In this document: in pieces, positions 1 through 64,000 of the stretch | Position numbering within the stretch: the first letter of the stretch is position 1 | How the letters are laid out: every line of letters starts with the position of its first letter | Assembly: GCA_963836075.1 (NCBI GenBank) | Contig: CAWIIB010000001.1 | Location: 544,001 to 608,000 of the forward strand | Source of the DNA: an uncultured Acidobacteriota bacterium | GTDB lineage: Bacteria > Acidobacteriota > JAQAZP01 | Direction of reading: 5' to 3' | Length of the DNA: 64,000 nt | Made by a program: the position numbers and the translations under genes | Notes under the pieces: model-generated | Told to the model about the DNA's origin: nothing | Seen by the model: only the letters and a program-made list of their open reading frames with translations | Database searches by the model: none

Positions 1-1661
1 GTGCTGGTCACCGTGCTGGCCGTGGTTCTCGCCGTGGCCCACAATGCCGTTTCCATCGCCATCCTCGGGCTGCTCGGCGGACTGATCAGTCCGCTCCTCC
101 TTTCCAGCGGCGAGAACCGGCCCTACGCCCTGTTCAGCTACCTCGCGGTACTCGGCCTGATCGCCATCGGTGCCGCGCTCTACCGGCGCTGGCGGGCTCT
201 CGATCTGCTGGCCTTCAGCGGCACGGTGATCATCTTTCAACTCTGGTTCGGCCAGCGCTACACCGCCGGCCAGGAGACACCGGCGCTCCTCTTCACCACC
301 CTGTTCTACCTGCTCTACCTGCTCGTCCCCCTGCTGCACGGCCTGGTCCGGCAGACGCCCTCCCGGGTGGAAGAACTGGCCCTGGTGATGGTCAATGCGC
401 TCTGGTCCGCCATCTCCTTCTACCGGATCCTGCACCAGGACCACCACCAGGTGCTGGGCTTCGTGATCCTCGGGCAGGCAGCGCTCGTCTTCCTTTTCTT
501 CCAACTCTGGCGCAAGAGGGTGCCGGAGGACCGCTGGACCGCGGAGAGCCTGCTCATCCTCACCCTCGGCCTGGTCACCGTGGCGATTCCGATCCAACTG
601 CGGCTCTACGGGATCCCCGTGGCCTGGGGAATGGAGGGGCTGCTGCTGACCTGGCTCGGCATCCGCTACCAGCGCCTGAGCTGCCGGGTGGGCGGAATGA
701 TCGCCCTCCTGCTGGCCGCCGGCGGGCTGCTCTGGCGGCTGCCGCTGCACAAGGCGCTGTTCACCCCGGTGTTCAACATCCCCTTCGGCTCCTGGGTCGT
801 GGTGATCGCCGCTGCCGCCGGGGCCGGCTGGCTGCTCTATCGCCGCGGTGAACTCCCCGGGGACGGCTGGCTGATCTCTCGCGGCAAACTCCCCGGGGCC
901 GCCCTCAATCACGGTCCGGCCTTCCTGCTCTCCGCCCTGCTCACCTGCGGCTTGCTCACCCTGGAAGTGGCCCAGGTACCTGGGACTGGCAGCAGGTGGA
1001 GAACTTCCGGGGATACCAGGCCAGTTCCCTGACCCTGCTCTGGGCACTGTTGCCGCTGGCCACGGCCCTGGCCCTCAACCGCGAGCGGTGGAGGGCAGCG
1101 ATGCCTTTTGCCTGGTTCCTGGTCGGCTGCGGGTTCCTCGCGGTGCTGCCCGGAATGGACCACTACGGGCTCGAAGACGGCTGGCTGCTGCTCAACCTGA
1201 CCTTTGCCGCCAAACTGGCCTTTGTCCTCTCCCTCTGGCAGGTCGCCAGACTGGCGAGGAGATGCGGGACATCCCGCGCCGGTGACATCCTGGAATCGCT
1301 GGGACACGGGTTCCTCGCTATCATCCTGGCCGTCGAGATGTTGCGCTGGGCCGATCACAGCAACTGGGTCCCGGACCGGTTGGGGATCAGTCTCGTTTCG
1401 GCCACCCTTGCCCTGCAGGCGTTTGCCCTGATCTGGATCGGCCTGGCCACCAGGGTTCGGCTGCGCCGGCTCATCGGTTTCGTCCTCTTCGTCATCTGCG
1501 TGGTGAAGGTGGTCGCGGTGGACACCAGCGCGCTCCGCGAGGTTTACCGCATCATCTCTTTCCTGGCCAGTGGACTGCTGCTCATCGCCGCCGCCTACTT
1601 CTACCAGCGGTATGCCAAGCTGCTCTTGGGCACGGAGACGGGCGGGGAGGAAAACCCATGA
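1..1661 (+). CDS. DUF2339-family multi-pass membrane protein (5'-partial; frameshifted at ~975-980)
   Basis: Hydrophobic ORFs 1..1032 and 996..1661 join as LEVAQYWDWQQVENF if two duplicated bases in caggtacctgg are removed. Motifs GLLGGLISPLLLSSG and KVVAVD..L..VYRIISF..SGLLL are typical of DUF2339. Confidence 0.75.
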
Positions 1662-2983
1662 TCGGACGCAGCCCCATTATCCTGTTCCTCCTGCTGCTCT
1701 GCTGCGTGACGGTTCCGGTGACCGCTGCCTTCGACCACGGCGGCTGGAGCTGGCAGGCCCGGATTGGTCCCGGGCCGGAGTCCGAGGGCTTTGTGCGCCT
1801 GCCGCTGACCCCGGAGATCTTCGACCGCTCGCGGCCCGATCTGGCCGACCTGCGGCTTATGGACAGCAGCGGGGCTCTGGTGCCCCATGTGGTCCACTGG
1901 GGCCGGACTAAAGAGAAAGAGGACATCCGCTGGTCCCCGCTGACCTTGATCAACCGCACATTCGAGCCAGGACAGTGGGAGCGGGTGGTGCTCGACTTTG
2001 GCCGGCCGCGGCTCAAGAACCGGATCAGGCTTGCCCTTTCCGGAGATGGGTTCCGGCGCCGGGTGCAGTTGGAGGGGAGCGTGGACGGCCGGTCATGGGA
2101 GCCGGTGGCTGAACAGGGCTGGGTGTTCAGCCTGCGGCGCGACGACGAGCGGTTCGTCGCCGACACGGTGAACTTCCCGGCGAACGATTTCCGCTACCTG
2201 CGGCTGACCCTGTTCCACGATCCGGACGACCCGCGGCGGATCGGATTGGATGCGGTGGACGGCGGTTTTCGTGAACCGGTTAAGGAGCCGGAACTGATGT
2301 CGGTACCGCTGCGAAGCCTGGACCGGTCTCACGACCCGGTGCGGCGGGAGACCAGCGTGCACCTCGACCTGGGGTGGCGGAACCTGCCCCTGGCCCGGCT
2401 CACAGTAGAGTCCGGGGACGACTATTACTACCGGGCATATGAGCTTCTGGGGCGGGATGGTGAGGTGGAAACAGTGAGACGCCGCCACGAATCGGGCTGG
2501 ATCACCGAGGAGCGAGAGGCCCCCTGGCGTCCGGTGGGCCGGGGGGTGCTGCACCGGATCCACCACGGTGACCGAATCTCCGTGGCCAACACCATTGCCC
2601 TGGACCGGGTGCGCCACCGCTATCTCAAACTGGTCATCCTCGATCAGGACAATCCGCCGCTGGTAATTGAGGGTGTCGTTGTGCAGCGGCGGGAAGTGAG
2701 CCTGGTCTTCGATCACCGGCGGGATGTCGAATATTCGCTCATCGGAGGGAACCAGCAGGCCGAAACTCCGGCCTACGACCTGGCCCAGGCCGTGGACGGC
2801 GTGGACGAGAAGATCCTGCCGCAGTTGGCTGCACCGTCACAGCTCGAGATGCTGGACCACGTTCCGCCGACCCTGCCCTGGACCGAACGCTACCGGGTGG
2901 TGCTCTGGGGCGCGCTGATCCTGGCCGTGGGTCTGATGCTGCTGCTCATTTTCCGCAGCCTGGGCCAGCTTGGCCGGGATTGA
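1658..2983 (+). CDS. DUF3999-like exported, C-terminally anchored protein
   Basis: Signal peptide, DLADLRLMD..G..VP, LEGS.DG.SW, G..QA.TP.YDL and a C-terminal TM (VLWGALILAV). ATGA overlap with the DUF2339 gene, its usual partner. Confidence 0.7.
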   Translation: MIGRSPIILFLLLLCCVTVPVTAAFDHGGWSWQARIGPGPESEGFVRLPLTPEIFDRSRPDLADLRLMDSSGALVPHVVHWGRTKEKEDIRWSPLTLINRTFEPGQWERVVLDFGRPRLKNRIRLALSGDGFRRRVQLEGSVDGRSWEPVAEQGWVFSLRRDDERFVADTVNFPANDFRYLRLTLFHDPDDPRRIGLDAVDGGFREPVKEPELMSVPLRSLDRSHDPVRRETSVHLDLGWRNLPLARLTVESGDDYYYRAYELLGRDGEVETVRRRHESGWITEEREAPWRPVGRGVLHRIHHGDRISVANTIALDRVRHRYLKLVILDQDNPPLVIEGVVVQRREVSLVFDHRRDVEYSLIGGNQQAETPAYDLAQAVDGVDEKILPQLAAPSQLEMLDHVPPTLPWTERYRVVLWGALILAVGLMLLLIFRSLGQLGRD

Positions 2984-3064
2984 GCCGACCGGTCTCTGAT
3001 CCACGCAGAAACGCCCCGCACGGCTCAAGCGGTTGCAGGGCGTTCCGTAGATTTCCGAGCCGGC

Positions 3065-4693
3065 TCAGCCGTTTTCCGGCACCCGCATCCCGTCACCGTG
3101 CACCAGGGCGCGGTAGGTCTTTTCAATGCGGTCCCAGTTCTCCTCGCGGTCCAGGGCCCAGTGACGGCCGATCACGGTGGTCACCTTGCCCAGGCCCAGC
3201 TCCGCGGCCTTCTTCTCCATGTCGCCCACATAGCGGGCACCGGCCTCGGGCCGCTCCCCCCGCCGGCCCAAAAGGCCGTGGATGTAGACTTCCTTCACGC
3301 CCCGCTCTTTCGCCATATCCATCAGCGCGTAGAGGTGATCCAGGGAGCCGTGGGAACTGAAGAAGGAAACGATGCCCAGCAGGTGCAGGGCGGTGCCGTC
3401 CTTCTTCGCCCCGTCCATCATGGCGCAGAAGGCCGGGTTCTTGCCGAAGTCGCCGGTTTCCAGGTCGGCCTCGATGCGCAGACGGTCGGAGTAGACCACC
3501 CGGCCGGCGCCGATGTGCAGGTGGCCCGACTCGGAGTTGCCCACCGTACCTTTGGGCAGGCCCACGGCCCGGCCGTGCGCCGCCACCTGGACCCAGGGGT
3601 AGTTCTTCATCAGCTCGTCCAGCACCGGGGTGCCGGCATCCTTGATCAGGTTCCAGCCCGGATCGGCATCCGGGTCGCCGATGCCGAAGCCGTCGACGAT
3701 CATCACCAGCACCCGGCGGTCCCGGTCGCCGAGCATCCTGTGGGCAAATCCTGCCGGCAGCATGTTCGCGCCGTTCATCACTTCAGGGATATCGAGGCCC
3801 AGCAGGTCGAGGGCCGTGGGCGCCACGTTGATCAGGCTGCCGCCCTCGGGCAGCCGCAGGCCGGTGGCGTCGCAGCCCTCGGGGGGCACGACGATAAAGG
3901 GCACCGGGCTGTCGGTGTGGCCGGTGTCGATGCTCCCCTCGGGGTATTTGCGCTTTTCCACGGTACCGTGGTCGGCGATGACGATGGTGGCCACCCCGTT
4001 CTTGCGCGCGGCCTCGATCACCCGGCCGGCACAGCGGTCCACGGTCTGCACCGCCTTCTTCACCGCCTCGTCGTTCTCGATGTGTCCCACCACGTCGACA
4101 TTGGCGAAGTTGCCCACCAGCAGCTTCATCTCGGGGTCGCCGAGGTGCTTGACCAACCGGTTGGCCACTTCCTCGGCCTCCATCTGGGGCCGCTGGTCAA
4201 AGAAGTCGATATCCTTTGGCGTGGGGACGAAATCACGGGTCTCGCCATCGTAGAAATCCTGGCATTTGCCGTTGAAGAAGAACCCGAGGTGGATCGCCTT
4301 CTCGGTCTCCACCACCTTGGCCTGTTTCAGGCCGGCGCGGCTCACCACGTCGCAGAGAGTGTGTGTAAGTTTTTCCAGCGTCGGGTAGGCCACCTCGACG
4401 TCGAGCTTCGGGTCATACTCGATCATGGTGGCCCAGCGGGTCTTCATCCCCCTGGGGATTTCGAACTCGTTGAAATGCTGCTTGACGAAGGCCTCGGTCA
4501 GTTCCACTTCACGCTCGCCGCGGATATCGTAGAAAATAACGTAGTCGCCGTCGCCGATGCGCCCCACCGGGTTGCCTTTTCCATCGTCGAGCACCATGGG
4601 CTCCATGGCCTCGTCGTCCTCACCCAGGCGATACCGTTCGAGAACGGCCTGGCTCATCGGCGTCACACGTTCTGTCTTGCTAGTCTGGTCCAT
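3065..4693 (-). CDS. gpmI: 2,3-bisphosphoglycerate-independent phosphoglycerate mutase, circularly permuted
   Basis: All iPGM motifs are present (IVDGFG, VGLP.G..GNSE.GH..IGAGR, ETEK, NFANVDVVGH, ADHG, GHT..PVP, VAPT.L), but the canonical C-terminal half comes before the canonical N-terminal half. Confidence 0.88.
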   Translation of the reverse strand: MDQTSKTERVTPMSQAVLERYRLGEDDEAMEPMVLDDGKGNPVGRIGDGDYVIFYDIRGEREVELTEAFVKQHFNEFEIPRGMKTRWATMIEYDPKLDVEVAYPTLEKLTHTLCDVVSRAGLKQAKVVETEKAIHLGFFFNGKCQDFYDGETRDFVPTPKDIDFFDQRPQMEAEEVANRLVKHLGDPEMKLLVGNFANVDVVGHIENDEAVKKAVQTVDRCAGRVIEAARKNGVATIVIADHGTVEKRKYPEGSIDTGHTDSPVPFIVVPPEGCDATGLRLPEGGSLINVAPTALDLLGLDIPEVMNGANMLPAGFAHRMLGDRDRRVLVMIVDGFGIGDPDADPGWNLIKDAGTPVLDELMKNYPWVQVAAHGRAVGLPKGTVGNSESGHLHIGAGRVVYSDRLRIEADLETGDFGKNPAFCAMMDGAKKDGTALHLLGIVSFFSSHGSLDHLYALMDMAKERGVKEVYIHGLLGRRGERPEAGARYVGDMEKKAAELGLGKVTTVIGRHWALDREENWDRIEKTYRALVHGDGMRVPENG

Positions 4694-4746
4694 CCTTCGT
4701 CCAAGCCCCCTATTGTTTCAACTATCCTGATTCGACAAAGATGAGG

Positions 4747-4776
4747 ATTATAGGAATTCGGGGCTCGGCGGGTCAA
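4747..4776 (-). promoter_or_regulatory. sigma70-type promoter for the permuted gpmI
   Basis: Minus strand TTGACC-18 nt-TATAAT, about 55 nt upstream of ATG 4693. Confidence 0.65.
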
Positions 4777-4825
4777 GCAATGTCAAGCATTTATCAGCCT
4801 TTGTCTCCTCCGGCAGACACGATTA

Positions 4826-4854
4826 TTGACTTCACCAAATGGCTGGTCTATGAT
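4826..4854 (+). promoter_or_regulatory. sigma70-type promoter for the kdsB-pyrG-kdsA operon
   Basis: TTGACT-17 nt-TATGAT. Confidence 0.65.
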
Positions 4855-4946
4855 TGACAGACCTCCCTAGGTCACCCAGAAATCAGGATATTTCCCGGAT
4901 TGAAACCGTCTTCCACCGCATGGTGCGTCATCCAGACGTGTGACCG

Positions 4947-8246
<3,300 letters not shown>

Positions 8247-8250
8247 TCCG

Positions 8251-9207
8251 ATGAGTCTCGAGATCGCCCGCAAGGTGCTGGAAATCGAGGCCGACGCGGT
8301 GCGCGGCCTGATCGAGACCCTGGACGAGCGGTTCGAACAGGCCGTGGACCTGATCTTCGGCTGCACCGGCCGCACCATCCTCACCGGCATGGGCAAGTCG
8401 GGGATCATCTGCAAGAAGATCTCGGCCACCCTGGCCTCCACCGGCACACCGTCCCTTTTCCTGCACCCCGCTGAGGCGGTGCACGGGGACCTGGGCATGG
8501 TGGTGGAGGGCGACGTGGTGGTGGCCGTCTCCAACAGCGGCGAGACCGAGGAGATCACCCGCATGCTCGACCGGATCAAGCGGCTGCGCGTCCCGCTGAT
8601 CTCGCTCAGCGGCTCGCTGCAGTCCACCCTGGCCCGGTACAGCGACGTGGCCCTGCACATCCCCATCCCCCGGGAGGCCGACCCCCTGGGCCTGGCCCCC
8701 ACCGCCAGCACCACCGCGGCCCTGGCCATGGGCGACGCCCTGGCGGTGGCCCTGACCCAGCGCCGCGGCTTTCGCCGGGAGGACTTTGCCGCCTTCCACC
8801 CCGGGGGCGAGCTGGGCCGGCAGCTGCTCAAGGTGGGTGACCTGATGCACCGTGGCGACCGCGTACCCCGGGTGGGCCCGGAGACCACGCTCAAGGACTG
8901 CCTGATCGAGATGTCGGCCAAGGGCTTCGGCATGACCACCGTGACGGACGGGGACGGCTTGCTGCTGGGCATCGTCACCGACGGCGACCTGCGCCGCTGG
9001 CTGGTGCAGGACACCGACATCAGCAGCGTCACCGCCGGCCAGTGCATGACCAGGGATCCGGCCACCATCCCGGTCACGGCCCTGGCCACCCGGGCCCTGG
9101 CCCTGATGGAAGAACGGAAGATCACCTCGCTCTGCATTGTCGACGACCAGGGCACGCTGGAGGGCATCATCCACCTCCACGACCTCTGGCGAACCGAAAT
9201 GGTGTAA
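8251..9207 (+). CDS. kdsD: arabinose-5-phosphate isomerase (KpsF/GutQ family, SIS plus CBS pair)
   Basis: TGMGKSG, STGTPS.FLHPAEAVHGDLG, APTASTTA.LAMGDALA, FHPGG.LG, TDGDLRR. Confidence 0.95.
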   Translation: MSLEIARKVLEIEADAVRGLIETLDERFEQAVDLIFGCTGRTILTGMGKSGIICKKISATLASTGTPSLFLHPAEAVHGDLGMVVEGDVVVAVSNSGETEEITRMLDRIKRLRVPLISLSGSLQSTLARYSDVALHIPIPREADPLGLAPTASTTAALAMGDALAVALTQRRGFRREDFAAFHPGGELGRQLLKVGDLMHRGDRVPRVGPETTLKDCLIEMSAKGFGMTTVTDGDGLLLGIVTDGDLRRWLVQDTDISSVTAGQCMTRDPATIPVTALATRALALMEERKITSLCIVDDQGTLEGIIHLHDLWRTEMV

Positions 9208-9210
9208 CCG

Positions 9211-9738
9211 ATGGAACCTGACCTCAAGCGGCGGGCCGCGGGGATCGAGTGCGTGCTCACCGACGTGGACGGCGTGCTCACCGACGGCACCATCGCCCTC
9301 TTTGGCGAGAATGAGGAAGTGAAGCACTTCCACGTCTGGGACGGCAGCGGCATCAAGTATGCCCAGCGGGCCGGCCTGATGGTCGGCTTCATCACCGGCC
9401 GGAAGTCTGAAACGGTGGCCCGCCGCGCCGCGGAGCTGGGCGTGGAAGAGGTGCACATGGGGGCGATCCGCAAGCTGCCGGTGCTGGAAGAGCTGATGGT
9501 CCGCCACCGGCTTGATCCGCGGCAGATCGCCTACCTTGGTGACGACCTGATCGACCTGCCGATCCTCACCCGGGTGGGCCTGGCCGTGGCCGTGCCCGAA
9601 GCTCATCAAGAGGTGCTGTCCCGGGTGCACCATGTCACCGGGGCCTCGGCCGGCAAGGGCGCGCTCCGGGAACTGATCGAAATCATCCTCAAGGCCCGGG
9701 GGGACTGGGACGCACTGATGGAACGCTACCTGATCTAG
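9211..9738 (+). CDS. kdsC: KDO 8-phosphate phosphatase (HAD family)
   Basis: DVDGVLTDG, ITGR, YLGDDLIDLP, G.GALRE. Confidence 0.93.
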   Translation: MEPDLKRRAAGIECVLTDVDGVLTDGTIALFGENEEVKHFHVWDGSGIKYAQRAGLMVGFITGRKSETVARRAAELGVEEVHMGAIRKLPVLEELMVRHRLDPRQIAYLGDDLIDLPILTRVGLAVAVPEAHQEVLSRVHHVTGASAGKGALRELIEIILKARGDWDALMERYLI

Positions 9739-9776
9739 CACGGTCCGCCCGGAAAACATCTGTTACGGAGGGAGTT

Positions 9777-10157
9777 ATGAAATATCTGACCCTGCTGCTG
9801 ATCCTGCTCCTTTCGCTGGTCCTGCTCTGCTTCCTCTATCTCAACCAGGGGCCGGTATCGATCAAGTACTACCCCGGGGAGGGCCACCAGACACCGCCGG
9901 TCCCGCTCTTTGCCGTGATCATGCTGGGGATCATCGCCGGGGTGCTGATGGCCGGCCTGATCGGCTTTGCCGAGCAGCTGCGGCTCCGTTTCCGCCTGCG
10001 GCAGGCGGTCAAGGCCAAAGGGGTCATGGAACAGCAGCTGGAGAAGCTGAAGAAGGATCTGGAGGAAAGCAGCGCCCTGGAAGCGGGGTTCTCCGATCCG
10101 GATGTGGCGGAGCTGCCCGCCGGTGGCGGGGAAAACGTCCCGGATCAACTCTCCTGA
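9777..10157 (+). CDS. LapA-family (DUF1049) membrane protein
   Basis: Two TM segments joined by NQ.PV, a VPL..V motif, then a basic coiled coil; LPS gene context. Confidence 0.65.
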   Translation: MKYLTLLLILLLSLVLLCFLYLNQGPVSIKYYPGEGHQTPPVPLFAVIMLGIIAGVLMAGLIGFAEQLRLRFRLRQAVKAKGVMEQQLEKLKKDLEESSALEAGFSDPDVAELPAGGGENVPDQLS

Positions 10158-10546
10158 AACGATTCGGGGCGGGAGTAACGGGCGGCCGAGCCCGGCGTCT
10201 CCTCCACCTCCACCGCCTGCAACCAGGCCCCGGACACCGAGCCGCCCACCAGCGGAGCGCGGTGGATCAGGCGGTAGATCTCGCCGGCCAGGTTTTCCGC
10301 CGAGGGGTTCGAGCCGCTGAACAGCGGGTCGAGGTTCAGATCGCAGCCCTCGAACCGCTGGAGGATGCTTTCCAGCAGCAAGCGCAACCGCCGCACGTCA
10401 ACCAGCATGCCCCAGGGGCCGCACTCGTCCCCCCGCACGATGGCCCGCACCTTCCAGCGGTGGCCGTGGACCCTGGCGCATCGCCCGGCATAGCCCTCAA
10501 GGTGGTGGGCCGCGGAGAAGGGGACTTCCACCTGTACCTCGAACAT
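10145..10546 (-). CDS. queD: 6-carboxy-5,6,7,8-tetrahydropterin synthase
   Basis: FSAAHHL..Y.G.C.RVHGH.W, NPSAENLA, VEETP. Confidence 0.85.
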   Translation of the reverse strand: MFEVQVEVPFSAAHHLEGYAGRCARVHGHRWKVRAIVRGDECGPWGMLVDVRRLRLLLESILQRFEGCDLNLDPLFSGSNPSAENLAGEIYRLIHRAPLVGGSVSGAWLQAVEVEETPGSAARYSRPESFQES

Positions 10547-11535
10547 CAGATGATCTCCTCCATCTCCCCGGCATAGACTGGAGTGGTGCCCACCTTGCCC
10601 ACCGCCACGCCGGCCGCCATGTTGGAGAGCACCGCCGCCTCGCGCATGGTGGCCCCGGCGGCCATGGCCGCGGTGAACCAGGCGATCACCGTGTCACCGG
10701 CACCGGTGACATCGTAGACCTCGCGGTTGGCCGCGGGGATGCTGACCAGCCGCTTGCCCCGCTCGACGAGGCTCATGCCGTGCTGCCCGCGGGTGATCAG
10801 CACCGCCCGGCAATCGAGGCGGCGCATGATCTTGCGCCCCGCGGTCTGGAAATCCTCGTCGTCAACCGGGGAGAAGTTTCCCATGAAACTGTTCACCTCG
10901 TGGCGATTGGGGGTGATCACCGCGGCCCCGTTGCGGTAGTGCAGGAAGTTCGCCGGCTTGGGATCGGCGGTGAGCGGTATCCCGGCCCGGCCGGCTTCGC
11001 CGAGACAGAAGGCCACCAGGTCCTCGGTGAGCGTCCCCTTGTCGTAGTCCGAGAGCAACATGGCGTCCACCGAACCGGCCAGGCGACGAATACTCTCCTT
11101 CAGGTCGCTCTGCACTTCCGGGGAAAGACTAAGCCGGCCGGCTTCCCGGTCGGTGCGCAGCAGCTGCTGGCCCCGGGCGATGATTCTGGTTTTCACCGTG
11201 GTGGGGTGGCCGGGGATGCGGAGCAGGGCTCCGACGCGGGCGCCGTCTCCGCTGAGCAGGTCCACCAGCTCGGTACCGGCCCGGTCGTCACCCACCACGC
11301 CCACCACCTCCACCCCGGCACCCATGGCCGCCAGGTTCTCCACCACGTTGCCTGCCCCGCCGGGCACGGCGCTCTCCCCGGTAACCCGCACCACCGGCAC
11401 GGGCGCTTCCGGTGAGATCCGCGACACATCGCCCATCAGGAAACGGTCGAGCATCAGGTCGCCCACCACCAGCACGCGTACCCCGGACAGGCGCTTGAGG
11501 ATGTCGCGACCCTTCTTGCGGGACAGGAGTTTCAT
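10546..11535 (-). CDS. rfaE1: D-glycero-manno-heptose-7-phosphate kinase (RfaE domain I, PfkB family)
   Basis: VVGDLMLDRF..G.VSRISPEAPVPV, SDYDKG, DPK, ITPN..E, DVTGAGDTVIA. ATG 11535 overlaps the waaL stop. Confidence 0.92.
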   Translation of the reverse strand: MKLLSRKKGRDILKRLSGVRVLVVGDLMLDRFLMGDVSRISPEAPVPVVRVTGESAVPGGAGNVVENLAAMGAGVEVVGVVGDDRAGTELVDLLSGDGARVGALLRIPGHPTTVKTRIIARGQQLLRTDREAGRLSLSPEVQSDLKESIRRLAGSVDAMLLSDYDKGTLTEDLVAFCLGEAGRAGIPLTADPKPANFLHYRNGAAVITPNRHEVNSFMGNFSPVDDEDFQTAGRKIMRRLDCRAVLITRGQHGMSLVERGKRLVSIPAANREVYDVTGAGDTVIAWFTAAMAAGATMREAAVLSNMAAGVAVGKVGTTPVYAGEMEEII

Positions 11536-12803
11536 TGTTCTGCACCTCTGCTGCCAGCCGTCTCCCAGGCGGAATAGGCGGTGGAAATGATGAACAGGAA
11601 GAGGATCAGCACCTCGGTGTCCCCGAAATTGTACTCGAAAATCCCGGCGGTGAAAAACGCCGCGGCTGCGGCCAGCGGCCCCAGCTGGAAGAAAAGGCGG
11701 TGGTCGTGGGGCCGGCCCGCTGGTACGGGGCCCCGGGCAAATCCGCCCATCCGGCGCAGCCGGCCCACCAGGTCGCTGAGCAGCCAGAGCACGAACCAGA
11801 GCCAGAAGGCGAAACCCACCAGCCCGGACTCGGCACAGACCTGCACCGGGGTGTTGTGCAGGTGGATGGTGTGTTCGTTTACCGCCGTATTGGTGCGGTA
11901 CGCCGGGTAGAGCACCTCCACCATGCCGGGGCCCACCCCCTGCAGAGGGTGGTCGATGATCATCCGCGCCCCGCTCTTCAGCTGGTTCAGACGGTCGAGG
12001 TTGGAGACATCGGTGTGGGTGTCGAAGATGTTCACGATCCGTGTGGCCAGCGTCCCGTCGGTCAGGGCGAGCACCACCACCAGCGCCAGCGGAACGGTGA
12101 CCAGTTTCCAGGACCTCAGGCAGGCGGCGATCACGGCGATTCCGGCCAGCAGGCCGACCCAGGCGTGGCGGGAGTAGGTCAGGACCAGGGCCATGGTCAC
12201 CAGCACCAGGGAGGCCCAGACCCACCAGCGCCTCCGCTCACGCCCCTGTTCGCCGCCCGGCGAGCTGGCCAGCAGGGCGATGATCAACACGTCCACCAGC
12301 ATCAGGATACCGGAGTAGGTCATGTAGTGGCCCATGGGTCCGGATATCCTGTGCTGCACACCGCCCATGTCGTCGATGACATACTGGCCCAGGCCCACCA
12401 GGGCCACCATCCCCCCCATCAGCACCACCACGTGGACCAGCGGCAGTACGTCGTCCTCCCCCTCGACGATGTTGTAGAAGAGGAGCAGCACCAGCAGGTT
12501 TAACAACCCCGGCAGGTAGGTCACGCTGTCCGCCGGGTCCACGGAGAGGATGGCGGAGATAACGGTCTGGAGAATGAGCAGGAACAGCGGGATCATCAGC
12601 GGCAAAAAACGGAAGGTCCGGCCCCCCTGGCGGAGCAGCAGGCCGATCCAGAGCAGGGAAATCAGGTTGAGACAGATCTGGACCAGGGCGATCCTGGTCA
12701 CACCGAAGAGGGCCAGGGCCAGCAGCAGGTAGAGCAGCTTTTCGCCGATCCCGGGCCTTCGGGCCAGCGGAACGGAGAAGAGGTCACCTCCCAGGAGCGT
12801 CAT
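11532..12803 (-). CDS. waaL: O-antigen ligase family protein
   Basis: Many TM helices, R..G..GHY, LTYSR..W, P..GVG.G, HLHN..VQ..AE.GLVG. Confidence 0.8.
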   Translation of the reverse strand: MTLLGGDLFSVPLARRPGIGEKLLYLLLALALFGVTRIALVQICLNLISLLWIGLLLRQGGRTFRFLPLMIPLFLLILQTVISAILSVDPADSVTYLPGLLNLLVLLLFYNIVEGEDDVLPLVHVVVLMGGMVALVGLGQYVIDDMGGVQHRISGPMGHYMTYSGILMLVDVLIIALLASSPGGEQGRERRRWWVWASLVLVTMALVLTYSRHAWVGLLAGIAVIAACLRSWKLVTVPLALVVVLALTDGTLATRIVNIFDTHTDVSNLDRLNQLKSGARMIIDHPLQGVGPGMVEVLYPAYRTNTAVNEHTIHLHNTPVQVCAESGLVGFAFWLWFVLWLLSDLVGRLRRMGGFARGPVPAGRPHDHRLFFQLGPLAAAAAFFTAGIFEYNFGDTEVLILFLFIISTAYSAWETAGSRGAEQ

Positions 12804-12896
12804 CGCTGCCCCCCCGCGGTTCACTGCTGCCGGCATTCTGCCTGGTGGTATACATGTATCGACCCAGCTGTTGGGGTGTTCCAGAGTTCGGTTATC

Positions 12897-12972
12897 ACTA
12901 TAGACAGCTGCCCGAAAGCTGTCAACGAAGTCGATTCTTCCCTTTGCATGGCGACCCTGGACTCAATATAAT
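12897..12972. promoter_or_regulatory. back-to-back sigma70 promoters with an inverted repeat
   Basis: Minus strand TTGACA-17-TATAGT (12925-12897). Plus strand TTGCAT-17-TATAAT (12944-12972). Perfect inverted repeat GACAGCT-N7-AGCTGTC at 12903-12923. Confidence 0.65.
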
Positions 12973-12980
12973 CACCAACT

Positions 12981-13833
12981 ATGTTCAGTATTCCCACCGG
13001 ATACACGCTTCTGGAGCCGGCCACCGGCCTGCGGCTGCTGGTCCTTCAGTACCCTGGTACCGCTGGTGCAGCGGCAAGGGCTCACCCGCTTTCCGGAGAG
13101 GCCCGGGTCGGCGGAGGGCGGTCCCGGTCCCGCCGGCGGACGGGGGGCGGTCTGGCGGGCGGAGCTGGGCGACGGCCGTCAACTGGTGATCAAGCACTAC
13201 CGCCGTGGGGGCCTGCTGGGCCGGATTCGCGGCCGGAGTTACGCGGGGGCCTCCAGGCCGCTGGAGGAAATCCGGGTCTGTGCGGCGGCCCATGCCGCCG
13301 GCCTGGGTGTGCCGCCGATCCAGTGCCTCTGGATCGAACGGGCCGGCGCCTTCAACCACAAGCTGGCCGCGGCCACCGTGGAGATCCCCGGGGCCCGCGA
13401 CCTGTTTCAGGCCCTGGGCGGCTGCCGGGACACCGGGGAGCGCCGACAGCTGCTGACAGCCACCGCCCGGTCGGTGAGGAAACTGCACGACACCGGGATC
13501 CACCACCCGGACCTCAACCTGGGCAACATCCTGGTGGGCGGCAGTGGCGACAATCCGGAGATCCACTTCATCGATTTTGACCGCGCCCGTCTGCGCAACC
13601 ACCCGTTGGGCAGCGGCGAGCGGAACGGCGCCCTGGCCCGGATGTACCGCTCGCTGGTCAAGCTGAGCCGGCCTGAGCGATCACCGTTGACCGCCGACGA
13701 AAAAGAACTCTTCCTCGCCGACTACTGGGGGGAGAGGACCGGATTGCAAGCCGCGCTGCGCCGACGCTGCCGCCGTGAACTGGCGCTGCACCGTCTCTGG
13801 TGGCGCCTCAACCCGCCCCGGGCGGGAGGATGA
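12981..13833 (+). CDS. lipopolysaccharide kinase (Kdo kinase/InaA family); probable +1 frameshift at ~13045
   Basis: GGRG.V, VIKHYRRGG, HPDLNLGNIL, IDFDRA in ORF 13066..13833. The N-terminus probably starts at ATG 12981, 8 nt after TATAAT, and joins after removing one T in ctt. Confidence 0.8.
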
Positions 13834-15245
13834 CTCCCATGTCCACCGACACGACATATTCCGGCGGTGCCGCTGCCCTTCCGGACCTCGACACGCTGCA
13901 GCGGATCCTGATCATCCGGCTTGGCGCCCTGGGCGACGTGGTGCGCACCCTGCCTGCCCTGCGGGCCATCCGGCACCGCCTGCCCCGGGCCCACATCAGC
14001 TGGCTGGTGGAGGAAGGCAGCCTGGAGCTGCTGGAGGGGCACCCCGACCTGGACCAGGTGATCCTGCTCCCCCGGCGGCAGTTCTCCACTGAGCTCCGCC
14101 GCCCCTGGCTGCTGCACCGCGGCCTGGGCCGTATTGGCGGTATCGTCCGGCAGCTGCGGGCCGAGAAGTTCGACGCGGTGTTCGACCTCCACGGCCTGCT
14201 GAAGAGCGGCCTGCTGGCCCGGGCCTGCGGCGCCCCGGTGCGCTTCGGTTTCCCGCGGGACCTGGCCCGCGAGAACAGCCACCGCTTCCTGACCCACCCG
14301 CTGGCCGTGCCGCCGGAAGTAAAGAACCGGGTGGACCGGCTGTTTCACATGCTCACCGCCGCCGGTATCGAGCCCCGTCCCGAGGCCGGCAGCGGCATCT
14401 TCCCACCTGACCAGGCCCTGGAGGCGGTTGACCGCTACCTGGAGCAAACCGTGCCCGACGGCTCCCGGGGCGTGGCGGTGGTGGCCGTGGGATCCAGTGT
14501 TCAGCAGTCCTGGAAACGTTGGCCGGTGGACCGCTTTGCCGGCCTGGCCGCCGGCCTCACCAACCGTCTGCCGCTGGAAGTGCTGCTGGCCTGGGGTCCC
14601 GGGGAACGGGAGATGGCCGAGGCTGTGCTGCAGGCCGCCGGCAACCCGCCGCACGTCCACCTGGCCCCGCCGCTGAAGCTGATGGAGCTGGCCGCGCTGC
14701 TCCAGCGCTGCCGTCTCTTCGTGGGCGGGGACAGCGGCCCGATGCACCTGGCCGCGGCCATGGGCGCGCCGGTGGTGGGCATTTTCGGTCCCACCGACCC
14801 CGAGCTGAACCGTCCCCTGGCCCCCGGCGGTTTCCTGGCGGTGCACCCCGAACGCGACTACGGCTCGATGAGCAAGCAGGAGATCCGCCGCACGGTGCGC
14901 ATGGACGAGGTGGCTGTTGACCAGGTGCTGGACGCCGCCGAAACACTGTTCCGATCAGGTACCGGCCCCGGCGAACCCGATACCGCGGCCGGGGACCCGC
15001 AGCCCATGGAACGGGCGGCCCTGCTCACCGGCCCGGTGGAGGCCCAGGTGATCACCCACCTGCTGGAACAGGACCAGATTCCCCACCTGGTCCGGCCCTT
15101 CCGCGAGATCGCCTTTGACGGGGTTTTCGCGCCACAGAAGGGCTGGGGCGAGCTGCTGGCGCCGCCGGAGAGGAAGAAAGAGGTCCTGGCCCTGCTGAAG
15201 GGGGTGCGGGCCGGCGAGGGACTAGGGCAGGGCCCTGATGCGTGA
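13830..15245 (+). CDS. glycosyltransferase family 9 (heptosyltransferase) with a C-terminal DUF2007-like extension
   Basis: ILIIRLGALGDVV, DLHGLLKS, KRWP, GGDSGPMHLAAA.G.P..GIFGPT, plus an extra ~80 aa C-terminal domain. Confidence 0.85.
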   Translation: MTPMSTDTTYSGGAAALPDLDTLQRILIIRLGALGDVVRTLPALRAIRHRLPRAHISWLVEEGSLELLEGHPDLDQVILLPRRQFSTELRRPWLLHRGLGRIGGIVRQLRAEKFDAVFDLHGLLKSGLLARACGAPVRFGFPRDLARENSHRFLTHPLAVPPEVKNRVDRLFHMLTAAGIEPRPEAGSGIFPPDQALEAVDRYLEQTVPDGSRGVAVVAVGSSVQQSWKRWPVDRFAGLAAGLTNRLPLEVLLAWGPGEREMAEAVLQAAGNPPHVHLAPPLKLMELAALLQRCRLFVGGDSGPMHLAAAMGAPVVGIFGPTDPELNRPLAPGGFLAVHPERDYGSMSKQEIRRTVRMDEVAVDQVLDAAETLFRSGTGPGEPDTAAGDPQPMERAALLTGPVEAQVITHLLEQDQIPHLVRPFREIAFDGVFAPQKGWGELLAPPERKKEVLALLKGVRAGEGLGQGPDA

Positions 15246-15716
15246 GACCAGGTCGGTGGTGGCGTGGTCGGTGCTGTCGCCGACGATGCGCACTTCCCCA
15301 CCCACCGATTCCACAACACCCCGTTCCGGCACGCTTTCCACGGTGTAGTCTGTGCCCTTGCAGTGCACGTCCGGCCGGAGGGCCAGAATCACCTGCTCCA
15401 CCGTCGGCTCGGCGAACAGGGTGACGTAATCCACCGGCTCCAGGGCGGCCAGCAGTTCGGCCCGATCCAGCTCCGGCTGGATCGGCCGGCCAGGCCCCTT
15501 CAGGCCGCGCACACCGGCGTCGCTGTTCACCGCCACCACCAGCAGGTCACCTTCGGCCGCCGCGCTGTAAAGGTAGCGCACGTGCCCCACGTGCAGCAGG
15601 TCGAAGCAGCCGTTGGTCAGCACCACCCGGCGTCCGCGGGATTTTTCCGCACGCACCATCTCCGCCAGCTGGGCCAGGGGAATGATTCTGTCCCGGGGAT
15701 CAGAGGCCTGCTTCAA
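15222..15716 (-). CDS. rfaE2: D-glycero-beta-D-manno-heptose 1-phosphate adenylyltransferase (RfaE domain II)
   Basis: TNGCFDLLHVGHVRYL, NSD..V..LKG.GRP, KGTDY. Confidence 0.92.
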   Translation of the reverse strand: MKQASDPRDRIIPLAQLAEMVRAEKSRGRRVVLTNGCFDLLHVGHVRYLYSAAAEGDLLVVAVNSDAGVRGLKGPGRPIQPELDRAELLAALEPVDYVTLFAEPTVEQVILALRPDVHCKGTDYTVESVPERGVVESVGGEVRIVGDSTDHATTDLVSRIRALP

Positions 15717-16728
15717 AACGCACCGCCCCTTCCAGTTCGTCGAGGCCCACCGTGGCGGTGCCCCACTTCTTGACCACCAGCCCCCCGGCCAGGTTGGAGA
15801 GCAGCGCCGCCTCGTAATACGACGCGCCGCTGGCCAGGGCCAGGGTAAAAGTGCTGATCACCGTGTCTCCGGCGCCGGTGACGTCGGCCACCTCGCCGTC
15901 ACCGTGGCTGTGCAGCCTGCGGAAGCCGTCCGCCTCCACCAGCACCATCCCGTCGCCGCCGCGGGTCACCAGCACCGCTTCGGCGGCCAGCTTTTGACGC
16001 AGATCCCCGCCCATGCGGGCCACCAGCTCAACATCACCGTCGGCCTGCTCCTCGAAGATCGACTCCAGCTCCGGCTCGTTGGGCGTGGCCGCCGAGACCC
16101 CGGGGTAGGCCAGCAGGTCCCAGCGGGAGTCGAGGGTCACCGGCAGCCCGGCCGCCCGGGCGGTGCGGATCAGGTGGCCGGCCAGTTCCCGGTCCACGGC
16201 GCCCTGGCCGTAGTCGGAGATCATCACCGCATCCACCTGCCCCACCCGCTGGTCGAGGATCGCGCGGACCCGGTCCCGCCTCTCCTCGTCGTAGGTGAAC
16301 GGTTCCTCGCGGTCCACCCGCACCACCTGCTGCCGCTTGACGTGCCGGCTGCCGGCGCTGACCCGGGTCTTGGAGGTGGTGTGGTGCCCCTCCACGGAGA
16401 GGATGCCGTCGGTGGGCACGCCCTTCTCGTCGAAAATGCCGACCAGCGACCGGCCGTGCTCGTCGGCGCCCAGCACTCCCACCGGCAGCGGCTTGCCGCC
16501 CAGGGCGCCGAGGTTGTTCACCGAGTTGGCGCAGCCGCCGGGCACCACCCGGGTCTGCTTGTGATCGAGGATCAGGATCGGCGCCTCCCGGGAGATCCGG
16601 GAGATCTCGCCATAGATGAAGACGTCGGCGATCAGGTCACCGAACAGCAGCACCTTCTTCCCCGGGAAGCCCTCCAGCAGCTGCAGCAGCCGCCGCCCTT
16701 CCACCCCCTGGATCTGTGGCTCGCTCAT
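15700..16728 (-). CDS. second RfaE domain I-like PfkB sugar-phosphate kinase
   Basis: GDLIADVFIYGEISRISREAP, SDYG.G, TPNEPE, DVTGAGDTVIS. Confidence 0.85.
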   Translation of the reverse strand: MSEPQIQGVEGRRLLQLLEGFPGKKVLLFGDLIADVFIYGEISRISREAPILILDHKQTRVVPGGCANSVNNLGALGGKPLPVGVLGADEHGRSLVGIFDEKGVPTDGILSVEGHHTTSKTRVSAGSRHVKRQQVVRVDREEPFTYDEERRDRVRAILDQRVGQVDAVMISDYGQGAVDRELAGHLIRTARAAGLPVTLDSRWDLLAYPGVSAATPNEPELESIFEEQADGDVELVARMGGDLRQKLAAEAVLVTRGGDGMVLVEADGFRRLHSHGDGEVADVTGAGDTVISTFTLALASGASYYEAALLSNLAGGLVVKKWGTATVGLDELEGAVRFEAGL

Positions 16729-16732
16729 CAGC

Positions 16733-17314
16733 TCAGCCCTCCAGCTCGAGGATCAGTTCCACCGCCGCGGCCAGGTCCTCGGAGACGTGGTGCGGCCGGG
16801 TGGACCAGTTGTGGGCGTGGTATTCCAGCAGTCCGGCGCCATAGCCGGTGCGCACCATGATTCCGGTGAGCCCGGCCTCCATGCCCATGGACACATCCTT
16901 GATGTGATCGCTCACCAGGTAGGACCGGGCCAGGTCAAGGTCCATATCCTCGGCGGCACGCAACAGCATCCCCGGCCGGGGCTTGCGGCAATCGCAGTCC
17001 AGGCGCCAGGGCGGCTGCCCCACGTCCGGGTGGTGGGGACAGAAGTAGATTCCGTCCAGACGGGCCCCGGCCTCCTCGGCAAGCAGCATCTCCAGCCGCC
17101 GGTGCACCACGTGGACCAGCGGCTCCTCGAAATAGCCCCGGGCCACCCCGGCCTGGTTGGTCACCAGCACCGCCGGCAGTCCGGCGTCGTTCAGCTTCCT
17201 GATGGCCGCCGCCGACCCGGGGAGCAGCCGCAGGCGGCGCTCGTGGTTCAGATAACCAACCTCGCGGCTCACCGTCCCGTCGCGGTCGAGAAATACGGCT
17301 TTCCTGGTTCCCAC
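16733..17314 (-). CDS. gmhB: D,D-heptose 1,7-bisphosphate phosphatase
   Basis: FLDRDGT, TNQAGVARG, CPHHP...CDCRKP.PGM. Confidence 0.9.
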   Translation of the reverse strand: MGTRKAVFLDRDGTVSREVGYLNHERRLRLLPGSAAAIRKLNDAGLPAVLVTNQAGVARGYFEEPLVHVVHRRLEMLLAEEAGARLDGIYFCPHHPDVGQPPWRLDCDCRKPRPGMLLRAAEDMDLDLARSYLVSDHIKDVSMGMEAGLTGIMVRTGYGAGLLEYHAHNWSTRPHHVSEDLAAAVELILELEG

Positions 17315-17495
17315 TATTCAGTTTCCTGTTCTGTGAAAAGGGCGGCCACCACTGCCACCGGTTACCTCGGACAAAGATCTGAAAATGGTACTGGTATCGG
17401 GAGCCTATTTCAAGGAGTCCCGATAGACCTCCCGATTTCTATAGAGTATTTATACCTTTTATATACCACTTCAGGATTCAGAACGGAACGCTGCC

Positions 17496-18347
17496 CTACC
17501 CCGCCGGAGTGGATCCTTCAGCGGGCCGGACCACAGGCGGTTTCCCGTCATCAGTGCCGTCATCGCTGTCATCATCGTCATCCGGGTCAGCATCCTCTTC
17601 CTCGGCCGGCTTGCGCTTCTTGAAGACCATGGCGACGAGGATGCTGAAGAAGTAGAGCAGCAGCATGGGGCCGGCAAAGAGGACCTGGGTGGGGATGTCC
17701 GGGGTGGGGGTGATGACGGCGGCGATGATGAAGATGATCAGCACGGCGTAGCGCAGGTTCTTGATCATGAACTTCGGCGTGATCAGCCCCAGGCGGGCGA
17801 GGAAGAAAACCAGGATCGGCATCTCGAAGACCAGGCCCAGGCCAAGCAGGATCTTGTTCAGGGTGCCCAGGTACTCGCGGATGGTGATGATGGCCCGGAA
17901 CTGCTCGCCCACCCCGAGGAGAAAGCCGCAGACCCGGGGAAAAGCCACGTAGTAGCCGAAAGCCGCCCCGCCGACGAAGAAGAGAGTGGAGAAGAAAATA
18001 AAGGGCAAACCGTACCGTCTCTCGCTCTTGTAGAGGCCCGGGGAGATGAAGAGCCAGATCTGGGTGATGACAAAGGGGCTGGTGAGAAAGATACTGGCCA
18101 GGAAGGCCACCTTCATGTAGAGCAGGAAGGGGTCGGCCAGTTTGGTGAAGGCCAGCCCCTCCCCTTCCTTGAGGAAGGGCAGGATGGGCTGGGAGAGGAA
18201 GAGGAACAGCTGCTGGGAGAAGGCCCAGCAGACGAGGAAGCCGACAAAGATGGCGATGGCCGAGTAGACCAGGCGGCGGCGCAGCTCGTCGAGGTGGTCG
18301 AGGAACCCCATGGCCCCTTCCGCGGACTGGTCCTGCTCACCTCTCAT
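17496..18347 (-). CDS. tatC: twin-arginine translocase subunit TatC
   Basis: MGFLDHLDELRRRL, QIWLFISPGLY..E, FEMP, AAVITPTPD. Confidence 0.95.
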   Translation of the reverse strand: MRGEQDQSAEGAMGFLDHLDELRRRLVYSAIAIFVGFLVCWAFSQQLFLFLSQPILPFLKEGEGLAFTKLADPFLLYMKVAFLASIFLTSPFVITQIWLFISPGLYKSERRYGLPFIFFSTLFFVGGAAFGYYVAFPRVCGFLLGVGEQFRAIITIREYLGTLNKILLGLGLVFEMPILVFFLARLGLITPKFMIKNLRYAVLIIFIIAAVITPTPDIPTQVLFAGPMLLLYFFSILVAMVFKKRKPAEEEDADPDDDDDSDDGTDDGKPPVVRPAEGSTPAG

Positions 18348-18736
18348 TGCCGTCCCGCATCCCCGGTGGCGGGTTCATCAAAGGGCAGTTCGGCTTCCGG
18401 GGCCTCGACAGTTTCAGGTTCCCGGTCGGTGGCCGCATCCGCGGGCGGCGGATCGGCCGCCGTCGGGGCGCCCGGTGAGGTCTCCGGTTCGGGGGGCTGA
18501 CGGCGGCTGTACGCGTCTTCCACCTTTTTCCGCTGGGGCGCGTTCTGCTTTTCCTCTTCCTTGTGCACTTCCAGTTCGAGGGTGTTTTTCAGGTCGTTGG
18601 TCGCCCGGCGGAATTCCCCCAGGGCCTTGCCCAGGGTGCGGCCCAGCTGCGGCAGCTTTCGCGGGCCGAAGATGACCAGCGCGATCACCAGGATCACCAT
18701 GATTTCGGGCCAGCCCAGGGAACCCATCCGTTTCAT
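18344..18736 (-). CDS. tatA: TatA/TatB family translocase subunit
   Basis: MGSLGWPEI..ILVIALVIFGPRKLP.LGR.LGK..EFR; directly upstream of tatC. Confidence 0.85.
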   Translation of the reverse strand: MKRMGSLGWPEIMVILVIALVIFGPRKLPQLGRTLGKALGEFRRATNDLKNTLELEVHKEEEKQNAPQRKKVEDAYSRRQPPEPETSPGAPTAADPPPADAATDREPETVEAPEAELPFDEPATGDAGRQ

Positions 18737-18914
18737 GCCTCCGCGTAGACCGTTAAAAGAAGGAAATTCCATGGTACGGTCAGGGCCAAAGCATGTCAAC
18801 ACCCCCATTTGTTGTTTCTCAGTCCAGGATGTTTAAGCTATACTTGAACAGTGAAAAGACCGATTCCGTGAATGATCCGCGGCCACCCGGCAGCGGCGAC
18901 ACATACGAGGAACC

Positions 18915-20579
18915 ATGAAACAGTATCGCATCACCATCATGGCCGTTTGCATCATCCTGATCTCGGCCCTGGCCGGCGGCCTCTTTGGCGCACGGGTGCT
19001 GGCCGTGCCCAGCGGCCAGCCCCAGTATCTGAAACTCTTCTCCGAAATCCTTGAAAAGACCGAAGAGCATTACGCCGAGGAGGTGGACCAGCAGGTGCTG
19101 GTCTATGGCGCCATCGACGGCCTGCTGGCCACCCTGGACCGCCACTCCAACTTCCTCGCCGCGGAGAGTTTCACCGCGATCCGCGAGGAACAGCAGGGCA
19201 AATTCTTCGGCCTGGGCATCGTGGTGTCGATGCGCGAGGACCGGATCACCGTCATCTCACCCATCGAGGGCACACCGGCCTTCCGGCTGGGGATCACCGC
19301 CGGCGACGTGATCGACCGCATCGAGGGCGATTCCACCGAGGGCATGAGCGTCAACGACGCGGTGTCGCTGCTCCGCGGCCCCAAGGGGACCACGGTGAAC
19401 ATCTCCATCGCCCGCCCGGGGTTCAAGGAACTGCTCGACTTCGCCATCGTCCGCGACGAGGTGCCGACGCACAGCGTGATCTACTCCTTCATGCTCGACG
19501 ACGGCGTGGGCTACATCCGGTTGAAGAACTTCACCCAGACCACTTCCGACGAACTGCACGAGACCCTGGCCCGGCTGCGCGAGGAAGGGATGGAGAAACT
19601 GCTCTTTGACCTGCGCAACAACAGCGGCGGCCTGCTGGACCAGGCGGTTCTGGTCTCCGACATCTTTCTCCCCGCCGACCAGAAGATCGTCTACACCCGC
19701 GGCCGGATCCTCAGCTCGAACCAGGAGTATTTCACCGCCGGAGAGTCGAACAACGAGTTCTACGAAAACATGCCGCTGGTGATCCTGGTCAACCGGGGCA
19801 GCGCCTCGGCCTCGGAGATCGTGGCCGGGGCGGTACAGGACCACGACCGGGGCCTGATCGTGGGCGACGCTACCTGGGGCAAGGGCCTGGTGCAGTCGGT
19901 CTACCCCCTGAGCTTCGACAGCGGCCTGGCCCTGACCACGGCCCGCTACTACACGCCCAGCGGCCGTTCCATCCAGCGGGACTACGAGCTGCTGGACGAG
20001 TACTACTTCCCCTCCGCCGATGGGGAGACCGAAGAAACCCCGGTGGCCGAGGGTGAGGTGAGCTACACCTCCACCGGACGCAAGGTAACCGGCGGCGGCG
20101 GCATCAGCCCCGACGTGGAGGTCAAGCAGAACCGCCGCTCGGAGTTTGTCCAGCGCCTGTACGCCTACGCCATCTTCTTCAACTTCGCCGTGAACCTCAC
20201 CACCGGGCACGGCGTGGTGGCCGGCCGGGATTTCGTGCTGGACGACGCCGCCCTGGTGGAGTTCCGCCGCTACCTTGAGGGCCGGGAGATCGATTTCACC
20301 GAGAACGACCTGCTGGAGGGCCGGGAGGAGATCGAGCGGGAGATCCAGCAGGAACTGCTCTCCACCCAGGAAGGCCTGGATGCCGGCTACCGCTTCTTCC
20401 TCGAGGAGGACCTGCAGGTGTTGCGGGCCATTGAGCTCTTCGACCGGGCCGAGGAACTGTTTGTCAGTTCGATGAAGCTGCGCCGGCTGCGGCAGGAGAG
20501 CGAAGCCGATTCGGTGATCTCACGGGCGGATCAGCCGGAAGGCAACCCGGCGGACGCTGCAGCCGCCACCGTTCAGTAG
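18915..20579 (+). CDS. ctpA: carboxyl-terminal processing protease (S41, with PDZ domain)
   Basis: LDRHS, GLGI, DLRNNSGGLL, SASASEIVAGA.QD.DR, TWGKGLVQ, TTARYYTPSGRSIQ. Confidence 0.93.
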   Translation: MKQYRITIMAVCIILISALAGGLFGARVLAVPSGQPQYLKLFSEILEKTEEHYAEEVDQQVLVYGAIDGLLATLDRHSNFLAAESFTAIREEQQGKFFGLGIVVSMREDRITVISPIEGTPAFRLGITAGDVIDRIEGDSTEGMSVNDAVSLLRGPKGTTVNISIARPGFKELLDFAIVRDEVPTHSVIYSFMLDDGVGYIRLKNFTQTTSDELHETLARLREEGMEKLLFDLRNNSGGLLDQAVLVSDIFLPADQKIVYTRGRILSSNQEYFTAGESNNEFYENMPLVILVNRGSASASEIVAGAVQDHDRGLIVGDATWGKGLVQSVYPLSFDSGLALTTARYYTPSGRSIQRDYELLDEYYFPSADGETEETPVAEGEVSYTSTGRKVTGGGGISPDVEVKQNRRSEFVQRLYAYAIFFNFAVNLTTGHGVVAGRDFVLDDAALVEFRRYLEGREIDFTENDLLEGREEIEREIQQELLSTQEGLDAGYRFFLEEDLQVLRAIELFDRAEELFVSSMKLRRLRQESEADSVISRADQPEGNPADAAAATVQ

Positions 20580-20720
20580 CAATACAGGTCTGCACAACCC
20601 GCGGGATGGGCGGCCAGGTCTCACTCTGCATCGTTACGGGCGTTGCCTTGGTGCGTAAAGGCTACCGTCGCAGCTCTGACTTGCTTTCAAGCCGCCCGCT
20701 GCCGCTGACAAAAATAGCTA

Positions 20721-21038
20721 TTAACCCTCGCTACCGACGAGAATCACGGGGGCTCCCCCTGAAGAGATCCGGCCCGCGTCTGCAGCAACCTCTTGCATCT
20801 CCGGGCTGCTCATCGCCTTCTGCAACGCCTCGGCTGACGGGAATGGCATCGTGAAAAGCTGATAGAAGGGGGCCGGGCCTTCCGGAGTCGGAAGAAACCG
20901 CGTAACGGTATAGGGGCGCGAATCCTCTGGAATGTTCGCCTTCTGATGAAAGAGCCCGAGGTGGTCGCTGTAGTCGTTATCGAACTGCGCCGTATCGGTC
21001 GGATGCGGGTAAAGGACCATCAGTTTGACATCGGTCAT
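20721..21038 (-). CDS. EthD-family (dimeric alpha-beta barrel) protein
   Basis: KLMVLYP.P.D...FD..Y..HL, F.S.EALQ.AM.SPE.Q.V.AD; AGGAGG RBS. Confidence 0.8.
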   Translation of the reverse strand: MTDVKLMVLYPHPTDTAQFDNDYSDHLGLFHQKANIPEDSRPYTVTRFLPTPEGPAPFYQLFTMPFPSAEALQKAMSSPEMQEVAADAGRISSGGAPVILVGSEG

Positions 21039-21297
21039 CGATTTCCTCCTCAGGATTGTTGATTGATGTCTTTTTGAGCGGTATCACAAATATACAGATG
21101 CCAACGGACATCCTGGCATTAAGCTATCGTTTCTTAGTCTTCTTGGGCTTGGGCTACAACCAGCGTGCCGAAAGCAGCTTGACCGTTGAAAGCGGTTGTA
21201 TCGTTTCGCAGTTGTGATACTCTCCGATCCGTTGACGTTAACTTGGTGGACATCGGCTCCTTGTTTCAAGATATCGAGGATCCCCAAAAGGACCAAC

Positions 21298-21489
21298 ATG
21301 GCAAAGAAAAAAAACACATTTGAAAAGCGCCAAAAGGAAATGGATAGGATGCGTAAGGCCAAGGAGAAGCGTGAGCGGCGACTCGCGCGCAAATCACCCT
21401 CTGAGGATCAGGAAAGCCCTGACGGAACTCCGACTGTGCGGGAATCCGAGCAGAATGACTCTCAATCCGTGGCGACGCCCCCGCTGTAA
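21298..21489 (+). CDS. small basic hypothetical protein
   Basis: MAKKKNTFEKRQKE..R..KA.EKRERR (63 aa) with an AAGGA RBS. Confidence 0.6.
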   Translation: MAKKKNTFEKRQKEMDRMRKAKEKRERRLARKSPSEDQESPDGTPTVRESEQNDSQSVATPPL

Positions 21490-21724
21490 TGTCCGGCCTC
21501 ATTCGGCACATCATCTTTGGATTGTCTTTTTCGTTTGGGCATAGGTTAATCTTCTGCTGCCTACGTCGTGAATTCATCATGTTGGCTTAGAGGTGGACTC
21601 CATGTGGTCCGGAGCCTGAAGACGAAAGCGAGCAGTCCGCTTGACGAACTGCCGCCAATAGCGATTGTTTCGTCGAGGGTCAAGGCCCTCTCTTCGCAAA
21701 GACAGTTAAGGATGGTGAGGCTTG

Positions 21725-22126
21725 CTACTCCTTGGCGCCTTCACCGAAGAAATTGACTGTGGAATAGCCTTCCACGTCCTTGCCGAACCTCTCCGTTCGC
21801 TTGGGCATGACCAGGAACGTGGCCTGCTCTCCGAACACCTTGGAAAAGATCACCCGTCCCTCTTCTTCGCCCTGCCGGAACAGCAGTTCGGCGAAACGCT
21901 CGCTGCGCCGCGAGGTGAGGTCAAAGTTGCAGACGGGACAGCTGAAGTCGATCTCTTCCCCGGGGTGGGCGGGGAAATCGGAGGGGTGGATCACTTCATA
22001 GTCGCCCAGCCGCGGGCTGAAGAGAAAGAGCCCCTTGAGGCTGGAGAGGTTGGCCTTGAGGATGATCTTGGTGCCCGGGTTCAGTTCGGCACCGCACTTG
22101 GGGCAGAGAAAGCACTTCTTCAGCAT
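21725..22126 (-). CDS. hypothetical protein with two CPxC motifs (Zn-ribbon-like)
   Basis: CPKC near the N-terminus and CPVC centrally; GGAG RBS; last gene of the Fe-S operon. Confidence 0.7.
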   Translation of the reverse strand: MLKKCFLCPKCGAELNPGTKIILKANLSSLKGLFLFSPRLGDYEVIHPSDFPAHPGEEIDFSCPVCNFDLTSRRSERFAELLFRQGEEEGRVIFSKVFGEQATFLVMPKRTERFGKDVEGYSTVNFFGEGAKE

Positions 22127-22152
22127 GGCATAAGCTCCGGCTGCCGTTCCGG

Positions 22153-22581
22153 CTATTTGAACACCAGCGCCTTGGTGGGACAGAACATGGCGCAGGCCGG
22201 CCTGCCGCCACAGATATCGCACTTGGCCACCACCGCGGCCGGTTCGTCAAAAACCATGTTGCCGAAGGGGCAGGCAACCACACAGGACATGCAGCGGACA
22301 CACCGCTCCTCGTCCAGATCGATGGCCCCGGTCTCCTCGTTGCGGATCAGGGCCTCCACCGGGCAGGCCCGCACACAGGCCGCCACTTCGCATTGCAGGC
22401 AGAGCACCGGGACAAAGGTCTCGTTGCCGGTGTCGTGGACCCGGACCCGCGAGCGGCGCAGGCGCCCTCCCCCCTCGGTGTGAGCAAAGGTGCAGGCCAG
22501 TTCGCAGGTCCGGCAGCCGATGCACTTGCCCGGGGTGACATAGAGTCGTTTCAACTGCAGTGCCAGTTCCTTGTCTACCAT
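22153..22581 (-). CDS. 4x[4Fe-4S] ferredoxin-like protein (CooF/HydN/WorS type)
   Basis: CIGCRTCELAC, CLQCEVAACVRACP, CVRCMSCVVACP, KCDICGG.P.C..FCP. Confidence 0.88.
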   Translation of the reverse strand: MVDKELALQLKRLYVTPGKCIGCRTCELACTFAHTEGGGRLRRSRVRVHDTGNETFVPVLCLQCEVAACVRACPVEALIRNEETGAIDLDEERCVRCMSCVVACPFGNMVFDEPAAVVAKCDICGGRPACAMFCPTKALVFK

Positions 22582-23339
22582 TGCACCATCCTGGAAAAGG
22601 TTCGAGCCGTGTCCCTGCTCCGGCAACTGTCGCACTTCTCGAAGTAGTCGATGGTCAAGCCTTCGCGCTCACAGACATACTCGGCCTGGGCGCGGGTGAT
22701 ATGGGAGGTGCCGCACTCGGCGCAGCACATCATCTCGAACGTCTGGCCCCAGATTTTGCGCTGGCGGCCGTCCTCACGGAAGGTGATGGCATCGGTGGGA
22801 CAGATCCGGGCACAGACCGCGCAGCCCACGCAGCTCTCGGCCGGCTGGTCCAGCGGCAGCCCCACCTTCTTGTTCACCCCGCGGCCCACGGTGGAGATGG
22901 CGTGGTGGCCCATCTGGGCGCAGATCCGCGTGCAGAGGCCGCAGAGCATGCAGTTGTAGGGATCGGCGTCCACGGTGAGGGTGGTTTCCTTGAGGCCGCA
23001 GGCGGCGGCGAGGTCCCGGATCACCGGTGACGTGGGGCAGCGGGCCAGCAGCAGGTCAAGCACGTTGCGGCGGCACTCCAGCACCGCCTCGGAATCGGTG
23101 GCCACCACCAGACCCGGCTCGATGGGATAGAGACAGGCGGTGACCAGCCCCTTCCACCCCTTCCAGTCCCGGTGGGTGATCTCCACCATGCAGAGGCGGC
23201 AGGCACCTGACGGCTCCACCGCCTCGTGGTGGCAGAGGGTGGGAATCCGGATGCCGGCCCGCCCGGCGACCTGGAGAACGGTTTCCCCTTCGGCCCCGCT
23301 CACCGCCGTGCCGTTGATCGTAAAACTGATGAGGCCCAT
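22575..23339 (-). CDS. HydA/NuoG N-terminal-like Fe-S subunit (BfuA-like, no catalytic domain)
   Basis: IPTLC, GACRLCMVE and AC ([2Fe-2S]); CMLCGLCTRIC and CVGCAVCARICP; C-terminal CAEC..CDSC. Only ~254 aa, with no H-cluster or molybdopterin domain. Confidence 0.85.
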   Translation of the reverse strand: MGLISFTINGTAVSGAEGETVLQVAGRAGIRIPTLCHHEAVEPSGACRLCMVEITHRDWKGWKGLVTACLYPIEPGLVVATDSEAVLECRRNVLDLLLARCPTSPVIRDLAAACGLKETTLTVDADPYNCMLCGLCTRICAQMGHHAISTVGRGVNKKVGLPLDQPAESCVGCAVCARICPTDAITFREDGRQRKIWGQTFEMMCCAECGTSHITRAQAEYVCEREGLTIDYFEKCDSCRSRDTARTFSRMVQW

Positions 23340-23374
23340 GACTCTATCCCTCTCTGGCGCCCGGTGCGACCGGG

Positions 23375-25225
23375 TCAATGTACCTCGATGGCTTCATCCG
23401 GACACACGGTGATGCAGGCCCCGCAGCGCGTGCACTTGTCATCGTGAATCTCGTGCCGGGATTTCTTCTTGCCGCTGATGGCGTCGAAGGCGCAGACCTT
23501 GGAGCAGGCCGTGCAGCCGGTGCAGGCGTCGTTGATCGAGTAGGTGATCAGCTCCTTGCAGACGCCCCCGGAGCAGCGGTGGTCCTTGATGTGCGCTTCG
23601 TACTCGTCCCTGAAAAAGGCCAGGGTGCTGTTCACCGGGTTGGCCGCGGATTTGCCGAGGGCGCAGAGCGAGCCGGCGGTGAGCACGGCGGAAAGCCTCT
23701 CGATACTCTGCAGGTCTTCGGGAACGCCCTTGCCGCCGCAGATCCGCTCGAGGATGATCAGCAGCTGCTTGAGCCCCTCGCGGCAGGGGACGCATTTCCC
23801 GCAGGATTCCTCCACCAGGAAATTGACGAAGTAACGGGCCACGTCCACCATGCAGGTGCGGTCGTCCATCACGATCATGCCGCCGGAGCCCATCATCGAC
23901 CCCGCCTCGGTGAGAGTGTCGAAATCCACCGCCAGGTCGAGGGCCGATTGGGGCAGGCAGCCGCCGGAGGGTCCGCCGGTCTGCACCGCCTTGAACGGGC
24001 GGTCGCCGATGATCCCGCCGCCCACACCGAAGATGATGTCGCGCAGGGTCACCCCCATGGGCACTTCCACCAGGCCGGTGTTCTTCACCTTGCCCACCAG
24101 AGAGAAAGCCTTGGTGCCCGGGCTGCCCTTGGTCCCCACGGCGGCAAAGGCTTTGGCGCCCTGGTCAATGATGTAGGGCACGCAGGCGAAGGTCTCCACG
24201 TTGTTCAGCACCGTGGGTTTGTCGTAGAGCCCCTTGACCACCGAGTGGACATACTTGGCCCGCGGTTCGCCCACCTCCCCGGCCACCGATTTCATCAGCG
24301 CCGAGGACTCGCCGCAGACAAAGGCGCCGCCGCCGCGGTTGATCTCGATGGTGAAGTCGAAGCCGCTGCCCAGGATGTCGTCCCCCAGCAGCCCGGCCTC
24401 CCCGGCCTGTTCGATGGCGATGCCCAGCCGCTTGCGGGCCAGCGGGTATTCCTCGCGGACGTAGATGTAGCCCGTGCTCGCGCCCACTGCGTGGGCCCCG
24501 ATGATCATGCCCTCGATCACCGCGTGGGGGTCGCCCTCGCAGATCGAGCGGTCCATGAAAGCCCCGGGGTCGCCCTCGTCGGCGTTGCAGATCACGTAGC
24601 GCGGGTGGTCGTCCACCTTGCGGCAGGTGGCCCACTTGCGTCCGGCGGGAAAACCGCCGCCGCCCCGGCCGCGCAGACCGGACTTGCTCACCACGTCGAT
24701 GACCTTCTCCGGCTTCATGGCCAGCGCCCTGGGCAACGCCTGGTAACCGCCCACCGCCAGGTAGTCGTCCAGCTGCTCCGGGTCGATGCGCCCGATGTTG
24801 CGCAGCACCAGCCGGTGTTGCTTGGCGTAGAAATCGATCAGGTTGTAGGTCTTGATCCGCTCGCCGGTGTCGGGGCTCTTGTAGAGCAGCTTCTCGATCA
24901 CTTCGCCCTTCTGCAGGGTCGATTCCACGATCTTCTTCACGTGGCTCGGCTTGACCTTCTGATAGAAGATCTTTTCCGGCATCAGGATGACCAGCGGGCC
25001 CTGCTCGCAGAAACCGTGGCAACCGGTCTCCTTGATCACCATCCGCACGCCGACCTTCAGCCCGGCGGCTTTGGTCTCGGTGCGGAAGGCCTGGGCCACC
25101 TCGGCACTGCCGCCGGCCAGACAGCCGGTGCCGGCGCAGATCAGGATCTCCCGCTTGACCTTGCCGGCCAGGGCCTGCAGTTTCGTTCTCTGTTTCTCCA
25201 GCGCCCCCGGGCTACTGAACCTCAT
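23375..25225 (-). CDS. HydB/NuoF-like FMN/NADH-binding subunit (BfuB-like)
   Basis: N-terminal thioredoxin-like [2Fe-2S] (CAGTGC..GCHGFC), SGLRGRGGGGFP, NADEGDPGAFMDRS, GGPSGGC, ESCGKCVPCREG, HIKDHRCSGGVC, C-terminal 2x[4Fe-4S]. Confidence 0.92.
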   Translation of the reverse strand: MRFSSPGALEKQRTKLQALAGKVKREILICAGTGCLAGGSAEVAQAFRTETKAAGLKVGVRMVIKETGCHGFCEQGPLVILMPEKIFYQKVKPSHVKKIVESTLQKGEVIEKLLYKSPDTGERIKTYNLIDFYAKQHRLVLRNIGRIDPEQLDDYLAVGGYQALPRALAMKPEKVIDVVSKSGLRGRGGGGFPAGRKWATCRKVDDHPRYVICNADEGDPGAFMDRSICEGDPHAVIEGMIIGAHAVGASTGYIYVREEYPLARKRLGIAIEQAGEAGLLGDDILGSGFDFTIEINRGGGAFVCGESSALMKSVAGEVGEPRAKYVHSVVKGLYDKPTVLNNVETFACVPYIIDQGAKAFAAVGTKGSPGTKAFSLVGKVKNTGLVEVPMGVTLRDIIFGVGGGIIGDRPFKAVQTGGPSGGCLPQSALDLAVDFDTLTEAGSMMGSGGMIVMDDRTCMVDVARYFVNFLVEESCGKCVPCREGLKQLLIILERICGGKGVPEDLQSIERLSAVLTAGSLCALGKSAANPVNSTLAFFRDEYEAHIKDHRCSGGVCKELITYSINDACTGCTACSKVCAFDAISGKKKSRHEIHDDKCTRCGACITVCPDEAIEVH

Positions 25226-25237
25226 ATCCTCACCTGC

Positions 25238-25690
25238 CTAGGTTTTAACAATGCGTTTGATTTTGCTGATCCGCATCTTGCCGTAATATTTCTCGTTGAC
25301 CATCACCACCGGGGCCATGGCGCAGGTGCCCACGCAGTTGACCGATTCCAGGGTGTATTCTCCGCACTCCGTGGTCTGCCCGGGCTTGATCTCCAGCCGG
25401 CGCACCAGCTCGTCCAGCAGCAGCCCGGCGCCGCGTACGTGGCAGGCCGTGCCCATGCAGACGCGGATCACGTTTTTGCCCTTCGGCTCCAGACTGAACG
25501 AGGAGTAGAAGGTGGCCACGCTGTAGACCTTGCTCAGCGGCACGGCCAGCGTCTCCGCTGTCTGCTTCAGCGCCTCGGGGGGCAGGTAGTTGTACTCCAG
25601 CTGAATGTCCTGGAGGATCGAGATCAGTTCGGACGTCTCGGCCGAATGTCGGTCCAGGATACCCTGCAGCGGTTTCAGATCCAGTTCCAT
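25238..25690 (-). CDS. HydC/NuoE-like [2Fe-2S] subunit (BfuC-like)
   Basis: LI.ILQDIQ..YNYLP, VATFY..F, CMGTACHVRG, CVGTCAMAP. Confidence 0.92.
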   Translation of the reverse strand: MELDLKPLQGILDRHSAETSELISILQDIQLEYNYLPPEALKQTAETLAVPLSKVYSVATFYSSFSLEPKGKNVIRVCMGTACHVRGAGLLLDELVRRLEIKPGQTTECGEYTLESVNCVGTCAMAPVVMVNEKYYGKMRISKIKRIVKT

Positions 25691-25709
25691 CCTCGGCACT
25701 CCTCCCCTT

Positions 25710-26243
25710 CTACCGCTTGCAGCCCAGGCGGTGCCCCGCCATCATGGCATTGAGATTGATCTCGGCCACCTTGCCGGAGAATTTTTTCTCCACGAAGGCC
25801 TTGAGATTCTTGATCTGCACGATTGCGGTGCGGCCCACAAAGGCGCCCAGCATCACCATGTTGGTGGCCCGGGGCGAACCGCTCTCGATGGCGATGTCGT
25901 TGGCCGGCACCAGCAGCTCGTCCACGTCGTCCCGCTCCGAGGTGACCTCGATCAGCGAGGAGTTGACGATGATCGTCCCGCCGGACTTGACCCGCGGGGC
26001 GAACTTGTCCATGGAGGGGCGGTTGAGCACCACCAGCGCCTTTGGCGTGGAGATGATCGGCGACCCGATCGGCTCGTCGGAGACCACCACCGTGCAGTAG
26101 GCGGTCCCGCCGCGCATCTCCGGCCCGTAGGAGGGCAGCCAGACCACCTGCTGCCCCTCCTGCATGGCGGTCTTGGCCAGGAATTGGCCGATGGACATGA
26201 TGCCCTGCCCGCCGAATCCCGCGAAAAAGGTTTCCAGCTGCAT
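25710..26243 (-). CDS. 2-oxoacid:ferredoxin oxidoreductase gamma subunit
   Basis: AGFGGQG, PSYGPEMRGGTA, NMVMLGA. Confidence 0.92.
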   Translation of the reverse strand: MQLETFFAGFGGQGIMSIGQFLAKTAMQEGQQVVWLPSYGPEMRGGTAYCTVVVSDEPIGSPIISTPKALVVLNRPSMDKFAPRVKSGGTIIVNSSLIEVTSERDDVDELLVPANDIAIESGSPRATNMVMLGAFVGRTAIVQIKNLKAFVEKKFSGKVAEINLNAMMAGHRLGCKR

Positions 26244-26248
26244 TGTCC

Positions 26249-27013
26249 CTAACCCTCCTTCACCGGGGGCTCTTTGTAGACGCCGAGCGGGTAGAACGGA
26301 ACCATGTTGTCCCTGACCCAGTTGGTGGCTTCCAGCGGTGTGAGGCCCCAGTTGGTGGGACAGGTGGAGAGCACTTCCACCAGGCTGAAGCAGTCGTTGT
26401 TCAGCTGGTGCTGGAAGGCGCGGCGCACCGCCTTCTTGGCCTGGATCGAGTGCTGCGCATCGTGAACCGAGACACGTTCGATATAGGCCGGGGTGACCAG
26501 GGCCGAGAGCAGCTCGGACATCCGGATGGGCTGCCCGGTGTGTTCGGTGTCCCGCCCGAAGGGGCAGGTGCTGGTGACCTGGTTGGACAGCGTGGTGGGA
26601 GCCATCTGGCCGCCGGTCATGCCGTAGATAGCGTTGTTGACGAAGATGGTGGTGAACTTCTCGCCGCGGTTGGCGGCGTGGATGATCTCCGACATGCCGA
26701 TGGAGCAGAGGTCGCCGTCCCCCTGGTAGGTGAAGACCACCAGGTCGGGTCGCACCCGCTTGATACCGGTGGCAAAGGCCGGCGCGCGGCCGTGGGCCGC
26801 TTCCTGGAAGTCGCACTCGAAGTAGTGGTAGATCAGCACCGAACACCCCACCGGCGCCACGCCCACCGCGCGGTCCATCACTCCCAGCTCGTCCAGCGTC
26901 TCAGCCACCATGCGGTGGATCGAGCCGTGGGTGCACCCGGGACAATAGTGGGTGATCTTCTCGGCAAGGGACTCGGGTTTTCTGAAGACGGTCCTGTCCA
27001 GTGTACTGGCCAT
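26249..27013 (-). CDS. 2-oxoacid:ferredoxin oxidoreductase beta subunit (TPP-binding, Vor type)
   Basis: HYCPGCTHG, PVGC, HGRA, YQGDGD, NNAIYGMTGGQMAPTT, CPTNWG. Confidence 0.93.
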   Translation of the reverse strand: MASTLDRTVFRKPESLAEKITHYCPGCTHGSIHRMVAETLDELGVMDRAVGVAPVGCSVLIYHYFECDFQEAAHGRAPAFATGIKRVRPDLVVFTYQGDGDLCSIGMSEIIHAANRGEKFTTIFVNNAIYGMTGGQMAPTTLSNQVTSTCPFGRDTEHTGQPIRMSELLSALVTPAYIERVSVHDAQHSIQAKKAVRRAFQHQLNNDCFSLVEVLSTCPTNWGLTPLEATNWVRDNMVPFYPLGVYKEPPVKEG

Positions 27014-27017
27014 GGTC

Positions 27018-28148
27018 TCAACCCTTTCGACTCTTGGCGGTCTTTTTGGCTCCGGTTTTTGTGCGTGCCGCTTTCTTTTTCGGCGGAGGCGCGCTGGCGG
27101 CCACCAGGCGTTTCACCTCCGCCACCACCTCTTCGGGCGAGGGGACGATCCCGCCGCAGCGGCCGAAGAAGTCCACCGGTTTTTCCCGGCCAATCACCCG
27201 TTCCACGTCCTCCACCATCTGGCCCATGCTCATCTCGACGCTGAGCAGCCGGCCCACCGGTTCGGCGGCCTGGCGCAGCTCTTTCTCGGGGAAGGGAAAG
27301 AGGCTGATCGGCCGGAAGAGGCCCACCGAGATGCGCTGCCGCTTCAGCTCGGCGATGGCCGTCTTGCAGATCCGGGCCATGGTGCCGTAAGCCACCAGCA
27401 TCACCTTGTTGTGGCGGGAACAGTTGTAGCGCTCGTAAAGCACCTCGTGCTTTTTCATCTCTTCATACTTGGCGTAGAGCACCTGGTTGTTTTTTTCCAG
27501 CATCACCGGGTCGAGATGCAGCGAGTGGATCTGGTTCCGCGTCCGGCCCCTGGCGCCGGTGGTGGCCCATGTCTTGGGCGGCAGGTCGCCCTCGTCCGGC
27601 GGGTTGAACTCCACCGGCTCCATCATCTGGCCGATCATGCCGTCGCCCATCACCATCACCGGGTTGCGGTATTTGTCGGCAAGGTAGAAGGCCTTCATGG
27701 TCAGGTCCACCGCTTCCTGGACCGAGGCCGGCGCCAGCACCAGCAGGCGGTAATCGCCGTGGCCGCCCCCCTTGGTGGCCTGGAAGTAGTCGGACTGGGC
27801 CGGCAAAATACCGCCCAGGCCCGGGCCGCCACGGACGATGTTGACGATCACCACCGGCAGCTGGGCCCCGGCGATGTAGGAGATGGCCTCCTGCATCAGG
27901 CTGATCCCGGGGCTGGAGGAAGAGGTGAACACCCGCACGCCGGCGCCGGCCGCGCCGAAGAGCATGTTGCTCACCGCCAGTTCGCTCTCCCCCTGGAGAA
28001 AGACGCCGCCCACCTCGGGCATCCGCTTGGCCAGATACTCGGCCAGCTCGGTCTGGGGAGTGATGGGATAGCAGAAGTAGTTCGTGGCCCCGGCCCGGAT
28101 GGCCGCCTCCCCGATGGCCTCGTTTCCCTTCATCAGCGTTTTTGCCAT
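27018..28148 (-). CDS. vorB: 2-oxoacid:ferredoxin oxidoreductase alpha subunit (3-methyl-2-oxobutanoate dehydrogenase VorB type)
   Basis: MKGNEAIGEAAI.AG, YPITPQTE, TSSSSPGISL.QE, RGGPGLG.I..AQSDYFQ.TKGGGHGDY. Confidence 0.92.
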   Translation of the reverse strand: MAKTLMKGNEAIGEAAIRAGATNYFCYPITPQTELAEYLAKRMPEVGGVFLQGESELAVSNMLFGAAGAGVRVFTSSSSPGISLMQEAISYIAGAQLPVVIVNIVRGGPGLGGILPAQSDYFQATKGGGHGDYRLLVLAPASVQEAVDLTMKAFYLADKYRNPVMVMGDGMIGQMMEPVEFNPPDEGDLPPKTWATTGARGRTRNQIHSLHLDPVMLEKNNQVLYAKYEEMKKHEVLYERYNCSRHNKVMLVAYGTMARICKTAIAELKRQRISVGLFRPISLFPFPEKELRQAAEPVGRLLSVEMSMGQMVEDVERVIGREKPVDFFGRCGGIVPSPEEVVAEVKRLVAASAPPPKKKAARTKTGAKKTAKSRKG

Positions 28149-28180
28149 GACGATCGGTCCTCGTTCGGGGTCAACGCCCC

Positions 28181-28414
28181 TCAGTAGTCAACCAGAATGT
28201 ACTGCACGGCGTTGATGTCCACCTCGATGGCCACATCGGGACAGACGATGGCGCAGAGGCGGCAGCCGATACAGCGGGACGGCTGGCTCACCATGGCGTA
28301 GAAATATCCCTTGACGTTGAGTTCCTTGGACATGGTGATGATCTGCTGGGGACAGGCGGCGTTGCAGAGTTCGCAACCCTTGCAGCGGTCCTTGTCCACG
28401 CGTATCTGGGGCAT
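28181..28414 (-). CDS. 2x[4Fe-4S] ferredoxin, OFOR delta subunit
   Basis: CKGCELC..ACP, N.KGY, CIGCRLCAIVCPD.AI. Confidence 0.9.
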   Translation of the reverse strand: MPQIRVDKDRCKGCELCNAACPQQIITMSKELNVKGYFYAMVSQPSRCIGCRLCAIVCPDVAIEVDINAVQYILVDY

Positions 28415-28446
28415 GGTGACTCCTCGGTCTGATGCCTCCGCCGCCG

Positions 28447-29157
28447 TCACACCGGCAGGCTGGTCAGATCAGTTTTCAGCGGCCCGCCCCATGGCGGCAG
28501 CAGCGAGCGCCGCAGGGGGAGCAGGGGACAATCGAAGAGGTTGGCATCCACAAGACCGGCCATTCTGGTTTCCACCGTCACCAGTCGAACCGGAATACCG
28601 GTCCTGCGGCTCACCTCGCAGGTCAGTTCGTATCCCTGGTAAATCAGTTCCGGAGTGGTCTCCTCCATCAGGTGCGTATTGGAGACCAGGCCCCCCACCG
28701 AGAGCCGCGAGGCGGACTGCACCTCGTCGAGGATCTTGATGCAGCCTTGGGCAGTGCTGGTGAACGGCCGGTTGCCGTTGATCACGAAGAGCAGCAGGGT
28801 GGACTCGGGATCGAGCACGTCGGCCAGGCTGCCCAGCACCCGGGCCCCCACGTCATCCCCGCCCACGTCCCCCACCACCGCCATGAGGTCGTCACCCAGT
28901 GACCCCCGGATCTCGGGCAGGATGATCGGCAGGTCGGCGAAGAACTGCGCACCCTTGGGCGCCACCACTGTGGCCCCCCGCTTTTCCAGCTCGGCGGCAG
29001 CTTCTCGGCAGCGAAAATAGGGGTTGACCACGTCGAGGTCGAGAATTTTCACGGAATAGCCCAGATCGAGGAGGTGATGGCTGTAACTTACTGCAGTTTC
29101 AGACTTTCCGCTGCCATAAGTGCCCGTGAACAGCGTGACTCGTTTCTCCTTGTCCAT
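28447..29157 (-). CDS. uncharacterised P-loop ATPase
   Basis: Walker A GTYGSGKSE, DLDVVNPYFR, DVGGD..GAR.L, NTHL. Confidence 0.85.
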   Translation of the reverse strand: MDKEKRVTLFTGTYGSGKSETAVSYSHHLLDLGYSVKILDLDVVNPYFRCREAAAELEKRGATVVAPKGAQFFADLPIILPEIRGSLGDDLMAVVGDVGGDDVGARVLGSLADVLDPESTLLLFVINGNRPFTSTAQGCIKILDEVQSASRLSVGGLVSNTHLMEETTPELIYQGYELTCEVSRRTGIPVRLVTVETRMAGLVDANLFDCPLLPLRRSLLPPWGGPLKTDLTSLPV

Positions 29158-29210
29158 GGCAGCGGCTTTCCCGTTGAAGACCGTTTCAGTTCAGCTTGAA
29201 GAACGGGGCT

Positions 29211-29239
29211 ACTGTAACAGATCGTTTCATCGACTTCAA
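29211..29239 (-). promoter_or_regulatory. putative promoter of the ATPase-vor-bfu operon
   Basis: TTGAAG-17-TACAGT, about 55 nt upstream of ATG 29157. Confidence 0.5.
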
Positions 29240-29388
29240 GAAAGTCAGCCCGTGGAAGAGGGGTTTCGGGGGTGAGGCGCCATACCCCCTATCCTTTCCC
29301 TGACAACCAGTTACCGTTACAGAGAGGGGTCATTCCCACGCCTCCGGAAGGGTGTGGCGGCGCGGGCCGGGCCGCTGCCGGGCCTGCT

Positions 29389-30714
29389 TCAGCGGGAGGG
29401 GGAATAACCGTGCCGCGGGTCTCCACCGGCGGCCACCAGGACCAGATTCCGCGGGTCGAGGTGGGCCCTTGCGGCCTGGAGGATGCGGGGGGCGGTGACC
29501 TGCTCCACGTTGTCCACATAGTGCTGGATGTGGTTTAGGGGAAGGCCGTTCAGCTCGGCGTCCAGGTAGTAGCCGTTCATATCCTGGTTGGTCTCCAGGC
29601 CGAAGATGTAGTTCCCGGTGATGTAGCGCCGGGCCGATTCCAGTTCTTCCGCCGGCACCGGCTCTTCCCGGATGCGGCGGATCTCGGCCAGGATCCCCTC
29701 CACCGCCAGGGCCTCGTTTTCCGGGGCGGTGCCGATGTAGCAGAGAAAGGCGCCGGGGTCCACACCGGCGGAGGAGGTGATGGAGCCGAAAATGCTGTAA
29801 GCCAGACCCAGCTCATCCCGCAACCGGCTGTTCAGACGGGAGGTGAAACCCCGTCCCAGGATCTTGTCCATCACTTTCAGCGGGAAGAAGTCGGGATCGT
29901 TGCGCCTGATCCCGGGGTGGCCGAGGTAGATGTTCACCTGCTCCTTGCGCATGGGGATCCGCTCGGTCACCAGTCCCCTGCCGGCCAGGCTCGCCGGATC
30001 GGGAGGGTCGGGGGTCTGGCCGGCGTCCCCGGGCTCCCAGGCCCCGAAAAGCGCTTCCACCCGCGCCAGGACCGTTGCGGGATCCACGTCCCCGGACACG
30101 GCCAGACAGGTGACGCCGGGGGCGTAGTGCCGGCGGCGAAACCGGCGGACGTCCTCCGGGGTCAGCGTCCGCAGGGACTCCTCGTAGCCTTCCACCGGCC
30201 GGTGCCGCGGGTGCCCGGCAAAAACCAGCTCGTTAAACCGCTTCAGCGCCACCGAACGGGGGTTGTCCTTTTCGGCCACGATATCGGCCAGCACGCGCTG
30301 CCGCCTCTTTTCGAACTCGCCGGCGTCATACTCCGGCTGAAGCAGCATCCGTGCCGGCAGGTCCAGGGCCGTCTCCAGGTCGGCGGAACTGAGGCTGAGC
30401 GAGATGCCGCTGAGCAGATAGCCGCCGTAGGTCAGCATCATCCCGCCCAGCGACTCCACGCGGTGGCTGATCTCTTCGGTATTCAGCCCGCCGGCGCCGG
30501 AGTCGAGCAGCCGGCCGCTGAGCGCGGCCAGACCGGCCTTGCACTCCTCGTCCTGCCGGGCGCCGGCGCGGACCACCGTCTCCACCGAAATCAGGGGGTG
30601 GCTGCGGTTCTCGCGGATGAACAGCCGCAGCCCGTTGGCCAGCACGTGCCGCTGCACCGGGCCGGGGTCGAACCGGGGCCGCTCCCGCGGGCTGCCGGAC
30701 TGCTGCTGGCCCAT
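29389..30714 (-). CDS. M16 family peptidase, non-catalytic subunit
   Basis: LANGLR, GLAAL..RLL in place of HXXEH, FTSRL..RLR..LGLAYS. TGATG coupling to the upstream gene. Confidence 0.85.
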   Translation of the reverse strand: MGQQQSGSPRERPRFDPGPVQRHVLANGLRLFIRENRSHPLISVETVVRAGARQDEECKAGLAALSGRLLDSGAGGLNTEEISHRVESLGGMMLTYGGYLLSGISLSLSSADLETALDLPARMLLQPEYDAGEFEKRRQRVLADIVAEKDNPRSVALKRFNELVFAGHPRHRPVEGYEESLRTLTPEDVRRFRRRHYAPGVTCLAVSGDVDPATVLARVEALFGAWEPGDAGQTPDPPDPASLAGRGLVTERIPMRKEQVNIYLGHPGIRRNDPDFFPLKVMDKILGRGFTSRLNSRLRDELGLAYSIFGSITSSAGVDPGAFLCYIGTAPENEALAVEGILAEIRRIREEPVPAEELESARRYITGNYIFGLETNQDMNGYYLDAELNGLPLNHIQHYVDNVEQVTAPRILQAARAHLDPRNLVLVAAGGDPRHGYSPSR

Positions 30715-32057
30715 CAGCCGGCCCCCCCGTCCTCGTCGTTGCCGTCCGCCTCGGGTTCCAGCAGGGCCACGGTTCGTCCTGCCGGATCGAAAAGCCGGCG
30801 TGCCGTCTCGATGATCAGCTCCCCGTCCACCTCGTCCAGCCTGGCAAAAAAGTGATCGAGAAAATCGAGACCGCCCACCATCACCGAACGGCCGAGCAGG
30901 TAGGACTGGTCTTCCAGCGACTGGCCGGCCAGCAGCATGTTCATCCAGATCTGCCGCCGGGCCCGGCGGATCTCCTCGTCCTCCACCCGTTCCCGGCACA
31001 GCAGGTCCAGCTCTTCCTGCAGGGCGGCCTCCAGCCGCTCCAGCTCCACACCGGGACGGGCCTGGCCGCAGAGCTCCATCAGGAAAGGCAGCCGGGAGGG
31101 CAGGAAGCTGAACCAGGCCTCGGTGGCCAGCTGGTCCCGCTGGATCACCCGGCGGAAGATCCGCGAACTCTTGCCGTAGCTCAGCAGGTTGTTGAGCACC
31201 AGCAGCACGTAGGAGTCGGGGTGTCCCATGGGCGGCGCCTGGTAGTTTATCTTGACCTCCGGCAGGTGTGCCGGCAGCCTGAGCTTGATCCGCCCGCCGC
31301 TTTCGCCGCTGGGGGTGAAGCTGCCGGCCGTTTCCGGCGGGAGGCTGCTGGCGATGGTGGAGGTTCCGCCTGGACTGCCGGGGAAGCGGTCCTCCACCGC
31401 GGCCAGCGCGCGCTCCGTCTCCACGTCGCCGGTGATCACCAGCAGCGCGTTCCCCGGGCGGTAGTATTGGCGGTAAAAGGCGATCATCTCCTCCCGCTGC
31501 ACCTCCTGCAGGTCGCGCAGCGAGCCGATGACCCCGCAGCTGTACGGGCTGTCCGGCAGCGCCGCCAGCAGGGCCGCCTCCTCCAGCAGGAAACTGGGGT
31601 CGTCCTCGCTGATCATCCGCTCCTGGATCACCACCTGCCTCTCGGCCTCGAACTCGTCCGGTGGAAAGAGGCAGCCGTCCATCTGGCTGGCCAGGATCTC
31701 CAGGGCGATCTCCCAGCGGTCGCAGGCAAAGTTGAAGACATAGTAGGTGTGGTCGAGGTCGGTGTAGGCATTGTTCGAGCCCCCGTTGCGGTCGCAGATC
31801 AGGTCCACGTCGCCCTTGGCGAAACGGTCGGTGCCCTTGAACACCATGTGCTCGAGAAAGTGGGCCAGCCCCGAACGCCCGGCGGGCCGGTGCGCCCCGC
31901 CGGCCTGGTACCAGAGGGTGATATTGACCCCGGGTATGGAGTCCACCTCCTTGACCAGCAGACGGAGGCCCGAGGCGGTGGTGTGGCTGGTGAACCGGCG
32001 GGCATTGTGCAGCACCAGGCTGCTGAACGGGCTGCGCTCCCCCCCGTCGCCCCTCAC
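30714..32057 (-). CDS. M16 family zinc peptidase, catalytic subunit
   Basis: GLAHFLEHMVFKGT, NAYT..D.T.Y, ER.VV..ER, YRPGNA.L...GD. Confidence 0.9.
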   Translation of the reverse strand: MRGDGGERSPFSSLVLHNARRFTSHTTASGLRLLVKEVDSIPGVNITLWYQAGGAHRPAGRSGLAHFLEHMVFKGTDRFAKGDVDLICDRNGGSNNAYTDLDHTYYVFNFACDRWEIALEILASQMDGCLFPPDEFEAERQVVIQERMISEDDPSFLLEEAALLAALPDSPYSCGVIGSLRDLQEVQREEMIAFYRQYYRPGNALLVITGDVETERALAAVEDRFPGSPGGTSTIASSLPPETAGSFTPSGESGGRIKLRLPAHLPEVKINYQAPPMGHPDSYVLLVLNNLLSYGKSSRIFRRVIQRDQLATEAWFSFLPSRLPFLMELCGQARPGVELERLEAALQEELDLLCRERVEDEEIRRARRQIWMNMLLAGQSLEDQSYLLGRSVMVGGLDFLDHFFARLDEVDGELIIETARRLFDPAGRTVALLEPEADGNDEDGGAG

Positions 32058-34258
32058 CGGCTGCTCCCCGCCCCGGCGGAGACCCGCGGCGGCGTGTGGT
32101 CCACCTTCATGATGAACAGCGTCAGGTCGTCGTGTAGCCGCTCCTTCTCCTTGAAGTTGTTCACCGCGTTGAGCAGCGCCAGCTTGATCTCATCGGCCGA
32201 GCAATGCCGGTTATCGACCATCACCTGGTCCAGGCGACCCTCACCGAACTCCTCGCCGTCCCCGGCCTGGGCCTCCACCAGCCCGTCACTGAAGAAGAGG
32301 AAGATATCGCCTTCCCGGTAGGTCACCGTCTTGTCCCGGATCACGCGATCGAACAGACGCCCCTCCTCCAGGCCCAGCCCGATCCCGTCCGGGGTGATGA
32401 AGGTCCCCTTGCCGGCGTCTCCCGGCAGGTGGTAGAGCGGGCAGTGGCCGGCACGGGCCATCAGCAGGGTGGAGTCCCGGGGCGAGATCACGGCGTAGAG
32501 CAGGGTGATGAAGGTCCGGCGGTCCAGGTCCTTGTGCAGGATCTGGTTGACCCGGGAGAGCAGCGCCGACGGCTCTTCGTACATCGGCCCCAACCCCTGG
32601 AGAATGCCCTTGATCTCGGCCATGTAGAACGCCGCCGAGGTCCCCTTGCCCGAGACGTCGCCGATGGCCACCCCGAGGCGCTGCCGGTCCAGCGAGATAA
32701 AGTCGTAGTAGTCGCCGCCGACCTCGTAGGCCGGCAGGGAGAGGGCGTCCATGTCCAGCCCCTCGATCTGCGGGATGTGCATGGGCAGCAACCGCATCTG
32801 CACCTCCCGGGCGATCTTCAGCTCCTGCTCCATCCGTTCTTTCTCCAGCGAGGCCCGCACCAGCTTGGCGTTCTCGATGGAGACCACCGCCTGGTCGGCA
32901 AAGGCGGCCAGCGCCAGCAGATCCTCCCGCTCGAAAGCGTAGGTGTGGTCTTTCAGCGCGTAGAGTATTCCGATCACATTGCCCCGGGAAAGCAGCGGCG
33001 CGCAGACCAGCGAGCCGGCCTTGCGCCGCCAGCTCCGCAGGTCGGCCGACCGCCTGTCGGCGGCGATATCCTTGATCAGCGCCGGCTTCTGCTGGCGCAC
33101 GATCCACTGGCTGAGCGGGCTCACCGGGTGGTCCTGCTGCTGCCGCGCCGCTTCCTCGTCACCGATGCCGCTCCAGGCCACCAGCTCGAATCTTTCCGCG
33201 GTCTCGCTGCGCAGTTCCAGCCAGCAGGCGTGGGATTCGAGCACCCGGGAGGTGTGGGCAGTGATCATCTCCACCAGCTGATCCAAATCGAGGGTCGATT
33301 TCACCGCCCGGCCCAGATCGTGGAGCGAGGTGATCTCCTCCAGCTGGCGGTCGTGGGTCCCGGCGGTGGGCAGGTGGAGCAGCAGGCTGCCCGCGGCAAA
33401 CCCGGAGTAGACGGCGAGAAAGAGGCCGACCAGGCTGAAGAAGGTGCCGCAGACATAGCCGCAGCTGCCGGTGTAGCTGAACAGGGTGGAGCCGGAGATC
33501 ATGAAGATCGAACCGGTGAGGCAGAGCACCGAGAGGCCGAGGCAGCTCCACTTCTCCTTCTTGCTGGTGGCCTTGACCCAGGAGAGGCGAAAGGCATTGA
33601 CGATGATGAAGATGATGGCCAGGGCCTTGATCCCGTCCCGCACGTTCTGCAGGTAGCGGCCCCAGCTGGAGGACTCGGTGGATACGAAACCGATGCTCGG
33701 CGCCAGCACCAGGTCCAGCAGATAGACCAGGGCGAAGAAGACGAGGGTCAGGTGGAAGACCCGCGCGGTGTGCTTCTTGCGGTTGTGGTAGATCAGCTGC
33801 CGCAGACCGATGAGCACCACGATACAGCAGATGACGGCGGCGAATGCGGCACAGTCAAAGAGGACCTGCAGGGCCACCGCACCAACCCCGCCGGCGGCAT
33901 CCCACAGCTCGTACGAGGGGTAAATCTTTTCCAGCTCGAGGCTCCGGCCGCCGGAAAGGTGGTAGACGGCCAGGGTGGCAAAGAGAATGGCCAGCACGGC
34001 AAAGGTAAAGTTGCGGAACTGGAAGGCGGGCCGCGGATCGTTGACCCACGGCCGGTGCTGGAGCAGAGGAATCAGGGCGCCGAGGCCCAGCAGCAGCAGG
34101 GCTTCGCGGGGCAGCACCGCCACCAGTTCCATTACCCCCATGTCGGTGGCGGCAAAAAGCCCGTCCACGAAGATGACGATGCCGAGCAGGCAACCGGCGG
34201 CCAGAGGCGTAAAAAGCGTCTGCAGCCGGAGCTTCGCTGGTTCCGGGCGGTCAGTCAT
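32054..34258 (-). CDS. multi-TM + GAF + PP2C/SpoIIE (RsbU-like) phosphatase
   Basis: About 8 N-terminal TMs, a GAF domain ending FADQA..SIENA.L, then EL.IAREVQ..LLP, VGGDYYD, DVSGKG, SDGL.EA, DDLT. Confidence 0.9.
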   Translation of the reverse strand: MTDRPEPAKLRLQTLFTPLAAGCLLGIVIFVDGLFAATDMGVMELVAVLPREALLLLGLGALIPLLQHRPWVNDPRPAFQFRNFTFAVLAILFATLAVYHLSGGRSLELEKIYPSYELWDAAGGVGAVALQVLFDCAAFAAVICCIVVLIGLRQLIYHNRKKHTARVFHLTLVFFALVYLLDLVLAPSIGFVSTESSSWGRYLQNVRDGIKALAIIFIIVNAFRLSWVKATSKKEKWSCLGLSVLCLTGSIFMISGSTLFSYTGSCGYVCGTFFSLVGLFLAVYSGFAAGSLLLHLPTAGTHDRQLEEITSLHDLGRAVKSTLDLDQLVEMITAHTSRVLESHACWLELRSETAERFELVAWSGIGDEEAARQQQDHPVSPLSQWIVRQQKPALIKDIAADRRSADLRSWRRKAGSLVCAPLLSRGNVIGILYALKDHTYAFEREDLLALAAFADQAVVSIENAKLVRASLEKERMEQELKIAREVQMRLLPMHIPQIEGLDMDALSLPAYEVGGDYYDFISLDRQRLGVAIGDVSGKGTSAAFYMAEIKGILQGLGPMYEEPSALLSRVNQILHKDLDRRTFITLLYAVISPRDSTLLMARAGHCPLYHLPGDAGKGTFITPDGIGLGLEEGRLFDRVIRDKTVTYREGDIFLFFSDGLVEAQAGDGEEFGEGRLDQVMVDNRHCSADEIKLALLNAVNNFKEKERLHDDLTLFIMKVDHTPPRVSAGAGSSR

Positions 34259-34370
34259 GGGTCCTCTGTTCCGTCGGGGTCGTTCGCCTGCGAGTATACG
34301 AAGTGGCAGTGGATTCTGTCAAGACGTTGGAATTGTGGATCGTCATTGTAAGTGTTTTTATTTCCATATC

Positions 34371-35189
34371 TTAACCAGGCCTGGAGGACGGCGGCTTCAC
34401 AGTCCCCGGGGCACCCCCGGAGGCCTGGGCGTCACCGACATAGTGAACTTCCCCGTCGGGGCCGATGCGCATGGCCGTCTGCCGGGAGAGCCAGTCGGGC
34501 AGGACGTGAACCTCTCCCCCGCTGCCGTTGTCATCGTCGTAGCGCAGATAGAAGCGCTGGTGAAAGTGGCCCAGCACCACCACATCCGCCCCGCGGCAGA
34601 ACTGCCGGCGAGCATAGCGTTCGCACTGCCCATGGGGGAAATAGCTCCGGAACCGCCGGTTGGTGCCGCGCAGTTTCCGCTCCAGGCCGGCGGCCGCCCG
34701 CAGGGTCAGGCGCGGGGGGAGCAGGCGAAGCAGCAGTCTCACCGGCGTGCTGCGCACCAGCGCGTTCCAGGCCCGGTAGTTGTAGTCGACGCGGTTCAAG
34801 CGGTCGCCATGCACCATGACAAACCGCCGGCCGTTGCGATTGAGCACCAGTTCCCCCCCGGTGGCCAGGTGGAAGAGACGTCGGCCAAAGTGGTGCGCCA
34901 CGAACAGGTCGCGGTTTCCCTCGGCATAGAGCAGTTGAACGCCGCGACGGCGAAACTGTTCCAGGGCTTGCACCAGTCGGCGGTGGTATGGTTCCTGGAG
35001 GGCCGGCAGGCCGAGCCAGAGGTCGAATAGGTCGCCGAGAATGACGATGGTGCCGCAGCCGATGGCATGACGCTGCAGGAACTGGATAAACGTCTCCAGC
35101 GTGCCGGGATCTTCACCGTTGAGGTGGACATCGGAAACCACCAGGATATCCTGCAAAAACACGGGCTGTTTACCTCGACCCAAGACCAT
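34371..35189 (-). CDS. lpxH: UDP-2,3-diacylglucosamine hydrolase (metallophosphoesterase)
   Basis: SDVHL, LGDLFD.W, GNRD, HGD, GHFH. Confidence 0.8.
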   Translation of the reverse strand: MVLGRGKQPVFLQDILVVSDVHLNGEDPGTLETFIQFLQRHAIGCGTIVILGDLFDLWLGLPALQEPYHRRLVQALEQFRRRGVQLLYAEGNRDLFVAHHFGRRLFHLATGGELVLNRNGRRFVMVHGDRLNRVDYNYRAWNALVRSTPVRLLLRLLPPRLTLRAAAGLERKLRGTNRRFRSYFPHGQCERYARRQFCRGADVVVLGHFHQRFYLRYDDDNGSGGEVHVLPDWLSRQTAMRIGPDGEVHYVGDAQASGGAPGTVKPPSSRPG

Positions 35190-35214
35190 CCCCCCACGTC
35201 ATCATAAGCACCCC

Positions 35215-35277
35215 GGCCAGTGCACAGGAATGGGGTCTGACCCCATTCCTGTGCACTGGCCCCATTCTTCTGCACTG
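35215..35277. repeat. perfect 47-bp palindrome with a GGGGTCTGACCCC core, plus an adjacent imperfect direct repeat
   Basis: ggccagtgcacaggaatggggtc-t-gaccccattcctgtgcactggcc (35215-35261). ccccattcctgtgcactg recurs as ccccattcttctgcactg (35260-35277). Confidence 0.85.
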
Positions 35278-35346
35278 TGCATTGGGACCGGCAATTTTGA
35301 CAGGAAATTATAGGCTCTGGGGCAGCCGCGGGCAAGGAAGCCCGCA

Positions 35347-35375
35347 TTGAGCGGCGGCAGCGGTTTCGCTATACT
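35347..35375 (+). promoter_or_regulatory. putative sigma70 promoter
   Basis: TTGAGC-17-TATACT, 30 nt before ATG 35406. Confidence 0.5.
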
Positions 35376-35405
35376 GCAACGGAACCCGCAAACCTGTGGT
35401 ACGGC

Positions 35406-37004
35406 ATGAACCTACTGTGCAAGACCCCACCCGGATGTCCCATCCGCTGCCTGCCGTGGCTGCTGCCGGCCCTTCTCGTTCTGGGCCTGGCCTGCAGTTC
35501 CGAACGGCCGCCGGCCCCGGACAGCACTGCGCCTCCGGTGGTGATCGTGGCCCTGGACGGCCTCAGCTGGCAGGTGGCCGGACCGCTGGCAGACAGGGGC
35601 GAGATGCCGGTGCTGTCCGGCCTGGCCAGGGCCGGGGCCGCCGGCCGGCTGGAGACCGCCCGCCCCACCTGGACACCGCTTCTCTTCACCACCATGGCCA
35701 CCGGCAAAAAGCCCGGCGAACACGGCATCAGCACCTTTGTCAGCGACCAGGGCATCCCGCTGACCAGCAACCTGCGGCGGGTGCCGGCCCTGTGGACGAT
35801 CCTCACCGAACAGGGAACAGACTCCCTCTTTTTCGGCTGGCCGGTGACCTGGCCCGCCGAAGAGGTGTTGGGGGAGATGATCAGCGACCGCTGGCACAAG
35901 GCGACGGAGCACCAGGTCTTCCCCGCATCATCAGCGGAACTGCTGGGCCCGGACCTCCGGGCCTTCCGCGAACAGTGGTCCGAACCGCCGCCCGTGCTGC
36001 TGGACCTGGCCCGGCTGGCCACCCCGGACCGGGTCTCACCCTACCTCCACGGCTCATTCGAAGCCGGCGACGCAGCGCTGCCCGGGGAACCGGACCGCCT
36101 GGTGCAGTTGACCCGACAAAAGGTGGAGTCGGGGTTCCTCTGGAACGCAGCCCTGGACAGCGAGGTCAAACTGCCCCTCTTCCTCCGGCGGCTCGGGGCT
36201 GTGCGGCCGCGGCTGGCCGCCGTCTATTTCAACGCCACCGACATGGCCCAGCATTTCTTCGGCGGCGCCGACCGTCCGGGCACCGGCGCCGTGCCCGAGC
36301 GGAACGTGGCGGGACGGGAAGTGATCGAGGAAACCTACCGGGTCTACGACTGGATGCTGGGCCGGGTGGTGGCCGGTGTCCGGCAGGTGGATGGCTACGA
36401 AAACTGCATCTTTGTCGTCCTCTCCGACCACGGCATCGACCTGGCCTCCGGCCCGTCCGTGAGGCTGCGACCCCCGGCCGGCCAGGCGGACGGCCCCGGC
36501 TTTCTGAACAGCGTGATCGCCGACGGCGGCGCTGGCGGTCCGGCAACGCTGGAGCCCGGTCCGGACTGGTCCCGCATCACCTTCCCCCCCGGAACCGGCA
36601 TGGCCGGACGCAGCCGGCTGCTCAACCGGCTCGATCTGGCGGGGTGCGCTTTCCATCCCCAGGACGTCTTTCTCTACTTCGTCCACAACGAGGCGCCGGC
36701 GGGCGTGGTGGTGATCTCCGGCGGGCCGCTGGTGGGCGGGCAGTCCATCTCCGGCATGGGGGTGGAAGATGTGGCTCCCACCGTCCTGGCCCTGCTGGGA
36801 CTGCCGGTTGGTGCAGACATGGCCGGCCGGCCGGCCGGGCTGCTGCTGGAACAGGAAACCGGTGGTGAACCCCGGCCACTGACGGCGGAGATGATTCCGA
36901 CCTACGGAAGCGCACGGCCGGATGCCGGTGAGGGCGAGGCCATCAGCTCGCCGGAAGACCAGTCCATTCGCCAAGAGCTGCAGGCCCTGGGCTACATCGA
37001 GTAG
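35406..37004 (+). CDS. alkaline phosphatase superfamily (nucleotide pyrophosphatase/phosphodiesterase-like) lipoprotein
   Basis: Lipobox LGLAC, VALDG..W, PTWTP..FTT.ATGK.P.EHGI, D.AQH, SDHG, DVAPTVL.LLG, C-terminal L.ALGY. Confidence 0.8.
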   Translation: MNLLCKTPPGCPIRCLPWLLPALLVLGLACSSERPPAPDSTAPPVVIVALDGLSWQVAGPLADRGEMPVLSGLARAGAAGRLETARPTWTPLLFTTMATGKKPGEHGISTFVSDQGIPLTSNLRRVPALWTILTEQGTDSLFFGWPVTWPAEEVLGEMISDRWHKATEHQVFPASSAELLGPDLRAFREQWSEPPPVLLDLARLATPDRVSPYLHGSFEAGDAALPGEPDRLVQLTRQKVESGFLWNAALDSEVKLPLFLRRLGAVRPRLAAVYFNATDMAQHFFGGADRPGTGAVPERNVAGREVIEETYRVYDWMLGRVVAGVRQVDGYENCIFVVLSDHGIDLASGPSVRLRPPAGQADGPGFLNSVIADGGAGGPATLEPGPDWSRITFPPGTGMAGRSRLLNRLDLAGCAFHPQDVFLYFVHNEAPAGVVVISGGPLVGGQSISGMGVEDVAPTVLALLGLPVGADMAGRPAGLLLEQETGGEPRPLTAEMIPTYGSARPDAGEGEAISSPEDQSIRQELQALGYIE

Positions 37005-37240
37005 ACGCCATACATCTCTTTTATATCTATCATTTACAAAGATATTCGTCCGCCGTCCACAGCGCAATCCGGCTTTACAGCCATGGGATGGTGTGCTAAG
37101 GTTCTCACGTTTCAAACCTCCGGTTTCTCAGCCGGACACTCTTGAGGGAAGAAACGGTTTTCAGGTCGACTGCGCCACCTGCTCCGGGCGCAAACGGCGG
37201 CCGCACTGATTTTTATTTTTTCTCAACCATGAGGTGTACA

Positions 37241-38011
37241 ATGAAACACGCTTTTGCCTCCTGCCTTACCCTGTGTCTCCTGCTTCTGCTGGCCGGCGGT
37301 TGTGCCCAGGAGTCCGCGGAAGAGAGCGGTGCGGCCGACAGCGGCGCCGAACTTCTCGAGATCATGAGCATCCGCGACAATGCTGAAGAAGCCTACGCAG
37401 CGGCGGTGGCCGAACTGACGGCGGTGAATGAGGAGCCGGTGGATGGTGAACCGGTGGAGGAACCCGACCCGGCACTGATCGCCGAAGAGATGAAGCGGAT
37501 CGAGATGGACCGCGAAGGCCAGTACGAGGTGTTCACCGACCAGCTGGTGACCTACATCAACAACAATCCGGACAGCCAGGAAGCCAAGTCGGCCTACGCC
37601 GACTACCTGGCCAAGTTCGTGGCCCCGGCCTTTGTCAACGAACTGGGCAACTACATCAAGGCGGTGGAAGTGTATGACGAGGCGCTCTCCCTCGACCCGG
37701 AAAACGCCGAGATCCTCGCCCTGCGCGACCACGCGGCCTCCATGCGCTACATGACCCAGGAGCGCTTCGACACGGTCACCAAGGGGATGACCTACGAAGA
37801 GATCGAGGCGATCTGCGGCGTGGCCAATCCCAAGCACATCAAGGAAGAGATCAAGCGGGGCAAGACCCTGGTGGGCTGGTACTACCCCACCGAGGACCGC
37901 GGCGCGGCCGGCGTCTACTTCTCCGACGGCAAGGTCTACAACATGAAGTTCGACGCCATCAAGGCGCCCGAAGTGAAGAAGGCGGGCGACGGCGAAAAGG
38001 CCGCGGAATAG
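37241..38011 (+). CDS. lipoprotein with a TPR and a C-terminal SmpA/BamE-like domain
   Basis: Lipobox LAGGC; TPR GNYIKAVEVYDEALSLDPEN; F..V.KGMTYEEI..ICG and W.Y motifs; strongly biased codon usage; GAGGTG RBS. Confidence 0.7.
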   Translation: MKHAFASCLTLCLLLLLAGGCAQESAEESGAADSGAELLEIMSIRDNAEEAYAAAVAELTAVNEEPVDGEPVEEPDPALIAEEMKRIEMDREGQYEVFTDQLVTYINNNPDSQEAKSAYADYLAKFVAPAFVNELGNYIKAVEVYDEALSLDPENAEILALRDHAASMRYMTQERFDTVTKGMTYEEIEAICGVANPKHIKEEIKRGKTLVGWYYPTEDRGAAGVYFSDGKVYNMKFDAIKAPEVKKAGDGEKAAE

Positions 38012-38033
38012 CGGCAGTACGGCATGTTGAATC

Positions 38034-38069
38034 AAAAGGGGATTGCCGACGGCGGCAATCCCCTTTTTT
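38034..38069. terminator. bidirectional intrinsic terminator
   Basis: AAAAGGGGATTGCCG-acgg-CGGCAATCCCCTTTTTT between convergent genes. Confidence 0.85.
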
Positions 38070-38079
38070 CTGTGTGCGG

Positions 38080-38847
38080 TCAGCCCCGCAGAGCACTGAC
38101 CAGCCAGCGGGTGGAGAGTTCCACGGCCTGCTGCCGGGCCTGGGGGTCGGCGAAACGGTGGTCCCCGCCGGGGAAGACCTCCAGCTGTTTCGGCTCTCCG
38201 GCCAACCGGTGCAGCCGGACGGCATGGGCCAGGGGCACGATCTCGTCGTTCTCGCCATGGAGAAAGACCACGTTGTGCAGCAGGGGGGCCAGGGCCGGAA
38301 GGTCCGGGGTGTGCAGCGTGCGGTAAAACCCGGGCCCCAGGGCCGGCGGCGTGAACCCGTCGGCTTCACCGACGTCCTGCTGCTCCTTCTCCTCGTCGTG
38401 CAGGTCTTCGAAGGTCGCCGGGGCGGCCCAGGCGGCCACTGCGTCAACGCCCTTGTCCGTGGCGGCCACGCAGAGTGATGCGAAGCCCCCCATGGAACTG
38501 CCCATCAACCCGATCCGCTCCGAGCTCAACTCCTCCTGCCGCCTGACCCAGGTCACGGCCTCTTCCAGGTCGGTCACCCGGCTGGCCAGGGTGGTGTCGG
38601 TAAAATCACCGCCCGAGTCACCGCAGCCCATGCAGTCGTAGCGCAGGAAGGCCACACCGCTGCGGGCCAGGGACCGGCCCAGGTCTGCCAGTTTCTGGCT
38701 CTCCCGGTCGCTGTACAGCCCGTGCGAACCGACCACGATGGGCGGCCGCGCACCGGCGGCCGCTGCCGGCCGGTGCAGCAGACCGGTGAGCGTCCCCACC
38801 CGGCTCTCCATGCGCACCAGCTGTTCGGAACTCGACTCCCCGTTCAT
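38080..38847 (-). CDS. alpha/beta hydrolase
   Basis: HG, RYD..GCGDS.G, GSSMGG nucleophile elbow, HGENDE.VP, GGDH. Confidence 0.88.
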   Translation of the reverse strand: MNGESSSEQLVRMESRVGTLTGLLHRPAAAAGARPPIVVGSHGLYSDRESQKLADLGRSLARSGVAFLRYDCMGCGDSGGDFTDTTLASRVTDLEEAVTWVRRQEELSSERIGLMGSSMGGFASLCVAATDKGVDAVAAWAAPATFEDLHDEEKEQQDVGEADGFTPPALGPGFYRTLHTPDLPALAPLLHNVVFLHGENDEIVPLAHAVRLHRLAGEPKQLEVFPGGDHRFADPQARQQAVELSTRWLVSALRG

Positions 38848-39043
38848 CTGTCTCCCTCCAACGGAACCGGAATGAATGGTGACCGGCATCTATTCCGGGG
38901 TGTTCTGAATGTGGCCAGTGAATCAATGGTAGTGGATGCCCGAGGCTGTTGTCGAGCGGGAACACTTCCCCAGGGGCGGGGAACAGGGATATACTGTTTT
39001 TGACAACCGCCACCGTCACCCGCTACAGAGTGAGGACCATACA

Positions 39044-39394
39044 GTGAGCAGCGAACGCAAAACGATTCTCGAACCCGTGCCCAATCCCCGGCCCGGCCGG
39101 GACTACGAGGTGCGGACGGTGAGCCCCGAGTTCACCTGTCTCTGCCCCCGGACCGGCCAGCCCGATTTCGCCGCCATCGCCATCCGCTACGTGCCCGACC
39201 AGTGGATCGTCGAACTGAAGTCGCTGAAGCTCTACCTCCACTCCTATCGCGACGAAGGCGCCTTTCACGAAGCGGTGGCCAACAGCATCCTCGACGACCT
39301 GGTGGACGTCCTGGCCCCGCGCCGGATGACGGTCACCGCCGACTTCAACGTGCGCGGCGGGATCCACACCGTGGTCGAGGCCTCACACCCGTGA
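39044..39394 (+). CDS. queF: preQ0 (7-cyano-7-deazaguanine) reductase, short type
   Basis: [33 protein letters not shown]; GAGGA RBS before the GTG. Confidence 0.95.
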
Positions 39395-39399
39395 CGGTT

Positions 39400-40533
39400 A
39401 TGAGTCACAGCGAATCGAGCGGCACGCTTTTCTTCGTCGGCATCGAGGGAACCGGTCTCGACGCCGGGGAGGTCGACTTTCTGCAGCAACTCCGCCCGGG
39501 CGGAGTGATCCTGTTCAGCCGCAACGTGCAATCGCCCGAACAGGTGCAGAAACTGAACGCCGCACTGGGTGCCCTGCCCGGCGGCCCGCTGAACCGCGGG
39601 CCGCTGCTGGGCGTCGATCAGGAGTGGGGCCCGGTGAACCGGCTGGGCCGGCTCTTCCCCCACCTGCCAGCCGCCGGCGCCCTGGGCCGCGGAGCCGACG
39701 GCGACCGGGTGCGCGAGGCCGCGGCGCTCACCGGCCGCCTGCTCCGCCGCCTGGGCTTCCACCTCAACTTCGCGCCGGTGGTGGACCTCAGCGAGGAGGA
39801 CGCGCCCAACGGCATCGGCATCCGCTCCTTCGGCACCGACCCCGCGGCGGTGACCCGGTTGGCCGGCAGCTATCTCGACGGTCTCTCTGATGCCGGGGTG
39901 TCCGGCACGATCAAGCACTTCCCCGGCCTCGGCCGCACCGTGGTCGATTCGCACCAGGTCCTGCCGGTGGTCACCGAAGGACGGGAAGCGCTCTGGCGCC
40001 ACGACCTGCTGCCCTTCCGCCGCCTGCTGGCCGGCCGCCCCGGGGTGCCGGTGATGGTGGGCCACGGGTGGTACCCGGCCCTGGAACCGTCCGCCGCGCC
40101 GGGCACGGGCCGGCCGCTGCCCGCTTCCCTCTCGCCGGCGGTGGTCAGCGGACTTCTGCGGGGCACACTGGGTCACCAGGGCGTGGTGATCACCGACGAC
40201 CTGGAGATGGGCGCGGTGACCGGTGGAGCCGGCGGTGAAGAGGACCTCTTCGACGAAGCGGTGGGCATCAGGGCGCTGCTGGCCGGTGTGGACTGGATCC
40301 TGATCTGTCACAGCAAAGAGCGGATCCTCGCCGCCCGGCAGGAGCTGGACCGCGAGCTCCGGGGGTCGGCTGTTCTGCGCCGCATGGCCGGCGCCTCCCT
40401 GGAGCGGATCCGCGGCCTGGCCCACGGTCTGGAGAGCCAACGCGCCGCCGGCCCCCAGTCCCCCGCCGGCGGACTGGACACGCTGATCCGGGAGATGGAG
40501 GGCTGGCTGGACCGCTGGCAGCGGCCGGACTAA
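39400..40533 (+). CDS. nagZ: beta-N-acetylhexosaminidase (GH3)
   Basis: GGVILF.RN, DQE.G.V.R, NFAPVVD, KHFPG.G....DSH, ITDDLEMGA. Confidence 0.88.
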   Translation: MSHSESSGTLFFVGIEGTGLDAGEVDFLQQLRPGGVILFSRNVQSPEQVQKLNAALGALPGGPLNRGPLLGVDQEWGPVNRLGRLFPHLPAAGALGRGADGDRVREAAALTGRLLRRLGFHLNFAPVVDLSEEDAPNGIGIRSFGTDPAAVTRLAGSYLDGLSDAGVSGTIKHFPGLGRTVVDSHQVLPVVTEGREALWRHDLLPFRRLLAGRPGVPVMVGHGWYPALEPSAAPGTGRPLPASLSPAVVSGLLRGTLGHQGVVITDDLEMGAVTGGAGGEEDLFDEAVGIRALLAGVDWILICHSKERILAARQELDRELRGSAVLRRMAGASLERIRGLAHGLESQRAAGPQSPAGGLDTLIREMEGWLDRWQRPD

Positions 40534-41447
40534 GCCGCAGGGTCGGGCCTGCCGGTGAGCCGGCGGAAGGCTTCGAGGTATTTCCCGGTGGTGCCGGCCA
40601 CGATCTCCTCCGGCAGTTCGGGCACCGGCGGCTCCTTGTCCCAGTTGATCGACTCCAGGTAATCCCGCACATACTGCTTGTCGAAGCTGGGCTGGCTCTT
40701 GCCCGGCTGATACAGGTCCTCGGGCCAGAAACGGGAGGAGTCGGGCGTGAGCACCTCGTCCACCAGGATCAGCTCGCCGTCCAGCATGCCGAACTCGAAC
40801 TTCGTGTCGGCGATGATGATCCCCTGGGCCAGGGCGTGCTCGGCCCCCCGGCTGTAGATCTCAAGACTGGCCGCTTTCGCCCGGTCGGCGATCTCCTGGC
40901 CCACCAGGTCCACCATCTTGCTGAAGGGGATGTTTTCGTCGTGGAGGCCGCCCTCGGCCTTGGTGGACGGGGTGAAGATCGGTTCGGGCAACCGCGAGGA
41001 ATTCTGCAGGCCCTCGGGCAACGGGATGCCGCACACCGTGCCCTCCCGCTGGTATTCCTTCCACCCCGACCCGGCGAGGTAGCCCCGGACGATGCACTCC
41101 ACCGGGAGGATCTCCGCCTTCTTCACCAGCATGGACCGCCCGGCCAGCTGATCGAGGTACGGCTGCAGTTCTTCGGGAAAGAGGGCCGGGTCAGTGGTGA
41201 TCACATGGTGCGCGATCCGCTCGCCGAGGAAGTCGAACCAGAAACGTGAGATCTGGGTCAGCACCTCGCCCTTGCGCGGGATGCCGGTGGGCAGGATGCG
41301 GTCAAATGCCGAAATGCGGTCCGAGGCAACGAAGAGCAGCTTATCGCCCAGGTCAAAGATATCCCGCACCTTGCCGCGATTGAGCAAGGTTACGCCATCG
41401 ATCTCAGTTTTAAGCAGCACGGGGCCATGTTCGCCGGGCTGTTGCAT
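40530..41447 (-). CDS. purC: phosphoribosylaminoimidazole-succinocarboxamide synthase
   Basis: GKVRDI, SDRISAFD, ECIVRGYL.GS, TPSTKA, ADTKFEFG, DEVLTPDSSRFW, DKQ.VRD. Confidence 0.97.
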   Translation of the reverse strand: MQQPGEHGPVLLKTEIDGVTLLNRGKVRDIFDLGDKLLFVASDRISAFDRILPTGIPRKGEVLTQISRFWFDFLGERIAHHVITTDPALFPEELQPYLDQLAGRSMLVKKAEILPVECIVRGYLAGSGWKEYQREGTVCGIPLPEGLQNSSRLPEPIFTPSTKAEGGLHDENIPFSKMVDLVGQEIADRAKAASLEIYSRGAEHALAQGIIIADTKFEFGMLDGELILVDEVLTPDSSRFWPEDLYQPGKSQPSFDKQYVRDYLESINWDKEPPVPELPEEIVAGTTGKYLEAFRRLTGRPDPAA

Positions 41448-41788
41448 GCCAGCGTCCTCCTGATGGTTTGTGGTCAACTCGAGACGGGAATCATCGGCAG
41501 TTCGAGCCGCAATGTCATTAAACCACAAATCGGTTTTCCGGCAAAACCGGTTGCATTTCCGCGGCGCCGCCAACGGAAAAGAAGCGATGGATGATTGACC
41601 TGTCAGGACGAATTCTTTATCATTGGGACGATGTTCGACGTTGTGATGAAAACCTGATGTCGACCAGCCCTTCCGGATGGTGATCCCCGGCGACACAATG
41701 CTGTTGGCGCGGCGGCGGAGAACTTTCCATCAGCTGGTCGGCCCGGATAAGGGAAGCGTTTTTCGCAGGAGCGCTTCCAGCGATACCG

Positions 41789-42556
41789 ATGAAGATCAAA
41801 CCCGGCGCCGGAGACAGTGCCGACGAATCCCTGGACGGGCTGCTGGACGAGATGGACGATGCCCTGGGCGATTTCCTCGACCAGGCGGCAGCGGCCAATC
41901 CCGTGCCCGATCTTGACAGCTCCGCCCCTGCCCCGCAAAGCGGCCAGTGGGGCCTGGACGAGATGGAGGGGACCTTTCTGGCCATCCTCCGCAGCAGCCT
42001 CAAGCCGGTGACCAGGTACATCAAGGCGCTTGGTTCAATCCGGCACAACCCCTCGCTGTACGAGATCATCGACCTCACCGTCCACCCCATGGCCGAGCTG
42101 GCCCGACAGGCCGAACTTCAGGAACTGGCCGGCATCCTCGGCGACCTTTCGCAGACCTGCCGCGAGGCATCGGCGTCCAACGGCGACCGGGCCCGGCGCG
42201 CCGGCCTGAAAAAAGAGGTGCTGGAACGGTTCCAGGCACTGAGCGAGCGGGTGGACATCGGCTTCCGGGGGCACCGCCCGGCCGTGCTCAACCTGCTCCG
42301 CTTCTACCAGCGGGTGCGGCGGGAGCCCTGCTTCCAGCCGGACGACATCCAGCGGTTCTTTGCCGTGGGGATCCCGTCGGTAAGCTGGGTCAGCCGGACA
42401 CCGGCTTCGGAGATCGTCAGCCTCTCCGGGATCTCGGACCTGGGGATCAAGCGGTTGAAGACGCTGTCCAGACAGAGCGGGCGGAAAATCGGCTTCAAGA
42501 ACGCCGGCCTCGATCTCGATCTCTCCAGACTGTCCAGAATGACCACAAAGCTGTAG
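41789..42556 (+). CDS. hypothetical protein (acidic N-terminus, helical core, possible C-terminal helix-hairpin-helix)
   Basis: Coding-like codon bias. The C-terminus FAVGIPSV....ASEI..LSGIS..GIK resembles HhH repeats. The start may extend to 41677 through a +1 indel. Confidence 0.65.
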   Translation: MKIKPGAGDSADESLDGLLDEMDDALGDFLDQAAAANPVPDLDSSAPAPQSGQWGLDEMEGTFLAILRSSLKPVTRYIKALGSIRHNPSLYEIIDLTVHPMAELARQAELQELAGILGDLSQTCREASASNGDRARRAGLKKEVLERFQALSERVDIGFRGHRPAVLNLLRFYQRVRREPCFQPDDIQRFFAVGIPSVSWVSRTPASEIVSLSGISDLGIKRLKTLSRQSGRKIGFKNAGLDLDLSRLSRMTTKL

Positions 42557-42577
42557 CAGGCGGGCCCGGGTGAAGGG

Positions 42578-42653
42578 TGGTGCCGAGGGACGGAATTGAA
42601 CCGCCGACGCAGGGATTTTCAGTCCCTCGCTCTACCGACTGAGCTACCTCGGC
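42578..42653 (-). tRNA. tRNA-Phe (GAA)
   Basis: GCCGAGGTAGCTCAGTCGGTAGAGCGAGGGACTGAAAATCCCTGCGTCGGCGGTTCAATTCCGTCCCTCGGCACCA: 76 nt cloverleaf, GAA anticodon, encoded CCA. Confidence 0.98.
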
Positions 42654-42727
42654 CCGGTCTGTGAAAAACTCGGACTTTATATACCAACAGGCTGCCGGCG
42701 TCAACATCCCGCTTCCTGCGGTGCCGC

Positions 42728-43246
42728 TCACCCCTCGTCGCTAAGCAGGTCGGCCCAGGTGCTGAGCATGCTGTCCAGTTCGCGGATCGTCGCCTGGCTC
42801 AGCCCCCCGGTCAGCCGTTTCAGACTCTCGGCATAGCTGGGCAGGACCCGGGCCAGCACCTCATCACCCTTTTTGGTCAACCGGATGATCCACTTGCGGC
42901 GGTCGGTGGCGTGCTTGGTGCGCACCACCAGTTTTTTCTTTTCCAGCTTGTCCACCATTCCGGTGACATTGGCCCCGGAGACCACCAGTTTTCGTCCCAG
43001 GTCCTTTTGCGAGAGTTCCTCGGAATTTAGGCTGTACTTGACAAAAGCCATGACGTTGAACAGGGCCACGGTGAGCCCGTTGTCGCGCAGCGTCTCGCCG
43101 AGGAGCGCCGAACTGCCCATCAGCCTGTTGACCCGGGTGTAGACATACCCGAGGTTGAGCAGCATCTCCTGCGCCGGATCATGAACCGGCAGCGAGATGG
43201 CCAACCGGTCCTGGATTCTGGAAGCGCCCTTCCCTTGCTGAACCAT
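42728..43246 (-). CDS. MarR family transcriptional regulator
   Basis: GLT...FNV, LSQKDL, ANVTGMVDKLEKK.LV.R, DRR..I.LT.KG. Confidence 0.9.
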   Translation of the reverse strand: MVQQGKGASRIQDRLAISLPVHDPAQEMLLNLGYVYTRVNRLMGSSALLGETLRDNGLTVALFNVMAFVKYSLNSEELSQKDLGRKLVVSGANVTGMVDKLEKKKLVVRTKHATDRRKWIIRLTKKGDEVLARVLPSYAESLKRLTGGLSQATIRELDSMLSTWADLLSDEG

Positions 43247-43280
43247 GGATCAGATCTCCCCGATATTCGAAACACCCTGA

Positions 43281-43326
43281 ATAGTTAACTTGTTTATAAT
43301 ATACATTTCCAGCTTCCCCAGGTCAA
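43281..43326 (-). promoter_or_regulatory. marR promoter with an overlapping AT-rich pseudo-palindrome
   Basis: TTGACC-17-TATATT (43326-43298). ATAGTTAACTTGTTTATAAT (43281-43300) overlaps the predicted transcription start. Confidence 0.5.
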
Positions 43327-43336
43327 CCGTACAATG

Positions 43337-43360
43337 AAAACCCCGCGACGGCCGCGGGGT
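43337..43360 (-). terminator. intrinsic terminator
   Basis: Minus strand ACCCCGCG-gccgt-CGCGGGGT followed by TTT, after the 43408 ORF. Confidence 0.6.
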
Positions 43361-43407
43361 CATGATGGCGTGCACATAAATTTTTTCCGTTAGCCGGACG
43401 CGCGGGT

Positions 43408-43656
43408 TCAGTTCTCGGAGAGCCAGAACTGTCCCAGACTTCCGAACGCTTCCGGCTGGTCGATACGGTACGGCCGGTGCCGGGCATCGACCTCCTCGTC
43501 CTCCTCCTCGTCCATCAAATAAGTCTCGACGTCCGAGCCCTCGTTGAGAAACCGTCTCAGTTCTTCTTCCGTTTCGCTGTCTTCAATGTTGTGCAGTTTC
43601 CGACCCTTGGTGGTACTACTTCGCCCTTCAACCAGGTTCCTGCTCTTCCGTGCCAT
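43408..43656 (-). CDS. small hypothetical protein (basic N-terminus, acidic C-terminus)
   Basis: GGAGG RBS before the ATG; 82 aa; followed by a terminator. Confidence 0.55.
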   Translation of the reverse strand: MARKSRNLVEGRSSTTKGRKLHNIEDSETEEELRRFLNEGSDVETYLMDEEEDEEVDARHRPYRIDQPEAFGSLGQFWLSEN

Positions 43657-43801
43657 CGCTTCCTCCGCCGTCAGCCGACGCCTTCCGGTCAAGACCGTAT
43701 TCGTTAACCCCTGTCATCCTTCACCGGATAACCGGTGCTGCAAAATTGATCGGCAAAAAGGCTGGAAAACTTGAGAACACGGGGGGTACGGAGGCCTGAT
43801 T

Positions 43802-45463
43802 TCACTCCACCACACGGCCGGCCAGCCTGAGCACCAGGCCCAGAACGCCGGCGCCCAGGAGCAGGGCCAGCAGCGGCGACAGGCCGAAGGCGGTGGGTAC
43901 GACGCCCACCACCAGGGCCACCCCGCCCACCACCAGGGCGTAGGGCAGCTGGGTGCGAACGTGGTCCACCAGGTCGGAGGAGGATGCCATGGAGGAGAGG
44001 ATGGTGGTGTCCGAGATCGGAGAGCAGTGATCGCCGAACACCGATCCGGCCAGCACCGAGGCGATGACCCCCAGCAGCACGTTCTCCGCCTGGTCCGGCG
44101 GGAACCCCGCGGCCACCGACATCTTCACCGCCAGCGGGATGGCCAGCGGAATGAGGATCGACATGGTGCCCCAGGAGGTGCCGGTGGCAAAACTGACCAG
44201 ACCGGAAACGATGAAGATCAGCGCCGGCAGGAAACGGGGATCGATGGCGTCACCGGTGAGGGAGAGGATGTAGTCGGCAGTGCCCAGGTCGGAACAGACC
44301 TGGCCCAGCGACCAGGCCAGCATCAGCACCACCAGCGCGGTGAGCATGGCCCGCGCCCCGCCCATCATCGAATCCACCGTCTCGCGCAGGTTGAGAATCC
44401 GGCGGCCCAGGGCCATCAGCGCGGCGGAGAGGCAACCCAGCAGCGAAGCCCAGAGCAGGACACGGTAGGAATCGGCCGCCCCCAGCGCGCTGCCCAGCGA
44501 GTGGGCCACGACACCGTCCCGGGCCAGGGACCGGCTGCCGTCGATGTAGAGACCGGCAAAGGCGGTGATCAGCACCACCAGCACCGGGACGGCCGCGGTG
44601 TACCACAACTGCGGCCGGTTCTCCAGCGGGCGCAGGTCTTCCCCGCCCATGTCCCACAGTGACCGGCCTCCCGGCCGCATAAGGCCGCCGCCGGAACGGG
44701 CCCGCGTCTCGGCGCGGTGCATGGCCGAGAAGTCGCGGCCGCTGAGGGCCACCATGAACCCGAAGGCCAGGGTCAGCAGCGGGTAGAAACGGTAGGGAAT
44801 GGAACGGAGAAAGGAGAGGTAGGCGTCACCCTGGTGGCCCACCGAAACAAAGGCGTCACGAATCAGACCGACTTCGGCGCCGATCCAGGTGGAGAAGACG
44901 GCCACCGCGGCCACCGGCGCCGAGGTGCTGTCGACGATGTAGGCCAGTTTTTCCCGGGAGACCTTGAAGCGGTCACAGAGCGGCCGCATGGAACTGCCCA
45001 CCAGCAGCGAGTTGGCATAGTCGTCGAAAAAGATCACCAGCCCCATGGCCCAGACCACCACCTGGGTCGACCTGGCGCTGCGGGCCAGCCGGCCCAGCAC
45101 CCGCACCACGCCACTGGCCCCGCCGGCCCGGGAGATGATTCCGGTCATCCCGCCCAGCAGCAGGGTGAAGATCATGATCGCGGCGTGATCGCGGCTGGCC
45201 AGGGCATTGAGCAGGTAGTGGTCGGCAGTGCGCAGCAGGGCGGTGAAGGGATTCCACCCGCCCACCAGCAGGGCCCCGAGGTAAACACCGGCAAAGAGTG
45301 AGACGATCACCTGGCGCAGCAGCAGGGCCAGGACGATGGCCACCAGCGGGGGCAGCAGGGAGCCGATCCCGGGGACCGGGGACGCCGGTGCCCCAACCGG
45401 CGGCTGTTGGGTACCGGCCGCCGCGGGGAGCCAGCAGAGGACGAGCAGGGCAGACAGCAGCAA
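43802..45463 (-). CDS. NhaC-family Na+/H+ antiporter-like transporter (start uncertain)
   Basis: SLLPPLVAI.LA, FFDDYAN.L, SREKLAYIVDST.AP, SFATGTSWGT, GSVFGDHCSPISDTTILSS, HV.TQLPYA. Confidence 0.88.
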   Translation of the reverse strand: MLLSALLVLCWLPAAAGTQQPPVGAPASPVPGIGSLLPPLVAIVLALLLRQVIVSLFAGVYLGALLVGGWNPFTALLRTADHYLLNALASRDHAAIMIFTLLLGGMTGIISRAGGASGVVRVLGRLARSARSTQVVVWAMGLVIFFDDYANSLLVGSSMRPLCDRFKVSREKLAYIVDSTSAPVAAVAVFSTWIGAEVGLIRDAFVSVGHQGDAYLSFLRSIPYRFYPLLTLAFGFMVALSGRDFSAMHRAETRARSGGGLMRPGGRSLWDMGGEDLRPLENRPQLWYTAAVPVLVVLITAFAGLYIDGSRSLARDGVVAHSLGSALGAADSYRVLLWASLLGCLSAALMALGRRILNLRETVDSMMGGARAMLTALVVLMLAWSLGQVCSDLGTADYILSLTGDAIDPRFLPALIFIVSGLVSFATGTSWGTMSILIPLAIPLAVKMSVAAGFPPDQAENVLLGVIASVLAGSVFGDHCSPISDTTILSSMASSSDLVDHVRTQLPYALVVGGVALVVGVVPTAFGLSPLLALLLGAGVLGLVLRLAGRVVE

Positions 45464-45497
45464 TGCTGCGACAACAGCCGGACTGCGCCACCCTGTC

Positions 45498-46544
45498 TTA
45501 ATCCGCGACCTCCTCAGGTTGTTCCACAGCAGCCGGCTCAACGTCCACCAGGCCGAGGAGTTCGCGCAACTCCGCGTCCAGCCGTGCTTCGATCTCCGGG
45601 TTTTCCAGGATGAACTTGCGGGCGTTCTCCCGGCCCTGCCCCATACGCACATCGCCGATGGAATACCAGGCCCCGGTCTTGTTCAGCAACCGGTGCTCCA
45701 CGCCGAGGTCCAGCAGGTCGCCGTGGGATGAGATCCCCTCCCCGTAGAGGATGTCGAATTCGGCCTTCTTGAACGGCGCGGCCAGCTTGTTCTTCACCAC
45801 CTTGACCCGGGTCCGGTTGCCGATCACATCGTCGCCCGATTTGAGTGCCGCGATACGGCGGATGTCCACCCGCACCGAGGTGTAGAATTTCAGCGCGCGG
45901 CCACCGGTGGTGGTTTCCGGGTTGCCGAACATCACCCCGATCTTTTCCCGGATCTGGTTGATGAAGACCAGGCAGGTCCGGCTGCGGGAGACGATGGCGG
46001 TCAATTTGCGCAGCGCCTGGGACATCAGGCGGGCCTGGAGCCCCACGTGGGAGTCGCCCATGTCGCCTTCCAGCTCGGCCCGGGGCACCAGTGCCGCCAC
46101 CGAGTCGACCACCAGGATGTCCACCGCGTTGGAGCGGATCAGCATTTCGGTGATCTCCAGCGCCTGTTCGCCGGAGTCGGGCTGGGAGATGAGGATATTT
46201 TCCACGTCCACCCCCAGGTTCTCAGCATAGCCGGCGTCCAGCGCGTGCTCGGCATCGACGAAGGCGGCCACGCCCCCGCCCTTTTGTGCATTGGCCACGG
46301 CGTGCAGGGCCAGGGTGGTCTTGCCCGACGCTTCCGGCCCGTAGATCTCCACCACCCGGCCACGGGGCCACCCGCCGATCCCCAGAGCATAGTCGATGGA
46401 CAGCGCCCCGGAAGGGATCACCTCCACCTTGACCCGGGCGCCGGATTCACCCAGGCGCATGATCGACCCCACGCCAAACTGCTTCTCGATCTGCGACAGG
46501 GCCGTATCGATGGCCTTGGACCGCTCCTTTGTTTCCTTCTCCAT
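45498..46544 (-). CDS. recA: recombinase RecA
   Basis: [60 protein letters not shown]. Confidence 0.99.
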
Positions 46545-46748
46545 ATCAGATACCTCTGGTCAGTCCGTAAACGGTGAAAGGTTGTGGCCGGCCCCCGGGG
46601 GACCGTCGCCGGCAATAGTGCGCCCGTTGGAATGCAGAAGCCGAAAAGGAATAACGCACACTTATTCCGGCAGCCATCTGCCGTCACTTGGCAGGAAGAG
46701 GTTAACTTTCGCAGGTCCGGCAATGATAACGGCGGACCGGCAAGGCTG

Positions 46749-47531
46749 TCAAGACAGCCCCCGCTCCTTGCGGATGGTGGTGTAGGCGCGGTGGATGGCC
46801 TGGAACTTTTCGGTGGCCATCTTGACGAACTCCGGGCCCAGGTGGTTCACCCTGTCCGGATGATACTTGCGGGCCATGGTGCGGTAGGCAGTTTTGACCT
46901 CATCGTCGCTGGCCCCGGGAGAGATGCCCAGGGCGGCGTAGGCCTCCGACGGGCGGCCGGTTCGGCGCGACCGCGGACGGCTGGTGCGTTCGAACTCCGA
47001 ACGGATGGACCGGTGGTCCGCCGGCCCGATGCCCATGTGGCCCACCACCCGTTCGATCACCGACCGTTCCGCCTCGTGGAGCACACCGTCGGCGGCGGCA
47101 ACCAGGTAGAGCGCCCGCAGCATCAGCAGTCGCTCCTCGTAGGTGGAGATCCGCTCATACTCGATGCAGATGCTCAGCAGGTTCAGGTCCGCCGACACCG
47201 CCTCCTTCATCAGCTGACGGATGGTGTTCAGGTCCTCGCCCCGAAAGCCCAGGCCCTCGAAAAAGAGCCTCATCGCCCGGACTTCGCGGTTGTCCAGGCT
47301 GCCGTCGGCCCGGGCCACCACGGTCATCAGCCCCACCAGGTTCAGCACGAAGAGGAAGGAGCGGTCGGTCTTGCTGAAGGATTCAGCCCCGGCCCCGCCC
47401 AGACGTTCACGGCGGCCGGGCCGCGGTCCGTCGTCCAGGGCCCCGCCGATCAGCGCCCCCACCACCGCCCCGAACGGTCCGGCCGCGGCAAATCCCAGAG
47501 CGCCGCCGATCAGGATGCCGCGCCACCTCAA
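46749..47531 (-). CDS. djlA: DjlA-like co-chaperone (TM, TerB-like domain, J domain)
   Basis: N-terminal GG.LGF..AGPFGA, two ADG motifs, J domain with YHPD and KFQ.I..AY. Confidence 0.85.
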   Translation of the reverse strand: MRWRGILIGGALGFAAAGPFGAVVGALIGGALDDGPRPGRRERLGGAGAESFSKTDRSFLFVLNLVGLMTVVARADGSLDNREVRAMRLFFEGLGFRGEDLNTIRQLMKEAVSADLNLLSICIEYERISTYEERLLMLRALYLVAAADGVLHEAERSVIERVVGHMGIGPADHRSIRSEFERTSRPRSRRTGRPSEAYAALGISPGASDDEVKTAYRTMARKYHPDRVNHLGPEFVKMATEKFQAIHRAYTTIRKERGLS

Positions 47532-47581
47532 TGCCCTGCTCCTTTACGTGTACATATCCGGGGGATACCGCCCGCCGGCGG

Positions 47582-50263
47582 TCAGCTGGATTGGAGCCGC
47601 TGGATGCGGGCCGACACGTCGCGGTACTGACCGTCCATGGCGCCCAGTGCCTGGAAGGCTTCCAGGGCCTTGTCGGTGGCGCCGTCGGCTTCGAGGGCCG
47701 CCGCCAGGTCGTATTGCAGGCCCTTGTTCTCTTCGGACCCGTCCTCGGCCGCCAGGAGCCCCTTCTCGTACCACTTGATCGCCTCGCCCGGCATCCCCTT
47801 CTCCATGAAACAGGCGCCGAGCATGACACAGCAATCGAGACGCCTCTCGGTGGAGCGGGCAGCGATCTGGAACTCACCGATGGCCTCGTCCACCAGCGAC
47901 ATCTCCTTGTAGGCGATGCCCAGGTCGTAGTGGGTGCCGTGATCCTCGTCGTCCACCTGGCCGGCAACCTCCTCCTGGAACATGGAGAGGACTTCAGTGA
48001 GCTGCTCGTCCTCCAGCTTGGTCCCGGTGAGTTCCGGTTCCCTGGTGGACGCCGGCTTCTTCCGCGGCGCGGCCGGCGGTGCGGAGGGCGCCTTTGGCTT
48101 GGCCGGCACGGCCTGCGCCGGCATCCCGTCGCCGGGGCCACCAACCTGCTCCTTCATCTCCAGCAGCCGGGGGTGCTCCGGGTGGGTCTGCAACAACCCG
48201 TGGATCAGGTCCCGGGCCTCGGCGATAAAGCCCTGGCTGATGAAGAAGTCCACTTCCTCCAGGTCTTCGGACAGCGGGTCCGCGGCGCCCTCGGTTCCGG
48301 CCGCCACAGCCGGCGGCGCCGGAGCCGCCGGCACCTCCGCGGCAGGCTCCGCTGCAGCGGCGGGTTCCGCCGGTTCCACGGCCGTTAGTTTCTCGGGCTC
48401 CCCGGCCGCCGGAGCGATCTCTTCCGCTGCCGGTTCCGCCGCGGTGGCCCCGTTCATCCACGAGGCCCTGGCCGTCTCGTCCGCGGCGCTTTCCGGCGCT
48501 GGAGCCATCTCCGGAACCGGCGCCAGCTGCGCAATCCGTTCCCCCATGGCATCCGCATCAGCTTCTCGCCCCTGGGCCTTGTAGATACTGGCCGCCAGTT
48601 CGCAGACATCCGTGCGGTCGGGGTACGCTTCCAGCAGCTCCTCCACCTGTCCCAGGGCCTTGTTCACCATCCCGTAGGAGAGGAAGACCCGGGTGGCGGT
48701 CAAAAGCTCCAGGATATCGCTCTCCCCCGCCGGGATTTGGACCTTGTCCGTCTCCTCCTCCGGCGTCTCGTCCACCGTGGCTTCCGGCTCTTCGGCCTCC
48801 TCGACCTCCAGCGCCAGCTCCTCCTCCGCCGGTGCGTCCACAACCGGCTCGGGGATCATGTCGTCGTCGATGATCAGTTCGATTTCGGTATCGCCCGCCG
48901 GGACCTCTTCTTCGTCCACGCCGAGGACCACCCGGTCGGTGCCGTTGGCCATCACCAGCTGCGGACCGTCTAAATCCGGGCCTTCCCCGGATGTTTCTTC
49001 CTCGGCATCCACCTCGGACAGGCTGGTCTTGGCATCATCGGGCAGGAAATCGATCAACGTATCGTCCAGTTCCTCCACCTGAGTGGAGACAAGCTGCTCG
49101 GCCTCGGCCCGCCGGGCCTGCAATAGGTCAGCCACGTCCCCGGAGGCCCACTGCAACAGGTGGGTCAGGACATGCAGCTCCTCCTGGAACCGGCCCGCCT
49201 GATGGCAGGCGCCGGCCAGCCGGCTGAGCGCCTGCTGGTAGGCTTCCTGGTCACCGCTGTCGCGGTGCAGCACGGCCAGCTCGCGCAGTCCGTGGAGATG
49301 GTGTGGTTCGGTGTCGAGAAACTGCTGGAGGAAACTGAGGCAGAGTTCCGGCGTCTTCGATTCCTCGGGACGGTTGAAGACGTGGCGGCACTGGTCGAAG
49401 GCCCGCTCGCTGTCCGCGGCGGCCAGGTGGCAGAGGGCCATTTCCACGTGACAGCGGTCATTGCCGTAGTCGAGCTTGAGCGCATCCTCGAGGTGCGTCC
49501 TGGCCCCTTCGATGTCACCGGAATCCCGTTTGGCCTGGCCCAGGACCAGGAGATACTCCACATCCGGTTCGGTGATTGCCGGAAGCGCCTTGTCCAGCAG
49601 GCCGGCCGCCCGGGCGGCCTCTCCGGCCTGCAGCAGGAGGTCGGCCATCCCGCAGAGCAGCTGCGGGTCGTCGGTGGTGGCTTCCAGGGCCTTTTCCAGG
49701 GTGGCCAGCGCTTCCTTCTGCTGACCCGCCCCCAGCTGTTTTCGCGCCGTTCTCAGGTGACGTGACGCCGCCTCGCCGGAGTCCCCGCCTTCTTCCAGCA
49801 GGTCCACCAGCTTGTCGCGCACGGCGGGATCGTCGGGATCGAGTTTTTCCAGCCGTTCCAGCGCCCGGCGCGCGCCTTCACCGTTCCCGCGGCTCTTGAA
49901 GGCCTCGGCGGCACGCAGCAGGTTCTGCCTGGCCTCCATGCGCAGGCCGCGTTCCGCGTAAAGTTCGCCCAGTTCCAGGAAAGTCTCGATCCGGGACGGA
50001 TCGAGTTTGCTGATCTTCTTGTAGATCGCGATGGCCTTGAGCAGGAAGCCGTCCTGCTTGAAATAGGTCGCGATGGTATCGAACTGCTTGACCGCATCGC
50101 TGATGAGGCCCGCGCGGACGTAGAGATCCCCGGCCTTGTTCAGCAGAGCGACATCCCGCGGATTTTCCTCCACCAGCTGCAGCAGCTTGGCGGCGGCCTC
50201 CGCCGGGTTCCCGCGCTGGGCGAGGCGGTCCACCTGTTTGAGAATCTTGTTACGGCTGGCCAT
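47582..50263 (-). CDS. large TPR protein with an acidic/Ala-Pro-Glu linker (SgmX-like architecture)
   Basis: N-terminal TPR array (GFLLKAIAIYKKI), long acidic linker, LEEVDFFISQG, C-terminal THYDLGIAYKEM.L.DEAI.EF...YRDV. Confidence 0.8.
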   Translation of the reverse strand: MASRNKILKQVDRLAQRGNPAEAAAKLLQLVEENPRDVALLNKAGDLYVRAGLISDAVKQFDTIATYFKQDGFLLKAIAIYKKISKLDPSRIETFLELGELYAERGLRMEARQNLLRAAEAFKSRGNGEGARRALERLEKLDPDDPAVRDKLVDLLEEGGDSGEAASRHLRTARKQLGAGQQKEALATLEKALEATTDDPQLLCGMADLLLQAGEAARAAGLLDKALPAITEPDVEYLLVLGQAKRDSGDIEGARTHLEDALKLDYGNDRCHVEMALCHLAAADSERAFDQCRHVFNRPEESKTPELCLSFLQQFLDTEPHHLHGLRELAVLHRDSGDQEAYQQALSRLAGACHQAGRFQEELHVLTHLLQWASGDVADLLQARRAEAEQLVSTQVEELDDTLIDFLPDDAKTSLSEVDAEEETSGEGPDLDGPQLVMANGTDRVVLGVDEEEVPAGDTEIELIIDDDMIPEPVVDAPAEEELALEVEEAEEPEATVDETPEEETDKVQIPAGESDILELLTATRVFLSYGMVNKALGQVEELLEAYPDRTDVCELAASIYKAQGREADADAMGERIAQLAPVPEMAPAPESAADETARASWMNGATAAEPAAEEIAPAAGEPEKLTAVEPAEPAAAAEPAAEVPAAPAPPAVAAGTEGAADPLSEDLEEVDFFISQGFIAEARDLIHGLLQTHPEHPRLLEMKEQVGGPGDGMPAQAVPAKPKAPSAPPAAPRKKPASTREPELTGTKLEDEQLTEVLSMFQEEVAGQVDDEDHGTHYDLGIAYKEMSLVDEAIGEFQIAARSTERRLDCCVMLGACFMEKGMPGEAIKWYEKGLLAAEDGSEENKGLQYDLAAALEADGATDKALEAFQALGAMDGQYRDVSARIQRLQSS

Positions 50264-50286
50264 CTGTCCTGAATGTGTTCAGAATG

Positions 50287-50628
50287 TTAGCGTTTCTCCC
50301 GGATTCTCGCCTGCTTGCCCTTCTTGTCGCGCAGGTAGTAGAGCTTGGCCCGGCGAACCCGGCCCCGTCTGACCACCTCGATCCTGTCGAGGATAGGCGA
50401 GTGCAGCGGAAAAATCCGTTCCACGCCGACGCCGTGGGATATCTTCCTCACCCGGAAGGTCTCCCGGATGCCGCCGCCGCTCCGCCCGATGATCACACCC
50501 TGGAAAACCTGGATCCGCTGCTTGTCACCTTCACGAACCTTGACATGCACCTTCACCGTGTCCCCCGGTCCGAAATCCGGCAGACCTTCCACCATCCCGC
50601 TCTTTTCCATAGCATCAACTACATTCAT
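50287..50628 (-). CDS. rplS: 50S ribosomal protein L19
   Basis: [39 protein letters not shown]. Confidence 0.98.
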
Positions 50629-50732
50629 GACCCTGTCCTCTTCACGGCGATTGACCGTCAATCCCGTCTGTTCCTGATCCCGATGCCCGCTCCACGGTTT
50701 CCGGCAGTGTTTCCGGAAACCAAGCCGGCAGA

Positions 50733-51482
50733 TCACCGGTCCTTGTTCTCATCCCTGTCGCCCTGATGGCGCTCCAGCCACCGGCGGTAGATATCCGGCC
50801 GCCTGGTGCGTGTATTCTCTATGGCGTTCTCCGCCCTCCAGGCGGCTATTCGCCCATGATCGCCGGAGAGCAGGACCTCCGGCACCTCCATCCCGCGAAA
50901 CGTTGCCGGCCGCGTGAAATGGCTGAAATCCAGCAGCCCGTCGGTGAACGAATCCCTGACGATGGACTCGCTGCAGCCGGCGGCCCCGGGAAGCAGCCGG
51001 GTGACGGCCTCCAGCAGAACCATGGCCGCCAGCTCCCCGCCGCTGATCACGTAATCGCCAAGGGACAACGACTGGGTGACCAGATGCTCCCGTACCCGCT
51101 CATCCACACCTTCGTATCGGCAACAAAGAAGCACCAGTCGCGTGAATCCTGACAATTCCACGACTTTTTGCTGCGTCAGCCGCTCCCCCTGGGGATCGAG
51201 GAGGATCACCGGTGTATCAGGCTCCGGCTCCAGCGCCTCCACCGCCCGGAACAGCGGTTCGGGCTTGTAGACCATCCCTCCCCCGCCGCCGTAGGGCAGG
51301 TCGTCCACCGAACCGTGCCGGTCGCCGGCGAACTGCCGCAGGTCGTGCAGCCCGATATCGATGATCCCCTTGCGCAGCGCCTGTCCGATCATGCCGCAGC
51401 CGCACACGCCGGAGAACATCTCGGGGAAGATGGTCACCAGGTCGAACCGCAACGGGACGGACCCGGCCGCTTCACGGCTCAA
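50733..51482 (-). CDS. trmD: tRNA (guanine-N1)-methyltransferase
   Basis: [46 protein letters not shown]. Confidence 0.97.
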
Positions 51483-52075
51483 CGGTTGATCTCCAGCAGG
51501 CCCTCGGGAAGACGGACCCTGACGATTCCCTCTGAAAGATCGACATCATAGCAGAATTCCTCGACGGCCGGAATGAGGAAGGGGGCTTCTCCCGCTCCCC
51601 CTGACGGCCGTACTTCCAGGATGTCGCCCGCCGCCGTTCGCAGCAGTCCGCTGATCTGCCCCAGGCGGTCGCCGCTCTCGGTCACCACGGCCAGCCCCAC
51701 CAGCTGGTGATGGTAATACTGGCCTTCGGTCAGCTCCAGCTCGTCGCCGCCGGCGGCATAGAGCCGGCCGCCGCGCAACTCTTCGGCCCCGGAGATGGTC
51801 GCCACACCACGGAACCGCAGCACCAGCCGCTGGCCGATGGTGCGGCTCTCCTCCAATTCCGCCGGCCGCACCGGTGCAAAGCCTTTGCCCTCCGGCAGTT
51901 CCAGGAGCAGCTCCCCTGGAGCCCGAAACCGGATCTCGGGAAAATCGGTGCGCGGCTCAACATAGACTTCTCCCCGGTTGCCGCGGGGTTTTCCGATAAC
52001 CCCCACCAGAATCCGGGATTCGTCTCTATCCGTCACCGCTGGCTCCATCTGTGCGGTATATACCGTCCTACTCAA
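51479..52075 (-). CDS. rimM: ribosome maturation factor RimM
   Basis: VG.I.KP.G.RGEV, AEELRG, YY.HQL.GL, LIP, .PEGL; position in the rpsP operon. Confidence 0.92.
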
Positions 52076-52298
52076 GAATCTCCAGCACGAACCGCTTCTT
52101 CAACTTCATCCCCGAAGCGCCGAGAATAGTCCGGATGGCACGGGCGGTGCGGCCCTGCTTGCCGATCACCTTGCCCAGGTCGTCCGGCGCCACACGCAGT
52201 TCCAGAACCGTTGTCTGCTCACCGTCGATTTTGGTCACCGTAACGGCATCGGGCTCATCCACCAGGCATTTGGCGATCAACTCCAGTAATTCCTTCAT
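52068..52298 (-). CDS. khpA: KH domain RNA-binding protein
   Basis: [22 protein letters not shown]. Confidence 0.93.
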
Positions 52299-52350
52299 CG
52301 GCTCCCCCCCCTTTGGAAAACCGCCGGGGCAGCGTACCCGGCGTTGGCGC

Positions 52351-52626
52351 TCACTGAGAATCGCTGGCCGCTGCGTCGTCGGTCTTGATCTCCCGGGCAG
52401 GTTCGTTCAACAGGCTCTGGACCGTGTCCGACACCTGCGCCCCCTTACGCACCCATTCCAAGGCCTTTTCACGGTCGATGATGACCTCGGGCGGCTCGGT
52501 GCAGGGGTTGTAGTGACCGAGGGCTTCGATGAACCGGCCCGTCGGGGTTTTTCTCGAATCGCTCACCACGACCCGGTAAAACGGCTTCTTTTTTGCGCCC
52601 ATCCTCTTCAACCGGATAGCTAACAT
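52351..52626 (-). CDS. rpsP: 30S ribosomal protein S16
   Basis: [31 protein letters not shown]...GAQ.SDTV. Confidence 0.98.
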
Positions 52627-52714
52627 TTTTCGACCTCCTTTTGTGTTCCACCGCGCGCCCCGTTCCGACGATCACTTCCTCTGTTCAGATGAACGGTGAA
52701 CCGGGTGTTTGGAA

Positions 52715-54055
52715 TCATGAGAACGGTAACTTGAGACCGCCCGGCATCTTGCGCTTGCCGGCCGCGGCGGTCATCGACCTCAACATCTTCTTGGTTTGTG
52801 AAAACTGCTTGACCAGCCGGTTCACGTCCTGCACCGTGGTGCCGCTGCCTTTGGCGATCCGCTTGCGCCGGCTGCCGTTGAGCACCCCGGGGTTGGTTCG
52901 CTCCTGCCTGGTCATGGAGCTGATGATGGCATCGATCTTCACCAGCTCCTTCTCCTCCAGCTCCATGTCTCCCATGTCCTTCATCTGGCCCATGCCGGGG
53001 ATCATCTTCATGATCTGGCTCAGCGGGCCCATCTTGCGCACCCGCTGGAGCTGCTGCCGGAAGTCCTCCAGGTCGAAGGAATCCCGTTTGAGTTTCTTCT
53101 GCAGGCTGGCCGCTTCGTCGGCGTCCACCCCCAGTTCGGCCTTTTCGATCAGGCTGAGCACGTCGCCCATGCCGAGGATCCGCGAGGCCATCCGCTCGGG
53201 GTGGAACAGTTCCAGGTCTTCGTATTTCTCGCCGGTGCCGACGAACTTGATCGGCTGGCCGGTCACCGCCCGCACCGAGATGGCCGCGCCGCCCCGGGCG
53301 TCGCCGTCCAGTTTGCTCAGCACCACGCCGGTGATGCCCAGGCGGTCGTGGAACTCGCCGGCGCTCTTCACCGCGTCCTGACCGGTCATGGCGTCGGCGA
53401 CGAACAGGATCTCCGTGGGGGCCAGCGTCTCCTTGAGCCGGGTCAGCTCCTCCATCAGGTTTTCGTCGATGTGCAGCCGGCCGGCGGTGTCGACGATCAC
53501 CACGTCGTAGCCGGCCTTGCGCGCCTCGGTCATGGCGCTGCCGGCGATCTTCACCGGGTCGTCCCCGGCATCCGAGGGGTGCACCGGCAGGCCCACACCG
53601 CGGCCCACCACCTGCAGCTGTTCGATGGCCGCCGGCCGGTAGACATCCGCCGGCACCAGGTAGGGGGTCTTTCCCTGCTCCCGGAGCCAGCGGCCGATCT
53701 TCCCGGTGGAGGTGGTCTTACCCGAGCCCTGGAGACCCACCATCAGGATCACCGTGGGCGGGTTGGAGTGGAACTGCAGCCTGCTGGCCGAACTGCCCAG
53801 CAGCTCCACCAGTTCGTCGCGGACGATCTTCACCACCTGCTGCCCCGGGGTGAGGCTGGAGAGCACCTCCTCGCCGGTGGCTTTCTCGCGGATCCGCCCC
53901 AGGAGGTCCTTGACCACCTTGAAGTTCACGTCCGCTTCCAGCAGGGCCAGACGGATCTCCCGCAGGCCGTCCTTGACCTGGCCCTCGTTCAGCGAGCCGT
54001 GGCCCCGCAGGGTCTTGAAGGTCTGCTGGAGTTTGTCGGTCAACGAGTCGAACAT
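52715..54055 (-). CDS. ffh: signal recognition particle protein
   Basis: ALLEADVN, GLQGSGKTT, DVYRPAA, DTAGR, KLDGDARGG, M domain with SR..RIA.GSG. Confidence 0.98.
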   Translation of the reverse strand: MFDSLTDKLQQTFKTLRGHGSLNEGQVKDGLREIRLALLEADVNFKVVKDLLGRIREKATGEEVLSSLTPGQQVVKIVRDELVELLGSSASRLQFHSNPPTVILMVGLQGSGKTTSTGKIGRWLREQGKTPYLVPADVYRPAAIEQLQVVGRGVGLPVHPSDAGDDPVKIAGSAMTEARKAGYDVVIVDTAGRLHIDENLMEELTRLKETLAPTEILFVADAMTGQDAVKSAGEFHDRLGITGVVLSKLDGDARGGAAISVRAVTGQPIKFVGTGEKYEDLELFHPERMASRILGMGDVLSLIEKAELGVDADEAASLQKKLKRDSFDLEDFRQQLQRVRKMGPLSQIMKMIPGMGQMKDMGDMELEEKELVKIDAIISSMTRQERTNPGVLNGSRRKRIAKGSGTTVQDVNRLVKQFSQTKKMLRSMTAAAGKRKMPGGLKLPFS

Positions 54056-54185
54056 CGCCGCTTCACCTTGGCAACCGCCGGACGCACTAACGCGCGGCGG
54101 ACAGAATCCACCTTGGTCCCGGCGGAACGGTGCAGAAAAACCCGCTCCGGTGCCCGCCGTTACCTTCGAATATCATGAACAGGGG

Positions 54186-54214
54186 AATTTATCGAAAAAA
54201 CGAGCAGAAGTCAA
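54186..54214 (-). promoter_or_regulatory. putative ffh operon promoter
   Basis: TTGACT-17-TAAATT. Confidence 0.5.
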
Positions 54215-54247
54215 TGAAACTATAATATTTCCGGGGAATCCGGGGCG

Positions 54248-54919
54248 CTAGAGAAAGCCGTGATCGGCCAGCATCTGCTCGTCCACCGTGCCCCCGCCCT
54301 TGCCTTCCCGGTCTCCGGCGGCCGTACCGCCCCGCCGGTCCAGCATCCGGGCCACATACTTGCCGAGAATGTCCACTTCGAAGTTGAAGCCGTGGCCGGG
54401 GGCCAGGTCGCCGAGGGTGGTGGCGGCCAGGGTCTGGGGGATGATGGCGATCTCCGCCTGCAGGCCGTCAAGATGGGCCACGGTGAGGCTCACACCGTTC
54501 ACCGCCACCGAGCCCTTCTGCACCACGTAGCGGCCCAGGCCTTCGGGGATGGTGAACGCCAGCTGCAGCCAGCCGGAGCGGTGGGTGGCGGCGGTGACCA
54601 GAGCCACCCCGTCCACATGGCCCTGGACCAGGTGGCCGCCCAGCCGGCCTCCCAGTTGCAGGGCCCGCTCCAGGTTCAGCCGGGCCCCGGGGCGCAGGGC
54701 GCCCAGGGTGCTGCGGCTGACGGTCTCCTCGGAGAGGTCGGCCCACCAGCGGTCGGCTGTCCGGCGGGTGACGGTGAGGCAGACCCCGTTTACCGCCACG
54801 CTGTCCCCCACACCCAGCTCCGGGGCCAGCAGTGGGGCACCGATCTCGAAGCGCATGCCGCCGGGGACCTTTTCGGTCCGCTGCAGCGTGCCCACTTCCT
54901 CCACCAGGCCGGTGAACAT
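54248..54919 (-). CDS. ribE: riboflavin synthase alpha chain
   Basis: MFTGLVEE, S.AVNGVCLTV, NLERA, GGHLVQGHVD, KGSVAVNGVSLT. Confidence 0.96.
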   Translation of the reverse strand: MFTGLVEEVGTLQRTEKVPGGMRFEIGAPLLAPELGVGDSVAVNGVCLTVTRRTADRWWADLSEETVSRSTLGALRPGARLNLERALQLGGRLGGHLVQGHVDGVALVTAATHRSGWLQLAFTIPEGLGRYVVQKGSVAVNGVSLTVAHLDGLQAEIAIIPQTLAATTLGDLAPGHGFNFEVDILGKYVARMLDRRGGTAAGDREGKGGGTVDEQMLADHGFL

Positions 54920-54921
54920 GT

Positions 54922-56058
54922 CTATTCTCCACGAGGGACAGCTTCCACCAGCAGGTCGCGGCCCACCCGCCGGCAGGAGAGCCGGTCCAGTTTCACGGCC
55001 CGCTGGAGGTCGTCCCCGGGCAGGCCGCTGAGCAAAGGTATGCTCATTGTACCCCCCAGCAGCTTTGGCGCAAGGAAGATCGACAGACGGTCCACCAGGC
55101 CGGAGGCCAGAGCCGCTGCGTTGAGTGTGGCGCCCCCCTCCAGGAGAAGACGGGTGACCTGCCGTTTTCCCAGGACCTGCAGGACCCGCTGCAGGTCGAG
55201 GCCCCCGCTCCGTGCCTTGGCGGTGCGGATCACCTCGGCTCCGGCATCCACCAGGGCTTTCTCGCGGTTCCTCGGTGCGCTTTTGGAGGTGAAGACCAGC
55301 ACGGGCCCCCGCTGGGGGTTGGTCAACATTCTGCTGTGGGCGGGGAGCCGCAGGCGGCTGTCCAGCACTACCCGGGTCACCCTTTTCCAGTCCCATTGCC
55401 GGCCGCCCGAGGGGGGCCGGGGAGTGAGGTCGGGATCGTCGGCCAGGGCGGTGCCCGCGCCCACCATCACCGCGTCGGAGCCGAGACGCCAGCGGTGCAC
55501 CAGCCGGCGTGACTGCTCGCAGCTGATCCACTTCGAGCGCCCGCCGGCAGCGGCGATCTTGCCGTCGAGGGTCATGGCCGCCTTGAGCTGGACAAAGGGC
55601 AGCCCGCAGACGATGTGGCGGATGAAGGCCTCGTTGAGCGTGCGGGCCTCGTCTTCCAGCAGGCCGGTGCGCACCTCGATGCCGGCCCGGTGCAGGGCCC
55701 GGAAACCCCGGCCAGCCACCGCCGGGTTGGGGTCTTTCATGGCCGCCACGACGCTGTGCACCCCGGCCTCGATCAGGGCCCTGCTACAGGGCGGGGTGCG
55801 GCCGTGGTGCGAGCAGGGTTCGAGGTTGACATAGAGCGTGGCGCCCCGGGCCGTCTTCCCGGCCGCGCCCAGGGCTTCGATCTCGGCGTGGGGCAGGCCG
55901 GCGGCATGGTGATACCCCTCACCCACCACCCGGCCCCGGCGCACGATGACGCAGCCGACCATGGGGTTGGGGCTGGTGCGGCCCCAGCCCCGCCGGGCCA
56001 GGGTCAGCGCCCGCCGCATCCAATTCCGGTCATCGCTGCTGAAGCTCTGCTGGGTCAC
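54922..56058 (-). CDS. ribD: bifunctional riboflavin deaminase/reductase
   Basis: PNPMVGC, HAE, LEPCSH.GRTPPC, TLDGKIA, LEGG. Confidence 0.96.
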   Translation of the reverse strand: MTQQSFSSDDRNWMRRALTLARRGWGRTSPNPMVGCVIVRRGRVVGEGYHHAAGLPHAEIEALGAAGKTARGATLYVNLEPCSHHGRTPPCSRALIEAGVHSVVAAMKDPNPAVAGRGFRALHRAGIEVRTGLLEDEARTLNEAFIRHIVCGLPFVQLKAAMTLDGKIAAAGGRSKWISCEQSRRLVHRWRLGSDAVMVGAGTALADDPDLTPRPPSGGRQWDWKRVTRVVLDSRLRLPAHSRMLTNPQRGPVLVFTSKSAPRNREKALVDAGAEVIRTAKARSGGLDLQRVLQVLGKRQVTRLLLEGGATLNAAALASGLVDRLSIFLAPKLLGGTMSIPLLSGLPGDDLQRAVKLDRLSCRRVGRDLLVEAVPRGE

Positions 56059-56068
56059 CGTGCCTCCG

Positions 56069-57010
56069 CTATTCGAACAGGGCCTCCACGAAACGGTCGG
56101 GGTCGAAGACCAGCAGGTCCTCCACCTGCTCCCCCACCCCCACGAAGCTCACCGGCAGGTCCAGCGCCTCGACGATGCCCAGGGCCACACCGCCCTTGGC
56201 GCTGCCGTCCAGCTTGGCCAGCACCAGCCCGGTGACCTCGATGGACTGGGCAAACACCTGGGCCTGGCTGATGCCGTTCTGCCCGGTGGTGGCGTCGAGC
56301 ACCAGCAGCACCTCGTGGGGCGACCCGCCGATCTCCCCCGAGGCCACCCGTTTCATCTTCTCCAGCTCGCGCATCAGGTTGCTCTTGGTGTGCAGCCGAC
56401 CGGCGGTGTCCACCAGGAGGATGTCGGCCTTGCGCGCTTTGGCCGCCGCGCAGGAGTCGAAGAGCACAGACGAGGGGTCGGCCCCGCCGGCCCCGCGGAT
56501 CATCTCCACCCCCACCCGGGTGGCCCAGCGTCCCAACTGCTCAACCGCCGCGGCGCGGAAGGTGTCGGCGGCGCAGATCAGCACCCTGTTCCCCTCGTCC
56601 ATGTAGTGCCGGGCCAGTTTGCCCACGGTGGTGGTCTTGCCCACGCCGTTGACCCCCACCACGAAGACCACCCGGGGGTCTCCCGGGGCCGGGTCCTTCC
56701 CCCGGGCCTTGCCCACCGCACCGGCCAGGCGCAGCCCGTTCTTCATCTCGTCGTTGAGGAACATCTTCAGCACCTGCGGGTCGCGGATCTTGTCCCGCTC
56801 CACCCGCTGGCGCACCTCGTCCAGAAGTGCAGCGGCGGTGAGCGCCCCCACATCGGCGAGGATCAGCGTTTCCTCCAGGTCGTCGTAGAGGTCCTCGTCG
56901 ATCTTTTCGGCGCTTCCCAGCACCGAGTCGATCCGGCCCACCAGCGAGTCGTGGGTCTTGGATAGCCCCTTCTTGAGGCGGCTGAACAATCCTGATTTGC
57001 CAAAAACCAT
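56069..57010 (-). CDS. ftsY: SRP receptor FtsY
   Basis: LK.GL.KT, GVNGVGKTTT, DTFRAAA, DTAGRL, DATTGQN, KLDGSAKGG. Confidence 0.97.
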   Translation of the reverse strand: MVFGKSGLFSRLKKGLSKTHDSLVGRIDSVLGSAEKIDEDLYDDLEETLILADVGALTAAALLDEVRQRVERDKIRDPQVLKMFLNDEMKNGLRLAGAVGKARGKDPAPGDPRVVFVVGVNGVGKTTTVGKLARHYMDEGNRVLICAADTFRAAAVEQLGRWATRVGVEMIRGAGGADPSSVLFDSCAAAKARKADILLVDTAGRLHTKSNLMRELEKMKRVASGEIGGSPHEVLLVLDATTGQNGISQAQVFAQSIEVTGLVLAKLDGSAKGGVALGIVEALDLPVSFVGVGEQVEDLLVFDPDRFVEALFE

Positions 57011-57112
57011 ACTGCTCCACTCTGGTAGATGGGTTCGGAGCGTGGCGGGCCGAGCCCGAGCCCTCACCGGCCATCGTCGCCGAAAGCCGGAGACAGCTGC
57101 GGGACCTCCGGG

Positions 57113-57950
57113 CTAGTGCCCGGCCTGCTCCAGCATGTTGAGATAGCGGGCCGTCTGCGCGCTGTACTCGGTGCCCGGGGCGTAGCGCATCACCCACTCG
57201 AAGTTCAGGCGGGCCTTCACACCATTCCCGGCGCGGAAATAGAGCCGGCCCAGGCTGAAATGGATTTCCGCATTTTCCGGCATCTCGTCGAGCACCCTTT
57301 CGTACTCCACAATGGCCTCGGTCTCACGGCCCAGACGCTCGAGCATCAGTCCCCGCTGGTGCCGGGCCTGGATGTAATCGTCCTTCTTCTCCAATGCATG
57401 GGTGTAGTAATAGAGGGCCTCTTCCATGTTGCCGGCATTGGCCGCCGAGAACCCGAGATTGTAGTACGCGACCCAGGGCTTGCCGTAACCCGGGGCTTCC
57501 AGCAGCCGGCGAAACGACTCCATGGCCTTGAGGTATTCGCCCTGCTCGTTGTAGATCATCCCCCTGATGTTGTAGCACTCGGTGTATTCCGGATTCAGCT
57601 CCAGGGCCCGGTCGGCCTCGGCCATCGCCTCCGGGTAACGGCCCACCCGGAAATAGGCCAGGGACAGGCTGTAGTGGACGAGGACGTTCCTCTCGTCAAG
57701 CTCCAGGGCCTTGCGGAAGGAGGTGATCGCTTCCTGGTAGTTCCCCTGACCGAGGAGCATGGCTCCCTTCTGATACTCGTTTATCGCCTGTTCCGCCCCC
57801 GAGGGCTCTTCCTCGATATTTTTCTTCCCGCAGGCACTGCCGGTGAAACCGGCCGCCAGCAGCAGGAGCAGCAATGCGGCGAGGACCGGCCTCGGCCGAT
57901 TCGCGTTGCAACCGACACCGGCCGCTGCCCGTGCTGAAACCGATGCTCAT
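57113..57950 (-). CDS. TPR lipoprotein (PilF/PilW/Tgl-like); probable +1 indel in the signal peptide
   Basis: Lipobox GSAC followed by about 6 TPRs, with P.Y..P..A..NLG as in pilotin-like proteins. ATG 57950 has a GGAGG RBS but is one base out of frame with ORF 57113..57874. Confidence 0.7.
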
Positions 57951-58004
57951 CTCTCGATCCTCCATGAAAACGGAACGTGTCCGACACCATTGAAGCGCCG
58001 GTTC

Positions 58005-59821
58005 TCAATTCGGGGCGATCTCTCCCGACTGCACTACCTGCTCCAGGGCCTGCACCACCGCCGGGTCGTAGCGGATCCCGGAAAAACTCTTGATCAGCTC
58101 CACCGCCTCGCCGGTGGGGATCCGGGGCTGGTAGCAGCGGTCGGTGGTCATGGCGTCGAAGGTATCGGCCACGCCGATGATCCGGGCCATCACCGGTATC
58201 TCCTCTCCGCTCAGCCCCTCGGGATAGCCTCCGCCGCCGAAGTATTCGTGGTGGTATTTCACTCCCGGAACGCTCTCCGACATTTCCACAATGGGCGCCA
58301 TGATGCCGGCCCCCTTCACCGGGTGCATCTTCATCAGGGTGTATTCATCGTCGGTGAGCACCCCCTGCTTCTTCAGCACGCGGTCGTCGATGCCGATCTT
58401 GCCCACGTCGTGCAGCAGGGCGGCGATGCGGATCCGCTCCAGCTCCTCTTCATTGAGCCCCAGCTTGCGGCCCAGGGCCAGGCTGTAGGTGGTGACCCGC
58501 TCGGCGTGCCCGCGGGTGTAAGGGTCCTTCTCGTCGATGGCCTCGGCGATCATGCGCAGCGAGCCGAGGAACAGCTGGTTGTATTTCTCCAGCGCCGTCT
58601 TCAGCCGGGTGATGTAGTTCTCCAGGCTCACCGACATGAAGTTGAACGTGCGGGCCAGCTGGCCGATCTCGTCGTCGGAGCGGATTTCCACCCGGGCGGA
58701 GAAGTCGCCGGCGGCGGCGGAGCGGGTGGCTTCGGCCAGCTGCTGCACCGGCCGGGAGATGCGGCGCACGAAGAGCCAGCCGGCGATAACCGCCACCACC
58801 AGCCAGACCGCGGCCCAGGAGACGCTGCGCCGCACCATCTGGGTCACCTGGTAGTAGGCGTCGGCGTCGGCGATCTGGATCACCACCATGCAGTCGAGCA
58901 CCGGGATCCACTTCGAGGTGCCCAGCATGCCGGTGCGGCTGCCGTCGGGCGCTTCGGCGGTGAAGTCCATGGCCGTGGTGATCGATCGCCCGGATGGTTT
59001 GAGCAGCGGCTCGACGATGGGCACCGCGGAGTAGTCGGGCTCGCCCAGCAGTTCATTGCTGTCGGGGTGGGCAAAGAGCCGCCCCGACCCGTTGACCAGG
59101 TAGACCGTGTTGCGGTCGGTGCTCTGCTGGGCCACGCCGCTGAGCAATGGCTGGAGGTTGACCAGGGCCAGCAGCACGCCGCGCACCTCGCCCTTCCAGA
59201 GGATCGGCCGCGCCCCGGCCACCACCGGCACGGCCTGCTCCCGCAGGACAAAGGCCTCGCCGATCACCGGCTGCGGGCAGTTCCTCCCCCGACGGCACCC
59301 AGCCCTCCACCCGGCTGAAGATCTCCTGCAGCTTGTAGCCGTACTGCCGCTCGATCTCTGCCGGGTCAAGGCTCAGCGAGGCGGTGACCCCGCTGCCGCG
59401 GGCCTTGTCCACCAGGGCCAGGTAGAAGAAGGTCTGCTCGCCGTCCACATCCAGGGCCCGCTGCAGAATGGTTGTGCCGTGCTGCTCCAGCGCCTTGGAA
59501 AAGTCGCGGCTGCGGCGTGAAGTCCCGGTCGTTCTCCACGGCCTGGGCGATGGCCTCGATGCGGCCGACACTCTCCTCCACGTGGGCGGTGATGGTTTCG
59601 GAGATGAAATTGGCGATGGAGAGCTGCCGCTCCTTCTGGATCGTTCGCAGGGTCTCCCGGTTCATGTCGATGAGGATCCAGTAGGTGAAGAGCAGCGGCA
59701 CCACGCCGACAAAGAAGAGCATCACCAGCAGCGAGTAGAGAATACGCCACCGCGCCCGGGGGGGGTCGGACAACGGCAGGCCGCTGTCGCCGGTTGCAGG
59801 TATTTTGGACATCTTCATCAT
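58005..59821 (-). CDS. membrane-bound Cache-HAMP-HD-GYP phosphodiesterase (two +1 frameshifts, ~59510 and ~59276)
   Basis: ORFs 59366..59821, 59053..59571 and 58005..59369 join. TM-Cache-TM-HAMP (DEIGQLARTFN.M), then EKDPYTRGH, HDVGKIG, HHEYFGGGGYP, ADTFDAMTTDRCYQ. Confidence 0.85.
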
Positions 59822-61466
59822 TTCGCCAGAGGCTCGTAGGTTTCATAGGTCCGGCTCAACCCCTTGAGGGAGACCGGCCCCAGGTAGTTCCAGCCGAACC
59901 GTTCCTTGGTCATGCGGTAGGTGTTCTCGCCCACCACCACCTGCCCGGGACGGGAAACGCTCGACTCCAGCCGGGAGGCGACGTTCACCGTATCACCCAG
60001 CACAGTGTACTCCATCCGCCGCGGAGAGCCTATATCTCCGGCGATCACCCGGCCGCTGTTGATCCCGGCGCGGATGCGGAAGCGGTCAGCGGCGCTGCGC
60101 GTGCTGTTCAACTCGGCCAGCCGTTCCATCATCGCCAGTGCGGTTTCGATGGCCCGCACGGCGTGATCCGCCTGGGCGATGGGAGCGCCGAAAACGGCCA
60201 TGATCGAATCGCCCACATACTTGTCCAGCGTCCCCTCCCGGCGGAAAACCTCGTCGGTCATCACCGAAAAATATTCGTTGAGCAGTTCGGAAACCTGCAG
60301 CGGCTCCTTCTGCTCCGAAAGGGTGGTGAACCCGACAATGTCGGTGAACAGGATGCTGACCTCGGCCTCCTTGGCCTGCAGCCGCTCCGACCCTTCGGCC
60401 GGCGAGGCGTCGATGATCCGGTTGACCACACCGGGGCTGTGGTAGCGTTCCAGCCGGCTGCGCACCAGGCTCTCCCGCCGGATCTTTTCGTTGAGCCGGG
60501 CCCGTTCGATGGCCACCGCCGCGTAGTTGGCCAGGGCGGTGAGCAGTTCCAGGTCGTCCTCGCTGAATGAGGTGGTTTTTATCGAGGAGTCCACGTGAAT
60601 GATACCGATCACCAGGTCCCGAATCCCAGAGCGGCGCGCAGATGGCCGAACGGATCCCCAGCACGCGGATGCTCTCCCCGCCCTTGAACCGCGGGTCCAC
60701 CTGGGCATCGGTGGTCAGAATGGCCACCTTGTCCCGGAACACCTGGTCGGCGATGGTCTTGCTGATGGTGATGTTGGCCAGGTCGGTGTCGTGGTCCTTG
60801 CGCCGGACCACCTGGGGCTCGAGACGTTCGGTCTCCTCGTCGTAGAGCATCAGGAAGCCCGCGCTCCACCGGGATGTTCTCAAAGACCAGCTCCATCACC
60901 TTTTCCAGCAGTCCGTGGAGCGGTTCCACGGTGATCAGCGCCCGGGCCACCCGGGCCAGGATCTGCAGGTTGCGGTTGGCCTTGGCCACCCGGGCCAGCT
61001 GGCCTTCGGCGCCCGCGTCCGCGGCCGAGGGCCGCGTGCCGCTGCCCGGTTCTCTCCGGGGATCCTCCGCCGGGGCACCTTCCTGGGGCACCAGCATGGA
61101 ACTGAGGTCCTCCACCGAACGGACGATGGTGCCGCCGCCGGGGTCCAGAGGTTTCTCCTCGGAAAGGATCACCTTGTCGCCCAACGGCCCCTGGAGGGTC
61201 ATGGCAAAACCGCCCAGCACGATGGTGTCGCCGTCGTGCAGCGGGCTCTCCACCACCGCCACCCCGTTGATGGTGGTGCCGTTCTTGCTGCCCAGGTCAC
61301 GGATGGTCAGTCTCTCTCCCCTGCGCACGATGCGGGCATGTTCGCGGGAGATGCTCACATCGCCGAGCACCAGGTGGCATGATGGCGCCCGGCCGATGAT
61401 CGTGGTCTGTTCGGTGATCTCGAAGGATCGCGACTCACCCGATTCGGTGTAGAGCAGCTTGTTCAT
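59818..61466 (-). CDS. FHA-GAF-class III adenylate cyclase (two +1 frameshifts, ~60859 and ~60622)
   Basis: ORFs 60609..61466, 60086..60883 and 59818..60708 join. FHA (GR, SREH, SKNG), GAF (IRSAICAPL, FSEDDL.LL), cyclase (FTDIVGFT, DKYVGD, EYTVLGDTVNVASR). Confidence 0.87.
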
Positions 61467-61494
61467 CAGGTATCCACACGGACTCCAGGGTCCG

Positions 61495-63491
61495 TCACAT
61501 CATCCGGTCAATCAACAGGCTCAGCAGAAACCCGGCCAGGGCTCCGGCCAGCAGGAAATGAACCCTGAGCCACCGCAGCGCCCGCTGGGCGCCGCCGTCC
61601 GGACTGGCTCTCCCCGGCCCGCCAACGGTCCAGCGCAAGGCCAGGACACCGGCCAGCAGGCCCAGCAGCAGACCGGCCAGCCGGTCCAGCAGAGCCCGGC
61701 GGTCGGAGGCGGCCAGCAGGGCTCCGCTCTCCAGCCCCATGCCTGAAACGGCACGGTAGCGGCAGTTGGCGCCGCTGCCCGGCGTTGCCGGGGATCTCCG
61801 GTCTATCCTCAATGAATGAACACGGTTATCTTCCCCTCCCGGAGAGCCGTATTGCAAAGTATAGTGGCCGGTGAAACCTTCAGTCAACTTGAGCGCCAGA
61901 CGCCGCAGATACTCGTTGGTCCTGCCGCCATCCCGCTCGGGATGCAGCACGGGATAGACCGGCACACCGGGATGGCTGCGCAGCCCCTTGGGCACATCGG
62001 GACGCATGTCCTGCCGGGTAAATGTTCCGGGACGGCAGAAGTAGATCACCGCTCCCCCGCCGGGCGCTGCGGTCCCCAACAGCGCTGCCGCCCGGGTCAG
62101 CGCCGCGTAGTACCCCCGTGCTTCCGCCTCGCCCAGCCGGATCGACTCCAGCCGCTCCAGGATCAGCCGCCGGTCGGTGGTGAAGTCCTGCTCCACCCGG
62201 GCGTCCGCCCCGTGGGAGACCAGGGCCACCGGTCCAGAGGCGGGCCAGCGTTCCAGGAATCGGGTGACCGCGGCTTTGAGCAGGAAGAGGCCGCGGCCGC
62301 GCTCCTCGCGGGTGGCCTGGACCACCAGTACCAGCCGCGGGATCCGCACTCCGGGCGCCGTAACGAAACGGAGGTCCGCGTCCTCCAGCGTCCTGCCGTC
62401 CAGCAGCAGACGGAAATCGTCCAGCCCCAGGCCTTTTCGTTCCAGGCCCGCGGCGTCGAAGACCCGGAAGCGGCAGGAGACCCTGGGCAGTTCCCGCAGG
62501 TCCAGCGTTTCCAGTTCCACCGATCCTGATTCTCCGGCCCGGGCCGCCGCTCCGGCGCCCAGGGCGAGCGAGCAGAGCAGGAGGAGGATCAGGGGCAGCC
62601 GGGAGCCGCGGAGTTCCGGATCCCGGTAGCCCACCCGCAGGGTGGTCAGCCCCACGGTGAGCAGGTCGCCGTCGCGCAGGGCCACCGCGTCGCAGGGGCG
62701 GCCGTTGACCTTCAGCAGGTTTGTGTCCTTCCCTCGTTCCTGATCTTGTACCCGCCGACCTTGTGGTCCCGCAGGATCACCGCCTGTTCCCGTGACACGG
62801 TCTGGTCGTCCAGCGACAGGTCGTTGCGGCGCTTCCCGGGCCGGCCCACCAGGATGCGCTCAGCGCTGAAGGCATGCTGCTTGCCGGTGTCCGGCCCGGC
62901 CACCACCACCAGTTGGAGGACACAGTCCCGTCCCGGACGCAGCAGTGGACCATCGGCCGCCGGGGGGCCGGCCCCGGGCGGGTGAAGCGAACGGCTGTTG
63001 ATGCGGGAAAACCGGGCCACGCCCAGGGGCAGCGAGCCGAGCACCAGGACCAGCAGGCCCACGATCAGCAGCAGGTCGTGGCGCGGCCGGCTGCGCTGCA
63101 CTTCCAGGACCAGCGGCCGGAGGGCGTTCTCCGGGTCCTGTCCCACGAACCCGGACACGCGGCAGCTCACCCCGGCCCGGGGGGGCCGCCGGGTGATTAC
63201 CCGGATGGTCTTGCCGTTGCCGTCCCGCAGCAGGTAGGCGCCCAGTGAGGTGCCGTCGGTGGCCCTGCCCACCGGCTCGGCGGTCACTCCGTGAAGGATC
63301 ACCGCGCGGCCACCGTGGGAGGCCGGAGAGTGGTTGATCCGCTGGATCGACTCCTCGCGGAAGCGCGGGCGGACGGACTGGCAGGCCGAGAGGACGAGGA
63401 CGGCCAGCAGCAGAAAAAGCAGGGGAATGGCCCGCCCTCCGGGCATCCGCCCGGATCGCCGGCCGGCAGGGGCAGAGCGTCCAGATGTCAT
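61495..63491 (-). CDS. membrane/lipoprotein with OB-fold-like, FHA and VWA-like domains (frameshift at ~62720)
   Basis: The FHA domain begins in ORF 62712..63491 (GR, SREQA) and ends in the frame of 61495..62685 (VNG....L.DGD.LTVG). Then a TM, a VWA-like domain (QDFTTDR..I...L) and two C-terminal TMs. Confidence 0.65.
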
Positions 63492-64000
63492 TCCATCTCC
63501 GGCTTGAGCCGCCGTTCCATCAGCCTGGCGATGGCCGCCGCCGGGTCGGCGCCCTGGTGGAGAACCGCATTCATCTCGATGGTGATCGGCATTTCCACCC
63601 CGTGCTTTGCGGCCAGTTCCAGCACCGAGCGGGTGGTCTTCACCCCTTCGGCCACGGTGACCTTGCCGGCCATGGCCTCTTCCAGGGTTCTTCCGCGACC
63701 CAGCTCCACCCCCAGCGAGCGGTTGCGGCTCAACTCGCCGGTGCAGGTGAGCACCAGGTCGCCCATCCCGGAAAGCCCGGCCAGGGTACCGGGCAGCGCC
63801 CCCAGGGCCACGGCCAGGCGCTCCATCTCCACCAGGCCCCGGGTGAGCAGCGCGGCGGTGGTGTTGTGCCCCAGCCCGATGCCCTGGACCACGCCGGCGG
63901 CGATGGCGATGACGTTCTTCACCGCCCCGCCCAGCTCCACGCCCACCACGTCAGTGGTGCGGTAGAGCCGGAAACGGCTGCCCGAGAGGTTCTCCTGGAT
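63488..64000 (-). CDS. gpsA: NAD(P)H-dependent glycerol-3-phosphate dehydrogenase (5' end outside the window)
   Basis: FRLY..TDVVGVELGGAVKNVIAIA.G, GLSGMGDL.LTC...SRN, AEGV.T, MPIT. Confidence 0.96.
   Translation of the reverse strand: MQENLSGSRFRLYRTTDVVGVELGGAVKNVIAIAAGVVQGIGLGHNTTAALLTRGLVEMERLAVALGALPGTLAGLSGMGDLVLTCTGELSRNRSLGVELGRGRTLEEAMAGKVTVAEGVKTTRSVLELAAKHGVEMPITIEMNAVLHQGADPAAAIARLMERRLKPEME

Follow-up and report, generated by a model that had tools for sequence, protein, structure and literature searches.

A natural circular permutant of cofactor-independent phosphoglycerate mutase in an uncultured Acidobacteriota bacterium, probably an accessory phosphomutase

Cofactor-independent phosphoglycerate mutase (iPGM), a textbook enzyme built of two hinged domains, is also a drug target. 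The chain of a canonical GpmI/GpmM protein runs in a collinear order, with an N-terminal phosphatase part, a transferase insert and a C-terminal phosphatase part. Phosphoglycerate is bound by His, Asp and Arg residues (PMC5382265). The collinear order is absent from P0001, a protein encoded in the window analysed here, a 64,000-nucleotide stretch of a genome from an uncultured Acidobacteriota bacterium. An earlier note on this DNA, made from the sequence alone, had proposed that P0001 is a circularly permuted iPGM and knew of no described natural permutant. Similarly, the literature that we searched yielded no published description of a permuted iPGM family, which apparently is undescribed.

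Sequence order and predicted topology of P0001

P0001 is a clean circular permutant of iPGM (GpmI). When P0001 was compared with PDB sequences using phmmer, 1EJJ (G. stearothermophilus iPGM) aligned in two segments of swapped order, as the earlier note had anticipated: residues 327-536 matched positions 5-211 of the 1EJJ chain (186.5 bits) and residues 16-312 matched positions 219-509 (172.5 bits). The gene and its parts are as follows.

3065..4693, (-) strand: whole ORF of P0001, a circularly permuted iPGM-family protein; ATG start, 542 aa plus stop
3758..4648, (-) strand: residues 16-312, corresponding to canonical iPGM 219-509 (phmmer and conserved residues)
3716..3757, (-) strand: linker LPAGFAHRMLGDRDRR, residues 313-326, connecting the original C- and N-termini (phmmer boundaries and model)
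3086..3715, (-) strand: residues 327-536, corresponding to canonical iPGM 5-211 (phmmer and conserved residues)
3533..3535, (-) strand: codon of Ser387, within GNSESGH, aligned with the Ser62 phosphoserine nucleophile of 1EJJ
3344..3367, (-) strand: SFFSSHGS, residues 443-450, in place of canonical S-D-G-G-V-H-S-H (alignment)
3254..3268, (-) strand: GRRGE, residues 476-480, in place of canonical D-G-R-D (alignment)
4776..4747, (-) strand: sigma-70-like promoter match TTGACC, 18-nt spacer, TATAAT (consensus match only), some 50 nt before the ATG

The first segment, residues 16-312, comprises the second transferase-domain part, hinge 2 and the C-terminal phosphatase-domain part, and carries R58, R61, K132, D200, H204, D241, H242 and H259. 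Residues 327-536 comprise the N-terminal phosphatase-domain part (with D334 and S387), hinge 1 and the first transferase-domain part, which carries H448, R478, R510 and R516. The linker between them falls where the earlier note had put it (about 3715-3760).

Profile searches gave the same picture. The Pfam models iPGM_N and Metalloenzyme each aligned to P0001 in two stretches: iPGM_N positions 1-129 of 217 fell on residues 407-535, at the C-terminal end, and Metalloenzyme positions 66-251 of 252 fell on residues 107-301. The score against PF01676 (Metalloenzyme, alkaline-phosphatase-like superfamily) was 169.2 bits, well above the gathering score of 24.3. P0001 also passed the cut-off of TIGR01307 (446.4 bits against 330.65), again in two stretches, with profile positions 208-504 of 504 on residues 8-312. 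It fell short of the stricter equivalog NF003897 (356.6 bits, cut-off 862) and of the ApgM model TIGR00306 (20 bits, cut-off 320). The break falls near canonical residues 212-218, in the transferase domain; Pfam, TIGR01307 and phmmer boundaries agree in placing the new termini there, within the substrate-binding domain as had been claimed. The profile and phmmer alignments revealed no long duplicated segment, in keeping with the earlier reading, and at most about 10 canonical positions (~208-217) may be present at both chain ends. The promoter-like site that had been assigned to the gene was recovered as well, with 11 of 12 consensus positions matched; the scanned region held three such sites against 0.5 expected from shuffles. 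A search for RNA data covering this stretch returned none.

An AF2 model of P0001 was confident (pLDDT 87.3, pTM 0.82). Within it the linker is well ordered (pLDDT ~90), forms a short helix at residues 316-321 and lies in the phosphatase domain, which bears out the suggestion that joining the native termini in that domain is structurally plausible. A Foldseek search with the model returned only iPGM chains (22 of 22 matches at E <= 0.001). Each match covers about one half of the model (264-336 columns), because Foldseek respects sequence order and so aligned one half of P0001.

The resulting path is as follows. The chain begins midway along the transferase domain and crosses hinge 2 to reach the phosphatase domain. 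The latter is now contiguous (about residues 105-400), its old termini joined by the 14-residue linker. The chain then re-enters the transferase domain by way of hinge 1 and completes it. In effect, a phosphatase with an inserted transferase domain has become a transferase with an inserted phosphatase domain, with both hinges retained.

A permuted family and its active site

P0001 is one member of a permuted family that spans multiple phyla of uncultured bacteria. Relatives are encoded in at least 563 species genomes, and all of the best 120 homologues are collinear with P0001 over 96-100% of the query. The same permuted order recurs across many assemblies, in each of the 80 best genome loci, and within-genus dN/dS was 0.15-0.17. 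The linker at 3716-3757 is bridged by contigs of three independent sequencing runs (X1, X2 and X3) from two studies, and no alternative joint was reported among these contigs. The contigs are of low depth, and single runs leave parts of the stretch uncovered. P0001 itself belongs in what we call the GRRGE core group: it carries SF[FY]SSHGS and GRRGE, is collinear over its full length and sits inside the core clade of the tree.

These observations bear directly on whether P0001 could be a product of misassembly or misbinning, or a rearranged pseudogene in decay. The ORF is intact (no internal stops), the order is common to all the best homologues and loci, the junction is bridged in three runs, dN/dS is low and the predicted fold is confident; we regard such an origin as practically dismissed. 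The earlier argument against an artefact is thereby strengthened by the relatives and the bridging contigs, while the possibility of a one-off rearrangement, also raised there, did not survive the size of the family. Substitutions within the genus show the gene to be under purifying selection, and P0001 is no artefact and no one-off.

Active-site residues were compared between 134 permuted and 126 canonical proteins. All 134 permuted proteins keep, without exception, every metal ligand, the nucleophilic Ser and the Arg, Lys and His substrate ligands, and Ser occupies the nucleophile column in 134/134 permuted and 126/126 canonical proteins. In P0001 the metal-site and nucleophile residues are D334, S387, D200, H204, D241, H242 and H259, corresponding to the set D12, S62, D403, H407, D444, H445 and H462 (1EJJ numbering). 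The assignment of Ser387 to Ser62 is supported by 1O99, an S62A mutant that is among the PDB matches from phmmer. Additionally, the residue sets of both metal sites match those given for C. elegans iPGM (PMC5382265). All seven Arg, Lys and His substrate ligands (R58, R61, K132, H448, R478, R510 and R516) are retained. From this conservation, two metal ions would sit at D200/H204/H259 and at D334/S387/D241/H242, the anionic phospho-acid would be held by the seven substrate ligands, and Ser387 would accept the phosphate and then give it back to a neighbouring hydroxyl.

GRRGE takes the place of DGRD and SF[FY]SSHGS that of SDGGVHSH, both of them near-invariant motifs of the canonical pocket. Where canonical pockets have SDGGVH and DGRD, P0001 reads SFFSSH and GRRG. 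GRRGE is found in 121 of 130 main-clade permuted proteins; of the 126 canonical enzymes, 125, 125, 119 and 123 carry the expected letter at the successive columns of DGRD. The known phosphoglycerate ligands are all kept except one Asp, which leaves ordinary PGM activity conceivable; we take canonical Asp154 to be the phosphoglycerate-binding Asp.

Two further permuted subgroups share the break point and order of P0001 and fall on the same side of the branch described below, but differ from it in their pocket motifs and are only 33-40% identical to it. Members of one (P0123, P0142, P0152 and P0191) keep the canonical DGRD and GVHS motifs, and thus permutation alone need not change function. The other (P0135, P0181, P0201 and others) has SSHG, with a second motif that is mostly DGRS. 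In 3 of 4 genomes inspected, SSHG/DGRS copies (TEKSSHGS; DGRSTEP or DGRSTQP) adjoin a second ApgM gene. In a FastTree phylogeny the main clade took in all but 4 of the 134 permuted proteins. With IQ-TREE under LG+C20 PMSF, a single branch separates all 20 permuted rows from the canonical proteins, a split that takes one change (SH-aLRT 84). Multiple independent origins of the permutation are not needed, since this model puts 20 of 20 permuted rows together.

PGM complement and gene neighbourhood

The earlier note had raised the question of a canonical gpmI or gpmA elsewhere in the genome. Profile searches found neither GpmA nor canonical GpmI in the genome of the window (completeness 94.7%); another mutase is nevertheless present, an ApgM-type PGM at G000:C1:655600-656733 (NF003160, 525.4 bits, cut-off 468). 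Among 41 genomes sampled from the phylum, 9 have GpmA only, 13 canonical iPGM only, 13 ApgM only, 1 canonical iPGM with ApgM, 4 ApgM with the permuted form, and 1 none. Because ApgM is the sole PGM type in 13 of the 41, it is likely the housekeeping PGM in the genome of the window as well. Of the 36 genomes with a classical type but no permuted gene, just 1 combines two such types, while the permuted form was found only together with ApgM (4/4); three of these four genomes belong to one genus, and related genomes are not independent samples.

We also surveyed 50 permuted-bearing genomes from other lineages, 42 of which have ApgM. The remaining eight have canonical iPGM (4), another iPGM-family gene whose order is unresolved (1), GpmA (1) or nothing else (2); the last two, G064 and G066, are genomes of unstated completeness in which no other PGM was detected. 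In this set ApgM accompanies canonical iPGM in 9 of the 13 genomes that have the latter, and full GpmA is found in 8. Classical types thus often co-occur here, and co-occurrence alone is no proof of different function. In a class sample of 61 genomes, ApgM is present in 11 of 11 permuted-bearing genomes, and the 12 genomes that lack ApgM all lack the permuted form too. ApgM is common anyway, however (38 of the 50 genomes without the permuted form), and 11/11 is therefore only weak enrichment. Counted over 63 unique permuted-bearing genomes, 61 have another candidate PGM and 55 have ApgM. The permuted form is not distributed as a genome's PGM would be, which would complement GpmA and ApgM across genomes.

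Across 80 loci, we clustered the ORFs lying up to 6 kb from the gene. The best neighbour cluster occurs in only 12, and no recurrent glycolytic neighbour was found; we therefore rejected gene context as a source of function. Phosphoesterase-type neighbours are present in some lineages (PHP 12, Phosphodiest 11, His_Phos_1 9, PAP2 7 and NUDIX 6 of the 80 loci), but these are lineage-specific and none occurs in the window. Inositol genes, an organophosphate importer and a link to cDPG/2-phosphoglycerate kinase did not appear among the recurrent neighbours, and NF003259, the 2-phosphoglycerate kinase model, finds no match in the genome of the window at its 94.7% completeness. The eno and pgk genes lie on the same contig as the P0001 gene, far away and without linkage.

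Function and comparison with known enzymes

We lean toward the view that the gene encodes a functional permuted iPGM-type metallo-phosphomutase of a widespread family, accessory to ApgM. Because two near-invariant pocket motifs are replaced, an altered substrate or a specialised role would be most likely, as opposed to service as the main 3PG/2PG mutase; the remodelled motifs and the accessory phyletic pattern both fit the different substrate that the earlier note had guessed at. P0001 would then be an accessory paralogue on top of the housekeeping PGM, here ApgM, and is probably a re-specialised phosphomutase. Tentatively, and as something quite possible if not quite probable, the GRRGE type may be a distinct family that arose by one ancient permutation, rebuilt its pocket and acts as a phosphomutase or phosphotransferase on a substrate other than 3PG/2PG beside ApgM.

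A more conservative explanation makes P0001 an ordinary second glycolytic or gluconeogenic 3PG/2PG mutase, redundant with ApgM or specific to particular conditions (of metal supply or flux direction, for example), with permutation and motif changes that are neutral or merely tune kinetics. No residue of the catalytic set and no Arg/Lys/His ligand has been lost, the TIGR01307 iPGM equivalog cut-off is passed, and P0123, P0142, P0152 and P0191 are permuted yet keep DGRD and GVHS. G064 and G066 lack any other detected PGM, and redundancy does occur, several genomes having two or three classical types. Against this, motifs that hardly vary among 126 canonical enzymes are replaced in P0001, classical types are nearly mutually exclusive in the phylum sample whereas the permuted form accompanies ApgM in all four of its genomes, another candidate PGM is present in nearly all permuted-bearing genomes, and eno and pgk are unlinked. 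On balance an ordinary isozyme appears unlikely, though it deserves to be taken seriously. It is decidedly improbable that P0001 is instead a phosphatase, whose phosphoserine would be hydrolysed since the remodelled transferase domain loses its hold on the acceptor. The phosphatase-domain residues are intact, the changes fall in the transferase domain, and phosphoesterase neighbours recur in some lineages. A plain hydrolase would not be expected to need transferase ligands, however, and the invariance under purifying selection of that domain's five Arg, one Lys and one His counts against it, as does the absence of such neighbours from the window. Judged from motifs and phyletic pattern, an accessory phosphomutase remains our preferred reading, and naming P0001 "the" phosphoglycerate mutase is not justified.

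As an ancient and widespread natural permutant, the family shows that the iPGM fold can accommodate termini within the substrate domain. It also amounts to a natural experiment on the mechanics of domain closure. Database names for its members are inconsistent ("iPGM", "alkaline phosphatase family protein", "sulfatase-like hydrolase/transferase", "PglZ domain-containing protein"), and metabolic reconstructions from MAGs may therefore miss the family or miscount it as glycolytic PGM. A new substrate would imply that many bacteria of sediment and soil carry out a reaction not yet recognised; a distinct GRRGE-type family would mean a small phospho-acid branch of central metabolism, unknown so far, in hundreds of uncultured species.

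Compared with ApgM (TIGR00306, NF003160), P0001 shares the alkaline-phosphatase-like metalloenzyme superfamily and the nominal reaction, but is only remotely similar (20 bits on TIGR00306, where 320 is needed). Its closest described relatives are the canonical GpmI/GpmM enzymes (TIGR01307; 1EJJ, 1O98, 2IFY, 5VPU; EC 5.4.2.12). Homology to these extends through both domains, and the best canonical proteins are ~34-43% identical to P0001. The two metal sites, the Ser nucleophile and the Arg/Lys/His substrate ligands are shared, and P0001 likewise has two domains and two hinges, the architecture given for iPGM in PMC5382265. Unlike them, P0001 is permuted in order, has replaced pocket motifs and fails NF003897, and the permuted form is an addition to another PGM rather than an alternative to it.

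The swapped order of the iPGM halves

The gene at 3065..4693 (-) had been described in an earlier note as a cofactor-independent phosphoglycerate mutase (iPGM) with its halves in swapped order, and our comparisons bear this out. The ORF is intact, as claimed, starting at ATG and encoding 542 aa. In a sequence search against the PDB, the protein gave two strong segments in swapped order; on the G. stearothermophilus iPGM structure 1EJJ, residues 327-536 align to 5-211 and residues 16-312 to 219-509. The matches to the Pfam profiles iPGM_N and Metalloenzyme are both split in two, with iPGM_N positions 1-129 (of 217) at residues 407-535, the C-terminal end of the protein, and Metalloenzyme positions 66-251 (of 252) at residues 107-301. 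TIGR01307 also matches in two stretches (446.4 bits, cut-off 330.65), and the score on NF003897, a stricter equivalog, falls short of its cut-off (356.6 vs 862). The break point falls near canonical residue 212-218, so that the new termini do lie within the transferase (substrate-binding) domain. The proposed TTGACC/TATAAT promoter is present as a promoter-like site.

3716-3757 (-): linker (residues 313-326) joining the old C-terminus to the old N-terminus, from the 1EJJ alignment
4776..4747 (-): promoter-like TTGACC, 18-nt spacer, TATAAT; consensus match only, 11/12 positions

Logan contigs of three sequencing runs span the junction: X1 (3500-3994, 0 differences) and X2 (3552-3829), both from study P1, and X3 (3240-3853) from study P2. 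X1 may be the sample behind the window assembly. Further contigs cross both gene ends, which the earlier note had wanted checked, and no alternative joints at this gene were reported among the Logan contigs. The swapped order is shared with two other genomes of the genus (91% and 89% identity), and dN/dS among the three members is 0.15-0.17 (Nei-Gojobori). Bridging contigs, conservation in the genus and dN/dS together rule out an assembly artefact. The AlphaFold2 model, predicted from a 15-sequence alignment, is confident (mean pLDDT 87.3, pTM 0.82), with pLDDT ~90 in the linker region. All 22 Foldseek matches at E <= 0.001 are iPGM chains, covering 264-336 columns with TM-scores of 0.36-0.51; such half-length matches are expected of a sequence-order-bound aligner given a permutant. 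We conclude that the window protein belongs to the iPGM superfamily and is a genuine circular permutant under selection.

Family, origin and gene neighbourhood

The window protein is one member of a large family and not a one-off. It matches 4062 of the 8000 candidates scored in a 90%-clustered protein collection (E <= 1e-3). The best 120 of these 4062 are all collinear with it over 96-100% of the query (52-91% identity), and all 120 are permuted by the segment test, answering the question of whether other proteins share this order. An exhaustive search of 50%-identity representatives gave 10199 matches at E <= 1e-3, the top 150 comprising 131 canonical, 16 permuted and 3 partial proteins; the 16 include two fragments and one module inside a 5027-aa protein. 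That predicted protein, P0191, carries a complete permuted module at residues 3860-4373 and keeps the canonical DGRD. A one-genome-per-species scan yielded at least 598 pattern matches and at least 563 confirmed relatives. The best 80 of these relatives, all from MAGs, each show a single collinear match over most of the query (49-91% identity), the closest (91%) being from Acidobacteriota. Their labels also include Planctomycetota, Anaerolineae/Chloroflexota, Eisenbacteria, Gemmatimonadota, Thermodesulfobacteriota, Deltaproteobacteria/Myxococcota, Aminicenantes, Zixibacteria, Armatimonadia, Neomarinimicrobiota, Clostridia and Chitinispirillaceae. Database annotation of such proteins varies between "iPGM", "alkaline phosphatase family protein", "sulfatase-like hydrolase/transferase" and "PglZ domain-containing protein". 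The family is apparently undescribed, as no description of a permuted iPGM was found in the searched literature, whose scope left subscription journals largely outside; the passages on permutation in PMC2876114, PMC6957218, PMC12839542 and PMC5570346 are unrelated text or reference-list entries.

For phylogeny, the two segments were aligned separately and concatenated for 260 proteins (134 permuted, 126 canonical) with near-full cover of both; seven further classified proteins were excluded because their cover was short, and the three partial ones were set aside. In the FastTree phylogeny, a bipartition free of canonical proteins (support 0.982) takes in 130 of the 134 permuted proteins, leaving P0123, P0142, P0152 and P0191 outside. 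A 64-row set (all 14 permuted representatives, six members of the core and, from the 126 canonical proteins, every third plus four near neighbours, 44 in all) was analyzed by IQ-TREE under LG+C20+F+G4 (PMSF). Here a single branch parts permuted from canonical rows (1 change, SH-aLRT 84), and therefore one origin of the permutation is compatible with these alignments, though not proven, in an unrooted tree. The permuted proteins appear to form three subgroups: a canonical-motif group, which adjoins the canonical enzymes, the GRRGE core group, to which the window protein belongs, and an SSHG group, whose second motif is variable (DGRS commonest).

Three permuted genes from the TEKSSHGS subgroup (second motif DGRSTEP or DGRSTQP) directly adjoin an ApgM (archaeal-type iPGM) gene, a second ApgM copy there, at L101 1153-2757 (G091), L102 2263-3906 (G129) and L103 1069-2771 (G074); in G074 the copy is broken into two ORFs by one TGA. 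These may represent a permuted-iPGM/ApgM gene pair. A fourth copy (G136) is not adjacent to its genome's ApgM.

In the window, genes for DUF2339 and DUF3999 proteins (1-2983, +) are convergent with the permuted gene, facing its 3' end. On the other side, a KDO-pathway cluster (4947-9207, +) with overlapping stop and start codons is divergent from it.

1-1032 and 996-1661 (+): DUF2339 membrane protein, two ORFs, possibly one frameshifted gene or two genes
1658-2983 (+): DUF3999 protein
4947-5780 (+): kdsB-like cytidylyltransferase
5777-7405 (+): CTP synthase, pyrG
7392-8246 (+): kdsA-like DAHP_synth_1 protein
8206-9207 (+): SIS+CBS, KdsD-like isomerase

No neighbour is conserved across the 80 best loci. 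The commonest are a PHP-domain protein (12), type I phosphodiesterase (11), His_Phos_1 (9), PAP2 (7) and NUDIX (6), the remainder being unrelated housekeeping genes. Inositol genes, an organophosphate importer and a cDPG link do not figure among the recurrent neighbours. The nine loci with an adjoining full-length His_Phos_1 gene (histidine phosphatase/dPGM-like superfamily, ~212 aa) are L030, L031, L033, L037, L038, L044, L051, L058 and L074, labelled Anaerolineae, Anaerolineales or Chloroflexota/Chloroflexi; the median gap is ~1.5 bases, and 8 of 10 cluster members lie downstream on the same strand.

Co-occurrence with other phosphoglycerate mutases

Enolase and PGK are both encoded in the genome that contains the window (6.23 Mb, 94.7% complete). 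A check for canonical gpmI or gpmA, as the earlier note had advised, found neither: there is no canonical-order iPGM, and the only His_Phos_1 protein of note reaches 21 and 19 bits on GpmA models with cut-offs of 320 and 316. An ApgM-type PGM is present instead (TIGR00306, 339.9 bits, cut-off 320; NF003160, 525.4, cut-off 468). A convergent 359-aa ORF adjoins it.

G000:C1:655600-656733 (L009 1456-2673): ApgM-type PGM, 405 aa, outside the window, ~108 kb from the permuted gene

PGM types in the phylum sample (41 genomes, among them that of the window and the unpublished G025)
GpmA only: 9 genomes
Canonical iPGM only: 13 genomes
ApgM only: 13 genomes
Canonical iPGM and ApgM: 1 genome
ApgM and permuted iPGM: 4 genomes (three from one genus, plus G030)
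No PGM found: 1 genome (G011, 6.4 Mb, 100% complete; thresholds E <= 1e-20 for iPGM and E <= 1e-10 for ApgM and GpmA)

We consider an accessory and re-specialised role for the window protein probable. The main rival, that it is an ordinary second PGM isozyme, appears rather unlikely to us. In the phylum sample the classical types behave as alternatives to each other and 13 genomes manage with ApgM alone, whereas the permuted gene occurs only beside ApgM (4/4), which argues against an ordinary isozyme. The second sample, 50 further genomes from the 80 best loci picked before their PGM content was known, lends that rival some support. (The 30 loci left out were L021, L022, L044, L046, L051, L053, L056, L057, L061, L066, L067, L069, L071, L073, L074, L076, L079, L080, L083-L086, L088, L091-L093, L096-L098 and L100.) ApgM is found in 42 of the 50 (E <= 1e-10; 41 above cut-off), 9 of 13 canonical-iPGM genomes also carry ApgM, and 8 genomes have full-length GpmA. 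Some redundancy of classical types exists in this set, a co-occurrence that could possibly reflect MAG contamination. Of the eight genomes lacking ApgM, G041, G067, G079 and G083 have a canonical-order iPGM, G043 a second iPGM-family gene that may be canonical or permuted in order, and G087 GpmA. In G064 and G066, MAGs that may be incomplete, no PGM besides the permuted gene was found, as an ordinary isozyme would allow.

The class sample (61 genomes around an Anaerolineae MAG, >=90% completeness requested) has the permuted gene in 11 genomes, all with ApgM, and in none of the 12 without ApgM (8 GpmA, 3 canonical iPGM, 1 none); ApgM is frequent regardless, in 38 of the 50 genomes lacking the permuted form. 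Across 63 distinct permuted-bearing genomes (counting once G030/G046, which are the same genome, and G048, which two samples share), the related ones being non-independent, ApgM occurs in 55 and some other candidate PGM in 61, again speaking against an ordinary isozyme.

Active site and pocket

Residues were mapped by hand on the 1EJJ alignment and counted in the segment alignments (134 permuted, 126 canonical). The window protein's residues match the sets of both metal sites in C. elegans iPGM, according to PMC5382265, which also has phosphoglycerate bound by His, Asp and Arg residues.

Metal ligands and nucleophile (1EJJ numbering in brackets): D334 (D12), S387 (S62), D200 (D403), H204 (H407), D241 (D444), H242 (H445), H259 (H462)
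Substrate-side residues: R58 (R261), R61 (R264), K132 (K336), H448 (H123), R478 (R153), R510 (R185), R516 (R191)

All of these are kept in 134/134 permuted proteins. The phosphoserine/two-metal mechanism is almost certainly retained, and the conserved residues would also suit an ordinary isozyme. Against that reading, two pocket motifs are replaced in most of the main clade. The canonical D-G-R-D columns (D 125/126, G 125/126, R 119/126, D 123/126) give way to G-R-R-G-E in 121 of 130 main-clade permuted proteins, and S-D-G-G-V-H-S-H to S-F-[FY]-S-S-H-G-S in 120 of 130, counts dominated by non-independent relatives of the window protein. The aspartate lost from D-G-R-D in these proteins is Asp154 of canonical iPGM, which reportedly contacts the glycerate, according to structure papers from 2000.
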